Part shown: positions 1-64,000 of the stretch, in pieces | Layout: the number at the start of each line of letters is the position of its first letter | Numbering within the stretch: position 1 is the stretch's first letter | Source: a virus | Taxonomy: Duplodnaviria > Heunggongvirae > Uroviricota > Caudoviricetes | Virus record (IMG/VR): IMGVR_UViG_3300028888_000051 | Coordinates: 99,384 to 163,383 of that record | Length of the DNA: 64,000 nucleotides | Strand: one strand, 5' to 3' | Notes under the pieces: generated by a model | Databases searched by the model: none | Told to the model about the DNA's origin: nothing | Seen by the model: only the letters and a program-made list of their open reading frames with translations | Program-made: the position numbers and the translations under genes

Positions 1-11
1 TGAGAATAAAA

Positions 12-992
12 ATGCCAGATATTACACTTGATATACCTTCAAATACTAAATTTAATTCATCATTAAATGAAATAGACATAGCTTTTAAATCTATTTTAAT
101 AGAACAAATGCGTATAGCTGATCCAAGAGATAAATCTAAAGAACAAAAAAGTTTAGGAACAGCGGAAAAAAATAATTGGCTTTGGGATAAAACTAGAGTA
201 TTTCAAGTTGATGAAATGACAACTGAAGAAATATTTGATGTTTATCTTTTGCGAAAAAACATAAATGGTGAAAAAAATACTGATGTTTCATATCCACTTT
301 TAGCTTATATGCAAGATAATATAGATAGTGTATTTTGGGGTACAGGTAATCGTGATAAGCAATGGCATTTTGAAATACCACATGAAGAATCTGATTGGGA
401 AGTAGGAGATACAGTTATCATAGCTACAATGAATAGTCGCTATAGAGGTATAACTGGTACAATTGATAGAATAAAAGAAGAAAATAATCAAAAATATTGT
501 GCTATAAATATAAATGGACATGTTATTACTAAAAAACCATATGATTATGTTAATGATAATACAATTGTTTGGTTTCCAACTTCTGAATTAAGAATGGCTG
601 GAGCAAAAACAGCCGGTACATTTAAGGGTAAAGCAATTACTTGTAAATATAAAGCTGTTATTTTATGTGATAATAAAGATGAAATTCAATATATACGTGA
701 TAAATTAATGTTACGTGTGTGGGATGCAAAAATATGGTGGAGATATAAATCTCCAACAATAAATAATTGTGAAAATCAAATATTTACAGTTTTTGGTATT
801 CCTAATATTGATAGATATCCAGCTTCAACAGATAAATTAAAAGGGCAAGGTTTTATATATGGAACAGCCTTTGATATAGATACGTGGGCATGTATTACAG
901 ATGAGCCAATACCTGGATCTTTAATCGAAAATATTCGGATGAATATAAAAGTTGAAAATGATGGTAGGGAAAATAGAATAGTAATAAATTAA
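12..992 (+). CDS. T4 gp15-like tail terminator with inserted KOW/SH3-like domain
   Basis: YPLLAYMQD, ITCKYKAVILCDNKDEIQYIRDKL and YGTAFDIDTW fit the gp15/tail-terminator pattern; insert WEVGDTVIIATMNSRYRGITGTIDRI. Confidence 0.55.
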   Translation: MPDITLDIPSNTKFNSSLNEIDIAFKSILIEQMRIADPRDKSKEQKSLGTAEKNNWLWDKTRVFQVDEMTTEEIFDVYLLRKNINGEKNTDVSYPLLAYMQDNIDSVFWGTGNRDKQWHFEIPHEESDWEVGDTVIIATMNSRYRGITGTIDRIKEENNQKYCAININGHVITKKPYDYVNDNTIVWFPTSELRMAGAKTAGTFKGKAITCKYKAVILCDNKDEIQYIRDKLMLRVWDAKIWWRYKSPTINNCENQIFTVFGIPNIDRYPASTDKLKGQGFIYGTAFDIDTWACITDEPIPGSLIENIRMNIKVENDGRENRIVIN

Positions 993-996
993 TAGC

Positions 997-1025
997 TTTA
1001 CAATTAAATATTTTTTTATTACAAT
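997..1025 (+). promoter_or_regulatory. Sigma70-like promoter TTTACA-N17-TACAAT
   Basis: -35 at 997-1002, 17-nt spacer, -10 at 1020-1025, upstream of ORF 1056. Confidence 0.6.
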
Positions 1026-1055
1026 AAAATAAAACTGAAACTTATGGAGTAAGAA

Positions 1056-2303
1056 ATGATTAAAATAGGTGCTAGAAAATGCATCATTAATGAACTAACA
1101 GAAAAAGATACATCAGAATTTTTAAATAAATATCATAGACAAAAAAATATAACAGCTGTATATCATATAGGTTTGATATATAATTCAATTTTAATTGCTG
1201 TAATGACCTTTGGATATCCTCGCTATAATAAAACATATCAATGGGAATTATTGAGATTGTGTTTTCATCCAGATTATAGGATAATCGGAGGGGCTACGAA
1301 AATGTTTAATTATTTTATAGATACTTATAAACCGTGTTCAATAATTTCATATTGTGATTATAATTATTTTACTGGTGATGTATATAATAAATTAAATTTT
1401 GAATTGTTACGTATATCAAAAGGTAGCAAAATTTGGTATAAGAATGATAAGTTTATAACTGATAATCTTCTTCGTCAATTTGGTCCAGATAAATTGATAG
1501 GAACTAATGATGGTAAAGGAACTGATAATGAAAAAATAATGTTACGTGAAGGTTGGAATTATAAAATTGATGAAAAAGGACAAGGAACTTATATATGGAA
1601 CGGAAATGGAAAATTTGGATATATTTATTTAATTACAGATACTCTGCATAATAAACAATATATTGGACAGCATCGTGGTTATAAATTGAATGATAACTAC
1701 TATGGATCAGGAAAATTGATTTTAAGTATAATTAAAAAGCACGGTACATCAATATTAAAAAGAGAAATAATAGATTATGCTAGTTCACAAAAAGAATTAA
1801 GTGAAAAAGAAATATTTTATATAAAAAAATATAATACCTTATCACCGAATGGATATAATTTAACATTAAGAGTACAAGGAATAGATGCATATATACCACA
1901 TGAAGCATCTGAAGAATTGAAGCAAAAAAGATCTGAAAATGCAAAAGAATTGTGGAAAAATGAAGAATATAGAGAAAAAATATCAAAATGTAGAAAAGAA
2001 ATGTGGAAAAATTCTGAGCATAAAGAAAAAATAAGGATTTCTATGAAAGAAAGAATGTCAAAAACAGAAGAGAAGCAAAAACTAAAAGATGGTTTATATA
2101 AATTTCTTTCTGATGAAACAAAGAAAAAAGAATGGAATAAAAAAAGAACTGAAGCAACTAATACTATTGAATATAGAAATAAATTATCAAAAGCTGCTAA
2201 AGGCAAGCACTGGTTTAATAATGGCAAAATATCTGTTTTAAGATATAGTATTCCAGAGGGAGATGAATGGTTACCAGGTAAGCTATGTGTAAAAAATAAA
2301 TAG
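1056..2303 (+). mobile_element. Free-standing GIY-YIG homing endonuclease with N-terminal Hef/Mom-like GNAT-fold domain
   Basis: GYIYLITD...YIGQH...YYGSG GIY-YIG core; N-terminal WELLRLCF..GGATKMF..IISYCD; Lys/Glu helical region; C-terminal HWFNNG..PEGDEWLPGK. Confidence 0.8.
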
Positions 2304-2400
2304 TTCTAAAAAATAAATAATTTTCTAGTTTGTATATAAAATTTTCAACTCTAGTTTTTAGTTATAAATAAATTTAATTTTTTATAGGAAGTGTTTAAAA

Positions 2401-3462
2401 ATGACAAAATTTTTGAATCGCTTAGCTTGTCGTATAGCTAGAGCTAAATTAAATGAATCTAAAAACTGGATGGTAACAAGAAAATTAATCTGTGAAACAG
2501 ACGAAGGCGACGTTGAATTTGATGCCGGTGAAATGGTAAATGTCGGTGGTGATGACGAAGGTAATTTGGTATTAGATGGTTCTGCAGCAGTTGTAGTAAT
2601 TTCTGATCCTGAAATTGCTTCTAAAGTTGCTGATGTTTTAGCTTCTGCCGATGAATTATCAGATGTAGATTTTGTTGAAAAACCTGCTCTTGATGCTGTT
2701 TTAGATGGTGAAGAAGTTGAAGATGTTGTTGATTCTTTAGGTGATGCTGAAGATGACAAAATTGAAGTAGCTGAAGTTGAAGTTGATGACGAAAAGAAAG
2801 AGTCTGTAGAAAACAAATATGCAAAATTTGCAGAAAATACTATTAAGGCTCATAAAATGTTAGCTTGCGAATCAGTTGCTATTGCTGAAGAAGTTGCTCC
2901 AATTAATATGGCTAATATTAAAACTATGTCTGTTAAGAAAGAAAGCTATAATGATTATAAAGAATTTACAAATCGTGTATCTTCTTTAAATGGCTCAATT
3001 CAACCAGGTAAACATGAAGTAGCTTTAAATGAAGCAGGTAAAGTTATGGGTGAGTGGAATGAAGATGATAACTATGGTGAAATTTATCCTGAAGAAGAAT
3101 GGGATGATGTAGAAGCTATGGAAGATTTTGATGCTGCTCCAGTTCCTGCTGTTGAAGATATTGCATGGGAAGATGATGAAGATGTTGAGCAAGTTGAATC
3201 TTGTTTAGGTAAATATGAAGAATCTGCAAAATCTGGTAAAGATTATATGATGATGGTTGAATCTTTGGAAAAAGCTGGTGTTAAAGAAGAAAAAGCTGCT
3301 AAAATTATTTCAACTTTTGGTGAATCATCATTAAAAGAATGTGTACGTGTTTATGATACTAAATATGGTAAATATTGTGCTACATTTACAGAATCAGTTG
3401 ATGCAAATAATTTTATTGCCGAAGCTGATGAAAAGCGTTTCACAAAACGTTATTTTGCTTAA
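2401..3462 (+). CDS. Highly acidic protein, possible prohead core or internal head protein
   Basis: D/E-rich, with repeated LNES, LACES, LNEA, FTES, FIAEA motifs; strong RBS. Confidence 0.4.
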   Translation: MTKFLNRLACRIARAKLNESKNWMVTRKLICETDEGDVEFDAGEMVNVGGDDEGNLVLDGSAAVVVISDPEIASKVADVLASADELSDVDFVEKPALDAVLDGEEVEDVVDSLGDAEDDKIEVAEVEVDDEKKESVENKYAKFAENTIKAHKMLACESVAIAEEVAPINMANIKTMSVKKESYNDYKEFTNRVSSLNGSIQPGKHEVALNEAGKVMGEWNEDDNYGEIYPEEEWDDVEAMEDFDAAPVPAVEDIAWEDDEDVEQVESCLGKYEESAKSGKDYMMMVESLEKAGVKEEKAAKIISTFGESSLKECVRVYDTKYGKYCATFTESVDANNFIAEADEKRFTKRYFA

Positions 3463-3482
3463 TTATAAAATAATATAATTAT

Positions 3483-3524
3483 AAATAGAGAGTTGGATTT
3501 AAATATTTAACTCTCTATTTTTTT
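3483..3524 (+). terminator. Rho-independent terminator
   Basis: Stem AAATAGAGAGTT/AACTCTCTATTT plus T run after ORF 2401. Confidence 0.8.
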
Positions 3525-3566
3525 ATGTTCTAATAAAAATAATTTGATTTTGTTAAAAGGAATATT

Positions 3567-3845
3567 ATGTATTTAATTCGTGAAAAAATAGAAAACGATG
3601 AAGTTGTTGGATATTATGTAGATGAAAAAATATCAGGTGTTCTTATTGAAACACACGAAATAGATAAAACTTTACACAATTGTTCATGTAAATATTTTGC
3701 AGAATCTAATAATTGTTATAGTCATTTTCATATCAATCTTTGTAAAAATTGGATAAAAAATGGGAAGCCAAGATGTGCAATGTATGCTAAATCAAAAGAT
3801 GGTAAAATTGTAACACTTTGTCCTGGTTTTATTCCAAGTAAATAG
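3567..3845 (+). CDS. Small Cys/His-rich protein, SWIM-like zinc finger
   Basis: CSC..CYSH plus further Cys residues. Confidence 0.35.
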   Translation: MYLIREKIENDEVVGYYVDEKISGVLIETHEIDKTLHNCSCKYFAESNNCYSHFHINLCKNWIKNGKPRCAMYAKSKDGKIVTLCPGFIPSK

Positions 3846-3911
3846 AAAAGTTAATATATAAATATCATTAGTTCTAATTAACAAAGAATAAATTTATTTT
3901 TTTTTACATTA

Positions 3912-4646
3912 ATGGGAATATTAAATATCATGAGTTTACGTAAACAATTAAAAGAAGCTGCATTAAATGTATTACAAGAAGGTACAGATAGCTCTAAAGA
4001 GATTTTAACTCAAAATATTGTGAATTCTTTTGATGAAATGGGCATGGCTACTACAAATCCTGGTGAATTTTCACAAGAAGAAATTACAGATAAAAATAAT
4101 TTAACTAATGTATCAGCTATGTCTAACGATACAGATTTCGAAGGCAAAATTGAAAATCCTCAAGCTAATGAAGCAGAAGATATATTAGATGTTGGTACAG
4201 ATTTAATGCATACTCTTGTAGACATATCTGATAAATGTGATAAATGTAATGATGAAGATAAAAAAGCTGAATTACATATATTAGAATTCGGTGAATCTTC
4301 AATGAGTAAAATTATAGATAAAGTTTTAAGTGGTAAAACATGTGAACAATTTTTACATTCTTTAACTGAATCTGATTATGCAGGTCCTCGTGATTGGAAT
4401 CCAGATACTCGTATTAATGTAGCAAATGTTCTTACTACTTTAAAAAGAGAAATAGGTAAAGGTTCAGAAGGTATTCATGTAGATCAAGTTTATGATGACC
4501 AGCATAATGATGCATACAAGGTATCTCAAATTGATAAAAATTTATTACCAAAAGAACTTAAAGTAGAAACTATTGTTTTAAAATTAGGAGATGATAATAT
4601 TTATTATAAAGATAAAATGAGTAATACTTATCCTCTTCCAAAATAA
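3912..4646 (+). CDS. Acidic hypothetical protein, candidate internal head protein (start may be 3930)
   Basis: LKEA, LQEG, LTES motifs; GGGA upstream of ATG 3930. Confidence 0.4.
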   Translation: MGILNIMSLRKQLKEAALNVLQEGTDSSKEILTQNIVNSFDEMGMATTNPGEFSQEEITDKNNLTNVSAMSNDTDFEGKIENPQANEAEDILDVGTDLMHTLVDISDKCDKCNDEDKKAELHILEFGESSMSKIIDKVLSGKTCEQFLHSLTESDYAGPRDWNPDTRINVANVLTTLKREIGKGSEGIHVDQVYDDQHNDAYKVSQIDKNLLPKELKVETIVLKLGDDNIYYKDKMSNTYPLPK

Positions 4647-4670
4647 ATTATAAATACATATGATGTAAAG

Positions 4671-4699
4671 AAATCCTCAGAATTAACTGAGGATTTTTT
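4671..4699 (+). terminator. Rho-independent terminator
   Basis: Stem AAATCCTCAG/CTGAGGATTT plus T run. Confidence 0.85.
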
Positions 4700-4772
4700 A
4701 TATTAAAAACTATATTTATATTAAAAGTTCTATATAATAAGTTTTAATTTTTAATTTAAGAAGTGTATATCT

Positions 4773-5624
4773 ATGCGTTTTATTCCAAAGAAAAAAGAAA
4801 CATTAATAGAAGCTGAAGCTAATCCATTAGAAATTAGCTCAACAGAATTATCTTATGACGAAAAATATATTCAAGCAATAACTAAGGCAGTAGCGAGCGA
4901 AAGTGGTGCAATTGTTGAATATGAACAAATATTAGCATTAGAACCTCATATAAAAGAAAAAGGTCTTGTAGAAACTTTTCATGATACTTTAATTGATATT
5001 AAAGATGAAGAAATAAAACATCTTGCTCAATTAAATACAAAATTAAGTGAAACATCTTTTTTTAAAAATTCTTATGAAAAAGGTGTAGACGAAGCTAAAT
5101 CTGGAATAGATAAAGAAGAACAAAAAGAAAGTGTAGAATTAACTGAGTCTATTGAACGAATTGTTGAAAATGTTCCTCAAAATCGTACATATGATTCAGA
5201 TAATATTGCTCAAATTATAGCTGCTAAATATGAATTAACGGATGAACAATATGAAGATATTCTTAATTTATTTGATCCTTTTCACATTGATGAAATTTCT
5301 GCAGAAGATGTTGACAAAGGTTTGGAACGAGTCTCTAAAAAATATGAATTTACTCCAGAAGAGCGATTAGAAATCGAAAATGATATCATTGCTAATGCAA
5401 ATAATCCAATGGGAGACAGAAAAGAAGAATTTGATAGTGATATTAATTTTGATATAAATACTTTAGAAGATATATTAGAAAATCTTAATACTTATGCTGC
5501 ACAACAGCGTATTAAAAAAATAATAGAAGAACTAAAATCTATCGAATATAATGGTGAAAAAGATATAGCTTGGAATCCAAAATATTATGATATGAATAAA
5601 CATAAAAGAGGTTTAATACAATAA
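4773..5624 (+). CDS. Protein with N-terminal ferritin-like (two-helix, EncFtn-type) domain
   Basis: E43-x6-Y50 and DEE80IKH83 di-iron ligand pattern. Confidence 0.65.
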   Translation: MRFIPKKKETLIEAEANPLEISSTELSYDEKYIQAITKAVASESGAIVEYEQILALEPHIKEKGLVETFHDTLIDIKDEEIKHLAQLNTKLSETSFFKNSYEKGVDEAKSGIDKEEQKESVELTESIERIVENVPQNRTYDSDNIAQIIAAKYELTDEQYEDILNLFDPFHIDEISAEDVDKGLERVSKKYEFTPEERLEIENDIIANANNPMGDRKEEFDSDINFDINTLEDILENLNTYAAQQRIKKIIEELKSIEYNGEKDIAWNPKYYDMNKHKRGLIQ

Positions 5625-6004
5625 TGTCTATTTCTACAGTATTATATGAAGCATTAGATCCATTAAATAAAATTGCAAACAGTATAGTTAAAAAACTTAA
5701 CTATATTGAATCTAGTCTTATTTTAAAATCTAAAAATTTAGATGATTCTTTATCGTATTTAGATAAAACTGCTTCGTATCATTCAAATGCTTATGATGAA
5801 TTAACAAAAGAACAACAAAAAGAAGTATTACATCGGATATGGAATAAAATTCATAATATTTTAGGTAAAAGTGAACAAGAAATAAATGAAGAAAAAGCTG
5901 ATTTAGAACAAATAATATATGATTATTTAAAAACAAATTATTGGTCAATGTATCCATTAGAAAAAACCGCTAAAGAATTGGCAGATAAAATTAAAAATAA
6001 CTAA
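5624..6004 (+). CDS. Hypothetical helical protein
   Basis: 126-aa ORF coupled to the upstream stop; VLYEA at the N-terminus. Confidence 0.6.
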   Translation: MSISTVLYEALDPLNKIANSIVKKLNYIESSLILKSKNLDDSLSYLDKTASYHSNAYDELTKEQQKEVLHRIWNKIHNILGKSEQEINEEKADLEQIIYDYLKTNYWSMYPLEKTAKELADKIKNN

Positions 6005-6021
6005 TTTTAAGGAGAGTTAAG

Positions 6022-6918
6022 GTGGGATTAATTGGTCCGTCTGGTACTATTAAAGCAATTACTAGACAGTTAGAAAACATTAAAGTTAGAACAAAATTAT
6101 CAGATCGTGCTTTAGATTTGATTATACAAACTAATTCTAAAGAAAAACAATCTTTAGAAACTGATAAATTATATGATTTAGTTTATATTTTAAAAGAATC
6201 AGAAAATAATCCTGATTTAATAATGTCTTTACGTTCTATTGAAAAATTTTGTACTTATAGAAATGTATGGATTATTGGATATAAACCTTCATGGTTAAAA
6301 AATGTAAAATATATTCATACTAATCAAAAGGGTAATACAAAATGGACAAATAGCTGTATAAATTTTAAAGCAGCTTGTGAATGTGAAGATATATCTGAAA
6401 ATTTTATTTTAATGAATGATGATTTTATTGCATTAAGACCTATATTAGATTGGAAACAAGCTTTAAATGTTTGTTTAGGTAGTATAACAGATGAATCAAC
6501 ACGTTATCGTAAAAAATCAAAAGCCTCAAAATGGCAAAATGGATTTATATATGCTGAAAAATTATTAATTGAATGTCATGCAAAAACATGTTATAATTAT
6601 GAAACACATTTACCGATGATAATTAATAAAACAAATTATCTAAAATTCTTAGAAATACCGGCTATTAAAAAATTTATGCAAACATCAAATGTATTACATA
6701 AAAGATCTTTATATAAAAATTTATTTCCAGAACCAGATACATCTTTTCCACATAAAATAAAAGATGTAAAAATAAATTTAGGATATGATTTTACTGACAA
6801 TTATTTAAAAGAAAATTGGATTAGTGTATTTGATAATGTTATAGGAGATTATTTAAAATTTCCAAAAATAAATAAATTTTTAAATAATATGTTTCCTAAT
6901 AAATCTAATTTTGAATAA
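6022..6918 (+). CDS. Stealth-like sugar-phosphate transferase (GTG start)
   Basis: DLVYI..LIMSLRSIEK..VWIIG.KPSWL..FILMNDDF matches Stealth CR1/CR2 style; AAGGAG RBS. Confidence 0.6.
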   Translation: MGLIGPSGTIKAITRQLENIKVRTKLSDRALDLIIQTNSKEKQSLETDKLYDLVYILKESENNPDLIMSLRSIEKFCTYRNVWIIGYKPSWLKNVKYIHTNQKGNTKWTNSCINFKAACECEDISENFILMNDDFIALRPILDWKQALNVCLGSITDESTRYRKKSKASKWQNGFIYAEKLLIECHAKTCYNYETHLPMIINKTNYLKFLEIPAIKKFMQTSNVLHKRSLYKNLFPEPDTSFPHKIKDVKINLGYDFTDNYLKENWISVFDNVIGDYLKFPKINKFLNNMFPNKSNFE

Positions 6919-7042
6919 TAAATCTATTTTTATTAAATAGTAATGTATTTAAAAACAATCTAGAGTATACAGAGTTCTATACAAAAGAAGAATTTATAAA
7001 CTAGTATAAATTAGATTGTCCTTTTGTTATATCTAGTTAAAA

Positions 7043-7048
7043 GTTCTA
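7043..7048 (+). promoter_or_regulatory. GTTCTA motif, representative copy of a candidate phage late promoter
   Basis: One of 19 exact sense-oriented copies at operon starts (see findings). Confidence 0.65.
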
Positions 7049-7092
7049 ATAAATAAAATATTAACTTAACTTTTTATAAGGATAAAACACTA

Positions 7093-9114
7093 ATGGCAAG
7101 CTATAGATTTCCTGGCGTATTTCCATCAATTAGAGATCAAAGTGGTGTTGTAGCGAATAATACTATTACTTCTGCTGCTTATGTTGGTGAAAGTGAATAT
7201 GGTCCAGTTTTCAAACCAACATTACTTGCTACGTTGCAAGATTATACAGATAGATTTGGTAAATTAAATTCTAGATATGGTTACGCTGGATACTCATTAG
7301 CAGTTGCAGCAGAAACTATTAATCAACATTATTTTGTACGTGTTGTACCAACAGGTAATCCTGAAAGTTCAAATCGTTCAAATGATGCTACTTGGGCAGC
7401 AGCTACAGTTTTAGTTGATTGGGATGAAGGAGAATCTGCTCCTGTTTCTAATGGTTATTATTATGAAGAAATTACAGCTGCTGAAACAGCACGTGATGCA
7501 GGTTTAGATTGTGGATTATTTAAAACAGTTGAAGAAGATCCAGAAACACATGAATCATCAATAGTATATGATGTAGATTCAGCATTTAAAGTTGTTGCTA
7601 CAAATCCAAATAATAGAGATTTATATATTACTGTAGCAGATTCAACAATTAATGAAAATAGAGCATATGCTGTTACAGCAGAAACAACTTTAGTTCCTAG
7701 TGATGAATCTGGTGAAGAAAATGATACAACTGTGGTAATAGTTACTGTTCCAGCAGATGATTTTAAAGATACTCTAGTAGGTGATAAAATTGTTGTTTCT
7801 AGAATGACAAATACTGCATTAAATGGTACATTTACTATTGAAGCTATTGAAATTGAAGACAATAATGCTAAAATTTCTTATATTGTTAAAGGTGTTCAAG
7901 AAACAGCTGGTGATGCTAATGCACGTGTAGGTATGTATCCTGCTAAAAATCAAACAACATTTTCTTTATCAGTAGCAGAAAAAGTTGGACGTGTTATTAC
8001 AACTTTAGAAACTTTTGAATATTGTACTTTATATAATGCACAAGATAATTATGGTAATTCAACATTTGTTGAAGATGTTATTAATGGATCTTCAAATTAT
8101 ATTCAAGTATTTGTAAATAAGAACTTTACAGAATTTGGTCCAGATGCTGATCCTGATGAAATTATTATTCCACAAAATGTTTCTAATGTAAGATTAACTG
8201 GTGGTAAATCTGGTACTTGGACAAATGCTGGAGATAAATATAAAGCATTGTGTGATGCATGGGAATTATTCCGCGATCGTTCACAAGTTACAGTATCATT
8301 ATTGATGAACTCAGGTTATGTATTAAAAAATAATGTTTCATACCAAGCAAAAATGTTAGAAATTGCTGAAGCTCGTCGTGATTGCTTCTGTTTATTTGAT
8401 ATTCCAATGACAGAAACTGATTATGAAGATGCAATTGATTGGAGACGTAATATTCAAGGATTTAATACTTATCGTGCAGCTTTGAGTTCACCATGGGTTA
8501 AGACTTATGATTCAGTTCAAGGACGTGCTAATTTCGTTATGTGTCCTTCTGCATATGTTGCAAAAATTATGGGTGCTTATGATCCATGGAAAGCTCCAGC
8601 TGGTTTAAATCGCGGTGTATTAACTGCTTCTACTGTTTCTCCTACAGGATTAACACAGTATTATAATGATACGCAAGGTGGTAATTTATATACTGATAAT
8701 CAAATTAACTGTATTATTAGAAGTACAGCTTCTGGTTATGTTAACTGGGGTCAAAGAACATTACAAGCTAAACCTTCTGCGTTAGATAGAATTAATGTTG
8801 CTCGTACAGTAATTTATATTGAAACAGTATTACGTGATGCAGCTCTATGGCATGTATTTGAAAACAATACAGCTTACGAAAGAATGCAAATTACTTTACA
8901 ATTTAATGCTTTCTTAGATCAAGTACTATCTTCTGAAGGTATTCAAGCTTACCGCGTGATTTGTGATGAAAGTAACAATACACCACAAGTAATTGCTAAT
9001 AATCAATTAAAGATTGATATTATCTTGTGGCCAACATACACTTCAGAATACATTATTATTACATCTACTGTTGCCGGTGCTGATACATCAGTTACTATTT
9101 CAACAAGTAATTAA
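7093..9114 (+). CDS. Contractile tail sheath protein
   Basis: YRFPGVF N-terminus; WKAPAGLNRG; WGQRTL..LDRINVARTVIYI..VFENN..VICDESNNTP C-terminal sheath motifs. Confidence 0.95.
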   Translation: MASYRFPGVFPSIRDQSGVVANNTITSAAYVGESEYGPVFKPTLLATLQDYTDRFGKLNSRYGYAGYSLAVAAETINQHYFVRVVPTGNPESSNRSNDATWAAATVLVDWDEGESAPVSNGYYYEEITAAETARDAGLDCGLFKTVEEDPETHESSIVYDVDSAFKVVATNPNNRDLYITVADSTINENRAYAVTAETTLVPSDESGEENDTTVVIVTVPADDFKDTLVGDKIVVSRMTNTALNGTFTIEAIEIEDNNAKISYIVKGVQETAGDANARVGMYPAKNQTTFSLSVAEKVGRVITTLETFEYCTLYNAQDNYGNSTFVEDVINGSSNYIQVFVNKNFTEFGPDADPDEIIIPQNVSNVRLTGGKSGTWTNAGDKYKALCDAWELFRDRSQVTVSLLMNSGYVLKNNVSYQAKMLEIAEARRDCFCLFDIPMTETDYEDAIDWRRNIQGFNTYRAALSSPWVKTYDSVQGRANFVMCPSAYVAKIMGAYDPWKAPAGLNRGVLTASTVSPTGLTQYYNDTQGGNLYTDNQINCIIRSTASGYVNWGQRTLQAKPSALDRINVARTVIYIETVLRDAALWHVFENNTAYERMQITLQFNAFLDQVLSSEGIQAYRVICDESNNTPQVIANNQLKIDIILWPTYTSEYIIITSTVAGADTSVTISTSN

Positions 9115-9136
9115 AATATTGAATTTATTTTATTTT

Positions 9137-9167
9137 AAGGGACTGACTAAACAGTCCCTTTTTATTT
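9137..9167 (+). terminator. Rho-independent terminator
   Basis: Stem AAGGGACTG/CAGTCCCTT plus T run after the sheath gene. Confidence 0.85.
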
Positions 9168-9178
9168 TAAAAAACTTA

Positions 9179-9207
9179 TTTACAAATTTGAATCTAGTTA
9201 TTATAAT
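9179..9207 (+). promoter_or_regulatory. Sigma70-like promoter TTTACA-N17-TATAAT
   Basis: -35 at 9179-9184, -10 at 9202-9207, upstream of ORF 9250. Confidence 0.7.
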
Positions 9208-9249
9208 GACTACAATAGTTATTGGTTCTAATACTAAAATGGAGAAACA

Positions 9250-11277
9250 ATGATGACAAAAGATGAGTTTGTAAAGATAGTTAAAAAATTCAATGAAGAT
9301 AAGATAAAATTTAATTGGCAAGAAATAATAAATCAATTTAAAAATTTTACTACACATGTTTATGATAAATATATATTAGATAAACCAAATTATTACACAT
9401 TTAATTCAGGAAAAGAATTTAAATATTGGATTAATCATTCAGATGATTTAAATTTTTGTGAAAATAGATTTTGTCCTATTTGTGGAAAATTTATAACTAA
9501 AATTGTTAGAAAAGATTGGTTTTATGCCAAAGCATGTTGTGAAGAGCATTCTGCACAATTAGCTATCACAAATGCTCAAAAAACAAATATTGAAAGATAT
9601 GGTTATAAAAGTCCAATGTGCAATACTGATGTACAAGAAAAAGTGCATAAAAATTGGAAAAACAAATCTAAAGAAGAAATCGATAATCATGTTAATAAAA
9701 TAAAAAATACTAAATTAAAAATTCACAATGATGAAAATTATAATAATCGAGAATTGGCTAAAGAAACATGTTTAAAAAGATATGGTGTAGAAAATCCATT
9801 ACAAACAGAAAAAATAAGAGAAAAAGTAAAAAATACAAACTTAGAGCGCTATGGAACAATTGCTCCTATACAAAATCCTATAATTAAAGCAAAAATTGAA
9901 AAAACAACAAAAGAACGATATGGCATTTCAAAAATCGGTCATGTAAAAGAAATTAGAAATAAAATAAATAATACAATGAATGAAAAATATGGAGGCAGTG
10001 GCTTAAAAAGTAATGTTATCAAAGAAAAAATAAAAAATACAAACTTAGAGCGCTATGGAGTTCCTTATCCGACTCTAGATTTAGAAATAATGAAAAAAGC
10101 TAGACAAACATGTATTAAAAAATATAATTCAAAGTATCCTCTTCAAAATAAGGATATATATCATAAAACAATTAAAGCAAAAAAAGAAAATGGTACACTT
10201 AATACATCACATAATTTTGAAGATATGCTTATACAATATCTAAAAGATACTTATCCACAATATACTATTTTAACACAATATAATGAAGATCCACGCTATC
10301 CATATATGTGTGACTGCTATATAAAAGAACTAGACTTATTTATTGAGTTTCAGGGCTCATATTTTCACAACTGGAGGCCTTTTGATTATTCTGTCACTCA
10401 CATTAAAGAATATGAAGAAATGATTACTCATGGAGGCCAAAAAGAGACCATAGCAAATGTTTGGCGTTACAAAGATACTGAGAAGCGTGAATGTGCCAAA
10501 AGAAATAATCTAAATTATCTTGAATATTGGGAAAAATTAATAATTTTACCAGAAGAAATTCGAAATAATCAAAATAATTTAATTTTATATTATCAGCAAA
10601 AGTTATTTTATGCAAAAAACAGAGAAGAATTATTTGATCCAATTAAAAGATGGGAATATTATAAAAATGCTATTGAATATAGTAATTTTTATAAAAATCA
10701 TAGTTATGTATCACATTTAACTCTTTTACGTAGACCTTATTTTTTACATCAAATTGGTTATTCTTCATTTAATATCAAACTTTGTGAATTTATTGATAAA
10801 AAATATACTATATATGATCCTTGTGGTGGATGGGGACATAGATTATTAGGCTTTAAAAATCATAAAAACTATATTTATAATGATATTAGTTTACCTACTT
10901 TACTCAACTGTAAAAAATTAGCAAAAGACCAAAATATTGTTAATTGTAAGTTTTATAATCAGGATGCCGCTTTACCAATAAAAGATGAATATGATATAGT
11001 ATTTACATGTCCACCGTATTTTAATAAAGAAATTTTTACAAAAGCTGGAGCTGAAAATTATACTGAAGAACAATTTATAAAATGGTGGAATAAAGTATTA
11101 AATAACTTAAAACCAAAAACTGGTGAAATTTATATAGTAATAAATTCAAACTATTTAAAGTATTTTGTATCTAATGATTATAAATATGAAATAGTAAATA
11201 CATCTTTACGTAAATCTCATTATCATAAAAACACAAAAGAGTCAAGTGAAATTATAGTTAAATTCATCAAGTTCTAA
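9250..11277 (+). mobile_element. Homing-endonuclease-like protein (CPIC, K/R-YG repeats, PD-(D/E)xK/Vsr-like nuclease) fused to an amino-DNA methyltransferase
   Basis: Repeats TNxERYG; DCYIKELDLFIEFQGSYFH; MTase motif I YDPCGGWG and motif IV FTCPPYF. Confidence 0.75.
9827..10059 (+). repeat. 29-bp exact direct repeat inside the coding repeats
   Basis: TAAAAAATACAAACTTAGAGCGCTATGGA at 9827-9855 and 10031-10059 (KNTNLERYG). Confidence 0.9.
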
Positions 11278-11282
11278 TTATC

Positions 11283-11444
11283 ATGAAAGAATCTACTAAA
11301 GAAAAATTAGAAATATTAGATACAATTCTTAATATAATCCTTTCTATTGGAGCAATAATAGGATTTATTCTTACATATAAGTCTGGATTTTTTCATAAAT
11401 TACATAAAGTAATTGCTTATTTTCATAATCAGATAGATTTATAA
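11283..11444 (+). CDS. 53-aa single-TM peptide (absent from the ORF track)
   Basis: MKESTKEKLEILDTILNIILSIGAIIGFILTYKSGFFHKLHKVIAYFHNQIDL. Confidence 0.5.
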   Translation: MKESTKEKLEILDTILNIILSIGAIIGFILTYKSGFFHKLHKVIAYFHNQIDL

Positions 11445-11560
11445 TATTCTGGTTTATTTTTTTGTCTATTTATAAAAATTTGGTTTAATATTATACTTTT
11501 GTATAAGTCTTTGTCTATTTATAAACATATCTATTTGATCTGAAATATAATCATATAATA

Positions 11561-11589
11561 ATTATATAAATACAATTTAATAAAGTAAA
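11561..11589 (-). promoter_or_regulatory. Orphan sigma70-like promoter TTTACT-N17-TATAAT
   Basis: -35 at 11589-11584, -10 at 11566-11561; only very short ORFs downstream. Confidence 0.55.
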
Positions 11590-11596
11590 ACTATAT

Positions 11597-12766
11597 TTAT
11601 CTATTATGTTTAGATTTATTGTTTATAATAAATTTATCTGATAATTTATTATTACCTTTAAAATATAATTGTCTATCTTTTTTAATTTCTTCGTCATTAG
11701 TTACATAAATTCTAGAAACATCTGTTACTCCGTATTTATCATTAACATAAAATAATGTTTGTGATGGATAAGCTGGCTCTAATTTTAAATCTCTGGCATA
11801 TTGTGAATAACCAACAGTAGTTCCATTAGCTATAGTATGTTCTAATTGCATCGGAGTATGAAAATGTCCTATTAATAACCAATCTATTGGTTTACCTATT
11901 TGTGCATAAGCTTGACGGGTTTTATGTTGACCTCTAGCGATTGTTGCAGAACAGCCAATAAAACCTTGCCCACCTCTACTTCCTATTCTATCACCATGAG
12001 TTGCAAGAAAATTATGACCATTTAATTCAAAATAGGCTTCACCAGATTTTGGAGTGTAAAAAGTAATGTTTTTGTTATCTTCTAATTGTTTTTGTACTAT
12101 AGCTGCAACTAATGAATCATAATTATGTTCACTAAGGCCTTTAGATTGTGGTTTTTTAGTTGTTCTTCCATGATTACCCATTACAGAAATAACCCAAACT
12201 TTATTAAATTCTTTTTCAAAGGTTTTTATCATTTTTACTTTTTCTGTAGCAACTTCCATACATGCATTTATTGGAGTTTTATCATTAGTTTCTTTTAATT
12301 CATCATGTATATCACCAGAAATATCATCACCTAAAAAACAAACAACTATTCCTTTATTAATTTTACCTTTTGCTCTAATTTTTTGTATAGTGTTATTTAT
12401 TAATCTATCCCATCTAGCCTTTGCTACTTCTGGTGAATAACAATTACCATTTGGTACTTCTCTTGGATTAACATTTTCACCATAGTGTAAATCAGAAACT
12501 ATTAATACAGGTATACTATTTGAAGTACTATTTTCATTTTCTATTGGAATAGTCCATTCAGGAATAATGGGATCTGTTGTAACAAGACCTAATGTTTCAT
12601 CTAGTCTAATATTTAATTTTGCAATTTCTTGTTGAGCTTTTGCATAATCTTTTAATAATTTATTTAATTTATTTTTATAAATTTCAAGATATATATTATC
12701 TTTATCTGAAAGTTTTTCAATTGTTTCCTCTACTTTTTTTTCAAAATTTTTTTCATCAAATGCCAT
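11597..12766 (-). CDS. Calcineurin-like metallophosphoesterase with N-terminal coiled coil
   Basis: SDLHYG, LGDDISG, GNHG, THGD, GHFH motifs. Confidence 0.85.
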   Translation of the reverse strand: MAFDEKNFEKKVEETIEKLSDKDNIYLEIYKNKLNKLLKDYAKAQQEIAKLNIRLDETLGLVTTDPIIPEWTIPIENENSTSNSIPVLIVSDLHYGENVNPREVPNGNCYSPEVAKARWDRLINNTIQKIRAKGKINKGIVVCFLGDDISGDIHDELKETNDKTPINACMEVATEKVKMIKTFEKEFNKVWVISVMGNHGRTTKKPQSKGLSEHNYDSLVAAIVQKQLEDNKNITFYTPKSGEAYFELNGHNFLATHGDRIGSRGGQGFIGCSATIARGQHKTRQAYAQIGKPIDWLLIGHFHTPMQLEHTIANGTTVGYSQYARDLKLEPAYPSQTLFYVNDKYGVTDVSRIYVTNDEEIKKDRQLYFKGNNKLSDKFIINNKSKHNR

Positions 12767-12953
12767 TTCATTTCCATTTAAAAAAATTTAGGTAAATTAG
12801 ATGAATTTCATTAATTAGAACAGGATAAAAAAATATTCAATTTGATATCCCTATTAGTATAATTTTATAATATATTCATATGTTTTTAGTTCTAAGTTCT
12901 ATATTTATAAGAATAATAGTTTCCTCATAATATAAATCATATATGTATATAAA

Positions 12954-13562
12954 ATGCTAGGTAAATTAAATGAAATTAGAGCATTACAGGATCCTGTAAA
13001 ACAATCACAATGTGAATTTGTAATACAAGATACTCCTGGTTTGCTTTTGAGTAAATTAGAACAGAAAATTGTAGGTACTTTGTCTGGTAATAAGGCTTGT
13101 GCATCATCGCGTGAGTTAAGATTACGCTGTACTTCTTATTCTTATCCTGGTCCAAAAATTGGTCAAACTTCTTTAAACATTATGGGACATAGACGTAAAT
13201 TAGGTACTATACAAAATAAATCTGGAATATGGAAATGTAAAGTTACAGAAGATTATCAAGGCTCTGTACTTAATGTAATTCAGGCATGGTGTGATTTGAT
13301 TTTTTCAAATGTTACTGGAACTAGATTACCATCTATATTATATGTTACTTCTTGCAATGTATTACTTGGCGGTAGTACAGAAGGTGGTAAAGTAAGAGAT
13401 AGTAATTTAAAAAGACGTTCAATACATCTTATGGGATTTTATCCAATAGGTTATACAGTAAATGAAATAGATCCATCTAGCTCTAATCCAATAGATGTTG
13501 ATATTGAATTTAACTATGATTATTATGCCGATAACAATTATAATCTTTTATCACACTTTTAG
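12954..13562 (+). CDS. Tail tube protein (gp19-like)
   Basis: LRLRCTSYSYPG..IGQT..LGT..WKCKVTED..IQAW..GFYP..DIEFNYDY; first gene of the tail/baseplate operon. Confidence 0.7.
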   Translation: MLGKLNEIRALQDPVKQSQCEFVIQDTPGLLLSKLEQKIVGTLSGNKACASSRELRLRCTSYSYPGPKIGQTSLNIMGHRRKLGTIQNKSGIWKCKVTEDYQGSVLNVIQAWCDLIFSNVTGTRLPSILYVTSCNVLLGGSTEGGKVRDSNLKRRSIHLMGFYPIGYTVNEIDPSSSNPIDVDIEFNYDYYADNNYNLLSHF

Positions 13563-13577
13563 AAAGGAAAGTTAAAA

Positions 13578-14231
13578 ATGTATGGTTATATTTATAAAAT
13601 TACAGTTAATGATTCGAGTAGTACATTATATAATTGTTATTATATAGGTAGGCATGTTTCAAAAAAGTTTGATGATGGTTATTATGGTAGTGGAGTAATA
13701 ATAAAAGATTATATAAATAAAAAAGGAACAGATTTTTTAAAAAAAGATATACTATGTATATGTGAATCAGAAAACGAATTAAATGAAAAAGAATTAAAAA
13801 GTATTGGAAATTTATATCAAACTGATTCTTATTTTAATGGTGGCAAATGTTTGAATATGAAAGCTGGTGGTGATTGTGGATTAGCTAATGATGAAGCTAA
13901 ACGCAAAATGTCAATAGCTACATCTGGTTCAAATAATGGATTTTATGGTAAACATCATTCTCAACAGTTAAAAGACTATTATTCTGAATTATTTAATGGT
14001 GAAAATAATCCAATGTATGGTAAACATCATTCCCAAGAAGCTAAAAATAAAATTCGTAATTCTCATTTAGGTACAAAACATACTCAAGAAACTATTATAA
14101 AATATAGAAATATTCGTCAGGGCTTGCATTGGTGGCATAAAGGATATGAACAAAAATTTTGTAAAGAATGTCCAGGTAAAGATTGGAAAAAAGGACGTTC
14201 TTTTATTAAAAAAGTAACAATAGAGGAGTAA
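13578..14231 (+). mobile_element. GIY-YIG homing endonuclease with two NUMOD3-type repeats
   Basis: GYIYKIT..YYIGRH..YYGSG; FYGKHHS and MYGKHHS. Confidence 0.9.
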
Positions 14232-14236
14232 AACCG

Positions 14237-14971
14237 TTGGCTTTAAGATTTCAAACGGCAATGCAAGTAGAAGCTTTACCTGATGAAGCTATTGATAGTA
14301 CTTTTGAATGTATTATGCCAAAAATTGATATTGCTAATCCTTATTCTAGTATTACTAATGGTGGTTTATTAAGTATGTTTAGTTCAAGCTTAACTTCTTA
14401 TCAACCAATTGTAGAAGAAATTGTTTTTGGTGTAACAAATTTTAAAACTAATACTAGACGTGTACGTACAATGTGGTGTAATGTACCAGAAGATATAGAA
14501 AACTATCATGATGCTTCAATAACATTTTTTGTTTCTGCAAATATGCTTACTCAGTATTATTTAGCGGCATGGAGAAGTTTAGTATATAATGAAGAAGGTG
14601 AATATTATAATCCTATGTCTGTATATAAAAAGAATATTGAAGTATTTATATATGGACCAGGTAATGTTAGTATTCCTGGTATTGCAGCTGCACATTTTAC
14701 ATTAAAAGGATGCTGGCCAGCAACACAAGATAATTATCGTTTAGAATATAAAGATGATCCACAACGTATGCGTATTACTGCACAGTTTAAAGTCGATAAA
14801 GTAATGTATAATGGTATGACTGCTAAAACAGCGATGCTTAGTGAATTAGTTACTTCACCAACATCTATTTTAGATAAAGCTACAACTATGTTATTTAATG
14901 AAAGTTCTAATTATAGTACTTATGATACTTATGGTTACACAGGTATAGAAAACGATATAAACACTAGATAA
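14237..14971 (+). CDS. Second tube-fold protein (gp54/gp19-like baseplate-tube initiator), TTG start
   Basis: YYLAAWRSLVY..YKKNIEV..FTLKGCWP..ITAQFKVD. Confidence 0.55.
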   Translation: MALRFQTAMQVEALPDEAIDSTFECIMPKIDIANPYSSITNGGLLSMFSSSLTSYQPIVEEIVFGVTNFKTNTRRVRTMWCNVPEDIENYHDASITFFVSANMLTQYYLAAWRSLVYNEEGEYYNPMSVYKKNIEVFIYGPGNVSIPGIAAAHFTLKGCWPATQDNYRLEYKDDPQRMRITAQFKVDKVMYNGMTAKTAMLSELVTSPTSILDKATTMLFNESSNYSTYDTYGYTGIENDINTR

Positions 14972-14992
14972 ATTTAAAAAGGAGAAATAAAA

Positions 14993-15730
14993 ATGGCATT
15001 TGAATATTATGCAGTAGATTTACCAGGAAAAATTCTTTATCCTAAGGAATTCGGTGCAAGTATAAGACGTATAACACCAATTGAACAAAAATATATTTTG
15101 AGTTTATCTCAAAAGCAACAACGTACAAATAGAGATTATATTGAATTTCTAAAAAAATTAGTTACTTTTGATAATCCAGAGATGACTTTTGAACAATTAT
15201 ATTGGTTTGATGTTCAATATTTACTTTATAAAATACGTTTTACTACTTATGAAAAACATCCAATTAAATTAGTATTTAAATGTGATGAAGAAGGATGTAA
15301 TGAAGAAATAAATGTAAATTTAAATATTGGTGATATTGTTCCAACAGAAGCATCTGATATTAAAGGTTTAGTTACTGGTATTCATTTGGATAATCTTGGT
15401 GATTCACCTATCCGTCAAAAAGTTATGGGTGATGATTTAGTAATAGACGAATTTAGTAAAAAGCATCCAGAAATTGACATTAATGATATTCAAACACGTT
15501 TGTTATTATTAGATTTGTGTTTAATTTCAAACGGACGTACTTTGGATGAAATGTGGACATTAGCTGGAGATGGAACTTTAACAGCAGAAGATATTGATAA
15601 AATTGAAAATTGGTTTGCAAAAACTATCTGGGGTGTTAAAGAAGAAGTATTAGTTACATGTCCTAAATGTGGAAAGGAGAGCTCACGTGCTTATGTTTTA
15701 GCATTAGAGGACTTTTTTTCCGCTATTTGA
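14993..15730 (+). CDS. Tail/baseplate-hub assembly chaperone (gp26-like)
   Basis: CDEEGC and CPKCG pairs; ends LEDFFSAI; AAGGAG RBS. Confidence 0.7.
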   Translation: MAFEYYAVDLPGKILYPKEFGASIRRITPIEQKYILSLSQKQQRTNRDYIEFLKKLVTFDNPEMTFEQLYWFDVQYLLYKIRFTTYEKHPIKLVFKCDEEGCNEEINVNLNIGDIVPTEASDIKGLVTGIHLDNLGDSPIRQKVMGDDLVIDEFSKKHPEIDINDIQTRLLLLDLCLISNGRTLDEMWTLAGDGTLTAEDIDKIENWFAKTIWGVKEEVLVTCPKCGKESSRAYVLALEDFFSAI

Positions 15731-15905
15731 TTTGAATGATATTCTTGAACGTGAATGGTGGTTAATGCATCATCTCAATTTAGGTTATCAAGATATTTGT
15801 TCAATGCCATGGGAATATTTTGAGTGGTTTTATAATAGACATACTCAACATCTAATTGATTTAGAAAAAGCAAAGAGTGGACAACAACAGGTTGATCTTG
15901 GATAA
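15708..15905 (+). CDS. gp51/gpT-like chaperone extension in the +1 frame (absent from the ORF track)
   Basis: RTFFPLFDLNDILEREWWLMHHLNLGYQDICSMPWEYFEWFYNRHTQHL..; overlaps a T7 run; lies directly before the tape measure gene. Confidence 0.75.
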   Translation, partial: RTFFPLFDLNDILEREWWLMHHLNLGYQDICSMPWEYFEWFYNRHTQHLIDLEKAKSGQQQVDLG

Positions 15906-15910
15906 CAAAA

Positions 15911-18433
15911 ATGAAAAGTAATAAAACTGGCAAAATTGAATTCACTGAAAATAAAGCTAATAATAGTGATGCTAAATTATTAGCTGCTATTGTTAGTCTT
16001 AATAATGTATTAGATAAAAATTTTAAGACATTATCTAATGCATTAAAAGAATCTTCTAAATCAAAAGCAAAGAATATTGATAATGATATTAAAAAAATTA
16101 AATTAGAAAAAGAAAAAGCCTCTGCTATTTATCAGTTAAAAATGCAGAAATTGCAAGAAAAAAATCTCGAACAACGTGTACAATATGCAAAAGAACTTTA
16201 TAAACAAGCATCTAATAATAAAACAAATAGTACAAGTAGTTTAATTTCTGCACCGTCTAGAATTTATAATAATATTAAAAGTCAAGGAAGTAATGCAGGT
16301 TCAGCTCTAGCTTTATCTTTAATGACTGGAGGTATTATTAATCCTGTAATAGCTAAAGAATTTGGTTTAGATAAAATAATTACAGCTACAACTAAATTTG
16401 GTGGTAGAGTAGTTGGTAAAATTGCAGATACTGCATGGAATATGACAGGCGGTTTAGCTTGGAATAATCTTAAACAGCCTTTTACAAATCCTAATTCACA
16501 ACTTAGATTAGGGATATCTAAAGGTAATACTAAAATATCTAATATGTTTTCTAATCCATTTTCTAAAGATGATGATTTAGATGGTAAACAAGCGGGAGCA
16601 ATAGCAAAAGATAAAGATAAATTAGCCAAAATAGAAAAAAATACACAAGACATGGTTAATTTATTATCTAAACCAAAAGATCAAATTAAAACAGAAGAAA
16701 AAGAAAAGAAAAAAAGTCTCTTAGATAAAATTTTTGAAGCGATAGGAGGTATGGGATTAATTCTTAAAGGTGCCGCAGTTGCTGCTATTCCATATGTTAT
16801 TAAAGAATTTTTACCAAAGGCGACTGCGTGGTTAGACGAAAAATTTAAAGGATTTTTAACCGGTACTGTCGGATTATCTAAAGGTGGAGCTGAAGTAGCA
16901 AGTCAATTAGTTAAAGATGCTTTACCTGGTGCTCTATTTGGTCTTACTGTTGGTGGTATAAAAGGTGCTATTGTTGGTGGTATATTAGGTATAATAGGTA
17001 ATAAACTTGGTCAATGGACAGCTAATATAACTAATTGGTTGACTGAAAAGGGTGTTGATCCAACCAAAGCGTTTTTTACAGCATTAGGTTTAGAAGGAAT
17101 TACTTTAGCTGGAAGTATAATTGGAATTAAAAAAGGTCTAGGTGCTTTAGGTATTGGCATCAGTAAAGCAGGAAATATAATAAGTGATACTGCTACCTCA
17201 GTAGCAAATAAAGCTAAATCTAGTTTGATATCTAAACTTGGTGATGCAGGAAAAGCCTTAAAGGATTTTTCAATTAAAATTGGTAGTGTAGCTCTAGACT
17301 TAACTAAAAAAACTGGAAAATTTGTTATTTCAAATTTAAAAACTGTAGGTGGAGCATTAAGTAAATTAGGTGGAGCAGCTCTAAGAATGGCTGGACCTTT
17401 AGCTTTATATGCCGGAGCTTTAAGTGCTGGTTATGGTTTAGGAAAGTTACTTGGATTAGATGATGAAAATTCTTATTTAGGTTCAAAAGTAGCTAAAGCT
17501 GGTGAATGGGTTGGTGATAAAGCACATAGTATTTATAAGTGGTGGAAAGGTGATGAAGGCGATATATCAAAATTATCACCAGAAGAATTAAATAAAATTC
17601 GAGCTACTAATGGTCTTAAATTAGATGAAAATAAAAAAGATTTAAATGGTGGAGGCTATGGTACTTTAGGTAATATTAGTAATAATGGTATACTTCATGG
17701 AACTAAAGTAACTGGTCTTAAAGATATGGGATTAAAAGGAAGTGTTGTTTCTTCTAATAGTATTCCATATATCGCGTCTCAAAATGAACAATCATTAAAA
17801 ACTTTAGATCAAACTTTATCAGATTGGGGCTACGAAGTTGTCTATACTTCTGCAATGGGTGGTCATAGAGCATATACTGGACACTGGAAAGGTAATAAAG
17901 TAGATTTACAATTAAAGAAAAATGGTAAACCTACACATTTGTCTTCTAGACAATTAAATATGCTCGGTCAAGCAGGTTATTGGGGAAGAGGTACAGGTGC
18001 TTTAGGATGGGAACCTGTTTCTGGTCAAGTTGGTGGTGGTCACTATGATTTATTTATTGGTAGTAGTAATAGCGGTACAGTTTTAGCATCAGCGGCAAAC
18101 ATTAAATTACCTACAAATGATATGCCAACATCACAAGAAACTCAAGTATTTGCAATGAATGATATGGCAGAAACTACACAAGCAAATGCAGAAAATATAG
18201 CTAATTCAAATGATAGTATTTTGGGTATGTTAGATAATATGAATACTAATATTGCAAGTAGTAATTCTATCGGTAGAATAGGTAATATAGGACAAGCTAT
18301 TGATATTTCAATACCTTCTACACCAGGTATATCTGTTTCTTCTAATACAACACAAGGTGGTGGCGGAAGTCAAACAGGTAATGTTTATGCATTTGGTGAT
18401 GTAGCTAAAACACCTATATTATATACATTATAA
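15911..18433 (+). CDS. Tape measure protein with C-terminal M15-type metallopeptidase domain
   Basis: Coiled-coil N-terminus, long Gly/Ala/Leu-rich region, then TSAMGGH..GHWKGNKVD (H-x6-D)..GGGHYD. Confidence 0.7.
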   Translation: MKSNKTGKIEFTENKANNSDAKLLAAIVSLNNVLDKNFKTLSNALKESSKSKAKNIDNDIKKIKLEKEKASAIYQLKMQKLQEKNLEQRVQYAKELYKQASNNKTNSTSSLISAPSRIYNNIKSQGSNAGSALALSLMTGGIINPVIAKEFGLDKIITATTKFGGRVVGKIADTAWNMTGGLAWNNLKQPFTNPNSQLRLGISKGNTKISNMFSNPFSKDDDLDGKQAGAIAKDKDKLAKIEKNTQDMVNLLSKPKDQIKTEEKEKKKSLLDKIFEAIGGMGLILKGAAVAAIPYVIKEFLPKATAWLDEKFKGFLTGTVGLSKGGAEVASQLVKDALPGALFGLTVGGIKGAIVGGILGIIGNKLGQWTANITNWLTEKGVDPTKAFFTALGLEGITLAGSIIGIKKGLGALGIGISKAGNIISDTATSVANKAKSSLISKLGDAGKALKDFSIKIGSVALDLTKKTGKFVISNLKTVGGALSKLGGAALRMAGPLALYAGALSAGYGLGKLLGLDDENSYLGSKVAKAGEWVGDKAHSIYKWWKGDEGDISKLSPEELNKIRATNGLKLDENKKDLNGGGYGTLGNISNNGILHGTKVTGLKDMGLKGSVVSSNSIPYIASQNEQSLKTLDQTLSDWGYEVVYTSAMGGHRAYTGHWKGNKVDLQLKKNGKPTHLSSRQLNMLGQAGYWGRGTGALGWEPVSGQVGGGHYDLFIGSSNSGTVLASAANIKLPTNDMPTSQETQVFAMNDMAETTQANAENIANSNDSILGMLDNMNTNIASSNSIGRIGNIGQAIDISIPSTPGISVSSNTTQGGGGSQTGNVYAFGDVAKTPILYTL

Positions 18434-18470
18434 AGTTCTAAGATATAAAGAAAAATAGGAAAATTTTAAA

Positions 18471-19610
18471 ATGGCCTTAGATTTACCAGAAAATTTATCA
18501 AAATATGCTCCAAATCAGACAAAACAAAGTGATGTTGTTTCAATTGGTAATGATTTTGATAAAATATATGCAGATTTATTAAATAATCAAGGAAAAGGTA
18601 TTCATTATCATAAGTCATTAGATTTTTCTAATGTTGGTATGCCAACTATAGCAAGTAAAGCTGGTACAGATGGTGTAAAATATTTACGACAATTTCATCA
18701 AACACGATTATATATTCAAGATTATGGCGGAATATTACGTCATGGTAAACAAGATTCTGCTATTAAAAGTGAAACATATCTTGTATCAGCAAATCTTCCA
18801 GAACAATTTTCTTATAGCATAGGTTCAGAATGGTCTCAACCTTTTGGAAGTTTTACTAGTGATAAAATTAATGCTCTTTTACAAATGGGTGGTTCACAAT
18901 TATTAAATGATATAAGTGGTACTAATTATGGAGATAAATATAAATCAACAACTGCACGTATATCAACAATAATGGCTTGGAATGGTTCAAAACCATTATC
19001 ATTAAGTTTACGTATACCTGTTATTGATGATGGACATCCAAATGAATCTACTACTGGTTCTGGATTAAGAACTAATTTAGTAGAAGCACTTGAATTTTTA
19101 GGATCATTATGTTTACCAAAGCAAGGAACAGGTATGTTAGGATTTTATGAACCACCACCTTCTCCTTATGACTTTAATTTTACATATAAAGATAGCAAAG
19201 GTGATTCTAAAACAATTACAGCTAAAGGAAATGGTAATCATGCAAGAATATTACTTCAATTAGGAGGAATATTACTTGTAGATAATGTTATTATAAAAGG
19301 TATTCATGTAGATTATCCTAATACGAAAACTATGATACGTCACTGGTATAAAGAACCTTCAACAAATGCTGGAGCTAAAGGATCATCATATTTAACACCT
19401 TTATTAGCTAATGTTACTATTGATATTACAACTTCTGAAGCTCTTACAGCTAATACTTATAGTAAAATGTTATGGCTTAAAACTCAAGAAGATCAAGGTT
19501 CATTTAGTGGAAGTGAAGCCGAAATGAGACAAGAACAATCTGAAGCAGTCAATTTCTTTAAAGGTGTGTGGAATAAAGGCAAAGATATATGGAAAGATGG
19601 AATGGGATAG
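18471..19610 (+). CDS. Baseplate tube-cap-like protein (gp48-like)
   Basis: LPEQFSYSIGSEW..WNGSKPLSLSL..VIIKGIHVDY..ANVTIDITT; position in operon. Confidence 0.5.
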   Translation: MALDLPENLSKYAPNQTKQSDVVSIGNDFDKIYADLLNNQGKGIHYHKSLDFSNVGMPTIASKAGTDGVKYLRQFHQTRLYIQDYGGILRHGKQDSAIKSETYLVSANLPEQFSYSIGSEWSQPFGSFTSDKINALLQMGGSQLLNDISGTNYGDKYKSTTARISTIMAWNGSKPLSLSLRIPVIDDGHPNESTTGSGLRTNLVEALEFLGSLCLPKQGTGMLGFYEPPPSPYDFNFTYKDSKGDSKTITAKGNGNHARILLQLGGILLVDNVIIKGIHVDYPNTKTMIRHWYKEPSTNAGAKGSSYLTPLLANVTIDITTSEALTANTYSKMLWLKTQEDQGSFSGSEAEMRQEQSEAVNFFKGVWNKGKDIWKDGMG

Positions 19611-19616
19611 TTTAAA

Positions 19617-20012
19617 ATGGCAAATGATGTAAATTACGATTCATATTTTAAAGAAACAATAGTTGATCCAAAAGGTGTTACTGTTTGCGATATGAATGCA
19701 GGTTTAAATAATTTATATAAATATTTTAACGAAACGGCAGACCAATTAGATACTGTTCAAAGATATTTTGTGCCAGAATACCAAGAAGGCTATCCAGATT
19801 TAGTTGCAGCACGTTCAATTCTTGGTTCACAAGTATTTTGGTGGTGGGTTCTATTAATAAATAGACAAGATGATGCATTCGAAGGCTTAAAACAAAATTG
19901 GGTATACTCTGTTATAACAGGTACACAAATTTCATCATTTATTCAAAATTCTACTTCTACAAATGAAGCTTCAAGTAATAATAGAATAAGTACAGTAATT
20001 GAGTTAAATTAA
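19617..20012 (+). CDS. Baseplate wedge gp53/LysM-like protein
   Basis: YPDLVA..LGSQVFWWWVLLIN. Confidence 0.7.
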   Translation: MANDVNYDSYFKETIVDPKGVTVCDMNAGLNNLYKYFNETADQLDTVQRYFVPEYQEGYPDLVAARSILGSQVFWWWVLLINRQDDAFEGLKQNWVYSVITGTQISSFIQNSTSTNEASSNNRISTVIELN

Positions 20013-20013
20013 T

Positions 20014-21162
20014 ATGAGAGTACAAGGTATATATGATTTAGATATTCTAATAGATGATCTTAGCATATTTAAGGCATCTAATACTACACTTGTACAAGCA
20101 AATATTTATGAAGCTATAATGAATCCTATTCCTACTTGTTCAATTGAAATGATTATTCCATTATTATGGTTTGATAATAGAACATTAGCTGATGGTACAT
20201 TAATAACTTTTGAAATAAAGAGTAAAGAATTAAATTTAGACGAAAGATGTTACTTTAGATTATTTAATATAGAAGAAATACATTTAGACCAACAAAATGC
20301 ACATATTATATTAAATGGAGTTATAGATTGTTATATAGGTTATACTCCAGGTAATGATATGAATATGTATGGTTCTTCATCAGAAGTATTTCAAAAATTC
20401 GCTTCACTTGGAAAATTAACTCCATGTATAGATGCTACTAATGATAAACAACTTTGGGTAGCCGGTGAAAAAAATATGTATCAATTTCTTTCTACAACAG
20501 CTTCTAGAGGTTGGATAGATAATACTTCTGCTATGTTTTGGTGCATCGATAGAAAAAAGAATCTTTTATATAAAAATTTAACAACGTTATTTAGAAATAG
20601 ACAAGATAAAGTATATCATTTTGTACAAAAAAGTATTTCTGCATGTGAAGACAAAGAATATGAATATTCTGGTGTAACTGGTTCAATTCAAGCTGGATCA
20701 AATAATCTTAAAAATGAAGGTTATGGTGGAGAAGATTATTATTTTGATTTGCTTTCATATGGATTAAAACCTGTAGCAGCAAGAAAAGTTATAGCAGAAA
20801 GTAAATTCATAAATATCTCTAAAGAATTATCACATGGATTATCTGATTGTCAATATCCTTTTGATATGGGTAATTTTCATCCTAATCATTTTTTAGCTAG
20901 AAAACAAAATAAACGTATATTATCTACTTATTCTACTTATATGATATTAGAAACGCAGCATTTACAATCATTTAGACTTGGACAAATTGTAACATTTGAG
21001 TTTATGGACTCTCAGACAAGAAATAATGAATCAAAAGCTATGTCTGGTGTTAATATGATTGATGCTATACACACTATAATTACAAAAGAATATATAAAAT
21101 CTACAGTTGAAATAGTGTCTCAAGGTATGAATGGTATTGTAACAACAAGAGAGGTATACTAA
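20014..21162 (+). CDS. Baseplate hub protein (gp27/gpD-like)
   Basis: Size, position before the spike gene, IYEAIMNPIPTCSI and FRLGQIV..MSGV..IDAIHTII. Confidence 0.6.
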   Translation: MRVQGIYDLDILIDDLSIFKASNTTLVQANIYEAIMNPIPTCSIEMIIPLLWFDNRTLADGTLITFEIKSKELNLDERCYFRLFNIEEIHLDQQNAHIILNGVIDCYIGYTPGNDMNMYGSSSEVFQKFASLGKLTPCIDATNDKQLWVAGEKNMYQFLSTTASRGWIDNTSAMFWCIDRKKNLLYKNLTTLFRNRQDKVYHFVQKSISACEDKEYEYSGVTGSIQAGSNNLKNEGYGGEDYYFDLLSYGLKPVAARKVIAESKFINISKELSHGLSDCQYPFDMGNFHPNHFLARKQNKRILSTYSTYMILETQHLQSFRLGQIVTFEFMDSQTRNNESKAMSGVNMIDAIHTIITKEYIKSTVEIVSQGMNGIVTTREVY

Positions 21163-21812
21163 TGAGAGATTTTTTTCAACAAGATGATACATTAACAAAT
21201 CCATTTTTTGTTGCTAAAGTTGAAGATAATAATGATCCTACTGGAAATTATAGAGTAAAAGTACGTATTCCTCAAGTTCATAATACTAATATTTCAACAG
21301 CAAATTTGCCATGGGCTGCCAAATTAGGTACTTCATTTTTAGGCGGTGGAGGTTCTGGTTCAAATCATTGTGTTCCAGAAGTTGGTTCAGAAGTACTTGT
21401 AATAGCTGTAGGAAATAATCTCAATTCATTAATATATATTGGTATTTTATGTCATAAAGAATCGGTAACTCCTTCTGGAGGGTCTTATGGAGGTTCATAT
21501 GGTATTTATATGGCAAATGGTCAATTTCTTGGTGTAGATAAAATAACACAAACTTTACAAATGATATATGAAGGTCATATAAATATAGATAAAATATTAG
21601 ATGGTAAAATTAATATTTCTGATAAACTAGAAGTAACTTGTCCAAAAATAAATATAACTGGTGATATAGACATTAAAGGTAAAGTACATGTTACTGGAAT
21701 GATATTATCTGATACCGAAGTAAAAGCTAAAACAGTTACTCTTACTGGTCATACACATCTTTACAAACCTGGTTCTGGTGGACCTACTCCATCTGATCCT
21801 GGTAAAGGATAA
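21162..21812 (+). CDS. Central spike (gp5-OB/gpV-like), no lysozyme domain
   Basis: VAKVEDNNDP..RVKVRIP..LPWA..VPEVGSEV; C-terminal GHTH apex motif. Confidence 0.85.
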   Translation: MRDFFQQDDTLTNPFFVAKVEDNNDPTGNYRVKVRIPQVHNTNISTANLPWAAKLGTSFLGGGGSGSNHCVPEVGSEVLVIAVGNNLNSLIYIGILCHKESVTPSGGSYGGSYGIYMANGQFLGVDKITQTLQMIYEGHINIDKILDGKINISDKLEVTCPKINITGDIDIKGKVHVTGMILSDTEVKAKTVTLTGHTHLYKPGSGGPTPSDPGKG

Positions 21813-21897
21813 TAATCTATTTATTCTTAATTACTTTTAACATAAAAAGTTCTAATAAACAATACATGTATTAGAAATTTATGTTATTTTTCAAAAT

Positions 21898-22272
21898 ATG
21901 GCAACGTATACAGATTTAAATGCAGAATTTAGGACTACTCCTGCTCAATCTAATGTCCTTATTACTGATGTCCAAAATGTTAAAGACAGTTTGGAACGCT
22001 TACTTTTAACTGGAAAAGGAGAAGTTCCTTTTAATAGGAATTACGGTACAAGTTTAAAATCACTTTTATTTGAAAACAATATCGATCCAGCAGATATATG
22101 TAATTATTTATATATGGATATTACAACTTGGGAACCAAGAGTTAGTTTAAATCCAGCTGATATTATAATAAATCAAGTGGATAATAATACATATCAAGTT
22201 AAATGTACATTTACTGTATTAGGAGTTAATGGTAATCCTCAAACAGTAACAGAAACAATAACAAATGGATAA
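21898..22272 (+). CDS. Baseplate wedge/sheath initiator (gp25-like)
   Basis: LERLLLT.KGEVPFNRNYGTSL..ITTWEPRV. Confidence 0.9.
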   Translation: MATYTDLNAEFRTTPAQSNVLITDVQNVKDSLERLLLTGKGEVPFNRNYGTSLKSLLFENNIDPADICNYLYMDITTWEPRVSLNPADIIINQVDNNTYQVKCTFTVLGVNGNPQTVTETITNG

Positions 22273-22278
22273 AGTAAA

Positions 22279-25200
22279 ATGAAATTAGATAATATAATTT
22301 ATGATGTCGATTCTTTACAAAATGCTATAACTCAACAATGGTCTGCAGATTCAGAAATTTTTGCTTCTATTTACCCATCTGATACAGCTGCAGCTCTCAT
22401 AAATGGTATGGCTGCATATGGTAGTATGCTTCAATATTGTATTGTTTCTGCTTTAGCTAATTGTTATACAACAACAGCTTTTTCTGAAGCAGCTATTTAT
22501 CAATTAGCTGATACATTAGGTAATGATTTACATGGTAATGTTTCATCACAAGTTATTGTTAATATTACAAAAAATAATTTTATTGGTACACATACTGTTA
22601 TTCCAGCCTTTTCAAATTTTGAAATAGCAGGAAAGAAATTCTTTAATCCTTATGCTATCATTATACCCGCTACTACAAATAAAGCTCATACAATTACCTT
22701 AGTACAAGGTGAAATAATTGAAGTAAATAAAACTACTTCTGGTATTCCAAATGAAAAATTTTATTTTTCTTCCGATTTTAAGGCTTCTCCTAATTATATT
22801 CATGTTTATTTAAACGGATCTGAATGGAGTATAACTGATTCATTCTTAGGCTATGATAAAGGTTATGTTTTAGCAAAAGAAGATATGGATTCAGTTATAT
22901 TAAAAACTGATCCAGATGGTCGTTCATATATAAAAGTTGGCGATGGTCAATTAGCTACATTACCTTTACCGAATAGTATTTTACAAATTAAATATTGCTC
23001 TAATGATGGAGCTACTGGTAATATAAATGAATCTGGCATTTATGGTACTTTAACTTCTCAGTTAGTATTTGTAGATACAAATGGTAATGAAGATTTTCTC
23101 GATGCAGAAGTATTTACAACAACTACTGCTTATGGTGGTTTTTCAAAACAATCTTTAGAAACTTTACGTTATACTTCACCATATGTATTTGCTTCTGGTC
23201 ATAGATGTATTCGTCGTCAAGATTATAATGCAATGTTACAAAATAAATGTGGTTATATTACATCAGCTGTTTGGGGAGAGTATGAGCAATCAAACAAAGT
23301 TGGTGCATATGATTCAATTATGATGAATATGGTTTATTATACTGGTGTAAAAACATTTGAAACATATCCTTATTTTAAAATAGATCCGCTTACTAATCTA
23401 AACTATTATAGTGGAGCTTTACATAGTAATTCTGGTTTTTATGGTTCATATGCATTCAGGGTATCAAATGTTTTAGGATCTACTGAAAAAATATATATAC
23501 AAGATACTGGTGGACAAGGTTTTCTCTTTATAAATGATAATACTCAAGATCCAAGAGATAGTTTATTACCTGATTGGATTGCTTCAAGTAGTAGATATTA
23601 TTCTAATATATTAGGGGAAATAAAATCATCTGGATTACAGTATAAAGTTAATGATGAATTATATTTGCATAAAGGTATGACAAATACTAAAACAGATATA
23701 GTCATAAGAGTTACAGAAGTAGATATAACGGGTAAAGTATTAAAAGCTGAATTAGTATCACGTACAACTACAAATAACTATAATATTACAGAATTTACAG
23801 AATCTAAAACTAGCTATTATAAGGCTGCTAGTCAACAATCTAATGGTACTGGTTTAACTATAGAATTTAAACAATATAGGTATGGTACATCAAGTATTAT
23901 TGATACTAATGATTTAGAAAGAGATCCTGAAATAAGTTGGGAAACACCTATTATAAATGCTCGTTCTGATAAATTAAATCCGATAGCTTATTATAAATCA
24001 GCATTTGAACCAAGTTTACAATATCCTGTTCAAATAAGATTTACTTATCCAGAAGAAAAAGCTATTGCTGGTGTTAAATTTCAAGCAGTTAATCCACATG
24101 CTGATGTAGAAGGATGTCCATTTATTGGTACTATTGCAATGTTTGGTACTAATTTGGAAACTACAGATGAAGATTTTAGTTATTATAATATTCGTAATAG
24201 TGAAAAATGGGATTGTATAATTGAACGTAAAGAATTAACTTCTCCTTGGACAGAAAGTGGAGATGATGATCATTGGACAGATTGGATTGCTACTAATTGT
24301 TTTGGTATTAAAGATGTAAATGGAAATAAAATATATATAGATGAAGAAGGTAATCCAATTTTTAAAAAATATAAAAACTTAGTTATTGAATTTTATTCAA
24401 CACAAAATATTGGTGTAAATAGTCCAAAAATTAGTTTTAATGCTATTAAAGTATTATATGGTGAAGATGCATCTGAAATAATTTATACTGGTAATGGTGA
24501 AATAAGAATTAATTTACCTGCTGCTGGAAGTCCTGGTCCAGGAGGAACTGAATTAGGTTATTTGACATCTAGTCTCATTAATAGTACAAATTTTCCAATG
24601 TATAATTATACAACTGTATTAGATGGTATTACAGAAGCAAATGGCTATAGAGATGGAGATATTTTGTCTTACTTATTTAATGGTATAAATGAAAATTTAC
24701 TATTTAATGTTCAGATTGCTTCTATAGCAAATAAACAATATATTATTACTGTTAAAAAAATGAGTGATCCATTGGATACAGGTAATAGTATTCTAATAGG
24801 TACTGAGTATATTGCTATGTCTTCTCCAGCACCTCTTAGTGATCCTACTAATCATAATTTATTATACACCTATGTTTTAAATCCAGATAATAATAGACCA
24901 GATTCTGGAAAAGCTGGTAGTGGTTATGCTGTAAATGATATAATTACAATCTTAGATAGTTCTGGTAATAAAACTGAATTAACTTTACGAGTAGCAGCTG
25001 TTAATAATAATGGTGAAGTTTTAAATTTGGCTTGGTTAAATAATACTTCTTTAGTTACCCCATTAGCTGAAAATACATATTTTAATACACATTGTGATCA
25101 TTCTGGTACAGGATTACAATTAAAAGTTGTAGCTACACCTGCTACAATTGGTACAGGCGCTACAATACTTATTACATCAAAAAATAATTTAGATATTGAG

Positions 25201-25602
25201 GCCAGTTTTACAGGTAATAGAATAGATACAGCTGATGTTAATTATTATGATGAACCAATTATAAAACAATATAATCATTTTACTACTTATTTAGAATTTG
25301 TACAACCTGAAATTATACAACAAACAATACGTGTTCAAGTTGCTATTAAGAAAAATGCAACAGTAACTTCTGGTATTGTATTACAAAATGTAAAAAATAG
25401 CATATTAAAATTATTTAATATTACTCCAGATTATATTGGTAAAGGTATAAAACTTTCCGATATATATAAAGCTGTAACAGATACAGAAAATGTAGATTGG
25501 TGTAAAGTATTAAGACCTAGTGATAATATAGCAATAAATGTTAATAGTTTATTAGTTTCATCAGATATCATATTAGAAGAAGTTGTACTTGAACAACAAT
25601 AA
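22279..25602 (+). CDS. Baseplate wedge protein (gp6/J-like) with a large internal insertion
   Basis: GDGQLA.LP..IKY..NDGATGN; ETLRYTSP..RCIRRQDY; C-terminal KLSDIYKAV. Confidence 0.85.
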   Translation: MKLDNIIYDVDSLQNAITQQWSADSEIFASIYPSDTAAALINGMAAYGSMLQYCIVSALANCYTTTAFSEAAIYQLADTLGNDLHGNVSSQVIVNITKNNFIGTHTVIPAFSNFEIAGKKFFNPYAIIIPATTNKAHTITLVQGEIIEVNKTTSGIPNEKFYFSSDFKASPNYIHVYLNGSEWSITDSFLGYDKGYVLAKEDMDSVILKTDPDGRSYIKVGDGQLATLPLPNSILQIKYCSNDGATGNINESGIYGTLTSQLVFVDTNGNEDFLDAEVFTTTTAYGGFSKQSLETLRYTSPYVFASGHRCIRRQDYNAMLQNKCGYITSAVWGEYEQSNKVGAYDSIMMNMVYYTGVKTFETYPYFKIDPLTNLNYYSGALHSNSGFYGSYAFRVSNVLGSTEKIYIQDTGGQGFLFINDNTQDPRDSLLPDWIASSSRYYSNILGEIKSSGLQYKVNDELYLHKGMTNTKTDIVIRVTEVDITGKVLKAELVSRTTTNNYNITEFTESKTSYYKAASQQSNGTGLTIEFKQYRYGTSSIIDTNDLERDPEISWETPIINARSDKLNPIAYYKSAFEPSLQYPVQIRFTYPEEKAIAGVKFQAVNPHADVEGCPFIGTIAMFGTNLETTDEDFSYYNIRNSEKWDCIIERKELTSPWTESGDDDHWTDWIATNCFGIKDVNGNKIYIDEEGNPIFKKYKNLVIEFYSTQNIGVNSPKISFNAIKVLYGEDASEIIYTGNGEIRINLPAAGSPGPGGTELGYLTSSLINSTNFPMYNYTTVLDGITEANGYRDGDILSYLFNGINENLLFNVQIASIANKQYIITVKKMSDPLDTGNSILIGTEYIAMSSPAPLSDPTNHNLLYTYVLNPDNNRPDSGKAGSGYAVNDIITILDSSGNKTELTLRVAAVNNNGEVLNLAWLNNTSLVTPLAENTYFNTHCDHSGTGLQLKVVATPATIGTGATILITSKNNLDIEASFTGNRIDTADVNYYDEPIIKQYNHFTTYLEFVQPEIIQQTIRVQVAIKKNATVTSGIVLQNVKNSILKLFNITPDYIGKGIKLSDIYKAVTDTENVDWCKVLRPSDNIAINVNSLLVSSDIILEEVVLEQQ

Positions 25603-25621
25603 TAGATTTGGATAAAAAAGA

Positions 25622-28285
25622 ATGGCAATAGTTAATGAAATAAATCAAATATATTGTAATGAATCAATAACTGTCAATCAAATAAATATGACATCATTAT
25701 TATTCATTGATAATAAAGTCGTATCTAAATCTAGATATTCTATAGTTGATAATTTTATTAATTTATTAGATGCTGCTGAAAATACAATTTGTTTATATCA
25801 GCATAAAGGTTCTTCTAACTATTATGAATATAAAATAAATCTAAAAAATAGTAATACTATAATTTCAGGCAAAGATGTTAATGGTAATATATTAAAAATT
25901 GTCAATAATAAAAATAATTTGATGGTTTTTGTTGATGGTTATAAATTATTACCTTCACAATTTGAAATTAATTCAGAAACAAATTCTATAAAAATATTAA
26001 ATTCATATGTAGAAAAAGAAATATATACTGTTATTATATATATTTCTGATAGTTTACAATATTTAGGTAAAATTGAAGACGATTTAACATGGAAATATGA
26101 TACTCATTCATTTACTCTTGATGACTATACTTATTTAAGATATTTGTTTTTCAAAAATGGTGAATTAATTACGCGTGATTATATACATAAAATAAATGAT
26201 ATTGTTACAATTAATGTTGATATAAGAGAAAATATTGATATCATTGAATATTATCGTCTTCCTATAGATACAGAAAATGTTTTATTTTATGCCGATCCTG
26301 GTTATTTTTCATATGGACCAGAAGACATTTCAGGATTACCTGTTCCTGAAATTCATGATGCAGAAGTAATTTTTCAGTCTATTGTTAGATTAGCAATAGA
26401 TGATGTTAGACCAGGTTTTTTTATAAGAGAAAAAGATGGAGATGGCTGTTTATTATTAACAGGAGAAGATTTTGAAACAAAGGTTGCTTATTGTACAACT
26501 ATTGTACCATTTTCAAAAACTTCTTATACAAAATCTGATTATTTTATTCAGGTACCAAACGCAAGGTCAATTTTAAAATATATTTCTGAATATGATTTAA
26601 AACGTATGTTTATGCCAGAAGTATTAGGTAGTTTTCAAAAACTTTTGTTAAATGAAACATATGATAGTATTCAACGACTTAAAAATACACGTAGCATAAA
26701 TAAAGTCAGTTCCTCTCAAATTGGAAATCTCATGAATTTCATGGGTTTAACTTTAAATTTAACAAACTTAGAATTAGATAAAAAGCACGCAATATTAGAA
26801 GAATTAACTAATTTTTATAAAGTAGTTGGTACACGTGAATCATATAATTTTTATAATACATTAACAAATAATGCTAAAATCGTAGGGTTAACACAATTAT
26901 TTACTCCAATTAAAGATATAAATAATACTGGAGATCCAGTACAAAGATATGTTGATTTTAGAACAGCTGAAGAATTAGGAGCAAAAACTTATAAACGTTA
27001 CGATTATCCACTTATGGATTTAGGACAAGTTGATGAATTAGCTACAGTTACTGATTCTTTCACAAATCAACCACGAGATGAAGGAATTTTAAATTATCAT
27101 GGTTATGAAATAGTAGGTACACCTACTATAAATGAAAATAATATTTTAAGTGATTTAACTTTAGAAAATTATATACAGGTATTAAATGTTCCAAAATTAG
27201 AAAATAAAGATTGGGAAATAAATGTTAGATTTAAACGAACAGAAGCTAACGTTTCATCTACAATTTTTCAAATGTTTAATGAATTTGTTACAGAACGTAC
27301 AATAGATATTTGTTTATATATTAATCCTGATAATACCTTACATCTTGACATCGCTAAAACAGATGGTTCTGGAGATTTAACTAAGTTATTACTTTTAGAT
27401 ATAGTTGAAAATAAAAATTATTATATTAAAATAAAACGTATTGCTGATACTATCTATGCTTCATATTCAAATAATGGTATTGAATATTATGATATCACAA
27501 ATGAAACTTTACCATGTCAATTACCAACTAATTTTGAAATGATGAATTGTCAGAGCATTTATATCGGTATTTCACGTAGAGCTTTAGATAATGAAATGGC
27601 AGCACCTTTTAAGGGTGAAATTTATTTAAATGATACAAATATATATGTAAATAATTCTCTTTATTGGGAAGCTACAAATAAAGATAGATTACCTGTTTTA
27701 AAATCACCCCGTGAAATAACATATGCTATTGAAGTAGAAGAAATTACTCCAGAATATGAAAAATTACCACATTTTATAAATGAAGTTACAGGTAAAAAAT
27801 GTGTAGTCATTACTGAAAACGTAGATACTCCAATAAATGAATATATTATACCACCAACACCTGGTCCAAATAAACCATCAATAGATCTTGGATATGTATA
27901 TGAAGAAGCTACAAGTTTTTATGATTTTGGTCTCGTAACAGATATTATAAAAGGTAAGTGGGTTGAATGGACTGTATGGGATAGACCTACAAATTGGTAT
28001 CCAACAAACCATGTTGATGTAGATGTACAAATTCCTCCATATGTTGAATATGAAACATTTATGACAGAGTTTAGAAATACTTTTTATAACATTGCCAGTG
28101 CAGTTCTATATATACATAGTATTGTTGAAGTATATACTTTTGGTAAAGATGATCCATATAATACTGGAAATGAAGATGAAGCAATTGGAGGCGGTGCTAA
28201 TTTTGATATGCTTTCATCACCAACATATTATACATTAGAATATACATTTACGAATGATCCAGCTAGACAAGATTATAGAGGATAA
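25622..28285 (+). CDS. Baseplate wedge protein (gp7/P2-I-like) with lectin-like insert
   Basis: ILEELTNFYKVVGT..YNF; follows gp6-like gene. Confidence 0.6.
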   Translation: MAIVNEINQIYCNESITVNQINMTSLLFIDNKVVSKSRYSIVDNFINLLDAAENTICLYQHKGSSNYYEYKINLKNSNTIISGKDVNGNILKIVNNKNNLMVFVDGYKLLPSQFEINSETNSIKILNSYVEKEIYTVIIYISDSLQYLGKIEDDLTWKYDTHSFTLDDYTYLRYLFFKNGELITRDYIHKINDIVTINVDIRENIDIIEYYRLPIDTENVLFYADPGYFSYGPEDISGLPVPEIHDAEVIFQSIVRLAIDDVRPGFFIREKDGDGCLLLTGEDFETKVAYCTTIVPFSKTSYTKSDYFIQVPNARSILKYISEYDLKRMFMPEVLGSFQKLLLNETYDSIQRLKNTRSINKVSSSQIGNLMNFMGLTLNLTNLELDKKHAILEELTNFYKVVGTRESYNFYNTLTNNAKIVGLTQLFTPIKDINNTGDPVQRYVDFRTAEELGAKTYKRYDYPLMDLGQVDELATVTDSFTNQPRDEGILNYHGYEIVGTPTINENNILSDLTLENYIQVLNVPKLENKDWEINVRFKRTEANVSSTIFQMFNEFVTERTIDICLYINPDNTLHLDIAKTDGSGDLTKLLLLDIVENKNYYIKIKRIADTIYASYSNNGIEYYDITNETLPCQLPTNFEMMNCQSIYIGISRRALDNEMAAPFKGEIYLNDTNIYVNNSLYWEATNKDRLPVLKSPREITYAIEVEEITPEYEKLPHFINEVTGKKCVVITENVDTPINEYIIPPTPGPNKPSIDLGYVYEEATSFYDFGLVTDIIKGKWVEWTVWDRPTNWYPTNHVDVDVQIPPYVEYETFMTEFRNTFYNIASAVLYIHSIVEVYTFGKDDPYNTGNEDEAIGGGANFDMLSSPTYYTLEYTFTNDPARQDYRG

Positions 28286-28306
28286 ATTTTATAAAGGTTA
28301 AAATAA

Positions 28307-30637
28307 ATGATAGTTTCAAGAAATCAATTAATACAATATTCAATTCCAGAAGAGTATTTTTTTCATATACGTAGCGGTAGTGATAATTATAGAGATGCTA
28401 CAGCTTCAGATTATTGTCGTGATGCATATTTTAATAACAATCCAACGCGATTAGAAAGATCAATTTATTGTGCGATTGGAAGCGATATAGATGGATGGGA
28501 ATTAGAAATGTATAATGGAGTAAATTGGGTAGTAGTTACTCCTGATCCATCATATTCTTTAACTATCACTAATAATGGTTTAGCTGCATTAACAAATATA
28601 AAATCTGGTGGTATTCAATTACGCTTTTCTGGTATAAAAATTATTGATCAAACTATTCTTAATCCATCTACACCATTAATTACTTGGACAGATGCTACTT
28701 TTCAAGCAGCTGGAGCAGTTGTATTTTCTGTTGGTACAAATGGTGCAAAATGGTTAAATGATGAAAATGGAAATCCTTGGATAAATAGACTTCTTAAATG
28801 GCGTTTCAATTCATCTTCTGGCGGTTTACAATATATTTTATCTTTACCTGCTGAAGGTTTAGGTTCAACGTCTGATAATGGTGATACAAACTGGAATATT
28901 GGTGCTATAGGTTTATATGTTAAAGATCCTACTAATAATGCAAGTGATGTGTTATTTGCTCTCGCTACTTTACCAGAAATTGTACATAAACATGCTTCAA
29001 CAGTTAATATGATTGGTAATGCAATTAAATTATACTTTAATACAGTATTAACAAATTTAGGTATAGTGTCTAATTTAAATGTTCTTCCAGAAAGTGATGT
29101 AAATTTACCAGAAGTACAGAATGAGACATTATTAACTTATCCTACTGATCCAAAAAAACGTCCATTTAATTGTTATGTTGTTGATAATTTATATGGTACT
29201 AATATGCCAGCATTAGCAGTACAACGTAAATTAACACCAGATAGTTATCCAGATATAGATGACGAAAATGATATGGATTGGGCTTGGTTTCAACCTGCAG
29301 ATAATTTTATTTCTGTTCCTGCCTCTTCTTTTGATTCTACTGTCGCTAATTATGATTTTGTATATTGGGATACAAGTGCAAGCCTATATAAACAAGCTTT
29401 AGGTCAAGTAAATAGTACAGCTGTAAATGCTAAAGTGCCTGTTGGTATTAGAGTTGGTAATTCTGTAGTATTTTCTGGTACAGTTATAAATAATTCTTTT
29501 TCGTATCGATATGATGTTGAACTTACTTCTGTTGGTGCTAATTATGCAGTTGGAGATGAATTATTAATTCCAGTTAATGCAAGTTTAGTATTTAAAGTTA
29601 GAGTAGAAGCATTGAATGCTTCTGATGGTATAACTAGCTTTAGTTTAATAGGTCCAGGTGTAGGTAATGTACCTATTACGGGAACTTCTATTATATTACC
29701 TGCTGTATATGATCCTCGTTCACAATTACCTAGATATGGAAATAATGCAAGATTTAAAATCACTTCAACAAAGATAAATCAAACAAATTGGAATTTCCCT
29801 GCTAGTTATTTAAATAAACCTATATATTGTTCAAATACTAATGCAGGTAAAGTTACGAATACAGAAACAGATTCTATGGTTGGTTGGGTAGTTGCTTCAA
29901 ATGCTATTAAATTAGGCTTAGATATTCGTAATGAAGCAACTAGCAGTAGACATGGTACTATGCGTTACGCTACAAATGCAGAAGTACAAAAAATAGTAAC
30001 TAATAGTTCAGCAGCTAATAATACAGCAATTTGTCCAAAAACTTTAAAAACAAATTACTTACAAATTACTATGCCAGATAGTGGTACAGGTACAGATAGA
30101 GCTGGTTCTACACAAGCTAATCCGATTCTTGTTGATACATATGTTAAATTTAATAAAGTTGTTTTAGGAAGACATACAAAAAGTCCATATAATAGTACAT
30201 CTGATAATCCATATGTTACTGACGCAAATATAGATTTTTATGGCTGTGCATATAGAGCATGGTATCAAGATTTAGCTGAGTATTATGAAGCAGATAAGTT
30301 ATATGAACCAGGTACGCTAATTTGTTTTGGTGGTATTAAAGAAATGACAATTGCTTCAACTGAATGTGATGCAATTATATCTACAAGACCTGGTTTTGAA
30401 TTAGGTACTAAACAAGGAGAAAATTGGCTTCCTGTTGCTTTAGTTGGACGTACTCCAGTTCTATTTGATGGTAATTGTATGCCTCGTTTTGGTGATAAAA
30501 TATATTTATCTAAAATTAAAAAAGGATGTGCTTCAACAATTCCTAACGGTAAATGTTTAGGAAAAATTATTACTAAATCTTTTGCCCCTTCTTCAAAATT
30601 AATTGAATGTGTAATAAGAATAGATTTTTCAGAATAA
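28307..30637 (+). CDS. Tail fibre/collar protein with C-terminal autoproteolytic-chaperone-like domain
   Basis: ITNNGLAAL..IGAIGLY..LFALA N-terminal collar pattern; DLAEYYEAD..YEPGT..FGG..PVALVGRTPV. Confidence 0.65.
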   Translation: MIVSRNQLIQYSIPEEYFFHIRSGSDNYRDATASDYCRDAYFNNNPTRLERSIYCAIGSDIDGWELEMYNGVNWVVVTPDPSYSLTITNNGLAALTNIKSGGIQLRFSGIKIIDQTILNPSTPLITWTDATFQAAGAVVFSVGTNGAKWLNDENGNPWINRLLKWRFNSSSGGLQYILSLPAEGLGSTSDNGDTNWNIGAIGLYVKDPTNNASDVLFALATLPEIVHKHASTVNMIGNAIKLYFNTVLTNLGIVSNLNVLPESDVNLPEVQNETLLTYPTDPKKRPFNCYVVDNLYGTNMPALAVQRKLTPDSYPDIDDENDMDWAWFQPADNFISVPASSFDSTVANYDFVYWDTSASLYKQALGQVNSTAVNAKVPVGIRVGNSVVFSGTVINNSFSYRYDVELTSVGANYAVGDELLIPVNASLVFKVRVEALNASDGITSFSLIGPGVGNVPITGTSIILPAVYDPRSQLPRYGNNARFKITSTKINQTNWNFPASYLNKPIYCSNTNAGKVTNTETDSMVGWVVASNAIKLGLDIRNEATSSRHGTMRYATNAEVQKIVTNSSAANNTAICPKTLKTNYLQITMPDSGTGTDRAGSTQANPILVDTYVKFNKVVLGRHTKSPYNSTSDNPYVTDANIDFYGCAYRAWYQDLAEYYEADKLYEPGTLICFGGIKEMTIASTECDAIISTRPGFELGTKQGENWLPVALVGRTPVLFDGNCMPRFGDKIYLSKIKKGCASTIPNGKCLGKIITKSFAPSSKLIECVIRIDFSE

Positions 30638-30655
30638 TATAAAGGAATATAGATA

Positions 30656-32470
30656 ATGGCTTCAATACAAGAAACAACTGCAGTCAGTTTACGTAAAGGA
30701 AATACGGCTGAAAACGATGCTTTTACAGGTATACTTGGAGAAGTAGTTGCAGATTTAGGTATAGATAGTACAGGTGTTGATATTAATACTACACTGCGTT
30801 TACATAATGGTGTAACACAAGGAGGTATTAAATTAGCCAGAGCCGACTTAACTAATGTTACTTCAAAAGCTTTAGCTACAAGTCGTAATTTATATGGTGA
30901 TAAAAATCTCGCTTATGCTGATTTAAGCAATATTGAAGAATTAGTTGATTTAGACCAACAACATGCAGTACGTGATTATATGCATGAATATGGTTTAGCA
31001 CTTAATTCACAAATTGATGAATTAGATTTAGCCAAAGCTAATGTTACAATGAATAATGTAGATACTGCAAGTTTAGCAACTGGTGAAGGTCAAACAGGAA
31101 AACACTCTGGTAAAAATTTAGCTTATGCCGATGCAAGTAATATCAATAGTAAATATTTAGCAGATGCTCAATATCGTTCTGGTGATGATGGTGATAAAGC
31201 ATTAGCTTATGCCGATGCAAGTAATATCAATACAACAGGTTTAACAAATTCTAATCATAGTGGTGGTCCAACATTAGCTAGAGCTGACTTAACTAATGTT
31301 ACCAATGCAAATTTTAAAAATAAAACTGATGCTGTAAACACAGAATATATTACTAATAAAATTAATCAGATTAATCCTAATTCTTCTAGTACTTCGACTG
31401 AATATCCTACAACTGGAGCAGTAATTGAATATGTAGCCAATGAATTAAATGAATTAGATTATATGAATCCAAATTTAGATAACGCTACATCTTGGGAACC
31501 ATTATATGCTAATATAAATACTCCATATTTTTATGATAATACTAGTACAAATTTTACAGCAACTGGTTCTAATTTTACTACAACTATTGTAGAAGATACA
31601 AATACTTTACCGGCTTTAATTCCAACAAATAGAATTTTAACTGGAACAGAATTAAATCTTCAATTAGCTGTATATGGTTTATCTTCTGAAGATCCAACTA
31701 GACCACAAGATAGCAATAAACCAAACAGTGTTAGATTATATCCAGAATTTGGTACAACTAATTTACCTACACAGAGAATTACTTTTATAAATAATGCAGG
31801 TAGTAAAGCTACTGGTACATTAGTATCAACTCCACATCCAAATCTTTCTGGAGTATATCATTATGCAATAGGTTTAAGTATTGATGATATCGTAGGTCCA
31901 GAAGGACAAGCTATAAGTACAGGTTGGAATGCAAATAGTAGTACAAATATAACAGAAGTACCTTGTTATAAAAATATAAATAATATAACAGTAACTCCAG
32001 TTTTAGTACTTCAACCGAGTACTGTTTCTAGTGGACATATTACAGAATTTGAATTTAATCCAGCTGTAACAAATACAGAAATAACTAGTGCTGTTAATAT
32101 TACAATCGGACATCCATTTACTGTAACAACAGCAAAAGATCCTGTTACTGATGATAAAATTCCTACTGCAACTATTCAATCTGGTAGTGTAGCTAAATTT
32201 AATCTTTTAACTACGATTAATACTGCTATTCCAGAAATAGGTGGAGCAGGATTACTAAAAGCAAATCTTGAGAATTTACCTGGTATGACATCTACTGATA
32301 TTATAGAAAATGGATCTGCGGCATGGTTTATAAATAAAACAAAAAATGTACCAGATATAGCAGCATCTACAATAGATGCTTCTGAATATGAACGTATTGC
32401 AACGATTGGACAAGTATGGGAATGTGCTAGACGTATTGATTCAAGAATTACTTTTAGACAATGGTCTTAA
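30656..32470 (+). CDS. Fibre protein with Mtd-N-like N-terminus and LA(R/Y)AD repeats
   Basis: LRKGNTAENDAFTG..GEV..LRLHNGVTQGG; LARADLTNV x2, LAYADASNI x2, LAYADLSNI. Confidence 0.6.
   Translation: MASIQETTAVSLRKGNTAENDAFTGILGEVVADLGIDSTGVDINTTLRLHNGVTQGGIKLARADLTNVTSKALATSRNLYGDKNLAYADLSNIEELVDLDQQHAVRDYMHEYGLALNSQIDELDLAKANVTMNNVDTASLATGEGQTGKHSGKNLAYADASNINSKYLADAQYRSGDDGDKALAYADASNINTTGLTNSNHSGGPTLARADLTNVTNANFKNKTDAVNTEYITNKINQINPNSSSTSTEYPTTGAVIEYVANELNELDYMNPNLDNATSWEPLYANINTPYFYDNTSTNFTATGSNFTTTIVEDTNTLPALIPTNRILTGTELNLQLAVYGLSSEDPTRPQDSNKPNSVRLYPEFGTTNLPTQRITFINNAGSKATGTLVSTPHPNLSGVYHYAIGLSIDDIVGPEGQAISTGWNANSSTNITEVPCYKNINNITVTPVLVLQPSTVSSGHITEFEFNPAVTNTEITSAVNITIGHPFTVTTAKDPVTDDKIPTATIQSGSVAKFNLLTTINTAIPEIGGAGLLKANLENLPGMTSTDIIENGSAAWFINKTKNVPDIAASTIDASEYERIATIGQVWECARRIDSRITFRQWS
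31118..31232 (+). repeat. 31-bp exact direct repeat
   Basis: TTAGCTTATGCCGATGCAAGTAATATCAATA at 31118-31148 and 31202-31232. Confidence 0.9.
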
Positions 32471-32524
32471 AAATTGACCATATAGAACATTTTTATTTTT
32501 TTATATATTCTCCTTATAAAAAGC

Positions 32525-32562
32525 AAAAGGGCTTGCTATATGATTAAAAAACAAGCCCTTTT
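32525..32562. terminator. Bidirectional terminator between convergent operons
   Basis: AAAAGGGCTTG/CAAGCCCTTTT stem, with A and T runs at the ends. Confidence 0.8.
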
Positions 32563-32579
32563 ATATATTTTATCTTAAA

Positions 32580-32834
32580 TTAATTATTTATTAAATTATT
32601 AGTAATTTTATTTTGTGCCTTTTCAGCAGCATCTTGCTTTTGATAACAAATTATAATTTGAGTAAAAGATTTTGTTCCATCTAAGCAATTATAATCATAA
32701 TCTGTTTGAATAAATTTATTTGTAGAAATTATATTAGTTTTTTGTATAGTACAGCCAGTTATTGGAAGTAATAAAAATACAAACCATAAAAAAATTATTA
32801 AACATTTACATATAAATTTGATTAAATTAGACAT
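32580..32834 (-). CDS. o-spanin (Rz1-like lipoprotein)
   Basis: Hydrophobic signal ending in lipobox ITGC; overlaps the i-spanin end. Confidence 0.75.
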   Translation of the reverse strand: MSNLIKFICKCLIIFLWFVFLLLPITGCTIQKTNIISTNKFIQTDYDYNCLDGTKSFTQIIICYQKQDAAEKAQNKITNNLINN

Positions 32835-33144
32835 TTTTTCTAAAATACTCCAACAATTGTTTAGAGGGTTTTATATCACCGCATGAATCGGCAGGAACAT
32901 TTTTGATTTTTTCTTTGTACTTTTTTTCTATTTCTTTAATTTGTTCATTTTTTTGATTATTATATTTATTTAATTTATTATTATCTTGCTGTAAAGCTTC
33001 TATTGTTGCATTAGCATGTATTAATTCAGCTTCTTTTTTATTTAATTTATCTGCTGTTTTGTTCCACATAAATCCACAGAAACATATTATTAAAAGAAGA
33101 ATTAATATAACAACATAAGAAATCCAAGATTTGTTTAGATTCAT
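32827..33144 (-). CDS. i-spanin (Rz-like)
   Basis: N-terminal TM, periplasmic coiled coil, C-terminal Cys. Confidence 0.75.
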   Translation of the reverse strand: MNLNKSWISYVVILILLLIICFCGFMWNKTADKLNKKEAELIHANATIEALQQDNNKLNKYNNQKNEQIKEIEKKYKEKIKNVPADSCGDIKPSKQLLEYFRKNV

Positions 33145-33513
33145 TTATTTTACCTTTCTACGTGTCTTTTTTATGTCTTCAACTTTGATTTCATGACCTA
33201 TTGCTTGAGAAGCTAAATGACGTATAATAACTTTTGATAAATCAGCGATATAATTTACTATAGAAATACCCATAGTTCCTGAAATACCAGCTGCTATCAT
33301 AACTAAGTTTTTATGTTCAAATTCAGGAGCGGCTAATCCAACAAGAAGTCCACAAAAACCAGAAATTACTACATTTGAAAAAAATCTTCTAGCATTAAAA
33401 CAAGTTTCAAAATTAGATAATTCTTTTACAACTCCACCAAACATTGCAATTATTGAAGCCATAAATATTATTAAATATTCTGGTTCATGTCCTGTATTAT
33501 TATTTTCTAACAT
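33145..33513 (-). CDS. Holin (probable start 33513, not 33576)
   Basis: Three hydrophobic segments and a basic C-terminus; AAGGA RBS before MLENN right after the upstream stop. Confidence 0.7.
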   Translation of the reverse strand: MLENNNTGHEPEYLIIFMASIIAMFGGVVKELSNFETCFNARRFFSNVVISGFCGLLVGLAAPEFEHKNLVMIAAGISGTMGISIVNYIADLSKVIIRHLASQAIGHEIKVEDIKKTRRKVK

Positions 33514-33514
33514 T

Positions 33515-34144
33515 TTATTTTTTATCCTTCTTTTTAATAATACATGATCCAGAACATAAATATTTCCAAAACCCAACTAAAGCCCAATTTAAAATAGCTG
33601 TTATCAATAACATAATTCCAATCGCTATTTCTAATTCTTTATCTATTGGTTCTTTTGGATAATTTGTTACTCCTGTAATAACTAAGAATTTTTCATTATT
33701 TGTCGAAAAATGTCTAAATTCCCAAACAATTTTATCTTGGTTTTTCTCTTTTGTTATAAATGAGCCACGTTTATTTTTTATAAGCTTATTTTTTATAATA
33801 TCTGATTCATGTGGATGAATTTTTAATAAAAATGGACATTTTGCTGAATGATATATTTCATTTTTAAAATCTTCTGATAAAGTGTTTTCACCATCATCAT
33901 ATAGCATATAAGTATATGTATTATCAAAAGTATCTAATGTTAAAATAGATTTTTTTACATCATTTATATTAGATAATGTTTCAGTTAAAGTTATTAATTG
34001 ATTTTTTTCACTAATTTGTCTAGAAAGATTACGATCGTTTAATCTTTCAAATAAATTTATAAAATAAAATATACCAATTGTAACAATTAGTAAAGGAAAA
34101 AGCCATACAAACCTTTTCATAATAGTTTTATGTTTAGATTCCAT
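33515..34144 (-). CDS. Two-TM membrane protein with periplasmic domain
   Basis: TM1 FVWLFPLLIVTIGIFYFI, about 140-aa loop, TM2 IAIGIMLLITAILNWALVGFW. Confidence 0.7.
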   Translation of the reverse strand: MESKHKTIMKRFVWLFPLLIVTIGIFYFINLFERLNDRNLSRQISEKNQLITLTETLSNINDVKKSILTLDTFDNTYTYMLYDDGENTLSEDFKNEIYHSAKCPFLLKIHPHESDIIKNKLIKNKRGSFITKEKNQDKIVWEFRHFSTNNEKFLVITGVTNYPKEPIDKELEIAIGIMLLITAILNWALVGFWKYLCSGSCIIKKKDKK

Positions 34145-34242
34145 CCTGAATAGTCCTAAAATAAAGCATTATATTAGATAAATTACCCTCTATCTTTATT
34201 TATTAGAACTTTATTCAATATATAGTTTTTGTAAAAACAAAT

Positions 34243-35313
34243 TTAATTAAAAGTTACATCATAGTTGCCTTGAGTTCCTGTAATGGTGAATACGTTTTCA
34301 TCAACACCGTAACCCATTTGTTTAAGTTGTTCAAGTGTTGCACCCATTGTTGATAAACCCTCGTCATTCATACAGCCTAATACTTGATATACAACTATTG
34401 AATAATCTCCACCAGACATAAAAGCTATCATATATGCAGGACCTACATCTTCAAATATAATATTTTTTACTGGACAATAGTATTTATCAGTTGTCTCTGG
34501 CATCAGTTGCACATCTGCAAAATCGAATATAGCATCTTTATCTCCAATTATTTGCAAAGCTTCTGTTCTTTTAGTTTCATCAGTTACTTGATTAATGAGG
34601 TCAACGATATACGCATTATTAAGCGTTAAGGTTTGTGTAGCTTTATCAAAAGAACCTTTTTCTGATATAGGCTGAACATCATCCTGTTCAATTACACCAT
34701 CCTCAAGGATTGTTAAAATACATGGTAAATAACCTGTTTTAATAAAAAGATTATTTCCAATAGCTTTATAATCAAATTTTTCATTATTATAATTAAATAC
34801 TGCTTTTCCTATTTTTAAACATGCAGAATTTTGAATTTGTATTTTATAAGTTTTTCCCTCTAAAAATGTAAATCCTGTGACTTCTTTAATTGATAACCAC
34901 TCATCATGAGTATTAATCGTTCCTGTATAACTCGGAGACGATGGATTGATAATCATATTATATTTTCCATCTTTTTCAGCAATACGACAAATATTTTTAG
35001 TTTTTAATACAGAACCTTCAAGATTTACTATTGCATACTCTTTAGTACAAATATAATAGAATCCACCCAAGTCGTATAATGAATAGAAGTTTTCACCTTC
35101 CATATAAAAAATACGCATAGAGTCAAGATTGTCAAAAGTATATATTTTAACTTCTTTATCATTAAAAGTATCTGTAATATATTCACCACTCATATTACAA
35201 TCAGCATTTTCACCATTTAAATCTTGGTAATCAGCTTCTTGCAATACTGTTTTTAAATATGCATTATTTAATGATAAATATTGTCCTTCATAATCAAAAT
35301 AACCTACGTTCAT
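34243..35313 (-). CDS. Hypothetical fibre-associated protein with internal duplication
   Basis: FDYEGQYLSLNNAY and FDKATQTLTLNNAY. Confidence 0.55.
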   Translation of the reverse strand: MNVGYFDYEGQYLSLNNAYLKTVLQEADYQDLNGENADCNMSGEYITDTFNDKEVKIYTFDNLDSMRIFYMEGENFYSLYDLGGFYYICTKEYAIVNLEGSVLKTKNICRIAEKDGKYNMIINPSSPSYTGTINTHDEWLSIKEVTGFTFLEGKTYKIQIQNSACLKIGKAVFNYNNEKFDYKAIGNNLFIKTGYLPCILTILEDGVIEQDDVQPISEKGSFDKATQTLTLNNAYIVDLINQVTDETKRTEALQIIGDKDAIFDFADVQLMPETTDKYYCPVKNIIFEDVGPAYMIAFMSGGDYSIVVYQVLGCMNDEGLSTMGATLEQLKQMGYGVDENVFTITGTQGNYDVTFN

Positions 35314-35335
35314 TTTGTTTTCTCCCTAAATAAAA

Positions 35336-35737
35336 TTATTCTTTATATGGATATCTTGTTTTAATATCATTAGAAATATCTGTCATAGTCTGGATAAACT
35401 CTACTTCATCTTCTTCAGTCCAATCATTGATAGCTTGTTTACGAAGTTTACGAGCTACCAAACTATCAGTTTCCCCAGCATAAGCTTCTGAACGAAATTG
35501 TCTCATTGCTTCATTATAGTGAACCTTTTCTTCTTCTTCAAAATTAGGATTGTCTATGATTTTTTCTCCATCCCATTTATACTTCCATTTGTATCTTTCT
35601 GATTCCCAAGTTGGATTATCATCATAACATACCATATCTTCAGATACTTCTGCATTAATAATATCAGCATCTAAGCATTGTGCTTGACCACAACCAATAA
35701 TTTTACCATTTCTTATGTAAAAATAATGTTTATCCAT
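35336..35737 (-). CDS. Tail fibre assembly chaperone-like protein
   Basis: YKWDGEKII..RSEAYAGETD..DIKTRYPY; follows fibre genes. Confidence 0.55.
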   Translation of the reverse strand: MDKHYFYIRNGKIIGCGQAQCLDADIINAEVSEDMVCYDDNPTWESERYKWKYKWDGEKIIDNPNFEEEEKVHYNEAMRQFRSEAYAGETDSLVARKLRKQAINDWTEEDEVEFIQTMTDISNDIKTRYPYKE

Positions 35738-35738
35738 T

Positions 35739-36965
35739 TTATACTCCTATGTAAACAACTTTAACATAACCATTACCGCCAGCTGTGGTATAGCTATTAC
35801 CTGCGTTTCCGCCTTTACCGTAACCACCGTATACACTAGCACCACCAGTAATATTTGAATTATAAATAGTAGTTCCAGCATTACCATTTTTAGCAAGTGA
35901 ATAAGATTGAACTTTCGAGGAGTCATAACTTAATATACCTCCAGAACCAGCCGTTTGTGTTGCATTATGAATACCGGCTTTTGCTGAACCACCACCGCCA
36001 GCAACAATAATACTATCAATAGCAGATTGTCCACCAGCTGTTGATGTTGCAGAAGTTTGTCCGTTTGTTTCATAAGCTTTGCCACTTCCACCTGCACCCA
36101 CTTTAATAGTATGACTACCTGACGATAAATTTACAATTCCGTTAAATCCTGCTCCAGAACCACCAGATGCACGACCGTCACTAAATTTAGACGAGTATAC
36201 ATAAGCACCACCTGAGCCACCACCTACACAGATCACTTGATATCTTCCGTCTACTTCCAAAGTTAAAGTAGTACTGGCTCCTCCTGTAGATGATTCATAT
36301 AAAACTTGATTTGGAGTATAAGGTATAGTTAGAGTAACATTTACTTCTTTATTACTATTCATAGTTACAGAAGCATTTTGAGCAGTATATCCTGATTTAG
36401 TAACATAATAAGTAACAGAACGTCCAGCAAGTACTTTACAAGTATTAGTATCCACAATAGTACCACCATTAAATGATACAGTTGCATCAGAAGGTGTTGG
36501 ATTAACTTTCAAGGTATAATAAGTTTTATCTGTATCTATTGTTCCTACTCTACGATAACCCCACAAGTACAAACCAGAACCTCCAGTACTACTACCACTA
36601 ATTGTAAAAGTTAATATTCCATCAACTTGTTTAGTAGCAAGTATACCAGAATTAGCACTAGTTACATTACTTGAAGTTCTTGTCCTACAATAACCCATTA
36701 CTAATGTAAGTTGACCATCAGAATTGTTAACCCACCAAGCACTAGTATGTCCAGCAGTTGAATCTGTCCCTGCATAACATCCTATTAAAACTTCATATGT
36801 ATAAGTATTATCTGGAAGGTAATTAGATACTGAAAAATTATATCTTCTATTTGACTCATTCCAAGTTCCACTAGCAATAGTTACAGTTTTATAAGTCCAT
36901 TGACCATCTGCGATATTACCACCTAATTTTGGAGTAACTCCATTTACTGTAATATTACTAAGCAT
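35739..36965 (-). CDS. Fibre-tip/adhesin with C-terminal glycine-rich domain
   Basis: YQVICVGGGSGG..GGSGAGF..IKVGAGG..GGNGYVKVVY. Confidence 0.7.
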   Translation of the reverse strand: MLSNITVNGVTPKLGGNIADGQWTYKTVTIASGTWNESNRRYNFSVSNYLPDNTYTYEVLIGCYAGTDSTAGHTSAWWVNNSDGQLTLVMGYCRTRTSSNVTSANSGILATKQVDGILTFTISGSSTGGSGLYLWGYRRVGTIDTDKTYYTLKVNPTPSDATVSFNGGTIVDTNTCKVLAGRSVTYYVTKSGYTAQNASVTMNSNKEVNVTLTIPYTPNQVLYESSTGGASTTLTLEVDGRYQVICVGGGSGGAYVYSSKFSDGRASGGSGAGFNGIVNLSSGSHTIKVGAGGSGKAYETNGQTSATSTAGGQSAIDSIIVAGGGGSAKAGIHNATQTAGSGGILSYDSSKVQSYSLAKNGNAGTTIYNSNITGGASVYGGYGKGGNAGNSYTTAGGNGYVKVVYIGV

Positions 36966-38388
36966 TTGTACCTATCCTCCTATATCCTCTACCATAAACT
37001 GTTACTGTGCCACTAGTTGCATTTCCAACATTACCTACATATAAATTTCTTGCTTCAACTGGAATAATTATATTTCCTCCACTCATCATCGTAGATGCAG
37101 TTCTTGTTACACGTCTACATACCTGTGGATTATTATTAAGTGTTGTACTAGTACCTAATCTGATAGCTACAGTATTACCAGCTGTTGCTCCTGTATTAGC
37201 TGTAACGTTGCATAAAACTTCATAAAAATAACCATCGTTAGGAAGATAACTACTTAAACTAATTGTTGTTAAAACACTTTGTTCTAAAGTTCCACTAAAC
37301 AATGTTGTCGACTTATATACCCAATCTCCATCTATAAAGTTACCATAAATTGAATAACTGTTATTAGAATAATTTATTGATGAAATATAGTTAGCAGAAG
37401 TTCCATTCTTACCTATTCTTCTATATTTCTTTGCATATAGTCCTAATGTAGACGTATTAACTGATCCTGAATAAGACCTCGATGTTACATTTCTATCACT
37501 ATTTAATATCGGTAATATAACTACCATAGTTCCTATTTGAGTTGATGCATCTCTTGTACGTTCTCTGCATGTTCTATTGTAAAAACTGGAGGTTGTAGAT
37601 CCAGAATGTAAATAACTCTCTAGATAATCTCCATTTGTACTTCCTGTAGTGACAAGATTTTCGAATTGAACTTCATAATCATAACTATCATTAGGAAGAT
37701 AACTTGACAAAGAAAATGTAGTTTTAGCATCAGGTGCTAAAGTGTAGCTAGAACTTATTGTATATGATTTATCAATCCATTGTCCATCGAACTCATCGCC
37801 ACCAATTTGCTGAAAGTCATAGTAATTCATACCCTTCCAGAATTGAGAACTATTCACATTCATATAACTTTCATTAAGGTCAATAGTACCTGTAAAAGTT
37901 CTACCTAATAATGCACCCATAGATCCATTTCCTAGCCTGAAAGGGAATTGCTTTGAAATATCTATTTTTGTATCAGTAAAACTTGTGATTTGTGTCCAAG
38001 TTTCACCGTTTGTAGAAGTATAATAAGTTTTTTGTTGTCCAGAATGAATAGATTTAACATAATATGTTTGTGGATAGTTCAAAGAAGAAATTAAAACGAT
38101 ATTACTTGATGTACTCCAATTATAAGTAACTAAACCTTCAGCTGGAACAATATCTATAGCTTCATAAAATTCTGAATGTGTTATAGTTTCAGTTTTTGTT
38201 ATAGCTGTATTCGGGGTTGTAAATTTAATCACAAACTCTGAATTATCTTGCCTACCTCCTGGGACCTCAAAATATGCACTACTGGAAAAACCACTTAAAA
38301 TTCCGTTTGTTACCGTAAGATTTCCTCTAATGATCCCCTGTGGCTTTAAACTATTTGTTTTTACTGCAATATTTTCAATATTAGCCAT
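36958..38388 (-). CDS. Fibre/adhesin: lectin-like domain plus two SLSSYLPND modules
   Basis: FTGTIDLNESY; DG.W..K..SLSSYLPND.Y.YEV..YRRIG twice. Confidence 0.6.
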   Translation of the reverse strand: MANIENIAVKTNSLKPQGIIRGNLTVTNGILSGFSSSAYFEVPGGRQDNSEFVIKFTTPNTAITKTETITHSEFYEAIDIVPAEGLVTYNWSTSSNIVLISSLNYPQTYYVKSIHSGQQKTYYTSTNGETWTQITSFTDTKIDISKQFPFRLGNGSMGALLGRTFTGTIDLNESYMNVNSSQFWKGMNYYDFQQIGGDEFDGQWIDKSYTISSSYTLAPDAKTTFSLSSYLPNDSYDYEVQFENLVTTGSTNGDYLESYLHSGSTTSSFYNRTCRERTRDASTQIGTMVVILPILNSDRNVTSRSYSGSVNTSTLGLYAKKYRRIGKNGTSANYISSINYSNNSYSIYGNFIDGDWVYKSTTLFSGTLEQSVLTTISLSSYLPNDGYFYEVLCNVTANTGATAGNTVAIRLGTSTTLNNNPQVCRRVTRTASTMMSGGNIIIPVEARNLYVGNVGNATSGTVTVYGRGYRRIGTNA

Positions 38389-38391
38389 ATT

Positions 38392-41007
38392 TTATCCTAT
38401 ATAAAGAGTTGAACTTGCAGAATCATAATATGTATTTGCTTTTGAAATAGCTAATTCTTCAATTATTTGTTTTAAATAATCTGCACGCATAACTCTAGAA
38501 CTAGTTGCTGTTCCAGTTGTACCTTCAGAAACTGACATAGCTGAATAAGTCGTATTTTCATCATATCCATGACCAGCAAATACCCAATAAGTACCATCAT
38601 AAACAAATATAGATGGAACATGTGCTTTCCAAACAATACTATCTGTTGAAGTTGTAATATTAGCATTGTTATAATGCATAGTTTTAGCTGCTAATAATGT
38701 AGTTGATGATTTTTGAACAGTTATAGTTGAATTAGCAACCGTTGAGGTTATTGTTGGTGTAACAATAAGTATTTGACCAGCTGAAATTGTTGGCGTAGTT
38801 GCATAAGACGATGATATTTCAACTATTTTTGCTGTAGCATCAGCAGCTGATGTAGAAGTTCCATAAAGAACCAAATAAGGACTAGAGCTTAAAGTTGAGT
38901 TTGTAGCATAACCTTGATTTTTAACAAAAGCTGTCGTAGCTATATTTGTAGAGTTATCGGAAGTAGCAGGAGTAGGAGCTTCAGTAAAAAAAGTTCCATC
39001 TTCTTTAATTCCAACTTCTAGACTTACATATTTATCTACTCCATTTATTTTTCTTGTTGTTTGCACACCCGTTACAATACTATTATTAGAATAATATACA
39101 TTTCTTACGAATCCTGTTGTTGTTCCATTACTATCTTTAAAAATTATAGGTGTATTATAGTGATTTGCGCCATCAATCGTTGTTCCAAACTTTCTTATAA
39201 TATCGAGAGTAAATGTCTTAGTTCCACCAATATTTTGATTACCGCTTGTTTTTACAACGTCAGAATCAGAAGCGTAGCCTTGAGCTTTGACATAAGCCGT
39301 CGTGGCTATCTTGGTAGAGTTATCAGATGTCGCAGGAGTTGGGGCATATGTATATGAATTACCAGAACTATCATATCCTACACCAATTCCTGTCCAAGAA
39401 TTATCAGTAGTAGTTCCTTTATAACAAATCAAATCAACTCTGTTTTCCCTAGTAGTATAATATCTATGATATATTCCCCAAGTAGATTTACCTACGCTAT
39501 CATGTCCAATTAAATTAACAATGTATTGATTTGCACTAGGAGCAGTACCTCTAATTATATCAGTATTTTTTAATGTAAAAATCGGGCTACTTTTTTTTAC
39601 TACTGGATTTTGTATAAAGGTTTTAATTCCATCAATCTCTTGGTCACTAGTTGTTTTAACATACTGAGCTAGTTTAGTATTTCTGGCACCTACTGTATCA
39701 ATTTGAGTTGATGAAGTCGTATCTTCTGTTGGTATCACTGTTTCCGTATAAGCTGTTCCATCTGGGTTTTGGTATATAGCTATTTTAGAAAAATTATGTG
39801 TGGATAAAGCTCTTGTTTGTATGTTTGTTTCAGCAACTCCAGTTGATAATCTTCTGTACTGTAACAATGCACCTTGGACATTATTATTATCAACAAATCG
39901 CGGTCCTACCCAGTTTTCAGCAGAAGTAGCTTGCTTTGTTAAATCTGAACTACCTTTCTTAAATCTGACATCAACCCCACTAAATGTTTTTATAGAAGTA
40001 ATATCTTGATTTGTATCAATTGTGACGTAATTTGATAATAAAGAGTTTAACTTAGTATTTCTAGCTCCAACTGTATCTATCTGAGTTGAGGATGTTGTAT
40101 CTTCAAAAGGATGTGGACAATAAGCATAAGCTTTTTCTTCTGTTTTATTCCAAGCTACAGCTAATGTTCCTCCCCAAGAACCGGTATTCGGATTATTTAT
40201 TGCAAAACCAAGATTGTTTTTCACAGAATCATTATGAAGATTCATCTCTCCAAGTCTTATATTATTTGTGTCATTAAATGCAAAATATGAGTTAAAATTG
40301 TTTCCTGCAGTTGTTTGTGTTCCATCCCCACTCATTTTTACAACCAACGCATAACCATCAGTAATTTGGGAAGAATCAATAGTTTTTAATCCTGTTATAG
40401 TTTGGGCAGTATCAGTTGTTACATAATTACTCTGTATTTCCTGAATATCCGCCCTTGCCTGACTGTCCTCAATCTCATAGGTGTTAGTGCCGTCTGAAAG
40501 GTTGGCAACAGTTTGTGTGGTCGTTACAACGTCTTTTGAACTATCTCTTGTATAGACAACACCGTCGACCTCAAATTCATCTGCACCAGTCCAAACAGGA
40601 TTCCCGTCTACTATTGTTGACGTAACATCATCTGCCGTTCCGTTCTGATAGTTTGCCCAGTAAGGAATATCTGTCAAGTCAACGGATACGTCTATTGTCC
40701 AAGTATACAGCGTTGATGGATATGTTCCTGAATTATCACTACTCCACGCATACATTACAGTCGGCAGGAAATTGACAGCCGTTGTACTGCCTACTATTGC
40801 CGTCTGCGGTATGAAACTTATATCAGGATAGCTGTCATCGTATAATTCAAGACTTACAGAAGTTCCTGATATGAATGAGGTCGATTGATACACAGAGCCA
40901 TCAACTGTGGCGTGGGGCATATCTACGGAAATAGTGCCGTCAGTTGCATATATATGACCATCGGGTCTTGCGGGTGTTACATTAAATGTCCAAGGGTCGC
41001 CTGCCAT
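38392..41007 (-). CDS. Long tail fibre protein
   Basis: APTPATSDNST.IATTA.VK x2, EDTTSSTQIDTVGARNTKL x2, YV.T..DQ.I.G.KTF repeats. Confidence 0.8.
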   Translation of the reverse strand: MAGDPWTFNVTPARPDGHIYATDGTISVDMPHATVDGSVYQSTSFISGTSVSLELYDDSYPDISFIPQTAIVGSTTAVNFLPTVMYAWSSDNSGTYPSTLYTWTIDVSVDLTDIPYWANYQNGTADDVTSTIVDGNPVWTGADEFEVDGVVYTRDSSKDVVTTTQTVANLSDGTNTYEIEDSQARADIQEIQSNYVTTDTAQTITGLKTIDSSQITDGYALVVKMSGDGTQTTAGNNFNSYFAFNDTNNIRLGEMNLHNDSVKNNLGFAINNPNTGSWGGTLAVAWNKTEEKAYAYCPHPFEDTTSSTQIDTVGARNTKLNSLLSNYVTIDTNQDITSIKTFSGVDVRFKKGSSDLTKQATSAENWVGPRFVDNNNVQGALLQYRRLSTGVAETNIQTRALSTHNFSKIAIYQNPDGTAYTETVIPTEDTTSSTQIDTVGARNTKLAQYVKTTSDQEIDGIKTFIQNPVVKKSSPIFTLKNTDIIRGTAPSANQYIVNLIGHDSVGKSTWGIYHRYYTTRENRVDLICYKGTTTDNSWTGIGVGYDSSGNSYTYAPTPATSDNSTKIATTAYVKAQGYASDSDVVKTSGNQNIGGTKTFTLDIIRKFGTTIDGANHYNTPIIFKDSNGTTTGFVRNVYYSNNSIVTGVQTTRKINGVDKYVSLEVGIKEDGTFFTEAPTPATSDNSTNIATTAFVKNQGYATNSTLSSSPYLVLYGTSTSAADATAKIVEISSSYATTPTISAGQILIVTPTITSTVANSTITVQKSSTTLLAAKTMHYNNANITTSTDSIVWKAHVPSIFVYDGTYWVFAGHGYDENTTYSAMSVSEGTTGTATSSRVMRADYLKQIIEELAISKANTYYDSASSTLYIG

Positions 41008-41011
41008 AATC

Positions 41012-43120
41012 TTAACTCCAAGTTAATGTTTTAGTTGTAGGGTCATAGGTAATGGTTGAACTTCCACCACTATCTAAATCAATCGAGGCGTTTGTAGACT
41101 GGTTCAATGTAAACGAACCCTTAGTCGTTCCGCCTTGTGTAATTGTTATTGTCGGATTGTTTACCGTTGGTATTGTCGGAGTGCCTGTCAAATCAGCATA
41201 AGCACCCGAAGTCGCAACTGCAGACAATGAAGAACTTAAAGCATAAGGGGTCAAAGCACTTGAGGTTATATAGCCAGCAGGGTTGCTTGAGTTATACGGT
41301 GTATATCCCAAAGCAGTTGTAACATCGCTTGAACTAATCCCTGTTATATACCCCTTGTTGGTTACCCAAGATTCTGTTGCATATCCACTCAAAGCAGAAA
41401 TGGTTATAAAACCACTATCATTGGTCAAGTCGCTTGTCGCTGTCGGTATACTTGGTTTGTTATCCAAATCAATATAGTCATTGCTAAAGGCAACTGCTCC
41501 GAATGCACTAGTGGGAGAGTAGCCATCAATACCACCTGGAACTTTCATCAGACCGTTCTGATTGTTAATTGTTGGTGCTGTTGCGTACGAAAGATTTGTA
41601 GCTCCAACATAAAGATGACCAGCATTCTGTGCTCTCTTTGTTGTGACGATCGGCATATCTATCGAGCTTGAAGTACTTGTGTCATAATATACAGTAATGT
41701 TGTCGTTGATATTAAATTTTAAACTATATGTCCAAGGAACACTACCACTCGGAGCTGCACTTGTCCGTAAATAGGCATTATAAGCATTATTTGGATATTG
41801 CCCTGATGGGATCATAATGTCGCCGATATAGGTTTGACCACTATAATTACTTCCGATATATCTACACCCATACTGCCAGCTTGCGTCCGTTCCATCTGTA
41901 TTTAAAAACTTTCCTGAATTTCCTGTCTGGTCAGGAAGTGAACTTGGTATGGCTATATTTGCAGTTGTGTTTCCTGACTGGTTAGCTGTAAACGTGGCAA
42001 TGCTTGAACCATTAACCTGAATGTCTAACTGTCCATTATTAACTGTCGGTATAACAGTTGAGCTTGGCAATGCACCTACATCGGTTGCGGTCAAGGTAAT
42101 ATCACTTGATAATGCCTTATTATTGACCGTTCTTGTTTGAGGTACAAAGTTGCTGTCTGCCTCGGCTTTTGTATAATACGCACCCTCACTACCGATATAC
42201 GACCAACTCTTTACATTGTTGGTTTCAATACAACGATAGTATGTAGCTGCACCAGAGTGTGTTTCGTCTACTAATACTTTAATAATATCATTTAGTGGTA
42301 CAGTTGAAATATCATAAGCTTGCAATTCTGCATAAGTACCTACAATATCAAATACGTCAGAAGCAGATACTATAGCATCAATTTGACTTTGTAGATTATT
42401 ATCAGCAGATTCTCGATTTCCTGTTTCAACTGCAATAGCTGTTGCTACTTGAGTTCCTGTTTGAAAATCGCTGTTATTAGTTAATTCATTTGTAGTTGTA
42501 GGAACAGTAATATTAGCCGTAACATTAGAGCTTGCGTTAGCCGTAAATGTATTGACCATTGTACCATTCTTTTGAATTGTTAAAGTAGCATTATTTACCA
42601 CAGGTAAACTTGCAGAAGTTATATAACCGGCATCATTAGTTAATTCTGAAATATTATCATTTGGTTGTAATGCTGTATCAGCTAAAGCACCTTGAGCAGC
42701 TGAAGCAAATTCATTAATATCATGAGTTACGACATTTCCATATGTGGCAATTGTATCACTTGCTGATTTACCAGCTGTTGCATTTGAACGAATTGTACTT
42801 AAATCAGAAATTGTATCTTGTTTAGTTATTAATTCTCCTGCAATAGCTACACCTGATTGAGCATTAGTTGAAGTTCCATCAAAAGTCTGATCAACTGTAC
42901 CTCCACCTGCATCTAGATTGATTGTAGTATCTCCAGATTGGTTAGTTGTAAACGTACCTTTTATTTCTTCACCTTGTGTTAGTGTGATTGTACCATTACC
43001 AACAGTTGGTATATTTGTATCTACATATGTTTTTATAGCCTTTTCAGATGGTACATAATAATCTGAATTACTAGATAATGTTTCATCTGTATCTAGGTTA
43101 TAAAATTTACTTTTGACCAT
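41012..43120 (-). CDS. Fibre-like protein with V.N.T.TI...G..F..NQS repeats
   Basis: Four VNN/GNG-TITI..TF.AN/LNQ modules, ELTNDxGFIT repeats. Confidence 0.7.
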   Translation of the reverse strand: MVKSKFYNLDTDETLSSNSDYYVPSEKAIKTYVDTNIPTVGNGTITLTQGEEIKGTFTTNQSGDTTINLDAGGGTVDQTFDGTSTNAQSGVAIAGELITKQDTISDLSTIRSNATAGKSASDTIATYGNVVTHDINEFASAAQGALADTALQPNDNISELTNDAGYITSASLPVVNNATLTIQKNGTMVNTFTANASSNVTANITVPTTTNELTNNSDFQTGTQVATAIAVETGNRESADNNLQSQIDAIVSASDVFDIVGTYAELQAYDISTVPLNDIIKVLVDETHSGAATYYRCIETNNVKSWSYIGSEGAYYTKAEADSNFVPQTRTVNNKALSSDITLTATDVGALPSSTVIPTVNNGQLDIQVNGSSIATFTANQSGNTTANIAIPSSLPDQTGNSGKFLNTDGTDASWQYGCRYIGSNYSGQTYIGDIMIPSGQYPNNAYNAYLRTSAAPSGSVPWTYSLKFNINDNITVYYDTSTSSSIDMPIVTTKRAQNAGHLYVGATNLSYATAPTINNQNGLMKVPGGIDGYSPTSAFGAVAFSNDYIDLDNKPSIPTATSDLTNDSGFITISALSGYATESWVTNKGYITGISSSDVTTALGYTPYNSSNPAGYITSSALTPYALSSSLSAVATSGAYADLTGTPTIPTVNNPTITITQGGTTKGSFTLNQSTNASIDLDSGGSSTITYDPTTKTLTWS

Positions 43121-43188
43121 GATATTTTTATTCCAATATATAAATAAAATGAATATTCTAAGCTTCTATTTTTTATTAGAACTATAAA

Positions 43189-43222
43189 TAAAAAAGTTAG
43201 ATAATCTAGCCTTATCTAACTT
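43189..43222 (-). terminator. Rho-independent terminator
   Basis: 11-bp stem AAGTTAGATAA/TTATCTAACTT, T run on the minus strand. Confidence 0.8.
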
Positions 43223-43250
43223 ATAAAATGAATAAAATATTTAAAATTAA

Positions 43251-44048
43251 TTATGACCAAGAAGCTTGATATAATACAGAATGGTTTTTAATTGAATCAG
43301 TTTCTTCTTTTAACTTATCAAGACGCTTTTGTAAAGCATCAGTAGAAATTTGAAAATCAGCATCAAATTTTACACCATCACGTGCTTGAATTATACTTTC
43401 AATAAATCTATATGAGATTAATTTACAAGCAAAATCTATTTTACTCAGCTCTATATATTCTGGAGTATCGTATCCCCAAAGTGTATGAAAAGTTAATTGG
43501 CCAAGGCCAAAAGGTTGTGTAATATAAACTCTTTCATCTTCTGTAGATATTGTAAATACTGGTTGACCTGTTGCTAATTCATCCAATGTATTTTTATATA
43601 ATAATCCTGTAATATCTGTATTTGTTGTTACTGAAGCAGGATTTGCAAAACCAAACATCTGTAGTGAAAAAAGGGAAGGATTAGAATATTGTGTAAAATA
43701 TGGTCTTTCTCCATGCATTATACCAATAAAATAAGCATGATCTAAATCTTTAGCTGCTGGAGTACTTCCTGTTAATAACTCATCAAAAGTTACATAGGTT
43801 GCTCCATTTTCAGTATGAGGAGGAGTTACACCAGACCAACTAAATGTATCATCAGCATTACTTGTAGTACTATATGTAGTAATATACATACTTCTTCTTG
43901 GAAAATATCTATAATAATCCATTGTTCCAAGTAAAATAGCTCTTTCTCTTAATAAATTTTCTTTTTCAGAAATAGCAAGATTAGGATTGGCTAAGTCTAA
44001 ATCTAAAGCAGCTTTAATTGTATTCATAATAACATTTCTGTTTGCCAT
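43251..44048 (-). CDS. Neck/head-completion protein (gp13-like)
   Basis: AILLGTMDYYRYF..; C-terminal LQKRLDKLKEE helix typical of adaptors. Confidence 0.45.
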   Translation of the reverse strand: MANRNVIMNTIKAALDLDLANPNLAISEKENLLRERAILLGTMDYYRYFPRRSMYITTYSTTSNADDTFSWSGVTPPHTENGATYVTFDELLTGSTPAAKDLDHAYFIGIMHGERPYFTQYSNPSLFSLQMFGFANPASVTTNTDITGLLYKNTLDELATGQPVFTISTEDERVYITQPFGLGQLTFHTLWGYDTPEYIELSKIDFACKLISYRFIESIIQARDGVKFDADFQISTDALQKRLDKLKEETDSIKNHSVLYQASWS

Positions 44049-44070
44049 TTTACTTTATCCTAAATTTAAT

Positions 44071-45171
44071 TTATTCTTCTTTATGATCTTCCCACCAAGC
44101 ATCAGCCGCGGCTAACTTTTGATCTTCAATATATTCTCCATAATCCCAATTTTCAAATGGATATACTTCTTCTTTTGTTTTATGAAATTCATAACCATCT
44201 TCATCTTTAGCATATACTTTTACAACTGTTGTTTCTGCTTCTGGATGATATTGTTTCCATTCCTTAGCAAAATTTTCAGCATTTTGTTTTGCTTCTTCTT
44301 CTGTATCTACTTTACCATATTCGAAAACATCTGGAGTATATTTTTGATCATCACCATAAATATCTGCTGTTAAAGTATATTCAGGATTATTTGGAATTGT
44401 TTTATCCGCACAAGCAAATAAATCTTTTCCGTTTTCATCTTTTTTTACAAATACTGCATAACCCTCTTTATAGTCTTGATTATCTAACCAATCATAATAT
44501 TCATCTTCACCATCGTATGCATTTTGAGGATCATTTGTATAACTACCACTTTTAGTATAATATTCTTTAAGACTATATCCATTATTTTCTAAAATAGTTT
44601 CAACCATTTGGCGAAAAGTAGATTTTTTTTCTACAGATTCTTTTTGAAAACTAAACTTTGAACCATTTATACGTGAATAATATGGTTGATCTGGATCAGA
44701 ATCAAATTTATTCATATTAGCCATATCACCATAACCGAAATTAACAAGTTTACGATCTTTATTATATAAACCAGATGGATAATTTTTAGTACTCATATAT
44801 ATACTATCCTGACCATATTTTTTACACATATTAAACATAAAATTTTCAAAAGCTTCTCTAGCTTTGTCATCATCCATGTTTTTATTTACAACAAAATAAG
44901 ACCTTTCTTTTACATTTTCTAAACCACCATTTAAATTTTCTTCTGGATATCCACCCATAGTTTGAGTATACCAATATCCTGCTTTTTCTATATCTTTACC
45001 TAAATCTGAACTTTTAGTTCTGTTACTCTTTTGCCAGTAATGATCACTTGGAATACTTAAATCTTTATCTAATCCATTAACTTTATGTCTATATGCAGAA
45101 ATCATACCAAGATCATATTTATTCCATGTATCAAAAAGACGAGATAGAGAAGTTTCTTGTAAATTTTTCAT
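44071..45171 (-). CDS. Two-module protein: DUF3293-like domain plus acidic domain
   Basis: TSLSRL..GMISAYR..N..LGKDI..GY..GGYPE..KERSYFV..KYGQDSI. Confidence 0.5.
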   Translation of the reverse strand: MKNLQETSLSRLFDTWNKYDLGMISAYRHKVNGLDKDLSIPSDHYWQKSNRTKSSDLGKDIEKAGYWYTQTMGGYPEENLNGGLENVKERSYFVVNKNMDDDKAREAFENFMFNMCKKYGQDSIYMSTKNYPSGLYNKDRKLVNFGYGDMANMNKFDSDPDQPYYSRINGSKFSFQKESVEKKSTFRQMVETILENNGYSLKEYYTKSGSYTNDPQNAYDGEDEYYDWLDNQDYKEGYAVFVKKDENGKDLFACADKTIPNNPEYTLTADIYGDDQKYTPDVFEYGKVDTEEEAKQNAENFAKEWKQYHPEAETTVVKVYAKDEDGYEFHKTKEEVYPFENWDYGEYIEDQKLAAADAWWEDHKEE

Positions 45172-45237
45172 CAGTTTATCCTAATAAGAGTTTATTTATT
45201 ACATAGAACTAATATTAGATTCATTTATGTTTTATAT

Positions 45238-46086
45238 CTATAATTTATGATACATTATAACTTTTTTATAAACATCATGTGGCGCATATTTATAACTTAT
45301 TCCTGTATATTCAGCTTTTTCTATTTGATAAACATTTTTAAATAATGCTCGATTTATAAATTTAAAAATATCTAAAGATTTATATGTTTTAACATATAAT
45401 AATGATGAATTATATTTATGTAATTTATTACCTTTTTTGACTAAAATAAAATTCAACTTATAATTAAAATCTTTATGATAATTTATTAAATAATGTAATA
45501 TATTATCATTTGGTAATAAAGAAATCTTATATTTATCATTAATTATACCATATGATTCTTTTCTATCATATGTAAACATTCCTGTATTTTTATCACTAAC
45601 AATTAATAAACAATCATGTGTTAATAAATTATTAATTTCAAGAAAACTATCAGTTAAACATTTTTGTTCAACAGCATTAATTACTTCAAAAAAATCTTCT
45701 TCAAAATAATCTATATCACTATTTCTAATTAAAAAAGTTTTTTTATCTTCATAAAAATATATTATAAAAGTTTCATTATATATTTTAGTTAAATATAAAA
45801 AATATGATAAAAATATATTTTTATTCGGAATATTATTGAATTCTAAACAAAGACTATTTTTTGTTATATTTTGACCAATTTGACCATAAAATCCATCATT
45901 TTTAATAATTTTAAAAGAATATTTATTTATATCACATTTAGTATATTTATAAAATTTCAATATAAAATCAAATTGATTTTTTTCAATTTTTTTTGAAAAT
46001 TCATGTGTTAAAATAACACGCACACCATTTAATTTTTTTGGTATTCGCTTAAAATTTTTATTTATTTCTATTTTACGTATTTCCAT
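45238..46086 (-). CDS. Very AT-rich hypothetical protein
   Basis: 282-aa ORF, AAGG RBS, own sigma70-like promoter. Confidence 0.55.
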   Translation of the reverse strand: MEIRKIEINKNFKRIPKKLNGVRVILTHEFSKKIEKNQFDFILKFYKYTKCDINKYSFKIIKNDGFYGQIGQNITKNSLCLEFNNIPNKNIFLSYFLYLTKIYNETFIIYFYEDKKTFLIRNSDIDYFEEDFFEVINAVEQKCLTDSFLEINNLLTHDCLLIVSDKNTGMFTYDRKESYGIINDKYKISLLPNDNILHYLINYHKDFNYKLNFILVKKGNKLHKYNSSLLYVKTYKSLDIFKFINRALFKNVYQIEKAEYTGISYKYAPHDVYKKVIMYHKL

Positions 46087-46109
46087 AGCTTTTACCTTTT
46101 TAAATAAAT

Positions 46110-46138
46110 AATATAATTAAATATATAAAAAGTAAAGC
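46110..46138 (-). promoter_or_regulatory. Sigma70-like promoter TTTACT-N17-TATATT
   Basis: -35 at 46138-46133, -10 at 46115-46110. Confidence 0.45.
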
Positions 46139-46144
46139 CATTAT

Positions 46145-46492
46145 TTATGAAATTTTAGTAATTACAAACCCATCTCTTTCAATTCCAAGATTTATCATAG
46201 ATTCTTTTACTTTATCAGCTGTAATATATACACTATTCCATATAACTATTTGGTTAGTATATTGCTTATAATTATTATCGTTAGTTTTTATTTTAAAAGA
46301 AGCTTTATATCGTACAGGTTCACTACCAATAGCTCTTAATTCAGAATAATCACCAGATACTGGATTTATAACACAGTATATAGGTTTTCTATAATTAGAA
46401 AATCCTCCTACATAATTCATTAATTGATTTCCTGTTGTAGAATCTTGTTCAGATATTATTATTTTTCTTGAAGGATAATTATCAGTTGCCAT
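46145..46492 (-). CDS. Hypothetical protein
   Basis: 115-aa ORF in operon. Confidence 0.6.
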   Translation of the reverse strand: MATDNYPSRKIIISEQDSTTGNQLMNYVGGFSNYRKPIYCVINPVSGDYSELRAIGSEPVRYKASFKIKTNDNNYKQYTNQIVIWNSVYITADKVKESMINLGIERDGFVITKIS

Positions 46493-46503
46493 AGTTATAT
46501 TCT

Positions 46504-47112
46504 CTAATTACTATAATGTGGTTTTGAGTCATTACCAAAATCATCACGTCCTCTTTCTTTATCAGCAAAGTATACTTCTCTATCATACTGCATAGATTCA
46601 GGAGCAGATTTATATTCTTCATATGTTAATTCTGGATTTTCATACCATTTATTAAATTCATCCATATTAAATATCTCTATATATTTATATCCGAGATCTT
46701 TAGCGATTTGTCTTTTGAGAGGATCTAATTCAGTCCAAGTATAAAGAATTTTATTATAAAAATCACCTTTTTTTGATTTTAACCAATCTACATCTATTTG
46801 ACAATTCGGATCTTTAGGATTATATGGACGCTTTCCATGTTTTATATGTTTATTAATCTGAATCATCATATTTTCAGATGGAACAAATATATCTACTTGC
46901 CAAGGCCTATGATTCTCAGGATTTCTAAAATCTTCGAAAGTTTGTGATTTTAAAGCATCTGGCCATTTCTTTTTTATCATTTCCCAATAATAATTTTCAT
47001 CTTCACTTACATTGTAACCAGAATCTTTATCAAAGATTTTTTGATCTCCCTCATCTAATGAATAGCCATTTTCAATTAAAATTTTTCTGACTAATTTTTG
47101 AAATTTACTCAT
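46504..47112 (-). CDS. PD-(D/E)xK/Vsr-like nuclease homologue with altered active site and N-terminal leader
   Basis: WQVDIFVPSENMMIQINKHIKHGKRPY..TWTELDPLKRQIAKDLGYKYIEIF. Confidence 0.6.
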   Translation of the reverse strand: MSKFQKLVRKILIENGYSLDEGDQKIFDKDSGYNVSEDENYYWEMIKKKWPDALKSQTFEDFRNPENHRPWQVDIFVPSENMMIQINKHIKHGKRPYNPKDPNCQIDVDWLKSKKGDFYNKILYTWTELDPLKRQIAKDLGYKYIEIFNMDEFNKWYENPELTYEEYKSAPESMQYDREVYFADKERGRDDFGNDSKPHYSN

Positions 47113-47124
47113 ATTAATTTATTC

Positions 47125-50100
47125 CTATTTCATAAGAGTTTCAAATGGATTGTTATTATGTTTTTTAGGAGCATCATATTGTGCTTTTGGTACCCAGAGT
47201 TTATATTCTGGTTTACCTTGTATACTTGATATATTTGCACTATATACATTTGGATCAAAATCTTTTAGTGCAGACATAACAATTTTTTCACCTTTTCTGT
47301 TACCTAAAGAATTTAGATAAATTTTTGTTACGCCTTTATATAGAGCAGGTTGTTCTTCTTCCATAATTTGTAATACAGTGAGTACTTCATCTTTTGTAAG
47401 TTTTATCCAATGACCTTGAGTACCTGTACGATTTACTTTGTTACTACTCTTAGGACCATTTATCATCATACTTAATGCTCTTTGTTCAAAAGCTTCTGGA
47501 GTATTCAATTTAAGTGTGGATGCATCTGTATATGAATAATTTATTTCACGTATTATATCATTGATATTCATAACAAAATCATGATGTTTTGCATGTTCTT
47601 TATTATTTTTATCAGTCCATGTTTTATCATCACTATTATATGTTACTTCTCTTACCAAGAAATTTGTAGGATTTTTATCTTTTTCCATACCCATAACGAT
47701 ATAATAATGAACAGGTTCCATATTTTTATCATTTTGTTTCTTTTGATTTTTCCAAGCTCTTGGCTCAACTGCAAAAGGTATATTTAAAATATTTTCTGGA
47801 ACATATTTGTCTAATTCTTTTTTAATAATATCATAATTCTGTGATTTTAAATACCAATCATCTGATTTAGCCTCATCTAATGATTCAAAATTAAGATTTT
47901 TAGGTATACTAATTTTTTGAGTAAATCTATCTTTTTTTGTAGATTTCCATTTTTCAATAGCATTAGCTTCTGGCCAACCATTATGAACAATATCATTATA
48001 TAATTTAACACGATATTGTGGAGGATAGCTAGGCAAATCTAATCTTTCCCAATTATCATAACACCATTTACGATAACGCTCATTAATATTTCTAGCCTTT
48101 TTTTCAATTGTATCTATTAAAGAATCCCAATCTTCTGTCTGTCCTTTCATTACCCAATTATACCATTTTTTATTTTTTGGATCATTAATAATCTTTTTAA
48201 AATCCTCAATTGGCATAAGATTATTTCTTTCATACTTTGGATAAATAGCATTTGTTTTTGGATCACGTACTGTAATTACTTTTGAATATAATACATTTTT
48301 TGGATCGTCACTTTTTTCAATACCGTCTAAAACTACTCCTATTTCTTTACCATTTTCATCTGTAGCAGCTAATTTTGGATGTTTATATTTAAAGTTTGGA
48401 TGAATTTCATTATAACAAAATTCAAGCATTTCATCAACTTTAGCAATATCTTTCATATTATCAATATAAGATTCAGGAGTCATATTTGATAAATTTTTTC
48501 CAACATATTCTTCAAGTTTATTAATTGTCTCTTTAGCTAATTTACGACATGTATTACTAAATTTTGTGCTTTCTTTAATCTTTTGAATAGTATTTTTAAC
48601 TTTTTCTTTATAACCGTCATTACAGGTAGCTAAAATATCTTCTAGTTTAGATATGGCTTCATCAGAATTTGTATATTTACTCATTAAGCCATCAGCTAAT
48701 TCTTGTTCAGATTTATTTTTTAAATCATCTTCAGATATTTCTATATCTTTTTTATCTGTAAATTCAGCTTCAAGTATTGATTCTAAAGATAAATCTTCAC
48801 TTTCTGCATCATAATAAGCATCTTTTAAACGTGCTAATATGCCAGAATTACGTAAATGCTTAAATAAAGTATTAGATGGACCAAATTCACCTTCATTCGC
48901 AAGACCTTCTTTACGAATATCCCATATCATTTTAATGATACCTTCTAATTTATCTTTATCTTTTTCTGAAATAGCATCTTCAATTTGTATTTGAATTTCA
49001 TCAAAATAAGGCTGTTCTGGTTCTTCTATTTCAATATTAGCATTTTCTGGTTCTTTTACCCAAGAGTTACTAATTAAAGAATAAATACCAGATGTAACTA
49101 AAGGTTCTGCTTTATTTTCAGCTCCAACTTCAACTGGAAGACCTTTAACTGTAATATCATGAGTATCATTAAAAATACGTTTAGCAGATTGTAAATATTT
49201 TGATAAAATCTCAGCCATTTGACCAGCTTCTTCAAAATCATATACCAAATGTACATCTATATCACTATTTTCATTATAATTATAATTTGCTTCACTACCT
49301 GTAAAATAAATATCTACTGGTTTAATTGGAAGTTTTAATTTATCTTTAAATTCATTAGCAATTCTAAGTAAAGCTTGACGTACATCTTCTTTTAATTCTT
49401 TGTCATCAAATAAATCTTGATTAAGTTTTGAATTAGTTTTGTCTTCTACAATATTATTCATTTGTTTTACTTTAGCTAAATCATCAGTATAATGCATTAA
49501 AGCTGTAGCACCATCATTTACAAAAGCCTCTGTTTTTGTATTATTATCTTTTAATTGTTCATATGTTTTATATAATGCAGATAAAAACTCAGATTCATGT
49601 GCTTTATCATTAAAATAATCAAAGCCGACATTTATTGGCTGAGCATATCCTTTAACTGGATCAGCTATAGTATGGTCATTATCAATTAATTCATTCGCTT
49701 TATCATTAACTACTGCAAACATAGCTTTTTTAAGTAATTTTTCATCAATATTTTTAGAAGGATCATTAATTATGTCATTAATTATTGTATCTACATATCT
49801 AGGAGTAGATTCTATAGGTTTTGTTTTAATAAGATTTTTCCATTTTTCAACAACTTGCATAGCTAATTTTTGTTCAGCTGATGTATATGTTCTTGGATCT
49901 TCTTTATCTAACATATTTTTGAGTATAGTTGTAGTATTAACATCATTGTTTTTTATAGATCTATTTAATTCTTTTTCTAAAGATTTACGTAATTTATTCT
50001 TATCACCAATTTTAGATATAAATTCTCCACTAAAATCTCCACCGAATATAGGATTACCTGGTTTTTCACCTTTATTTAATTTATATCCTTGCTGAATAAG

Positions 50101-51519
50101 TCTTTCTTGATTATCTATATTTTGATTAGAATAATACATTCCTTGAATATATTTTATTCTATTTAATATATCTTCAGTTTGTTTATCTTTTTCTTCTTTG
50201 GAAAGACTATCATCTGCTTGAATTACATCTAATTTAGAATATAACTCATTTACATTATATAAATTTTCTCTAGCATTAGTTTTTATATCTTCAGCTTGTT
50301 TATTTAATTCAGCTAATTTATTTGCTTTTTCTTCATCTGATAAAGAATTATCACTATTGATTTCTGCTTTTTGTATAGATATATTATCTAATTGCTTACG
50401 TGTTTCATCATCAAAATTAAAAGCAGCACTGGTTTGTTTTCCAATTCTACTTACAGTTTCCTTAGTTTTTGCCATTTTAGCTTTAGCTGCTTTTAATTGT
50501 CTTTCTAAATCAGCTTTTTCTTCATTTGTTAATGTGTCATCTTCTAAAGTAGATTGTAAGTGTTTAACTTCATTAATTGCTTGAATATTCATTTCATTTG
50601 CAATTTTAAAAGCGTCTATAGATGTATCTTTAGATTTTCCTGGTACTTGATACTGATTATTTTCTAAATGACCAGCTGTACTATTTAAAGCTAATTTACT
50701 AGCTATTATTGGTTGAGAACGATTATCATCAATTACAAATGCTAAATTTTCATAAGGTACATAGATACCATCATTTTTCATGGTTTCATTACGAATATCA
50801 CGATAAATCAATGGATTAAATATTTTATTAAGTTCTATTTTTCTTTTTGTTTTATCATTTGCTTTTTCTGGAACTTGAGCATTTAATAAATGATTATATA
50901 GGTATCCTTCTTCTGGACGCTCTCTATCTTTATCACCATAAACTCTCAAAAGCTTATCATACTGAGGTTGTCCATTAACAACAGGATAAACTTTAATTAT
51001 ATGTTTACTTATTTCATTATCTTGTTGTGCTTGTCTTAATATTTGTTGAGCCAGATCATAATCAAAATCTTCAGTTAATGTTATATTTTCATTATTTTCA
51101 ACTGATTCAAAGCTAGCTTCAATACCCATTGTTTGTGGATCTCCTTTACGTCCTTCACGGTTAATATATGGTAAATCATGTAAAAGTTTTTTATAATATC
51201 TTGATAATACATTATTGTTTATCCATTTTGATACAGCTGTACTAAGCATTAAATAGCCATCAACTGGAGTTTCTGCATTTTTTTGAATCCAATCCCAAAT
51301 TCTTGATTCATAAGCTCTTCTAAGGTATTTATCTTGTTTTGTCATTTTTTCATACATATCTTTTTTATCACGAAATTTACCCGTAACTATATGAAATTTA
51401 TTTTCTTTGGTATCAAATACTATACCTGTATAATTTTCATATGCAGATTTATGAGGATTAGCTTTATCATCTTCAGTTAATGTTATTCGATCAAAACTTG
51501 GAAATAATGTAATAGTCAT
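47125..51519 (-). CDS. 1464-aa multidomain protein containing a pol-beta-type nucleotidyltransferase
   Basis: FTGSEANYNYNENSDIDVHL..GEFGPSNTLFKHLRNSG; three D.(S/T)L(S/T).EEK repeats. Confidence 0.75.
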   Translation of the reverse strand: MTITLFPSFDRITLTEDDKANPHKSAYENYTGIVFDTKENKFHIVTGKFRDKKDMYEKMTKQDKYLRRAYESRIWDWIQKNAETPVDGYLMLSTAVSKWINNNVLSRYYKKLLHDLPYINREGRKGDPQTMGIEASFESVENNENITLTEDFDYDLAQQILRQAQQDNEISKHIIKVYPVVNGQPQYDKLLRVYGDKDRERPEEGYLYNHLLNAQVPEKANDKTKRKIELNKIFNPLIYRDIRNETMKNDGIYVPYENLAFVIDDNRSQPIIASKLALNSTAGHLENNQYQVPGKSKDTSIDAFKIANEMNIQAINEVKHLQSTLEDDTLTNEEKADLERQLKAAKAKMAKTKETVSRIGKQTSAAFNFDDETRKQLDNISIQKAEINSDNSLSDEEKANKLAELNKQAEDIKTNARENLYNVNELYSKLDVIQADDSLSKEEKDKQTEDILNRIKYIQGMYYSNQNIDNQERLIQQGYKLNKGEKPGNPIFGGDFSGEFISKIGDKNKLRKSLEKELNRSIKNNDVNTTTILKNMLDKEDPRTYTSAEQKLAMQVVEKWKNLIKTKPIESTPRYVDTIINDIINDPSKNIDEKLLKKAMFAVVNDKANELIDNDHTIADPVKGYAQPINVGFDYFNDKAHESEFLSALYKTYEQLKDNNTKTEAFVNDGATALMHYTDDLAKVKQMNNIVEDKTNSKLNQDLFDDKELKEDVRQALLRIANEFKDKLKLPIKPVDIYFTGSEANYNYNENSDIDVHLVYDFEEAGQMAEILSKYLQSAKRIFNDTHDITVKGLPVEVGAENKAEPLVTSGIYSLISNSWVKEPENANIEIEEPEQPYFDEIQIQIEDAISEKDKDKLEGIIKMIWDIRKEGLANEGEFGPSNTLFKHLRNSGILARLKDAYYDAESEDLSLESILEAEFTDKKDIEISEDDLKNKSEQELADGLMSKYTNSDEAISKLEDILATCNDGYKEKVKNTIQKIKESTKFSNTCRKLAKETINKLEEYVGKNLSNMTPESYIDNMKDIAKVDEMLEFCYNEIHPNFKYKHPKLAATDENGKEIGVVLDGIEKSDDPKNVLYSKVITVRDPKTNAIYPKYERNNLMPIEDFKKIINDPKNKKWYNWVMKGQTEDWDSLIDTIEKKARNINERYRKWCYDNWERLDLPSYPPQYRVKLYNDIVHNGWPEANAIEKWKSTKKDRFTQKISIPKNLNFESLDEAKSDDWYLKSQNYDIIKKELDKYVPENILNIPFAVEPRAWKNQKKQNDKNMEPVHYYIVMGMEKDKNPTNFLVREVTYNSDDKTWTDKNNKEHAKHHDFVMNINDIIREINYSYTDASTLKLNTPEAFEQRALSMMINGPKSSNKVNRTGTQGHWIKLTKDEVLTVLQIMEEEQPALYKGVTKIYLNSLGNRKGEKIVMSALKDFDPNVYSANISSIQGKPEYKLWVPKAQYDAPKKHNNNPFETLMK

Positions 51520-51609
51520 TGTTAAAAAACCTTAAAATTATATAACTTTATACTAGAACTTAATTATATTATTTATAGATTTTATTGTTTATTTTTGGAA
51601 AATTAAGGT

Positions 51610-51638
51610 TTTACTTTTTATAAATTTTATACTATATA
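51610..51638 (+). promoter_or_regulatory. Sigma70-like promoter TTTACT-N17-TATATA
   Basis: Begins TTTACTTTTTATA like the 46138 site; precedes ORF 51667 (AAGGAG RBS). Confidence 0.4.
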
Positions 51639-51666
51639 TTTAAATATATTTTTAAGGAGTATATAA

Positions 51667-51888
51667 ATGCGTGTTATCAATCTTGATGCAACTGGAATTA
51701 AAATTATAACATCTGATAAAAAACAAATGTATTTATCATTAGCTGAAGTAAGAGATTTTTTAGACAAAAAATATAAGTTAACTGAAAATATTTTATCTAT
51801 TAATAATAAAAAACTTATTTTATCTGATAAAGATATAGACGAATTTCCAAGCATTGTAACATACATAGAAAATAATTTTAAGAGTTAA
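51667..51888 (+). CDS. Small hypothetical protein
   Basis: AAGGAG RBS; 73 aa. Confidence 0.65.
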   Translation: MRVINLDATGIKIITSDKKQMYLSLAEVRDFLDKKYKLTENILSINNKKLILSDKDIDEFPSIVTYIENNFKS

Positions 51889-51890
51889 TT

Positions 51891-52115
51891 ATGTTTAAAA
51901 GAAATAAAGAAAAACCGATATATAAAGAAATAGATGAAACTTTTCTTAAAAAACTTCATCTATTTGAATCTATTGATGGTAATTATAATGAATTAGGATT
52001 TGAAATTGTATATACTCGAATTCCAGGCGGTTTAATTCGTACTATTATTACTCCTGAAGCATTAGATCAATTATTTATACCTTTACCTGCTTCATATTTT
52101 ATATTAAAAGATTAG
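51891..52115 (+). CDS. Small hypothetical protein
   Basis: Coupled to ORF 51667; VYTRIPGGLIR. Confidence 0.65.
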   Translation: MFKRNKEKPIYKEIDETFLKKLHLFESIDGNYNELGFEIVYTRIPGGLIRTIITPEALDQLFIPLPASYFILKD

Positions 52116-52468
52116 TTTACAAGATATTCTATCTGATTTGGTGATATTTTTAAAATAGCTAAAATAAAAGCTTTAACATCACAAGTCAATCTTTTATCAA
52201 ATATTTTTTCTATATCTTTGAGAATTAAATAATCTTCTTCTGAAATTAAATTTTTAATATTTTCTAATTTTACTTTATCTAAGGCTAAACAACGTAATGA
52301 ATCTACTGCAAGAAATTCAAGTTTCGTTCTTTGTTTTTTCATAATATAACCAAAAGCTTTATTCCAAGCAGTTGTTTCATCTATATTGTTAGTTTTTACT
52401 TTTATTTTAACATTTACAGAAATTTTTGGTGTTTTTCTTCCATCTCCAAATATATCAATTTTATTCAT
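52112..52468 (-). CDS. Hypothetical protein
   Basis: 118-aa ORF; stop overlaps the convergent stop. Confidence 0.6.
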   Translation of the reverse strand: MNKIDIFGDGRKTPKISVNVKIKVKTNNIDETTAWNKAFGYIMKKQRTKLEFLAVDSLRCLALDKVKLENIKNLISEEDYLILKDIEKIFDKRLTCDVKAFILAILKISPNQIEYLVN

Positions 52469-52472
52469 AAAA

Positions 52473-52823
52473 TTAGTCCTTTTTATAATCTATTCCAAAA
52501 GTTAACCAGTTAAATTTTTGTTCACTATTTACAATATCTTGAACTGCTTTACTTGTCATATATTTATTCATTTCTTTAAAAAAGTTGTCATCTTTAGTGT
52601 TTATAATTTTTACTTTTTCTTTATCAAAATCTATTAAAAGACGTTCACCACAATTTAAAGCTTCTAAAATTTTTTTAATTTGTATTTCATTAAAACTTTG
52701 ATGTAAAAATAAATCAAAATCAAAATATTTCATTGTTTGACTTAATTTTTTATCATTATCTTTAAGCCAAATTAAATTATAATTTTTTTCAACTATATAT
52801 ATTCCTTTCAAAACTTTATTCAT
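52473..52823 (-). CDS. Hypothetical protein
   Basis: 116-aa ORF downstream of portal. Confidence 0.6.
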   Translation of the reverse strand: MNKVLKGIYIVEKNYNLIWLKDNDKKLSQTMKYFDFDLFLHQSFNEIQIKKILEALNCGERLLIDFDKEKVKIINTKDDNFFKEMNKYMTSKAVQDIVNSEQKFNWLTFGIDYKKD

Positions 52824-52824
52824 T

Positions 52825-54600
52825 TTAAACCTTTTCAGATTGATAAATTAAAGTAACAGATTCTTTTAACGTCATATCTCTACTTGTAATATTTTCATAA
52901 ACTTCTTTTAATAATTTAGTTTGATAAACATTTTCTTTGTTATAATTATCTGATTTTACCCTATATTTTACTGATTCACCTAATTCTGAATCAGAAATAA
53001 ATTTAGATGGATCTTTAACTTTTTGACCATTTAAGAAATTAGCTAATTCATCTGTGCTAGTTCCTAAAACATTAATAGATGTATTACTACATATTAATGA
53101 AGCAATGTCTGCTGGTAAACCGAGTTTAATTAATACTTGATATTTATTTACAGTTGTCATAGCTGGGTTTAATTCCATTAATGATTTTAATAATTCACCA
53201 ATATCATTATATTTTTGTATTACATCAGCTGGAATTTGAATAGGTTCATTTAAACTTACTTCTATATCCATTCTACTAACATCATAACCACCATGAGTTA
53301 AAATATTTTCAATAAGATTCATCATACAATTTAATAAACCTTGTTTTAATGGAATTAATGTACGTTTCAATTTAAGGTCTTGAGCTTCAAGAGTTTGAGC
53401 AGTTGTAATAACATCTTCACCAACTAAATAACCTTTTGGAAGTTTAGAATTACGTAATATTTTATCTAAAAAGTATTCTACGTCTTCAGTTTGACCTAAA
53501 TCAATATTTGCTTCAATTTTATCAAATGTAACTTTTTTACCATCTGCAGCTTCTGGTAAAGTTAAAATAGACATGGCTCCAGGTAATTTACGTCCGAGTT
53601 TTGGAGCATTTGTATCACTAAACATTGAATTAAGATATTGAGTTCTAAACTCATTTAGAAACTGTGCTGAATCTGGTAAAGATATACCATTAGGAAGAGG
53701 TACATAAAATACTAATCTTTGTAATTTAGAAGCACGTGAAATACCAAGTAAACCTTCTAAGGTAGTTAATTGATCAAAAGCAGAACGCATTGACCATAAC
53801 ATTGATTTACCATAAGGTTCTGTAAGGTCATCATACAATTTTCCATGTACAAATTGCCAAGGTTGCCAAATTCTTTTTTGTGTTTTAGCTGTAACACTCA
53901 TAGTATTAACATAATTTGGTTCGCTTTCTACTTCATAATTAATTACATTAAAATATTCATCAGTGTTTACTCTAAATCTATGTGGATTAACATAAGAAAT
54001 AATTAAATCTTCTAATACATCTATTCGTTTAAAATCTTTTACATCTTGTTCTGTCATCCATGTTTCAAGATATGGATAAGATAAAAGTAAACCTATATTA
54101 CCATATTTTGCTAATGAACGAGTTAAACTAGGAAGGCGCTGATAAATTTTATTTTTATATAACACTTTTTCTACAAAAGTTTGTGCATTTTTATTTGAAA
54201 TTTTTATATTTAATGGATTTTCTACAAAACCTTGAGAAAGTACTTCTGCTACATATGTATCTAAAATTAATGAAATTTCAGATAAATTTTCATCCATAGT
54301 ATCTACAGTTTGATATATATCTTTCAGTGTTTCATAATTTTTACTAAAAAACGTGTAAGTACTTAAAAAATCATCATATAATTCAAACATTTCTTTTGTA
54401 TGTTTGAATGCCGTAGGAATAGAAATATATTGACCAGATTTAGTTTGACCAATAGTAAAGTTATGTTTTTTAGCTAAACCTTTTAATACATCAAAAGATA
54501 TACCTGGTTCTGCTAAAAATAATGTATCATTTTCTTTATCATAAAAACCATTTTCTGTAATTAATTTTGCTATTCTTTTTGCATCTTTACTAATTGCCAT
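52825..54600 (-). CDS. Portal protein (T4 gp20-like)
   Basis: RSLAKYGN..WQFVH..PYGKSML..FDQLTTLE..SRA..RLVFYV..EDVEYFLDKI...KLPKGYL. Confidence 0.85.
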   Translation of the reverse strand: MAISKDAKRIAKLITENGFYDKENDTLFLAEPGISFDVLKGLAKKHNFTIGQTKSGQYISIPTAFKHTKEMFELYDDFLSTYTFFSKNYETLKDIYQTVDTMDENLSEISLILDTYVAEVLSQGFVENPLNIKISNKNAQTFVEKVLYKNKIYQRLPSLTRSLAKYGNIGLLLSYPYLETWMTEQDVKDFKRIDVLEDLIISYVNPHRFRVNTDEYFNVINYEVESEPNYVNTMSVTAKTQKRIWQPWQFVHGKLYDDLTEPYGKSMLWSMRSAFDQLTTLEGLLGISRASKLQRLVFYVPLPNGISLPDSAQFLNEFRTQYLNSMFSDTNAPKLGRKLPGAMSILTLPEAADGKKVTFDKIEANIDLGQTEDVEYFLDKILRNSKLPKGYLVGEDVITTAQTLEAQDLKLKRTLIPLKQGLLNCMMNLIENILTHGGYDVSRMDIEVSLNEPIQIPADVIQKYNDIGELLKSLMELNPAMTTVNKYQVLIKLGLPADIASLICSNTSINVLGTSTDELANFLNGQKVKDPSKFISDSELGESVKYRVKSDNYNKENVYQTKLLKEVYENITSRDMTLKESVTLIYQSEKV

Positions 54601-54616
54601 TTATTTAAATCCTTAA

Positions 54617-55075
54617 CTATTCCCAAGTAAGATTGATAAATACATCAAATCTATTATCAGTTTTTGTATCAATACAACTTATTTTACCAGATTTATAACA
54701 TAAAACTATAAATCCAATAGATAAATTATTCGAAAGAATTTGTTCAATTGATTTTAAAATTTGTATACCATCAGTTGTTTCATATTGAAATTTTGCCCAT
54801 CTATTATAAATAAGTCTACCACTCACAAAGTTTAAAACTGGGTATTCTTGTTCCCATTCATCAATCAATTTAGTAGTTATTAAAACACCAGAATTAGTAT
54901 CTTCTATATTTTGGATTTCAATAACATCTCCTCTAGCAAATGGTTTATCACAAACAATACGAATACAAACTCCGCGTAACCAAAATTCATAACTTTGCTT
55001 TCCATCAAGACCAGATTTAGAAGAAGCATAATATGAGATACATCTCATAGGAAATGAAAAATTAGAAATAGCCAT
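54617..55075 (-). CDS. Hypothetical protein
   Basis: 152-aa ORF, AAGGA RBS. Confidence 0.6.
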   Translation of the reverse strand: MAISNFSFPMRCISYYASSKSGLDGKQSYEFWLRGVCIRIVCDKPFARGDVIEIQNIEDTNSGVLITTKLIDEWEQEYPVLNFVSGRLIYNRWAKFQYETTDGIQILKSIEQILSNNLSIGFIVLCYKSGKISCIDTKTDNRFDVFINLTWE

Positions 55076-55081
55076 GTAATT

Positions 55082-55264
55082 TTATCCTAAAAGTATTTGT
55101 CTAATTTTAATCTTGCCAGATTCAGTTAAAGTAGCAACTAAACCTTTAATTTGATTAACGGCTTGAATAAACTCTTGTTCTGTCATATTTTCTAAATCAA
55201 CTTTAATAGTTTCTTTAACTACTTTTTCTATTGATTCATTCATAACTATTTTATTTGTATCCAT
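55082..55264 (-). CDS. Small hypothetical protein
   Basis: 60 aa; VMNES and LTES motifs. Confidence 0.6.
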   Translation of the reverse strand: MDTNKIVMNESIEKVVKETIKVDLENMTEQEFIQAVNQIKGLVATLTESGKIKIRQILLG

Positions 55265-55279
55265 ATTAGTATATCCTTT

Positions 55280-55732
55280 TTATCTATTAGCTAAACGTAA
55301 CTGTATCATATTAGTATTAAGAGACATTTTTTCACCAAATTTTACTGTTTCAGCAGGTTGTAAAGGTAAAACAATAATTAACTTATATTTATATTCTTTA
55401 TCATATTCACTTTTTTTATAACGATAATATAAACCCAAATAATTAATTGTATCTGTACCAGTTGTCCAATCTTCTTTTGCTTTTGGCCAATCTAAAGAAT
55501 CTATATTTCTAATTATACCATTTAATGGTTCACCAAATTTTACTGGTTTATCTAAAATAGTAAATCCTTTTGAAACAGGTTCTTTTGTAAAAATAAATAA
55601 TTCTTCATTAAAATCTATTCCTAAACCAGCATAAACATTAGTAGTTGGAAAATCAAATGAAGGTATGCCAAAATTATTATCTAATAAAATATTTGCAAAA
55701 TCTGGATTAATCATAAATCTAGAAGTTATCAT
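55280..55732 (-). CDS. Small virion beta-protein, paralogue of 55934
   Basis: Y.GLG..IIRN...DWP.A.EDW..YLGL..LP....V.FGE..SLNTNMIQLRL. Confidence 0.55.
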   Translation of the reverse strand: MITSRFMINPDFANILLDNNFGIPSFDFPTTNVYAGLGIDFNEELFIFTKEPVSKGFTILDKPVKFGEPLNGIIRNIDSLDWPKAKEDWTTGTDTINYLGLYYRYKKSEYDKEYKYKLIIVLPLQPAETVKFGEKMSLNTNMIQLRLANR

Positions 55733-55923
55733 TTATTTTTTCCTATAACATAAGTTGTTCCAGATACCATAGAAATTCTATAATAATTAAAATCAGAATC
55801 TTCATCTACTTTTTCAATTGATTCAATAAAATTATCATTTAATTCTATCTCTTTAGCAATAACATATATACTTTTTTTGTTAATTATAGAATATTTTAAT
55901 TTATAAATATTATATTTTGTCAT
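55729..55923 (-). CDS. Small hypothetical protein
   Basis: 64 aa, AAGGA RBS. Confidence 0.55.
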   Translation of the reverse strand: MTKYNIYKLKYSIINKKSIYVIAKEIELNDNFIESIEKVDEDSDFNYYRISMVSGTTYVIGKNK

Positions 55924-55933
55924 CTTTAGTTCC

Positions 55934-56374
55934 TTAATAATCTGATAAACTCAGTTGAATAGTGTTAGGTCCAAAAATACATGTCTCTCCTTTTAGAACT
56001 GTCTCAGATTTAGGTAAACGTAAAACAACTAAAGGTTTTGAATTTTCATATTCTTGAGTATCAAAAATACCAACCATTTCTATATATTTTTCTGCTTCCG
56101 TCCAATCTTCAGAAGCAGTATTAAATACTACTTCGCTTACATTAGAAATATAACAATCAGCTGCTTTATTAAAAATTATACGAGCTCTTTGATAATTTCC
56201 TAATGGACGACCTCCAAAGACTTCATCAAATTCATCCATAGTAGCACGTGCACCAATTTGTGTTAAGCCTAAACCCAAAAATAATTCTTTTTGTGTTAAA
56301 TCTGGTAAATCTCCACCAAAATAATCTTTTAAAAGCTTATTCATAAAATCTACTTGTAAGCCATAAATTGCCAT
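55934..56374 (-). CDS. Small virion beta-protein (minor tail/neck fibre family)
   Basis: LFLGL..EV..NYQRARI.F..SN..V.FNTASEDW..GIFD..ETVLKGE..F..I.LSL. Confidence 0.6.
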   Translation of the reverse strand: MAIYGLQVDFMNKLLKDYFGGDLPDLTQKELFLGLGLTQIGARATMDEFDEVFGGRPLGNYQRARIIFNKAADCYISNVSEVVFNTASEDWTEAEKYIEMVGIFDTQEYENSKPLVVLRLPKSETVLKGETCIFGPNTIQLSLSDY

Positions 56375-56393
56375 AATTTTTCTCCGTTAAACC

Positions 56394-57545
56394 CTAATTA
56401 GTTACAGCTGCTACAACTTTTTTACCCATAAATAATACATTAACTTTATATGCATTTAGATATTTTGGTTTTGTTATAACTTCTGTATCAAGACTTTCTT
56501 TATAAATATCACCACTTGCTAATACTGTTACTAAATCAATAATAGCAGGGAAATTTTCACACTTAAGTAATTCAACTCTTATATTACCATTAGAACCTAA
56601 TACTGTATAACCCTTTTCAACATTTAATTCAAATTTTGTTATTCCTCCAGTATCATTAACTTCCGTAACTTTTAATATAAGAGGAATTTTTATTATACCT
56701 GCTTGATCTGTTTCAATATAAACTTGATTTCCTTCTTCATCATATATATCAAATTCATCATTTACCATAAAACCAACACCAGGTTTTATGATATGTTTAG
56801 ATCTTGTATCATAATAATATGGAATTTCAATTTCTTCATTGATTTCAGGAAATTGTGGAATTTGTTCAAAAATTGTACTATCTAATACTCGTACAGATTT
56901 ATCAATACTTACAGGTTTATTAATAAACCAAATTGTACCTTGTGCACGAATATTTTTATCAATGGTGATACATTTTTCATCACAGTGATGATCAAACCAA
57001 ATTGTATGAATATCACCAAGACTAGTTGTATTATATGTAATTTGACGAGCAGGTACACAATTAGCAACATTTGAATAAGTCATTCCATTACTAAGTTGTT
57101 TTCTCATAGTGCCTAAAACTTGCCATTCACGTGCAACTTTATTATCATTACAATCACGCTCATTTAATATAATACGGCTATCTCTTGGAAGATGTAATTT
57201 TGAAGGAAGTATAATTTGTAATGGATATAGGCCATCTGTTCCATCTGCGGTTAAACCATGTTCTGATAAAACTTGACGATATTCTCCAAATAATGGTATA
57301 ACTGATTCTGTAGTATCTAACCATTCTGTATTGACAAAATTATTATATTCATCAACATTATTATCAAATACTTCTTCACTAATTAAAGGAATTCTTATAA
57401 GAACTTGTAAAGAATAATTAGAAAACAGAGCTTCATCGCGAATTCTACTTACATAATCTGACATATCCGTAATTAATGCATCACGAAGATTATATTGAGA
57501 AAAGGCTGTTTCTTTAAGTCTTGAATTACTTACTTTTTTTACCAT
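56394..57545 (-). CDS. Neck/head-closure protein (gp14-like)
   Basis: FSQYNLRDALI..VLSEHG..LPRDSRIIL..WQV. Confidence 0.45.
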   Translation of the reverse strand: MVKKVSNSRLKETAFSQYNLRDALITDMSDYVSRIRDEALFSNYSLQVLIRIPLISEEVFDNNVDEYNNFVNTEWLDTTESVIPLFGEYRQVLSEHGLTADGTDGLYPLQIILPSKLHLPRDSRIILNERDCNDNKVAREWQVLGTMRKQLSNGMTYSNVANCVPARQITYNTTSLGDIHTIWFDHHCDEKCITIDKNIRAQGTIWFINKPVSIDKSVRVLDSTIFEQIPQFPEINEEIEIPYYYDTRSKHIIKPGVGFMVNDEFDIYDEEGNQVYIETDQAGIIKIPLILKVTEVNDTGGITKFELNVEKGYTVLGSNGNIRVELLKCENFPAIIDLVTVLASGDIYKESLDTEVITKPKYLNAYKVNVLFMGKKVVAAVTN

Positions 57546-57597
57546 TATTTTTTATCCAAAATTATAATATATACTAGAACTAAATTATATGGATATG

Positions 57598-57631
57598 AAA
57601 AAAGGTTCTTAGCTTGTAACCAAGAACCTTT
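57598..57631 (-). terminator. Rho-independent terminator after groEL
   Basis: Stem AAAGGTTCTT/AAGAACCTTT, T run on the minus strand. Confidence 0.8.
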
Positions 57632-57652
57632 CACCTCCTTATTATAAAATAA

Positions 57653-59302
57653 TTACATCATTGGCATACCTTGCATATTTAAATTTACGCCATTATTTTC
57701 AACAGGATCAGTTGTAATAATTACAGATGAAGTTAAAGCAACTGACGCAATAGATGAAGCTGCAAAAACTGCACCCTTGACGGCCTTAGTTGGATCAATA
57801 ATGCCATCTTTTAACATATTTGCAATTTTCATAGTAGCTACATTATAACCATATTCTAAAGGTTGAGCTAATACTTGTGGAATAATAACATCAGCATGTA
57901 AACCTGCATTTTCAACAATAGTCTTAAATGGAGCTCTTAAAGCTGTAGCAAAAATAGTATTACCAATTTTTTCATCTTCATTATCTGTATTAGAAATAAC
58001 TTCATTTAATGTATCAGCAAGTCTAAGTAATGTTACACCACCGCCTGGTAAATAACCTTCTTCTAAAGCAGCTTTAACTGCAAATTGAGCATCTTCTAAT
58101 CTATCCCGTAATTCTTTGATTTCTTCTTCAGATGAACCACCAACTTTAATTACAGCTACTCCAGTTGTTAAAGCAGCTAAACGTTTATTCAATACATCTT
58201 TTTCCCAAGTTGCATTTTCTTTAAGATTATTGATTTCACCTTTAATTGCTTCTACTCTAGCTTTAATGTCATCTTCATTACCATGACCACCACTAATAAC
58301 TGTTTCATCACGTTTAATGATAATTTTATCACAAGAACCAAAATCTGCTTCTGACATAGCTTCAAATTTAATACCTAAAGGATCATCACCTACTCTCGCT
58401 CCTAAATATAAAGCCATATCACGTAATCTATCCAATCTGGCATCACCATAAGAAGGAGCTTCAACACAAGCAACTTTAAGCTGACCACCAGAACGAATAA
58501 TATTCATAGCAAGACCTTGTGTAACTGATGTATCAAATGATTCAGCAATAATTACTAAGGGCTGACCTCTTGATAATGTTGTTTGAATAATATCTGCTAA
58601 TGTTTTAAAATTTGAAATTTTTGAATTACATAACAAAATTAAAGGTTTATCAAATTCTACTGTTTGATTTTCGTGATTAGTAATAAAAAATTGAGAAGTC
58701 CAACCTTTATCAAAAGTCATACCTTCTTTAAATTCAAGACGAATATCTCTATCCTTTGTTTCTTCAACAATTACTACACCATCTTTACCAACTTTACGAT
58801 AAGCTTCTGCAACAATACCACCTAATTTTTTATCTCCGTTAGCAGAAACAATCGCAACATTATTTAAATCTTCATCTTTTTCAATATCTTTACTCATGTT
58901 GTCTAATTTTTCAATTACATAATCACGAGCTTTTTCAATACCATGACGAAGAGATGTACGATTAATAGTATTTTCTGATAATTCAAGTTGACGTACACCT
59001 GTATTTACAATTGCTTGAGCTATAACTGTTGCAGTTGTTGTTCCATCACCAACTGAATCGAGTTGTTTTTGTGCTACAGAGATAGCTAAATCTGCACCAA
59101 GTTTAATTTTTTCATCTTTAGGAGCAATTTCTTTAGCAACACTAATACCATCTTTTGTAATTAAAGGACTTTTATCTTCTCTTTGAATCACGACTGTTCT
59201 ACCAGCATATCCAAGTGTTGTTTTTACAGCATTTGCAACTAAATTAATACCATCAACTAAAGCATTTTGAGCTTCTTTATTAAAATAAGCCGATCTACTC
59301 AT
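57653..59302 (-). CDS. groEL: Group I chaperonin GroEL
   Basis: ITKDGISVAKEI, GDGTTTAT, EGMTFDKG, GVAVIKVGG, RLEDA, IIDPTK. Confidence 0.97.
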   Translation of the reverse strand: MSRSAYFNKEAQNALVDGINLVANAVKTTLGYAGRTVVIQREDKSPLITKDGISVAKEIAPKDEKIKLGADLAISVAQKQLDSVGDGTTTATVIAQAIVNTGVRQLELSENTINRTSLRHGIEKARDYVIEKLDNMSKDIEKDEDLNNVAIVSANGDKKLGGIVAEAYRKVGKDGVVIVEETKDRDIRLEFKEGMTFDKGWTSQFFITNHENQTVEFDKPLILLCNSKISNFKTLADIIQTTLSRGQPLVIIAESFDTSVTQGLAMNIIRSGGQLKVACVEAPSYGDARLDRLRDMALYLGARVGDDPLGIKFEAMSEADFGSCDKIIIKRDETVISGGHGNEDDIKARVEAIKGEINNLKENATWEKDVLNKRLAALTTGVAVIKVGGSSEEEIKELRDRLEDAQFAVKAALEEGYLPGGGVTLLRLADTLNEVISNTDNEDEKIGNTIFATALRAPFKTIVENAGLHADVIIPQVLAQPLEYGYNVATMKIANMLKDGIIDPTKAVKGAVFAASSIASVALTSSVIITTDPVENNGVNLNMQGMPMM

Positions 59303-59303
59303 T

Positions 59304-59639
59304 TTATTTTCCTTTTTCTAAAATTTCACCATTAACTTCTTTAGCGATAATATCAGAAGCATGAACTTTGATATATTTTTTACCACCTAAACTAATTTTT
59401 GTACCTGCAACTTTAGGAAAAACAATAATATCTCCAACATAAATATTATTTGGAATAAAATTGCCTTTCTCCCAATATCCTTCTGAACAAGATAAAACTT
59501 CACCATATGTAAAATCTTGTTCTAAAGAATCAGGTACATATAAACCACCAATTTTTTCTTCTTTAGTAATTTCCCCAACAAAAACGTTAGGACCCATAGC
59601 TTGATAAATTTTACTCATATTAATTTTCCTCTTCTTCAA
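59304..59639 (-). CDS. groES: Co-chaperonin GroES
   Basis: GGLYVP mobile loop, GEVLS..G, VGDI.VF, DIIA; directly upstream of groEL. Confidence 0.85.
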   Translation of the reverse strand: MKKRKINMSKIYQAMGPNVFVGEITKEEKIGGLYVPDSLEQDFTYGEVLSCSEGYWEKGNFIPNNIYVGDIIVFPKVAGTKISLGGKKYIKVHASDIIAKEVNGEILEKGK

Positions 59640-59838
59640 AATAATCTATAATATTATCTTTACCTGCTAAAACAGTATCATCATCTAAAATTAAAGATGG
59701 TGTTTGTTTAATATTATATTGCTCTACTAAATTTTCATGTTCAGTTACATCAATAATATCAATATCTATATTATTTTCTTGAAAATATTGCTTAACCATT
59801 TTACATGGCATACATCCAGGCATTGTCAATAAACGCAT
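59620..59838 (-). CDS. Glutaredoxin/NrdH-like redoxin
   Basis: CMPC active site, QTP cis-Pro motif. Confidence 0.9.
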   Translation of the reverse strand: MRLLTMPGCMPCKMVKQYFQENNIDIDIIDVTEHENLVEQYNIKQTPSLILDDDTVLAGKDNIIDYFEEEEN

Positions 59839-59851
59839 AGTCTTTTCCTCT

Positions 59852-60034
59852 CTAAAACCAAATGATATCTTTCATTGTTTGAAAAAGATTTTTATTTTTC
59901 TTTTTTTCTTTTTTATCCTGTTGAGTTTTTGTTTCTGCTTTTACTTCAATTGTTTTTTCTAAAAGTTTTGTATCTTCATTTTTCTTAGATACTCTCTTAG
60001 ATATTGATTGTTTAGTATTTTTCTTTGTAGTCAT
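59852..60034 (-). CDS. Small Lys-rich protein
   Basis: 60 aa, AAGGA RBS. Confidence 0.55.
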   Translation of the reverse strand: MTTKKNTKQSISKRVSKKNEDTKLLEKTIEVKAETKTQQDKKEKKKNKNLFQTMKDIIWF

Positions 60035-60112
60035 GACTAATCCTTATCCTATTTATACTATATTATAGAATTCATATAATGAATTTAAAATTCAAATTAT
60101 TTTTCCAATTAT

Positions 60113-61612
60113 TTATATTATAATTATCTGAGCTGTATTATTTTCATGTATTAAAACATTAGCGTGTATCCACTTAGTCATACCTTTTTGATTATAATTT
60201 ACAATAAGTTTGGATAATGTACCAGCATAAATAGTATTTCCATTTATAGCACAACTATGTGTATGACCAACAATACAATTTTCAAAAGTTTTATTAAAGG
60301 CATTTGGACTACCAAAAGCACCAGATATACCTGAATCACCGTGCTCAGAAAGTTCAAAACCACATATTTCAAAACTTTCATTTCTAGGTAAATATTCAAA
60401 ATTATTTGGTAGGTGAGGATCTAAAATATGCTTTCCATCGCAATAATCCATAAAAAGTTCTGCACCTATTCTAGCATTTGTTTTATCTTTTACAAATTCA
60501 CCTGTATCCAACCATTTTTCAACAAAAGTATCATGATTTGAATTGACAATTTTAAATTTTGTGTTAGAACAAACTTGTGATAAATTCCATATTTTATCAA
60601 CAACTACTTTCATTTCATTACCTAGACAAGCATTTTCAAAAGTTATATTTTGAGCATTAAATAAAGCTTTTCCAAAATTATGATGACAAATACTATTCCA
60701 AGAAGCAATATCATGTAGCATTACATATTCAGGATTATATTTTTTTATAAATTCAATAGTTTTATCTAAAGCAATTTTATCTTCATCAGGTAAATGTAAA
60801 TCACCTAAAACAATAGCCGGTATAGTTTTATTTTTAACTATTTTATTCATATAGTATTTAATATCTAAATCACAAATACAATTATCATTAAATACTAAAT
60901 TACGTATTACATATCTGTTTTTTTCTTGATTCCATTCTAAAAGAATTGCACCATATTTATGATATTTATTATCAATATTTCCAGCAATTGTATCTTTGTA
61001 TTCTGGTAAAGACAATGTACCTGTTGAACATCCTATTCTATAAGGCATATATTGCTTATATGGAAAGACTTCTAAATATTGTTTAGTTGAACCAACTATT
61101 ATAGTTCTTAAATTTGTTGATAATTTATCTAAATTTGATAATGGATTTTTTTGTGTAATAGGAATAAGAAAATCTTGAGCAACACATGATTTATCTTTTT
61201 CAAAAACAAATTTCGTTGCTAAATATGGTTTCAATAAAGCAAAAATATCTTTTGAAAAAGTTTCATTTTTTCTAATACTTTTACCCCATAAAATACCTAA
61301 CTCTGCTTTATTAGTTTTACAGTAAGTCATTAAACATTTATAAAATTCTAAATTTATTTCTGAACCATCATTTACATGTGTAATTACAATTTTATCTATA
61401 TTTTTATCAAATACTTTTTCTAAATTTGTGCGTGTAACTAAAAGATTTTCTTCAACTTCTTTGACAAAATTTGTCCAATTGCCCCAAATTTTTTCAATTA
61501 AAGATGATGAATATTCTGGTTGTAATTTACGATATTCACTTCTAGATAATCTTTTATTACTTAGTTCACATAAATGTTTGAAATAATTAATAATTTCTAT
61601 TCTATTCATCAT
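60113..61612 (-). CDS. Metallophosphoesterase with N-terminal HTH-like repeat
   Basis: GDLH, HD, NHD, EHGD, GHTH motifs. Confidence 0.8.
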   Translation of the reverse strand: MMNRIEIINYFKHLCELSNKRLSRSEYRKLQPEYSSSLIEKIWGNWTNFVKEVEENLLVTRTNLEKVFDKNIDKIVITHVNDGSEINLEFYKCLMTYCKTNKAELGILWGKSIRKNETFSKDIFALLKPYLATKFVFEKDKSCVAQDFLIPITQKNPLSNLDKLSTNLRTIIVGSTKQYLEVFPYKQYMPYRIGCSTGTLSLPEYKDTIAGNIDNKYHKYGAILLEWNQEKNRYVIRNLVFNDNCICDLDIKYYMNKIVKNKTIPAIVLGDLHLPDEDKIALDKTIEFIKKYNPEYVMLHDIASWNSICHHNFGKALFNAQNITFENACLGNEMKVVVDKIWNLSQVCSNTKFKIVNSNHDTFVEKWLDTGEFVKDKTNARIGAELFMDYCDGKHILDPHLPNNFEYLPRNESFEICGFELSEHGDSGISGAFGSPNAFNKTFENCIVGHTHSCAINGNTIYAGTLSKLIVNYNQKGMTKWIHANVLIHENNTAQIIII

Positions 61613-62343
61613 TTTTTACTCACTGTCTTAGATTTCTTTTTGGGTTTACTAATAATTTTCTTTTTCTTCTTTTCTCTTTCTGCCTTGGCTAATTCTTTAA
61701 TATGTTTTTGATAAATTTCTTCAAAATCAATTCTTGCTTTTTCTTCTTCATTTTTTAATACTAAATCATGCTCAATAATATGATCACATAAACCATATTT
61801 TAAACATTGATCTGCATTTAAAATTCCTCTTTCGTCTTCATATAATTTATCTAATAAATTAATAGATAATTTACCATCACTACAATCTAAATATAAATTT
61901 TTAATATTTTCTGTATATTCTGTATTTTGCTTATAAATTTTTTCTATTTCTGTTTGTTTTGTAGTAACATTAAAAAGTGTGCCAAAATGTAAATGATGTG
62001 TAGCTATTTTACTCATAAATCTTTCTGTACCATGTACAGCTATAAGTGAAGCAGCTGAAGCTACATGTCCTAAAACAAAGGTTTCTAAAGTAATATTATA
62101 AAGCTTAGCTATATTCATAAGTCCAATAATATTCATCATTACAAATGATTCACCACCGGGCGAATTAATAAAAAATTGTAATCTTTTACCCATATTATCT
62201 GGATTAAATATAAAATTACTTAGATCACCAATTAAATATGCACAATTTTCAGTAGTTATTTCATCTAAAATAAAAACTTTATCTGTAAACATATAATTTC
62301 TAGGAACTTGTTGCATAATCGTATCTGTAGTTCCTGACCACAT
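61609..62343 (-). CDS. clpP: ClpP-like serine protease subunit
   Basis: FINSPGG, VASAAS, HHLH, KYGLCDHII. Confidence 0.85.
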   Translation of the reverse strand: MWSGTTDTIMQQVPRNYMFTDKVFILDEITTENCAYLIGDLSNFIFNPDNMGKRLQFFINSPGGESFVMMNIIGLMNIAKLYNITLETFVLGHVASAASLIAVHGTERFMSKIATHHLHFGTLFNVTTKQTEIEKIYKQNTEYTENIKNLYLDCSDGKLSINLLDKLYEDERGILNADQCLKYGLCDHIIEHDLVLKNEEEKARIDFEEIYQKHIKELAKAEREKKKKKIISKPKKKSKTVSKK

Positions 62344-62478
62344 ATTATTAATTCTCCTTTTTTAACTAAGATATTATATTGAACTCTAATAATAGTTAAA
62401 CAATCTTAAAAAATATTTCCAATATTTAATATAAAAGTTCTATTTATAAACGTTTTAATTAATTCTGGAATTATATCA

Positions 62479-63087
62479 ATGAAAAATAAAAAAAGCTTCA
62501 AAACCATGCTTTTACATACTATTTGTGAAAACATAAATAAAAATATTCTTAATGAATATTCTAATTTTCAACCAAATCTATTTGACCAAAAAGATATTGT
62601 TACTCGTACAGGTGAATTTGATGTAAATGGTGAAAAAGTAATTATTGAGCCATCTAAATTTGGTAACTATAATGTTTATAAATTTGGTCCAGTGCTTGGT
62701 GATTATCTTGCTCAATTTGATGAAGATAAAATTGCTCAGCAAATTGCAGAAATGTATTTAGATGATGAAAATGAAATGTCATCTATTTTAGAATATGCAA
62801 ATTTAGATGATGTTTTATTATTTCACACATCTAAAAACAAAAATATTGAAATTCCATTTAAAGAAATTAATCTTTACATTAGAGGTATGAATGCTTTACA
62901 AAATCGTAAAGATAGATATAGTATGGCAGCAGAATCTATTGATGAAGATTTAGAATACGAAAACGATCCAGCTGCAGAAACTGATACAGATGCAGATTGG
63001 ATGATAATGTGGAAAAACAATCAATTAAACAAAAATGATAATGAATCATATTTTGATTATTTAAATAGACTTAAAGATATATACTAA
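62479..63087 (+). CDS. Acidic hypothetical protein with leader motif
   Basis: KKSFKTMLLHTICEN..ILNEY N-terminus. Confidence 0.65.
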   Translation: MKNKKSFKTMLLHTICENINKNILNEYSNFQPNLFDQKDIVTRTGEFDVNGEKVIIEPSKFGNYNVYKFGPVLGDYLAQFDEDKIAQQIAEMYLDDENEMSSILEYANLDDVLLFHTSKNKNIEIPFKEINLYIRGMNALQNRKDRYSMAAESIDEDLEYENDPAAETDTDADWMIMWKNNQLNKNDNESYFDYLNRLKDIY

Positions 63088-63108
63088 TTAGATAAAGAGA
63101 AGTTAATT

Positions 63109-64000
63109 ATGAAAAACATTTTCGAAAACACAAAAAATTTAATATCTGAAACATTAAACAAACTTATATTAACTGAAGATGAAGATAAGTTTGTTTCAGT
63201 GATTGATAATAATAAATTTGATTCCTCTAAATTGAATGCTAATATTTATGATACAAAAGATAATATCGATCCAGATAAAGAAGAAGAAAAAAATAAATTA
63301 ACTTCTCAAGCTATTGAAAAAATTAAACAAAATCTTAAAGTATCTGATGAATTACAGTCTATTCTCAATAGAATAGATAAATTAAATAAAGATATAAAAT
63401 CTAATGATTGGCAAGTTAATGAAGAAAAGAATACAGCTATTTTGAGAAGCAAAAATGCTAGAATTTTTAAACAAAATAATAATCTGTGTCTATCTCATAA
63501 TGATAAAGTTGAAATATTTAAATCTGTTCCTGAATTACATGCTTGGTTAAAGAAAAATAATTATCCTTTACCAAAAAATATTAAATTGCACGAATCAAAA
63601 GATAATAATCCTTATATTTTATTAGGCAAAATTTGTCAACATTCAGATGAAAATTCATGGATTCAAAAAAAGGCTCTCGAGCTAGCAAATGGATTTGAAC
63701 ATAATGAAATTGATTATAATACATTTTATAATAGATTAAATGACTTAATTATGTTAAATAATTTTAATATAAATGAAGCAGTATTAACCGAAGAAGATGA
63801 GATTCCTGATGAAAATGCTCCTATTTATGATTTTGTTAATGATGATTCTGAATTAAGTAGATTAAAAAATCGTTACAAAGATACAAGATGGGCTCAAATC
63901 ATAGGTAAAAGATGGGGTGATTTAGGAAAAGTTATTGATGTAATGACTCCAGAAGAACGTGCAGAACAACAAAGACAAGATTCATGGGCTAATACTTATA
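63109..64000 (+). CDS. Partial ORF running off the window (absent from the ORF track), candidate internal head protein
   Basis: MKNIFENTKNLISETLNKLILTEDE..KLHES..INEAVLTEE..; no stop seen before 64000. Confidence 0.8.
   Translation, partial: MKNIFENTKNLISETLNKLILTEDEDKFVSVIDNNKFDSSKLNANIYDTKDNIDPDKEEEKNKLTSQAIEKIKQNLKVSDELQSILNRIDKLNKDIKSNDWQVNEEKNTAILRSKNARIFKQNNNLCLSHNDKVEIFKSVPELHAWLKKNNYPLPKNIKLHESKDNNPYILLGKICQHSDENSWIQKKALELANGFEHNEIDYNTFYNRLNDLIMLNNFNINEAVLTEEDEIPDENAPIYDFVNDDSELSRLKNRYKDTRWAQIIGKRWGDLGKVIDVMTPEERAEQQRQDSWANTY

Follow-up and report, generated by a model that had tools for sequence, protein, structure and literature searches.

A Vsr-fold homing-type endonuclease joined to a predicted amino-methyltransferase in a large uncultured phage

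The usual account of how a free-standing homing endonuclease spares its own genome is that the target there is disrupted or polymorphic, and the kinship of these enzymes with restriction-modification systems has long been discussed on structural grounds. The gene considered here has its nearest described counterparts in the Hef/EDxHD enzymes (I-Bth0305I, PDB 3r3p, PMC3239194; Hef of phage U5 and, from Dickeya phage LIMEstone1, the "Hef-like" F-LimIII/VII/VIII/X, PMC2988022, PMC3296691), in which, as here, a modular DNA-binding N-terminus precedes a Vsr-fold nuclease. The likeness extends to an E, D, H and D conserved in the nuclease and to the genomic setting, a free-standing gene between conserved phage structural genes with a promoter of its own. 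Consistent with this, tblastn matched "homing endonuclease" genes of Dickeya, Campylobacter and Lak phages over residues 13–427, and the 675-aa protein matches the PHROGs "homing endonuclease" families 3339 and 12131. A first-pass annotation of this DNA had stated that related homing endonucleases usually end soon after the nuclease core; this holds for the Hef/EDxHD enzymes compared, whereas here 240 more residues follow, which form a predicted methyltransferase.

The gene lies between the tail-sheath gene and a gene for a 53-aa protein in the 227-kb genome of a large uncultured phage, of which a stretch of 64,000 nt (the window) was analysed (Table 1). It follows the sheath gene in the window and in the relatives L008 and L009, while L006 represents the empty site, with the same flanks and with sheath, terminator and 53-aa gene in succession and nothing between (immediately beyond the sheath terminator, the same GTTCTAATTAATC-ATG stands ahead of the 53-aa gene). 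By this comparison the gene behaves as an insertion, and the contrast between the empty and occupied sites points to mobility. Its best reading is a free-standing, mobile Hef/EDxHD (Vsr-fold) homing-endonuclease gene of predicted activity. Among the control signals, the terminator is the sole terminator-like site within 8900–13100; sigma70-like matches are by no means rare (45 versus 36.7 expected), so the evidence for a promoter at 9179–9207 is position-based only. The GTTCTAAT octamer is enriched in the window (15 matches versus 4.5 expected, with none of 100 shuffles reaching 15), while neither GTTCTATA alone nor GTTCTAWA is enriched there, and GTTCTATAAT occupies the equivalent place upstream of the gene copies in L008 and L009.

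Table 1. Features of the gene and its surroundings. Positions are nucleotides of the window unless given as residues (aa).
Feature	Position	Strand	Basis or remark
Intrinsic terminator, end of the tail-sheath transcription unit and left edge of the inserted cassette	9137..9160	+	9-bp stem (5 GC pairs) followed by a run of T
Sigma70-like promoter, TTTACA-N17-TATAAT	9179..9207	+	11/12 consensus positions
GTTCTAAT octamer, phage promoter-like	9225..9232	+	25 nt upstream of the start codon; enriched in window
Shine-Dalgarno GGAG	9241-9244	+	Precedes the start codon of the 675-aa ORF
P0001, single intact ORF, 675 aa	9250..11277	+	ORF reading; no internal stop
Zinc-ribbon-like motif, C75-x2-C78 ... 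C96/C97-x2/3-H100	9451..9552	+	Sequence motif; alignment A4
Array of seven ~23-aa (R/K)YG repeats (DUF7487), presumed modular DNA-binding region	9562..10179	+	Pfam PF24308
Vsr-fold (EDxHD/Hef-type) nuclease core, aa ~318-430	10201..10539	+	Alignment, AF2 model, structural matches
Predicted SAM-dependent amino-methyltransferase module, C-terminal 240 aa (436-675)	10555..11274	+	Motifs, AF2 fold, 565 clusters
Helical N-subdomain of the methyltransferase module	aa 436-515	+	Precedes the Rossmann core
Motif I, DPCGGWG	10816-10836	+	Rossmann core
Motif II, YIYND	10870-10884	+	Rossmann core
DA	10963-10968	+	Rossmann core
Motif IV, FTCPPY	11002-11019	+	Rossmann core; TCPPYF from nt 11005
Second GTTCTAAT octamer, right edge of the insertion	11271..11278	+	Overlaps the stop codon (11275-11277); 12 nt upstream of the 53-aa gene

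We are confident of the identity of the protein's parts. The first-pass annotation had read the gene as a homing-type nuclease and an amino-methyltransferase in one ORF, naming a CPIC zinc motif, tandem repeats, a Vsr/PD-(D/E)xK core, DPCGGWG (nt 10816), TCPPYF (nt 11005), a terminator-promoter junction of its own and a stop codon inside a GTTCTA copy, and each of these was found. CPIC occupies residues 75–78 (nt 9472–9483), C96/C97 and H100 follow it, and the family consensus in alignment A4 is P.C..CGK...Y...C...C. The (R/K)Y(G/N) repeats, at residues 116, 177, 200, 223, 246, 268 and 291, match Pfam DUF7487 in two stretches with 103.9 bits against a curated cut-off of 27 (E 1.6e-29). Zinc motif and seven-repeat array together match the DNA-binding regions of homing endonucleases. 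The AF2 model of the nuclease core (pLDDT 86) has Vsr (1cw0) as its top structural match (Z 7.8, rmsd 3.2, 109 residues aligned) and also matches I-Bth0305I (3r3p; Z 6.3, 79 aligned), and its best Foldseek match is 1vsr (probability 0.93, E 0.059); these Z values are moderate, yet Vsr-like folds head the match list. Across 55 aligned sequences, conservation is 90% or higher at each of E324, D355, E366, H373, D409 and K412. The composite catalytic motif of I-Bth0305I consists of E170, D196, H213 and D222 (PMC3239194), to which E324, D355, H373 and D409 would correspond one-to-one, judging from order and spacing rather than superposition.

The C-terminal 240 residues are modelled as a class-I Rossmann methyltransferase (pLDDT 86), and both model and motifs mark them as an intact SAM-dependent amino-methyltransferase of predicted activity. 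The model matches TrmN, Trm14, Trm11 and METTL5 at Z 15–17, with RsmC and PrmC among the further top matches; the Rossmann core (158–174 aligned residues) and the PPY of motif IV are shared with these enzymes, from which the module differs in its CPPY, an extra conserved helical N-subdomain, a DNA-directed context and an identity of only 12–18%. DPCGGWG, YIYND, motif IV and the N-x-E-x-Y around it are invariant across about 235 proteins, and the first position of motif IV (C587 in this protein) is Cys in all 121 aligned sequences. The canonical motif IV, (D/N/S)-P-P-(Y/F/W), is thus not matched by C-P-P-Y; the N4 methyltransferase signature in PROSITE is T-S-P-P-Y, from which F-T-C-P-P-Y departs solely by the replacement of Ser with Cys, and it is therefore a variant rather than the canonical motif. 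The protein reaches no methyltransferase model in Pfam, including N6_N4_Mtase (PF01555, gathering cut-off 26.7 bits), and has no match in NCBIfam, and neither the single protein nor a profile found a methyltransferase in a sequence search of solved structures. Sub-threshold N6_N4_Mtase matches do occur in 10 of 177 relatives (best E 4e-7; in P0125 the match spans from motif IV onwards), and a few relatives weakly match RsmD-like or RlmKL-like Pfam models. The clade of this protein departs from the rest at several otherwise conserved positions of the helical N-subdomain (NA in place of NR, RPYFLH in place of GFKxSG). No second N6/N4 or Dam-type methyltransferase was detected in the 227-kb genome, which leaves the module as the sole amino-methyltransferase detected there.

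Type IIG/IIC/IIL enzymes (MmeI, BpuSI, Eco57I; PMC2582602, PMC3817140) have a comparable layout, with a nuclease of the PD-(D/E)xK superfamily ahead of an amino-methyltransferase in one polypeptide; motif I likewise precedes motif IV, and the self-protection proposed below would also rely on methylation by the enzyme itself. As kinship, however, the type IIC/IIG resemblance suggested by the earlier annotation is rejected. Type IIG/IIC enzymes have a target-recognition domain within the methyltransferase or C-terminal to it that serves both activities; no C-terminal one is present here, the protein ending about 85 residues past motif IV with only Rossmann core in the AF2 model of that stretch; DNA recognition would fall instead to the N-terminal homing-type repeats; the nuclease is Vsr-fold rather than Mrr-like PD-ExK, that of BpuSI aligning only at Z 4.7; the 675-aa protein matches neither of the Pfam models for gamma-class N6-adenine methyltransferases, N6_Mtase and Eco57I, at E up to 1; and the gene sits in a lytic-type phage, where it behaves as a mobile insertion.

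Other phage genes share single elements with this one. Orphan N4/N6 DNA methyltransferases, including ParB-methyltransferase fusions, are structural neighbours of the module in the viral library, and tblastn with the C-terminal domain gave weak but significant matches (E 3e-7 to 3e-3) to such orphans, namely Listeria phage B054 gp77, Bacillus phage G gp294 and a "DNA methyltransferase" of Staphylococcus phage Alsa; these orphans, unlike the present protein, lack a nuclease, and the protein described here has no match to Pfam N6_N4_Mtase. Homing-type nucleases fused to a Mom-like (GNAT-fold) domain in the same genome are built on the same three parts (zinc motif, DUF7487 repeats and nuclease) and end in another putative DNA-modifying domain of different fold and chemistry, the assignment of which, from a sub-threshold Pfam match (E 0.004), is putative. 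At locus L044 three genes stand in tandem, encoding a Hef, a separate methyltransferase and a Hef fused to a Mom-like domain. The published ShiLan element, an HNH homing endonuclease hidden within the gene of a phage DNA methylase (PMC11855218), likewise unites homing nuclease and methylase at one locus; there, however, the nuclease is inserted out of frame and has the methylase gene for its homing site, and it is not a co-translated partner.

The fusion proved to be widespread. It is present in all seven close relatives (P0002–P0008, from independent ENA, Logan and JGI assemblies), and a Vsr-type core followed by the methyltransferase, in the same order, occurs in 124 of 235 retrieved module proteins. 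Other members of this set carry HNH (20), canonical PD-ExK (9–13) or LAGLIDADG (3) nucleases, and the remainder have DNA-binding modules only or nothing added; stand-alone proteins of 270–300 aa exist. On the methyltransferase tree the nuclease type must have switched at least 13 times. With 565 protein clusters (at 50% identity) matched by the module, the notion of the fusion as a rarity was discarded. Relatives with two separate genes had been named beforehand as a sign of frameshift. Such genes are indeed found, abutting, in distant relatives (of 84 module ORFs at 80 IMG/VR loci, 25 are nuclease-fused and 26 are separate genes directly behind a nuclease gene on the same strand, with a gap of −97 to +3 nt), but they do not mark an artefact here; the split cassettes are natural and recurrent, which argues for functional pairing. 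Examples are L044, with a Hef gene at 4511–5905 and the methyltransferase gene at 5905–6756, and L026, with an HNH gene at 4788–5555 and the methyltransferase gene at 5545–6483. Both catalytic domains are the best-conserved parts, at about 72% identity versus 36–59% for the DNA-binding part; against P0005, P0006 and P0008 the repeat array, the fastest-diverging part, is 36–47% identical and the nuclease core 72–79%. Taken with the invariant methyltransferase motifs, this argues that both activities are under selection. Nuclease-less members keep an HTH, or the zinc motif and DUF7487 repeats, which fits a DNA substrate reached through those modules.

Among GenBank phages the combination was not found. 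Megablast of 9000–11600 against GenBank phages gave no match, none of 50,697 GenBank phage records covered the methyltransferase and nuclease parts together by tblastn, and a typical fused member (P0052) used as query matched by its nuclease half only, so that no cultured phage in that collection has the full fusion. A search for related loci with the whole protein gave no matches, while a profile search did find loci. Relatives derived from NCBI are named only "hypothetical protein", and we found no experimental or descriptive paper on the nuclease-methyltransferase pairing in a literature search that covered mainly open-access journals.

These sequences are best read, tentatively and at a little under an even chance, as encoding a free-standing homing endonuclease that would shield the genome carrying it through methylation, in the manner of a restriction-modification system. 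The nuclease would cut alleles of related phages that lack the gene, and repair would copy the gene in, while the tethered methyltransferase would methylate a cytosine (at N4) or an adenine (at N6) within or close to the nuclease site on the carrier genome, rendering virion DNA and hemimethylated replicated DNA immune. Restriction-modification logic would thereby be assembled from homing-endonuclease parts, and the element could target a sequence still present in its own genome. The repeated pairing with several nuclease types speaks for such self-protection, as do the lack of another N6/N4 or Dam-type methyltransferase in the genome and, for homing, the mobility suggested by comparing L006 with L008 and L009. 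Several observations count against it: the Cys-first motif IV together with the failure to reach a Pfam or NCBIfam methyltransferase model, nearest solved folds that are tRNA/rRNA amino-methyltransferases rather than DNA methyltransferases, the existence of stand-alone members, and the N-subdomain replacements in this clade. Sheath-protein identity in 70-column blocks does not rise towards the nuclease gene in carriers compared with non-carriers, so that no co-conversion signal is seen, in a comparison that tells little either way. In a fused enzyme, moreover, nuclease and methyltransferase would have equal access to an incoming unmethylated genome, so that discrimination would rest on inherited methylation. 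A more general "homing-modification" reading, doubtful when taken as a whole, would have homing endonucleases of several unrelated nuclease folds repeatedly recruiting a single dedicated methyltransferase module, either by fusion or as a neighbouring gene directly behind; the methyltransferase would mark the carrier genome as self, the nuclease might target a sequence retained there, and forms with array and methyltransferase but no nuclease would be immunity genes against the corresponding nuclease.

Alternatively, the module may be a passenger, an ordinary phage DNA methyltransferase of the orphan kind, specific for a short site of its own, that shields the phage from host restriction enzymes and, as useful cargo, stabilises the selfish gene and spreads along with it, the methylated site being unlinked to the nuclease site. 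The stand-alone members, which are auto-named N4-cytosine DNA methyltransferases in phages and giant viruses, suggest that the module may have a specificity of its own unrelated to the nuclease site, for which the helical N-subdomain, given its strong conservation in the family, could provide built-in recognition, and the status of the module as sole amino-methyltransferase detected in the genome would suit this role too. However, most members are tied specifically to nucleases or homing-type DNA-binding arrays, and the nuclease-less forms keep arrays that a general anti-restriction enzyme would not need; we judge this explanation unlikely.

That the module is not protective at all, serving instead to position or activate the nuclease, by sensing SAM or by clamping DNA with base flipping, with little or no consequential methyl transfer, would accord with the Cys at the first position of motif IV and with the known stimulation of type IIG cleavage by SAM (PMC3817140). 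It is made improbable by the invariance of motif IV and N-x-E-x-Y, which exceeds what SAM binding alone would need, and by the occurrence of the module without any nuclease. We consider it quite improbable that the nuclease has been domesticated for phage exclusion, no longer homing and instead cutting unmethylated competitor-phage or host DNA while its own methylated genome is spared. Retention of the gene at the same locus in three diverged relatives and the presence of sigma70-like and phage-type promoter-like motifs would be in keeping with this, but the site is empty in a related genome, the DNA-binding array shows the rapid divergence typical of homing enzymes, and seven repeats suggest long, rare sites unfit for bulk degradation, on which ground the attack on host DNA raised by the first-pass annotation is also unsupported.

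The structural matches to TrmN, Trm14, Trm11, METTL5, RsmC and PrmC, and the weak RsmD-like or RlmKL-like matches, would be expected if the domain methylated RNA (tRNA or rRNA) or protein, a prospect rendered slight by its fusion or adjacency to DNA nucleases and DNA-binding arrays, by the larger number of relatives (10 of 177) with sub-threshold matches to the N6_N4 DNA methylase, and by viral structural neighbours named DNA methylases. Finally, an accidental fusion, or an assembly or frameshift artefact joining two genes, as the two-gene forms of distant relatives might suggest, is refuted by the seven close relatives, fused in independent sources, and by more than 120 family members of the same architecture.

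The copy at 9250–11277 is an ordinary member of a large family that spans 565 clusters and at least four nuclease folds, and its interest lies in the general phenomenon rather than the locus. If self-protection by methylation is true, self-cutting would be avoided in a different, epigenetic way, through a cognate methyltransferase, and the boundary between homing endonuclease and restriction-modification system would be blurred. CPPY is a variant of the amino-methyltransferase active site whose activity is putative. In practical terms, such enzymes could provide long-site nucleases with a matched, site-directed methyltransferase. If the broader "homing-modification" reading is true, the family would represent a second, independent origin of restriction-modification logic, one that operates in competition among phages instead of in the conflict of phage with host.

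Fold, motif and repeat region place the protein encoded by the fusion gene (P0001) in the Hef/EDxHD homing-endonuclease family, with a methyltransferase added. Its gene lies in a 227-kb phage record (IMG/VR completeness estimate 95%), in a window (bases 99384-163383 of the record) of about 26% G+C with T4-like structural genes, and has GGAG 5-6 nt upstream of its ATG; the motifs named in a first-pass annotation made from the sequence alone were all found at the coordinates it claimed for them (see table). The repeat region matches Pfam DUF7487 (103.9 bits, cut-off 27) and two "homing endonuclease" families in PHROGs, and in a tblastn search of 50,697 GenBank phage records residues 13-427 match homing-endonuclease genes of Lak megaphages and of Dickeya, Klebsiella, Escherichia and Campylobacter phages. 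None of these records spans both the C-terminal third and the remainder of the protein, and the cultured-phage Hef/EDxHD members lack the methyltransferase, as the annotation had supposed for homing relatives. An AlphaFold2 model of the nuclease core (residues 290-435, pLDDT 86), compared with 48,161 representative chains, matched E. coli Vsr best (1cw0; Z 7.8, rmsd 3.2, 109 residues aligned), with Vsr-like RAP domains, a putative restriction-endonuclease domain and the I-Bth0305I catalytic domain (3r3p; Z 6.3) also among the best matches; these Z values are moderate, and Foldseek likewise ranked Vsr first, with a probability of 0.93 but an E value of 0.059. In a 55-member family alignment, conservation is 90% or higher at each of S320, E324, Y350, P351, C354, D355, Y357, E366, H373, W405, D409 and K412. 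The EDxHD family, to which phage Hef-type enzymes belong, is defined by conserved Glu, Asp, His and Asp residues on a Vsr fold that a modular DNA-binding region precedes (PMC3239194); E324, D355, H373 and D409 fit these residues, judging the equivalence by order and spacing rather than superposition. Fold, conserved motif and DUF7487 repeats thus bear out the earlier reading of a homing-type nuclease.

In the AlphaFold2 model of residues 436-675 (pLDDT 86, pTM 0.85) a helical N-subdomain leads into a Rossmann core; the model's best structural matches, TrmN (Z 17.2), Trm14, Trm11, METTL5, RsmC, RlmKL and PrmC, all have a (D/N)PP(Y/F) motif IV. Its neighbours in a viral structure library are a 747-aa uncultured-phage protein and others that bear the name DNA methylase or N4-cytosine methyltransferase. 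P0001 reached no Pfam or NCBIfam methyltransferase model, and a sequence search of solved structures gave no methyltransferase match. About 235 relatives show little or no variation in motif I (Y-D-P-C-G-G-W-G-H-R), motif II (Y-I-Y-N-D), a D-A pair and motif IV (F-T-C-P-P-Y-x-N-x-E-x-Y). Motif IV opens with Cys where Asp, Asn or Ser is canonical; in the clade P0001-P0008 the catalytic motifs are kept while the helical subdomain has substitutions at several positions conserved elsewhere. We file the domain as a putative variant amino-methyltransferase. The context of motif IV resembles the PROSITE N4-cytosine signature, T-S-P-P-Y, which is a lead rather than a test. No other PF01555 or PF02086 methyltransferase was found in the genome.

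The same domain order recurs in close relatives, P0002-P0008 (620-740 aa), which come from ENA, Logan and JGI assemblies and speak against the suggestion that the fusion is accidental. Compared with three of these (P0005, P0006 and P0008), the nuclease core is 72-79% and the methyltransferase 67-73% identical, against just 36-59% for the zinc and repeat part; because the catalytic domains are so much better conserved, both appear to be under selection, and the DNA-binding array appears to drift, as a homing enzyme's would be expected to. Exhaustive HMMER searching of 1.84 billion cluster representatives with a module profile gave 565 clusters with an E value of 1e-3 or lower, 268 of them at 1e-10 or lower, with the module almost always C-terminal. 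The architecture search that the annotation had called for thus finds the fusion repeatedly, a Vsr-type core lying just upstream of the module in 124 of 235 proteins retrieved; others of the 235 carry HNH (20), canonical PD-ExK (9-13) or LAGLIDADG (3) domains, about 27 have a short HTH-type N-terminus only, and about 26 stand alone, some possibly as fragments. Pfam adds DUF723, DUF4379, NUMOD3, HTH and Sigma70_r4 among 177 members; in phage homing endonucleases, DUF723, DUF4379 and CapR are described as repetitive zinc-finger modules that bind DNA (PMC10448857). In a FastTree phylogeny built on the methyltransferase domain (225 rows), where support is local only and many forks are unresolved, nuclease type switches at least 13 times, against about 31 with shuffled labels; the pairing is inherited within clades yet has repeatedly arisen or been swapped.

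Partnership also takes a two-gene form. In 80 IMG/VR loci found with the module profile, 25 of 84 module ORFs are fused to a recognised nuclease and 26 are separate methyltransferase ORFs starting -97 to +3 nt from the end of a same-strand nuclease ORF, counts that near-duplicate loci inflate. Read by eye, the final base of a 464-aa zinc/DUF7487/Vsr-core gene is the start of a 283-aa stand-alone methyltransferase gene in one locus (L044), and in another (L026) the end of a 255-aa HTH-HNH gene and a 312-aa methyltransferase gene overlap, an arrangement repeated in contigs from several metagenomes. Separate genes in relatives had been proposed as the mark of a frameshift artefact; they do exist, but they do not carry that meaning: the cassettes recur and reveal a partnership that is conserved, as between R and M genes. 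The module is thus repeatedly fused to, or adjacent to, nucleases of several folds.

The fusion gene also shows presence/absence polymorphism. In two related loci (L008 and L009; sheath 74% identical) it directly follows the sheath gene, whereas in L006 (sheath 66% identical) the sheath gene is followed by a terminator hairpin, GTTCTAATTAATC-ATG and a 53-aa gene (10085-10246; 83% identical to its window counterpart), with nothing between. This 53-aa ORF is a conserved real gene, and because GTTCTAAT precedes it in the window as at the empty site, the insertion spans about 9161-11270. The 157-kb record holding L006 contains Hef-like genes, and no methyltransferase module was found in the 66% of it searched. 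The terminator-promoter junction ascribed to the gene is present, as is the repeated motif said to contain its stop codon. GTTCTAAT is enriched in the window (15 matches where 4.5 are expected, a count that none of 100 shuffles reached) and keeps its position in relatives before the sheath and 53-aa genes; since most copies are on the coding strand, 12-90 nt ahead of a gene start (positions compared with the ORF list), it is a candidate phage-specific promoter element, and the fusion gene would have putative host-type plus phage-type promoter signals. L008 and L009 have GTTCTATAAT in place of the copy before the fusion gene. GTTCTAAT is related to GTTCTATA of the same genome. Promoter choice in T4 homing-endonuclease genes is among the matters treated in PMC2988022. 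The gene downstream of the nuclease-methyltransferase gene in L009 (5070-5880) is homologous to window 43251-44048, which, unlike in L009, lies 32 kb from the fusion gene, so gene order breaks at the nuclease gene; nuclease genes have been described at recombination boundaries (PMC10448857).

Features of the fusion gene and its flanks (window positions unless marked aa)
Feature	Position	Strand	Remark
Tail-sheath gene, 673 aa	7093-9114		immediately precedes fusion gene
Sheath terminator	9137-9160
TTTACA-N17-TATAAT	9179-9207
GTTCTAAT, second copy	9225-9232		25 nt upstream of fusion gene's ATG
Fusion ORF	9250-11277	+	675 codons, open throughout
CPIC	aa 75-78		with C96/C97 and H100, zinc-ribbon-like pattern
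(R/K)Y(G/N) repeats	aa 116 to 291		n = 7
DPCGGWG	from 10816
TCPPYF	from 11005
GTTCTAAT	11271-11278		overlaps fusion gene's stop codon, precedes 53-aa gene
53-aa single-helix ORF	11283-11444		right-hand flank of insertion
GTTCTAAT sites (examples of 15)	3871, 7043, 9225, 11271, 12814(-), 21849, 34202(-), 43175(-)

As to function, we tentatively favour, at a little under an even chance, a homing nuclease with a putative protective methyltransferase: the nuclease would drive homing, the methyltransferase would methylate DNA at or near the nuclease's site, and the methylated carrier genome would thereby be immune. The protein is proposed to work like a single-chain type IIG restriction-modification enzyme, and to that extent the likeness drawn earlier stands, but membership of that family is rejected: no recognition domain follows the methyltransferase, there is no N6_Mtase/Eco57I match, and the nuclease has a Vsr fold. 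Some family members, for example P0124 and the HTH-only forms, keep a DNA-binding array and have no nuclease; they fit a methyltransferase aimed by DNA-binding modules and could be immunity-only derivatives. Against self-protection, the stand-alone forms suggest that the module may have its own specificity, and the methyltransferase may be an independent anti-restriction passenger, which we consider unlikely given its recurrent nuclease partners. The CPPY form of motif IV is a further objection; a SAM-sensing or clamping role for the module is less probable again. The sheath gene shows no co-conversion gradient, which may also tell against self-protection. An exclusion or domesticated role is marginally less probable than sensing or clamping. 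The closest solved folds are enzymes acting on RNA, another point against self-protection; an RNA or protein substrate nevertheless seems improbable, the viral neighbours including proteins named DNA methylase. An assembly or frameshift artefact can be dismissed, the architecture being shared by P0002-P0008 and over half of the family members retrieved.

This phage has other homing-type genes. A second Hef-like protein (649 aa; DUF7487, 2.6e-55; about 218601-220550 of the 227-kb genome, L002:1129-3078) ends in 185 aa that share 44% identity with the N-terminus of a 415-aa GIY-YIG protein (window 1056-2303); that N-terminus itself matches Pfam Mom weakly (E 0.004, below cut-off). Two more homing-type nucleases of this phage thus carry a putative DNA-modifier domain, so that, counting the fusion gene, its nucleases of this type are coupled to two distinct putative modifiers of DNA. 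In L044, a locus of another IMG/VR phage (4511-8520), three tandem genes after a capsid-like gene encode, in order, a Hef-like nuclease, the methyltransferase module and a Hef-like nuclease fused to a domain that looks Mom-like by eye. In the window's tail module, a 217-aa gene (13578-14231) with NUMOD3 repeats (6.6e-17) and, by eye, a GIY-YIG-like N-terminus is probably another free-standing homing-type gene; it lies directly 3' of a 202-aa gene (12954-13562) taken by eye as the tail-tube gene, with no Pfam match. The window's gene at 11597-12766 (-) comes with a GTTCTAAT of its own at 12814 (-), and L006 lacks this gene behind its sheath gene.

ESM Atlas clusters are automatically named "DUF7487/DNA methylase domain-containing protein" and "DUF723/DNA methylase domain-containing protein", so the architecture is already visible in databases; a full-text literature search found no paper describing or testing the fusion. 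Staphylococcus phage Alsa_2 (OR354821.1:14873-15859) encodes a 328-aa family member annotated "DNA methyltransferase", which short DnaB-like and split SbcD-like ORFs flank in the replication module; this phage is in culture, so methylation by the module could be read there. The fusion gene is a real feature in which two known kinds are combined, and within a large, unstudied family it is an ordinary member.

Follow-up and report, generated by a model that had tools for sequence, protein, structure and literature searches.

Organization of the Locus

The window considered here, a stretch of 64,000 nucleotides, carries a giant gene, P0001, whose source is an uncultured 227-kb T4-like jumbo phage. 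P0001 occupies the minus strand as one uninterrupted reading frame and lies downstream of a T4 gp20-type portal gene, from which it is separated by two small genes (52112-52823). The same order of portal gene, two small genes and giant gene is kept in a relative, L006, in which the giant gene is split exactly after the nucleotidyltransferase (NTase) module to make two genes. With its position downstream of the portal gene and this conserved synteny, P0001 has the late/virion-gene location by which polyvalent proteins are recognized. The features of the locus and the modules of the protein are as follows.

52825..54600, minus strand: T4 gp20-type portal gene (Pfam Portal_T4, E 7e-13)
51547..51559, minus strand: promoter-like AAGTTCTA-GTATAAA element, 40 nt upstream of the ATG
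47125..51519, minus strand: giant ORF P0001, 1464 aa
51472..51519, minus strand: 16-aa leader, M-x-I-x-L-F-P...L-T-E16/D, candidate capsid-targeting sequence or propeptide
51106..51471, minus strand: conserved N-terminal domain, aa 17-138, with a folded core at about aa 28-120 (AF2 pLDDT 75.6)
51070..51114, minus strand: acidic disordered linker with conserved S-F-E138/S and L-T-E150/D (pLDDT <50 over aa 133-152)
49453..51069, minus strand: variable charged linker, partly coiled-coil, aa 151-689, with VNDG (aa 667-670) near its end
47128..48780, minus strand: C-terminal extension, aa 914-1464, with conserved I-K-E983/S and L-D-E1216/A

The promoter-like element is preceded, a few bases upstream, by a TATAAATA box, and the element AAGTTCTA is common to the upstream regions of the giant gene, the protease gene and a scaffold-like gene. 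The hexamer GTTCTA occurs within 80 nt upstream of 43 ORFs, the prohead protease and scaffold-like genes among them. The 13-base element GTTCTAGTATAAA as a whole showed no enrichment (9 matches vs 6.2 expected), and the upstream-of-gene pattern is limited to the GTTCTA core.

Full-length homologs of P0001 share 36-91% identity with it, and in about 75 fused homologs conservation is confined to two modules, the N-terminal domain and the NTase. In the leader, E16 is invariant and L14 nearly so among 51 homologs. The long variable linker is poorly conserved and rich in indels: over aa 140-660 of the full-length homolog alignment just two columns reach 90% conservation, E150 being one of them, and the invariant VNDG motif, which is not of cut-site type, lies about 22 aa upstream of E692. 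The C-terminal extension of about 550 aa is collinear with the separate 527-aa gene of L006 (E 4e-13) and found no match in Pfam, PDB or ESM Atlas searches. The N-terminal domain matched no fold among PDB structures (best Z 3.3), an ESM Atlas search with the N-terminal part returned nothing usable, and no cultured relatives bearing this domain were found. A weak BFVD match to a “large polyvalent protein-associated domain” protein (E 9e-3, rmsd 24 A) was discounted as evidence. The NTase is the only recognizable effector domain of P0001, the three other modules having no match in Pfam, PDB or Atlas searches, and no peptidase domain was detected in the protein with Pfam, PHROGs or NCBIfam.

The Nucleotidyltransferase Module

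48781..49443, minus strand: Pol-beta-fold NTase, aa 693-913, comprising the NTase core and a C-terminal helical lobe
49255..49299, minus strand: catalytic motif G741-S742...S752-D753-I-D755
49129..49131, minus strand: third carboxylate, E797, in a V-E-V-G strand

A sequence-only reading of this DNA had proposed a nucleotidyltransferase with a GS..SDID..VE catalytic pattern embedded in a giant protein, and both parts of that proposal hold. The interval 48780-49455 (-) translates as residues 689-913 of P0001 and falls within the single intact ORF 47125-51519 (-), and the pattern is present and highly conserved in three alignments, A1 (25 full-length homologs), A2 and A3 (57 and 41 more distant family members, respectively). 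The G-S...S-D-I-D motif is invariant in all three, while E797, on the strand modeled as E131-139 by AF2, is invariant in A1 and nearly so in A2. Ten residues separate G741-S742 from S752-D753-I-D755, a spacing that fits hG[GS] followed by [DE]h[DE]h after 9-13 residues. Together with the catalytic residues, the basic residues R869, K887 and R890 of the C-lobe are invariant over hundreds of divergent sequences. The module passes the Pfam NTP_transf_2 (PF01909) gathering cut-off of 21 marginally, with 21.5 bits for the whole protein and 24.3 bits for the excised domain; this family was also matched by 19 of 41 relatives. Residues 683-912 match phrog_36119 at E 2e-37. In the AF2 model (pLDDT 86), the alpha-beta-alpha-beta-beta core fold is present, and VIA-align superposes the model on two minimal NTases, 2rff with Z 7.1 over 104 aa (rmsd 4.2) and 1ylq with Z 6.5 over 87 aa (rmsd 3.5). 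As judged from its sequence, the module appears to be a genuine NTase of the Pol-beta type, with intact active-site residues and apparently active.

The closest class of characterized enzymes is harder to name. Searches of solved structures by sequence, with the NTase as a single sequence or as a 57-sequence profile, gave nothing significant, and Foldseek against the PDB gave a best E of at least 1e-3 with TM-scores of about 0.25. An all-against-representatives structural search was swamped by generic helical-bundle matches to the C-lobe. The best structural and profile neighbors are MNT/MntA proteins and ANT adenylyltransferases (2rff, 1ylq, ANT(9), AadA), which share the Pol-beta core with G-S...S-D-I-D...E and, for the ANT enzymes, a helical C-terminal lobe, at scores far under the family cut-offs. 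Membership in the MntA-type antitoxin/MNT-HEPN group was rejected, the NCBIfam MntA model giving 14 bits against a cut-off of 60 and a Pfam search of ORFs revealing no HEPN partner in P0001 or the flanking ORFs. Assignment to the aminoglycoside nucleotidyltransferases (ANT(9), AadA, ANT(4')) was likewise rejected on profile score (ANT(9), 15 bits against a cut-off of 340); the Foldseek match to the ANT structure 6xz0 has E 1.1e-3 and TM 0.24.

The family itself is large, with 2891 clusters at E <= 1e-10, and among 3580 clusters the NTase sits N-terminally, C-terminally, internally, in tandem or alone. Phrog_36119 and stand-alone phage NTases of 210-270 aa, such as Synechococcus phage S-CRM01 g125, Maribacter phage Molly gp026 and proteins of Lak megaphages, are homologous to the whole module (31-37% identity, E down to 1e-23) and share its catalytic residues and C-terminal LSL motif, but lack the N-terminal domain of P0001 and the conserved hydrophobic-x-Glu before the module. 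They are encoded by free-standing genes, often amid non-structural genes, and lie among early or DNA-metabolism genes. As S-CRM01 g125 is surrounded by DNA-metabolism genes, the family is not intrinsically virion cargo. The neighborhoods of five stand-alone homologs revealed no common partner that would point to a substrate. Other family members are fused to ART-PolyVal, PBECR2, Amidoligase_2, S-AdoMet lyase or DUF5662. Fusion-partner domains of this sort characterize virion-delivered polyvalent proteins (PMC5512222), and on the strength of the ART-PolyVal, PBECR2, amidoligase and SAM-lyase fusions the NTase behaves as a “polyvalent protein” module. Literature searches on DUF5662 and on virion-packaged NTases yielded nothing relevant.

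Prohead Protease and Candidate Processing Sites

49444..49452, minus strand: I-V-E692/D, candidate prohead-protease site directly before the NTase (hydrophobic-x-Glu conserved; segment pLDDT <50)
48769..48792, minus strand: L-S-L-E913/S-I-L-E917/A, C-terminal signature of the NTase family and module boundary

The genome encodes, to judge by homology, a prohead protease of the T4 gp21 type, a family that cuts after Glu. The N-terminal 250 aa of a 994-aa ORF match phrog_207, “head maturation protease” (E 1e-11), and the same region matches annotated gp21-type prohead core proteases of T4-like vibriophages (tblastn, 29% identity over 82% of the query, E 3e-8); its match to Pfam S77 is weak and under the cut-off (E 0.007). 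A second protease, of ClpP type, is encoded nearby.

All the junction motifs previously listed in P0001 are in the sequence: NIVE/D (E692), SLE/S (E913) and ILE/A (E917) around the NTase, and LTE/D (E16 and E150), FES (E138) and LDE/A (E1216) elsewhere. The overall density of generic sites in P0001 matches chance expectation (0.61 per 100 aa vs 0.56 genome-wide), and among its 30 hydrophobic-x-Glu motifs only six, ending at E16, E150, E692, E833, E983 and E1216, have both positions conserved at 80% or more. The tetrapeptide LTED is found six times in the proteome vs 1.5 expected, and all six copies fall in three proteins, namely the major capsid protein, P0001 and a 976-aa neighbor. LTE/D marks the propeptide junction of the capsid protein as well.

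The two junctions proposed to bracket the NTase as cleavage-type sites fared differently. Directly upstream of the module, a hydrophobic-x-Glu is present in 44 of 47 fused homologs vs 16.7% of linker windows and 20 of 87 (23%) stand-alone homologs. Because of this conservation in fused forms, its location in a disordered linker, its likeness to the phage's LTE/D and the presence of a gp21-type protease gene, IVE692/D resembles a real processing site and is retained as a candidate. Downstream, SLE/S is not specific and counts for less as a sign of cleavage. It has Ser rather than a hydrophobic residue at P3, and LSLE, although invariant in fused forms, is also found in stand-alone forms: LSL(E/D/N) is a C-terminal signature even of stand-alone NTases of 230-270 aa, and roughly half of the fused homologs stop 4-8 residues past LSL(E). 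Since the motif is family-wide and many fused proteins end there, its invariance was rejected as a sign of cleavage. SLE/S is nevertheless a true module boundary, as L006 splits its gene exactly there. At the other end of the protein, residues 10-14 of the leader form, in the AF2 model, a beta-strand belonging to the N-terminal domain; the leader may therefore be a structural element and not a tag to be removed.

Putative Function and Alternative Explanations

There is precedent for packaging and processing of the kind envisaged here. T4 Alt, the T4 internal proteins and the ejection proteins of phiKZ and SPN3US are packaged and cut after x-X-Glu, and an S-L-E cleavage site is on record for phiKZ gp93 (PMC5694885). 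We put at about even the chances that P0001 is a late head cargo (“internal” or ejection) protein of polyvalent build, which is cleaved by the prohead protease and from which the NTase is delivered. P0001 would be made together with the structural proteins and brought into the prohead core by its 16-aa leader and/or its conserved N-terminal domain. The gp21-type (MEROPS S77) protease would then cut it after the Glu of hydrophobic-x-Glu motifs, likely at E16, E150 and E692 and possibly at E913/E917, E983 and E1216, freeing a two-lobed Pol-beta nucleotidyltransferase of about 25 kDa. The pieces would stay associated with the DNA in the head and reach the cell together with it. There, ahead of all phage gene expression, the NTase would attach a nucleotide, in all likelihood AMP, to a hydroxyl group on a host target, in the service of counter-defence or host take-over.

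A smaller but real chance belongs to the view that P0001 is no virion cargo at all. It would then be a multidomain protein made late that works in the cytoplasm or in assembly, for instance as an assembly factor or as an enzyme that, late in infection, modifies DNA, RNA or the proteins of the virion, and its adjacency to the portal gene would reflect co-regulation only. In cyanophage S-CRM01 and on a 164-kb contig, stand-alone NTases do lie among genes for replication and nucleotide metabolism, and Pfam, PHROGs, Atlas and structure searches brought out no homology of P0001 to known virion proteins or capsid-targeting domains. Against it count the conserved portal-adjacent position, the invariant N-terminal L-x-E leader, the LTE/D that P0001 has in common with the capsid protein and the fusion of the NTase family to polyvalent-protein domains.

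It is improbable, in our estimation, that P0001 is packaged and stays uncut between its modules, losing at most the leader, with the NTase acting within the large chain. G-T-[IFV]-x-E and VNDG would in that case be conserved as docking or regulatory elements and not as cut sites, and VNDG is indeed invariant though it is no cut-site motif. The co-conservation of the N-terminal domain and the NTase in every one of the fused homologs suggests that the two act together, and the N4 vRNAP is packaged unprocessed (PMC5512222). However, the hydrophobic-x-Glu before the NTase is a specific trait of fused forms and is located within a disordered linker, LTE/D recurs at the propeptide junction of the capsid protein, and L006 divides the chain into two genes at the module border.

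The suggestion that the enzyme is a CD-NTase, a cGAS/DncV-like synthase of cyclic nucleotides by which an immune signal would be made or mimicked, was not borne out and is very unlikely. The two share a two-lobed architecture, CdnD (6p8u, E 2.5e-3, prob 0.97) and CdnE are among the weak top Foldseek matches, and VIA-align gives CdnE 6wt8 a Z of 6.0. Yet these similarities are weak and generic, with TM-scores of about 0.25 and rmsd >15 A (CdnD, TM 0.27 and rmsd 16 A), and equally weak matches go to ANT(9), AadA, ANT(4'), TENT5 and MNT proteins. The PADLOC CBASS cyclase models had no match at E <= 1, the sole PADLOC match being PDC-S09 (E 9e-4), and P0001 has no SMODS-type Pfam match. The S-D-I-D-x-H motif of the NTase is closer to the MNT/ANT families than to CD-NTases. 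Least credible of all is an inert, degenerate NTase retained for structure, in keeping with a Pfam score that barely exceeds its cut-off but at odds with the invariance of catalytic and C-lobe basic residues across hundreds of divergent sequences and with the size of the family.

Proteins injected with phage DNA do their work within seconds of the start of infection, at the stage when host defences threaten the genome most. The enzymes known to travel in this way are few, namely the ADP-ribosyltransferase Alt of T4, the virion RNA polymerases of N4 and phiKZ, and Dar of P1. The strategy of packaged, head-protease-cut phage proteins is familiar; the enzyme that would be carried here is uncharacterized. 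An NTase cargo, if real, would add a new chemistry to this list and open a way into a family of phage enzymes that is very common, the relatives of phrog_36119. It is conceivable, if on balance unlikely, that the two-lobed phage-specific NTase family (~3,600 clusters) is a ready-made counter-defence enzyme, and that a widespread clade of gut and rumen jumbo phages preloads it into the capsid as a polyprotein, whose protease-freed NTase would, once injected, nucleotidylate a host immune protein, RNA or signaling molecule prior to any phage transcription; if true, injected anti-defence effectors would gain a new enzymatic class. P0001 also lends itself to a clean test of whether multi-module “polyvalent” proteins are processed into separate effectors by prohead proteases of the T4 type. 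Should it not be packaged, it would be an unremarkable late multidomain protein with an uncharacterized NTase.

Comparison with Known Systems

The cargo reading of P0001 invites comparison with three groups of head-packaged or DNA-delivered proteins. As for T4 Alt and IPI-III, the genome encodes a T4-type portal, capsid protein and gp21-type protease, and the protein begins with a short leader ending in L/I-x-Glu (L14-T-E16 in P0001). Like Alt, P0001, known from sequence alone, is a putative enzymatic effector encoded among late genes, and its candidate Glu cuts include C-terminal ones, as reported for Alt (PMC5694885). Unlike Alt, which is an ADP-ribosyltransferase, its effector is a Pol-beta NTase; P0001 also differs in being a 1464-aa multi-module chain with internal candidate sites, and in its 120-aa conserved N-terminal domain, which has no T4 counterpart.

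With the polyvalent proteins (Iyer, Burroughs, Anand, de Souza, Aravind 2017, PMC5512222), P0001 shares its giant multi-module build, its place beside virion genes and its predicted delivery with DNA. On the other hand, it lacks the zincin metallopeptidase that is frequent, though not obligatory, in those proteins, so that processing would fall to the prohead protease, and it has one recognizable catalytic domain where they have two or more effector domains. The Pol-beta NTase described among them is a minimal four-strand, ArdC-N-linked domain of firmicute conjugative elements (PMC5512222), whereas that of P0001 is two-lobed, of about 220 aa, and belongs to a phage family.

The third parallel is with the ejection and inner-body proteins of phiKZ and SPN3US, which are large, head-internal proteins with long propeptides and several x-X-Glu cuts made by a gp21-related protease. 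P0001 has no sequence homology to them and an NTase cargo has not been described in these phages; their motifs are S/A/G-x-E or A-x-E, while in the phage studied here L-T-E/D dominates.

Architecture and relatives of the giant protein

P0001, the 1464-aa product of a single intact frame (47125-51519, minus strand), has in our assessment about an even chance of being a head-internal, protease-processed cargo protein of the polyvalent type, whose conserved payload would be an active Pol-beta-fold nucleotidyltransferase (NTase). The sequence-only reading had proposed such an NTase, cut out of P0001 and delivered with the genome; its observation was confirmed and its interpretation partly supported. 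The segment that it singled out corresponds to residues 689-913.

Full-length or near-full-length homologs of P0001 number 26 (36-91% identity). When 25 of them (counting P0001) are aligned, strong conservation is limited to aa 1-140 and aa 661-913, the stretches between and after them being variable and indel-rich. A whole-library search recovered NTase relatives in 3,580 clusters at E ≤ 0.001 (2,891 at E ≤ 1e-10), in which the module is C-terminal in proteins of 700-1050 aa, N-terminal in proteins of >1100 aa, internal, tandem or alone. Some relatives, such as the 496-aa P0191, carry two tandem NTase modules, and in others an N-terminal NTase is followed by DUF5662 in proteins of 1100-1800 aa. 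The N-terminal domain of P0001 is common to all 50 proteins with the closest NTases, so that the conserved core of the lineage consists of a leader, the N-terminal domain, a variable linker and the NTase. About half of these fifty stop 4-8 residues past the NTase, and the rest are extended by 500-800 aa. In a relative phage the genes run GroES, GroEL, portal, two 119-aa genes, an 844-aa protein terminating a few residues beyond LSLE, and a 527-aa protein whose gene overlaps the previous one and which is a collinear homolog of P0001 residues 912-1444 (E 4e-13). Since the gene is split there, the module truly ends with the NTase.

No recognisable fold could be assigned to the N-terminal domain (AlphaFold2 pLDDT 75.6; best Z 3.3), which was found in none of the cultured phages in INPHARED. 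The NTase module alone is represented in that collection, by free-standing genes of T4-like cyanophages, Maribacter phage Molly and Lak megaphages, among others; in S-CRM01 it adjoins primase and ribonucleotide reductase genes.

Head genes and probable late expression

The virus record (227,383 bp, CheckV completeness 95%, G+C about 27%) belongs, judging from its head genes, to a T4 relative; the window spans its positions 99384-163383. Some 46 kb upstream of the window lies the gene for the major capsid protein, which matches Pfam Gp23 above the cut-off. A 994-aa ORF, 15.6 kb past the window end, has an N-terminal head maturation protease (phrog_207, E 1e-11) that aligns with annotated prohead core proteases of T4-like vibriophages (tblastn, 29% identity over 82% of the query, E 3e-8), its Pfam S77 match being sub-threshold (E 0.007). 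The window also codes for a ClpP-type protease, GroEL and GroES. Two features near the P0001 gene are as follows.

52825-54600, minus strand: portal gene (Pfam Portal_T4, E 7e-13)
51547-51559, minus strand: AAGTTCTA element, 40 nt upstream of the P0001 ATG

Upstream of the portal block, and syntenic in the relative phage, a cluster at 57653-62343 (minus strand) comprises GroEL (phrog_5725, E 5e-130), a GroES-like ORF, a small thioredoxin-like ORF, a metallophosphoesterase annotated as 'DNA transfer protein' and the ClpP-type protease (Pfam E 1e-14). An island of about 590 bp (51627-52115) separates the portal operon from the P0001 gene and apparently holds two small plus-strand genes, antisense to the head genes (about 51657-51885 and 51891-52115).

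A TATAAATA box lies just upstream of the AAGTTCTA element. GTTCTA occurs in the right orientation ≤80 nt upstream of 43 ORFs. Tail genes, several P0001 neighbours, the protease and the scaffold-like ORF that follows it all belong to this set, a distribution that fits co-expression of P0001 with structural genes. That P0001 is not packaged at all we consider unlikely. Genome-wide, the longer form (A/T)AGTTCTA occurs 123 times over both strands and, correctly oriented, precedes 43 ORFs by 25-75 nt (for example at 51547-51559, 57568-57580 and 43170-43182, all minus strand); it is likely a core promoter element of the phage.

Candidate cleavage sites

Proteases of the T4 gp21 type cut after Glu, the T4 motif being L/I-x-E. 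The motifs are S/A/G-x-E in phiKZ and A-x-E in SPN3US, and an S-L-E site occurs in phiKZ gp93 (PMC5694885).

P0001 holds 30 hydrophobic-x-Glu motifs, and [LIVM]-x-E-[DASGN] occurs 0.61 times per 100 aa vs. 0.56 in the proteome; in bulk these motifs are not special, and it is conservation and context that stand out. E16, invariant in 51 homologs, closes a leader M-x-I-x-L-F-P...L-x-E. Between residues 140 and 660 just two columns reach 90% conservation, E150 (L-T-E↓D) being one of them; with the nearly invariant E138-S139 it lies in a segment of pLDDT < 50. Directly before the NTase stands a motif of consensus G-T-[IFV]-x-E: 44 of the 47 fused homologs have a hydrophobic-x-Glu ≤16 residues from where the module begins, vs. 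16.7% of 16-residue windows in the linkers of the same proteins and 20 of 87 stand-alone homologs. The contrast is large, although a binomial P cannot be taken literally for sequences that are related. Packaging of P0001 uncut between its modules, which would leave this junction intact, is rated quite improbable.

As an exact tetrapeptide, LTED has six copies across the proteome, against 1.5 expected: one in the capsid protein, two in P0001 and three in a 976-aa neighbour. The capsid copy lies 15 residues ahead of the start of the Gp23 match, where a T4-type propeptide junction would be expected. The 976-aa ORF (63109-64000, continuing to record position G000:C1:165422; L001:693-3623) has a leader ending K-L-I-L-T-E↓D and two more LTE↓D motifs at aa 489 and 861; it matched nothing in Pfam or PHROG and is probably a second head-cargo polyprotein with the same site motif. 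The leaders of the portal (A-K-L-I-T-E↓N-G) and of a 202-aa ORF directly downstream of the P0001 gene (46504-47112, minus strand; R-K-I-L-I-E↓N-G) similarly end in hydrophobic-x-Glu before N-G, and the portal may itself undergo trimming. The 237-aa ORF that immediately follows the prohead protease gene (G000:C1:182056-182769, window-equivalent 82673-83386, plus strand) bears eight [LIVM]-x-E-[DASGN] motifs, the top density among genome ORFs of at least 150 aa (background 0.56 per 100 aa), and is likely a gp22-type scaffold degraded by that protease.

The downstream bracket proposed at SLE↓S fares otherwise. L-S-L-E913 is invariant in fused proteins, equally in those with nothing after the NTase, and a C-terminal LSL with E, D or N as the next residue marks the entire family, including free-standing proteins of 230-270 aa that terminate a few residues past it; its conservation is therefore uninformative on cleavage, and P3 is Ser, not hydrophobic. 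I-L-E917↓A is closer to the phage's own motif, and a hydrophobic-x-Glu of some kind is found within 4-6 residues at the module end in most homologs; in an acidic tail, these constitute weak evidence for a downstream cut, which would release the C-terminal 551 residues.

The nucleotidyltransferase module

The catalytic pattern reported from the sequence was borne out: G741-S742, ten residues, S752-D753-I-D755, and E797 in V-E-V-G. Pfam NTP_transf_2 just exceeds its gathering cut-off of 21 (21.5 bits for whole P0001, 24.3 for the excised domain), and aa 683-912 match phrog_36119 (E 2e-37), a family of stand-alone proteins of unannotated function. An AlphaFold2 model of aa 664-933 (57 sequences, mean pLDDT 86) places a helical lobe after the NTase core, with pLDDT below 50 for residues 664-692. 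The core superposes best on the minimal NTases 2rff (Z 7.1, 104 aa, rmsd 4.2) and 1ylq (Z 6.5). Taken together, pattern, profile and predicted structure identify it as a real Pol-beta NTase of an uncharacterised subfamily, presumably active; that it is an inert domain is scarcely credible.

The module could not be assigned to the CD-NTases, which had been listed among Pol-beta-fold families, and such a membership is rated very improbable: TENT5 (Z 6.2) and CdnE (Z 6.0) tie below the minimal NTases, two-lobed Foldseek matches are weak (ANT(9) E 1e-3, CdnD E 2.5e-3, TM about 0.25), and none of the CBASS cyclase, ANT and MntA models searched matched at a meaningful score. Among solved structures the NTase has no sequence relatives.

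Comparison with known systems

A Pfam scan of 41 multi-domain NTase relatives identified DUF5662 (5), S-AdoMet lyase (3), ART-PolyVal (2) and Amidoligase_2 (2), as well as PBECR2, HNH and intein. ART-PolyVal and PBECR2 are families defined from polyvalent proteins (Iyer et al., 2017; PMC5512222), and the remaining partners belong to the usual repertoire of conflict domains. P0001 shares its late block with a 366-aa ORF (44071-45171, minus strand) that resembles a T3 SAMase-like S-AdoMet lyase (PF23780, E 6e-6, 26.6 bits vs. a cut-off of 28); because this domain is fused to the NTase family in three of the 41 relatives, the ORF is a candidate packaged anti-restriction enzyme.

Genes for polyvalent proteins were proposed to lie among late genes, their products being packaged and then delivered together with the DNA (Iyer et al., 2017; PMC5512222). 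The Pol-beta NTase of that study, a minimal, ArdC-N-linked form from firmicute conjugative elements (PMC5512222), is a different version from the P0001 module. The nearest mechanistic precedents are, on the one hand, T4 Alt and the internal proteins, with their capsid-targeting leader, gp21 processing and injection and, on the other hand, the ejection proteins of phiKZ and SPN3US, which undergo multiple processing (PMC5694885). The cargo principle is already known, and the NTase family is uncharacterised and very common.
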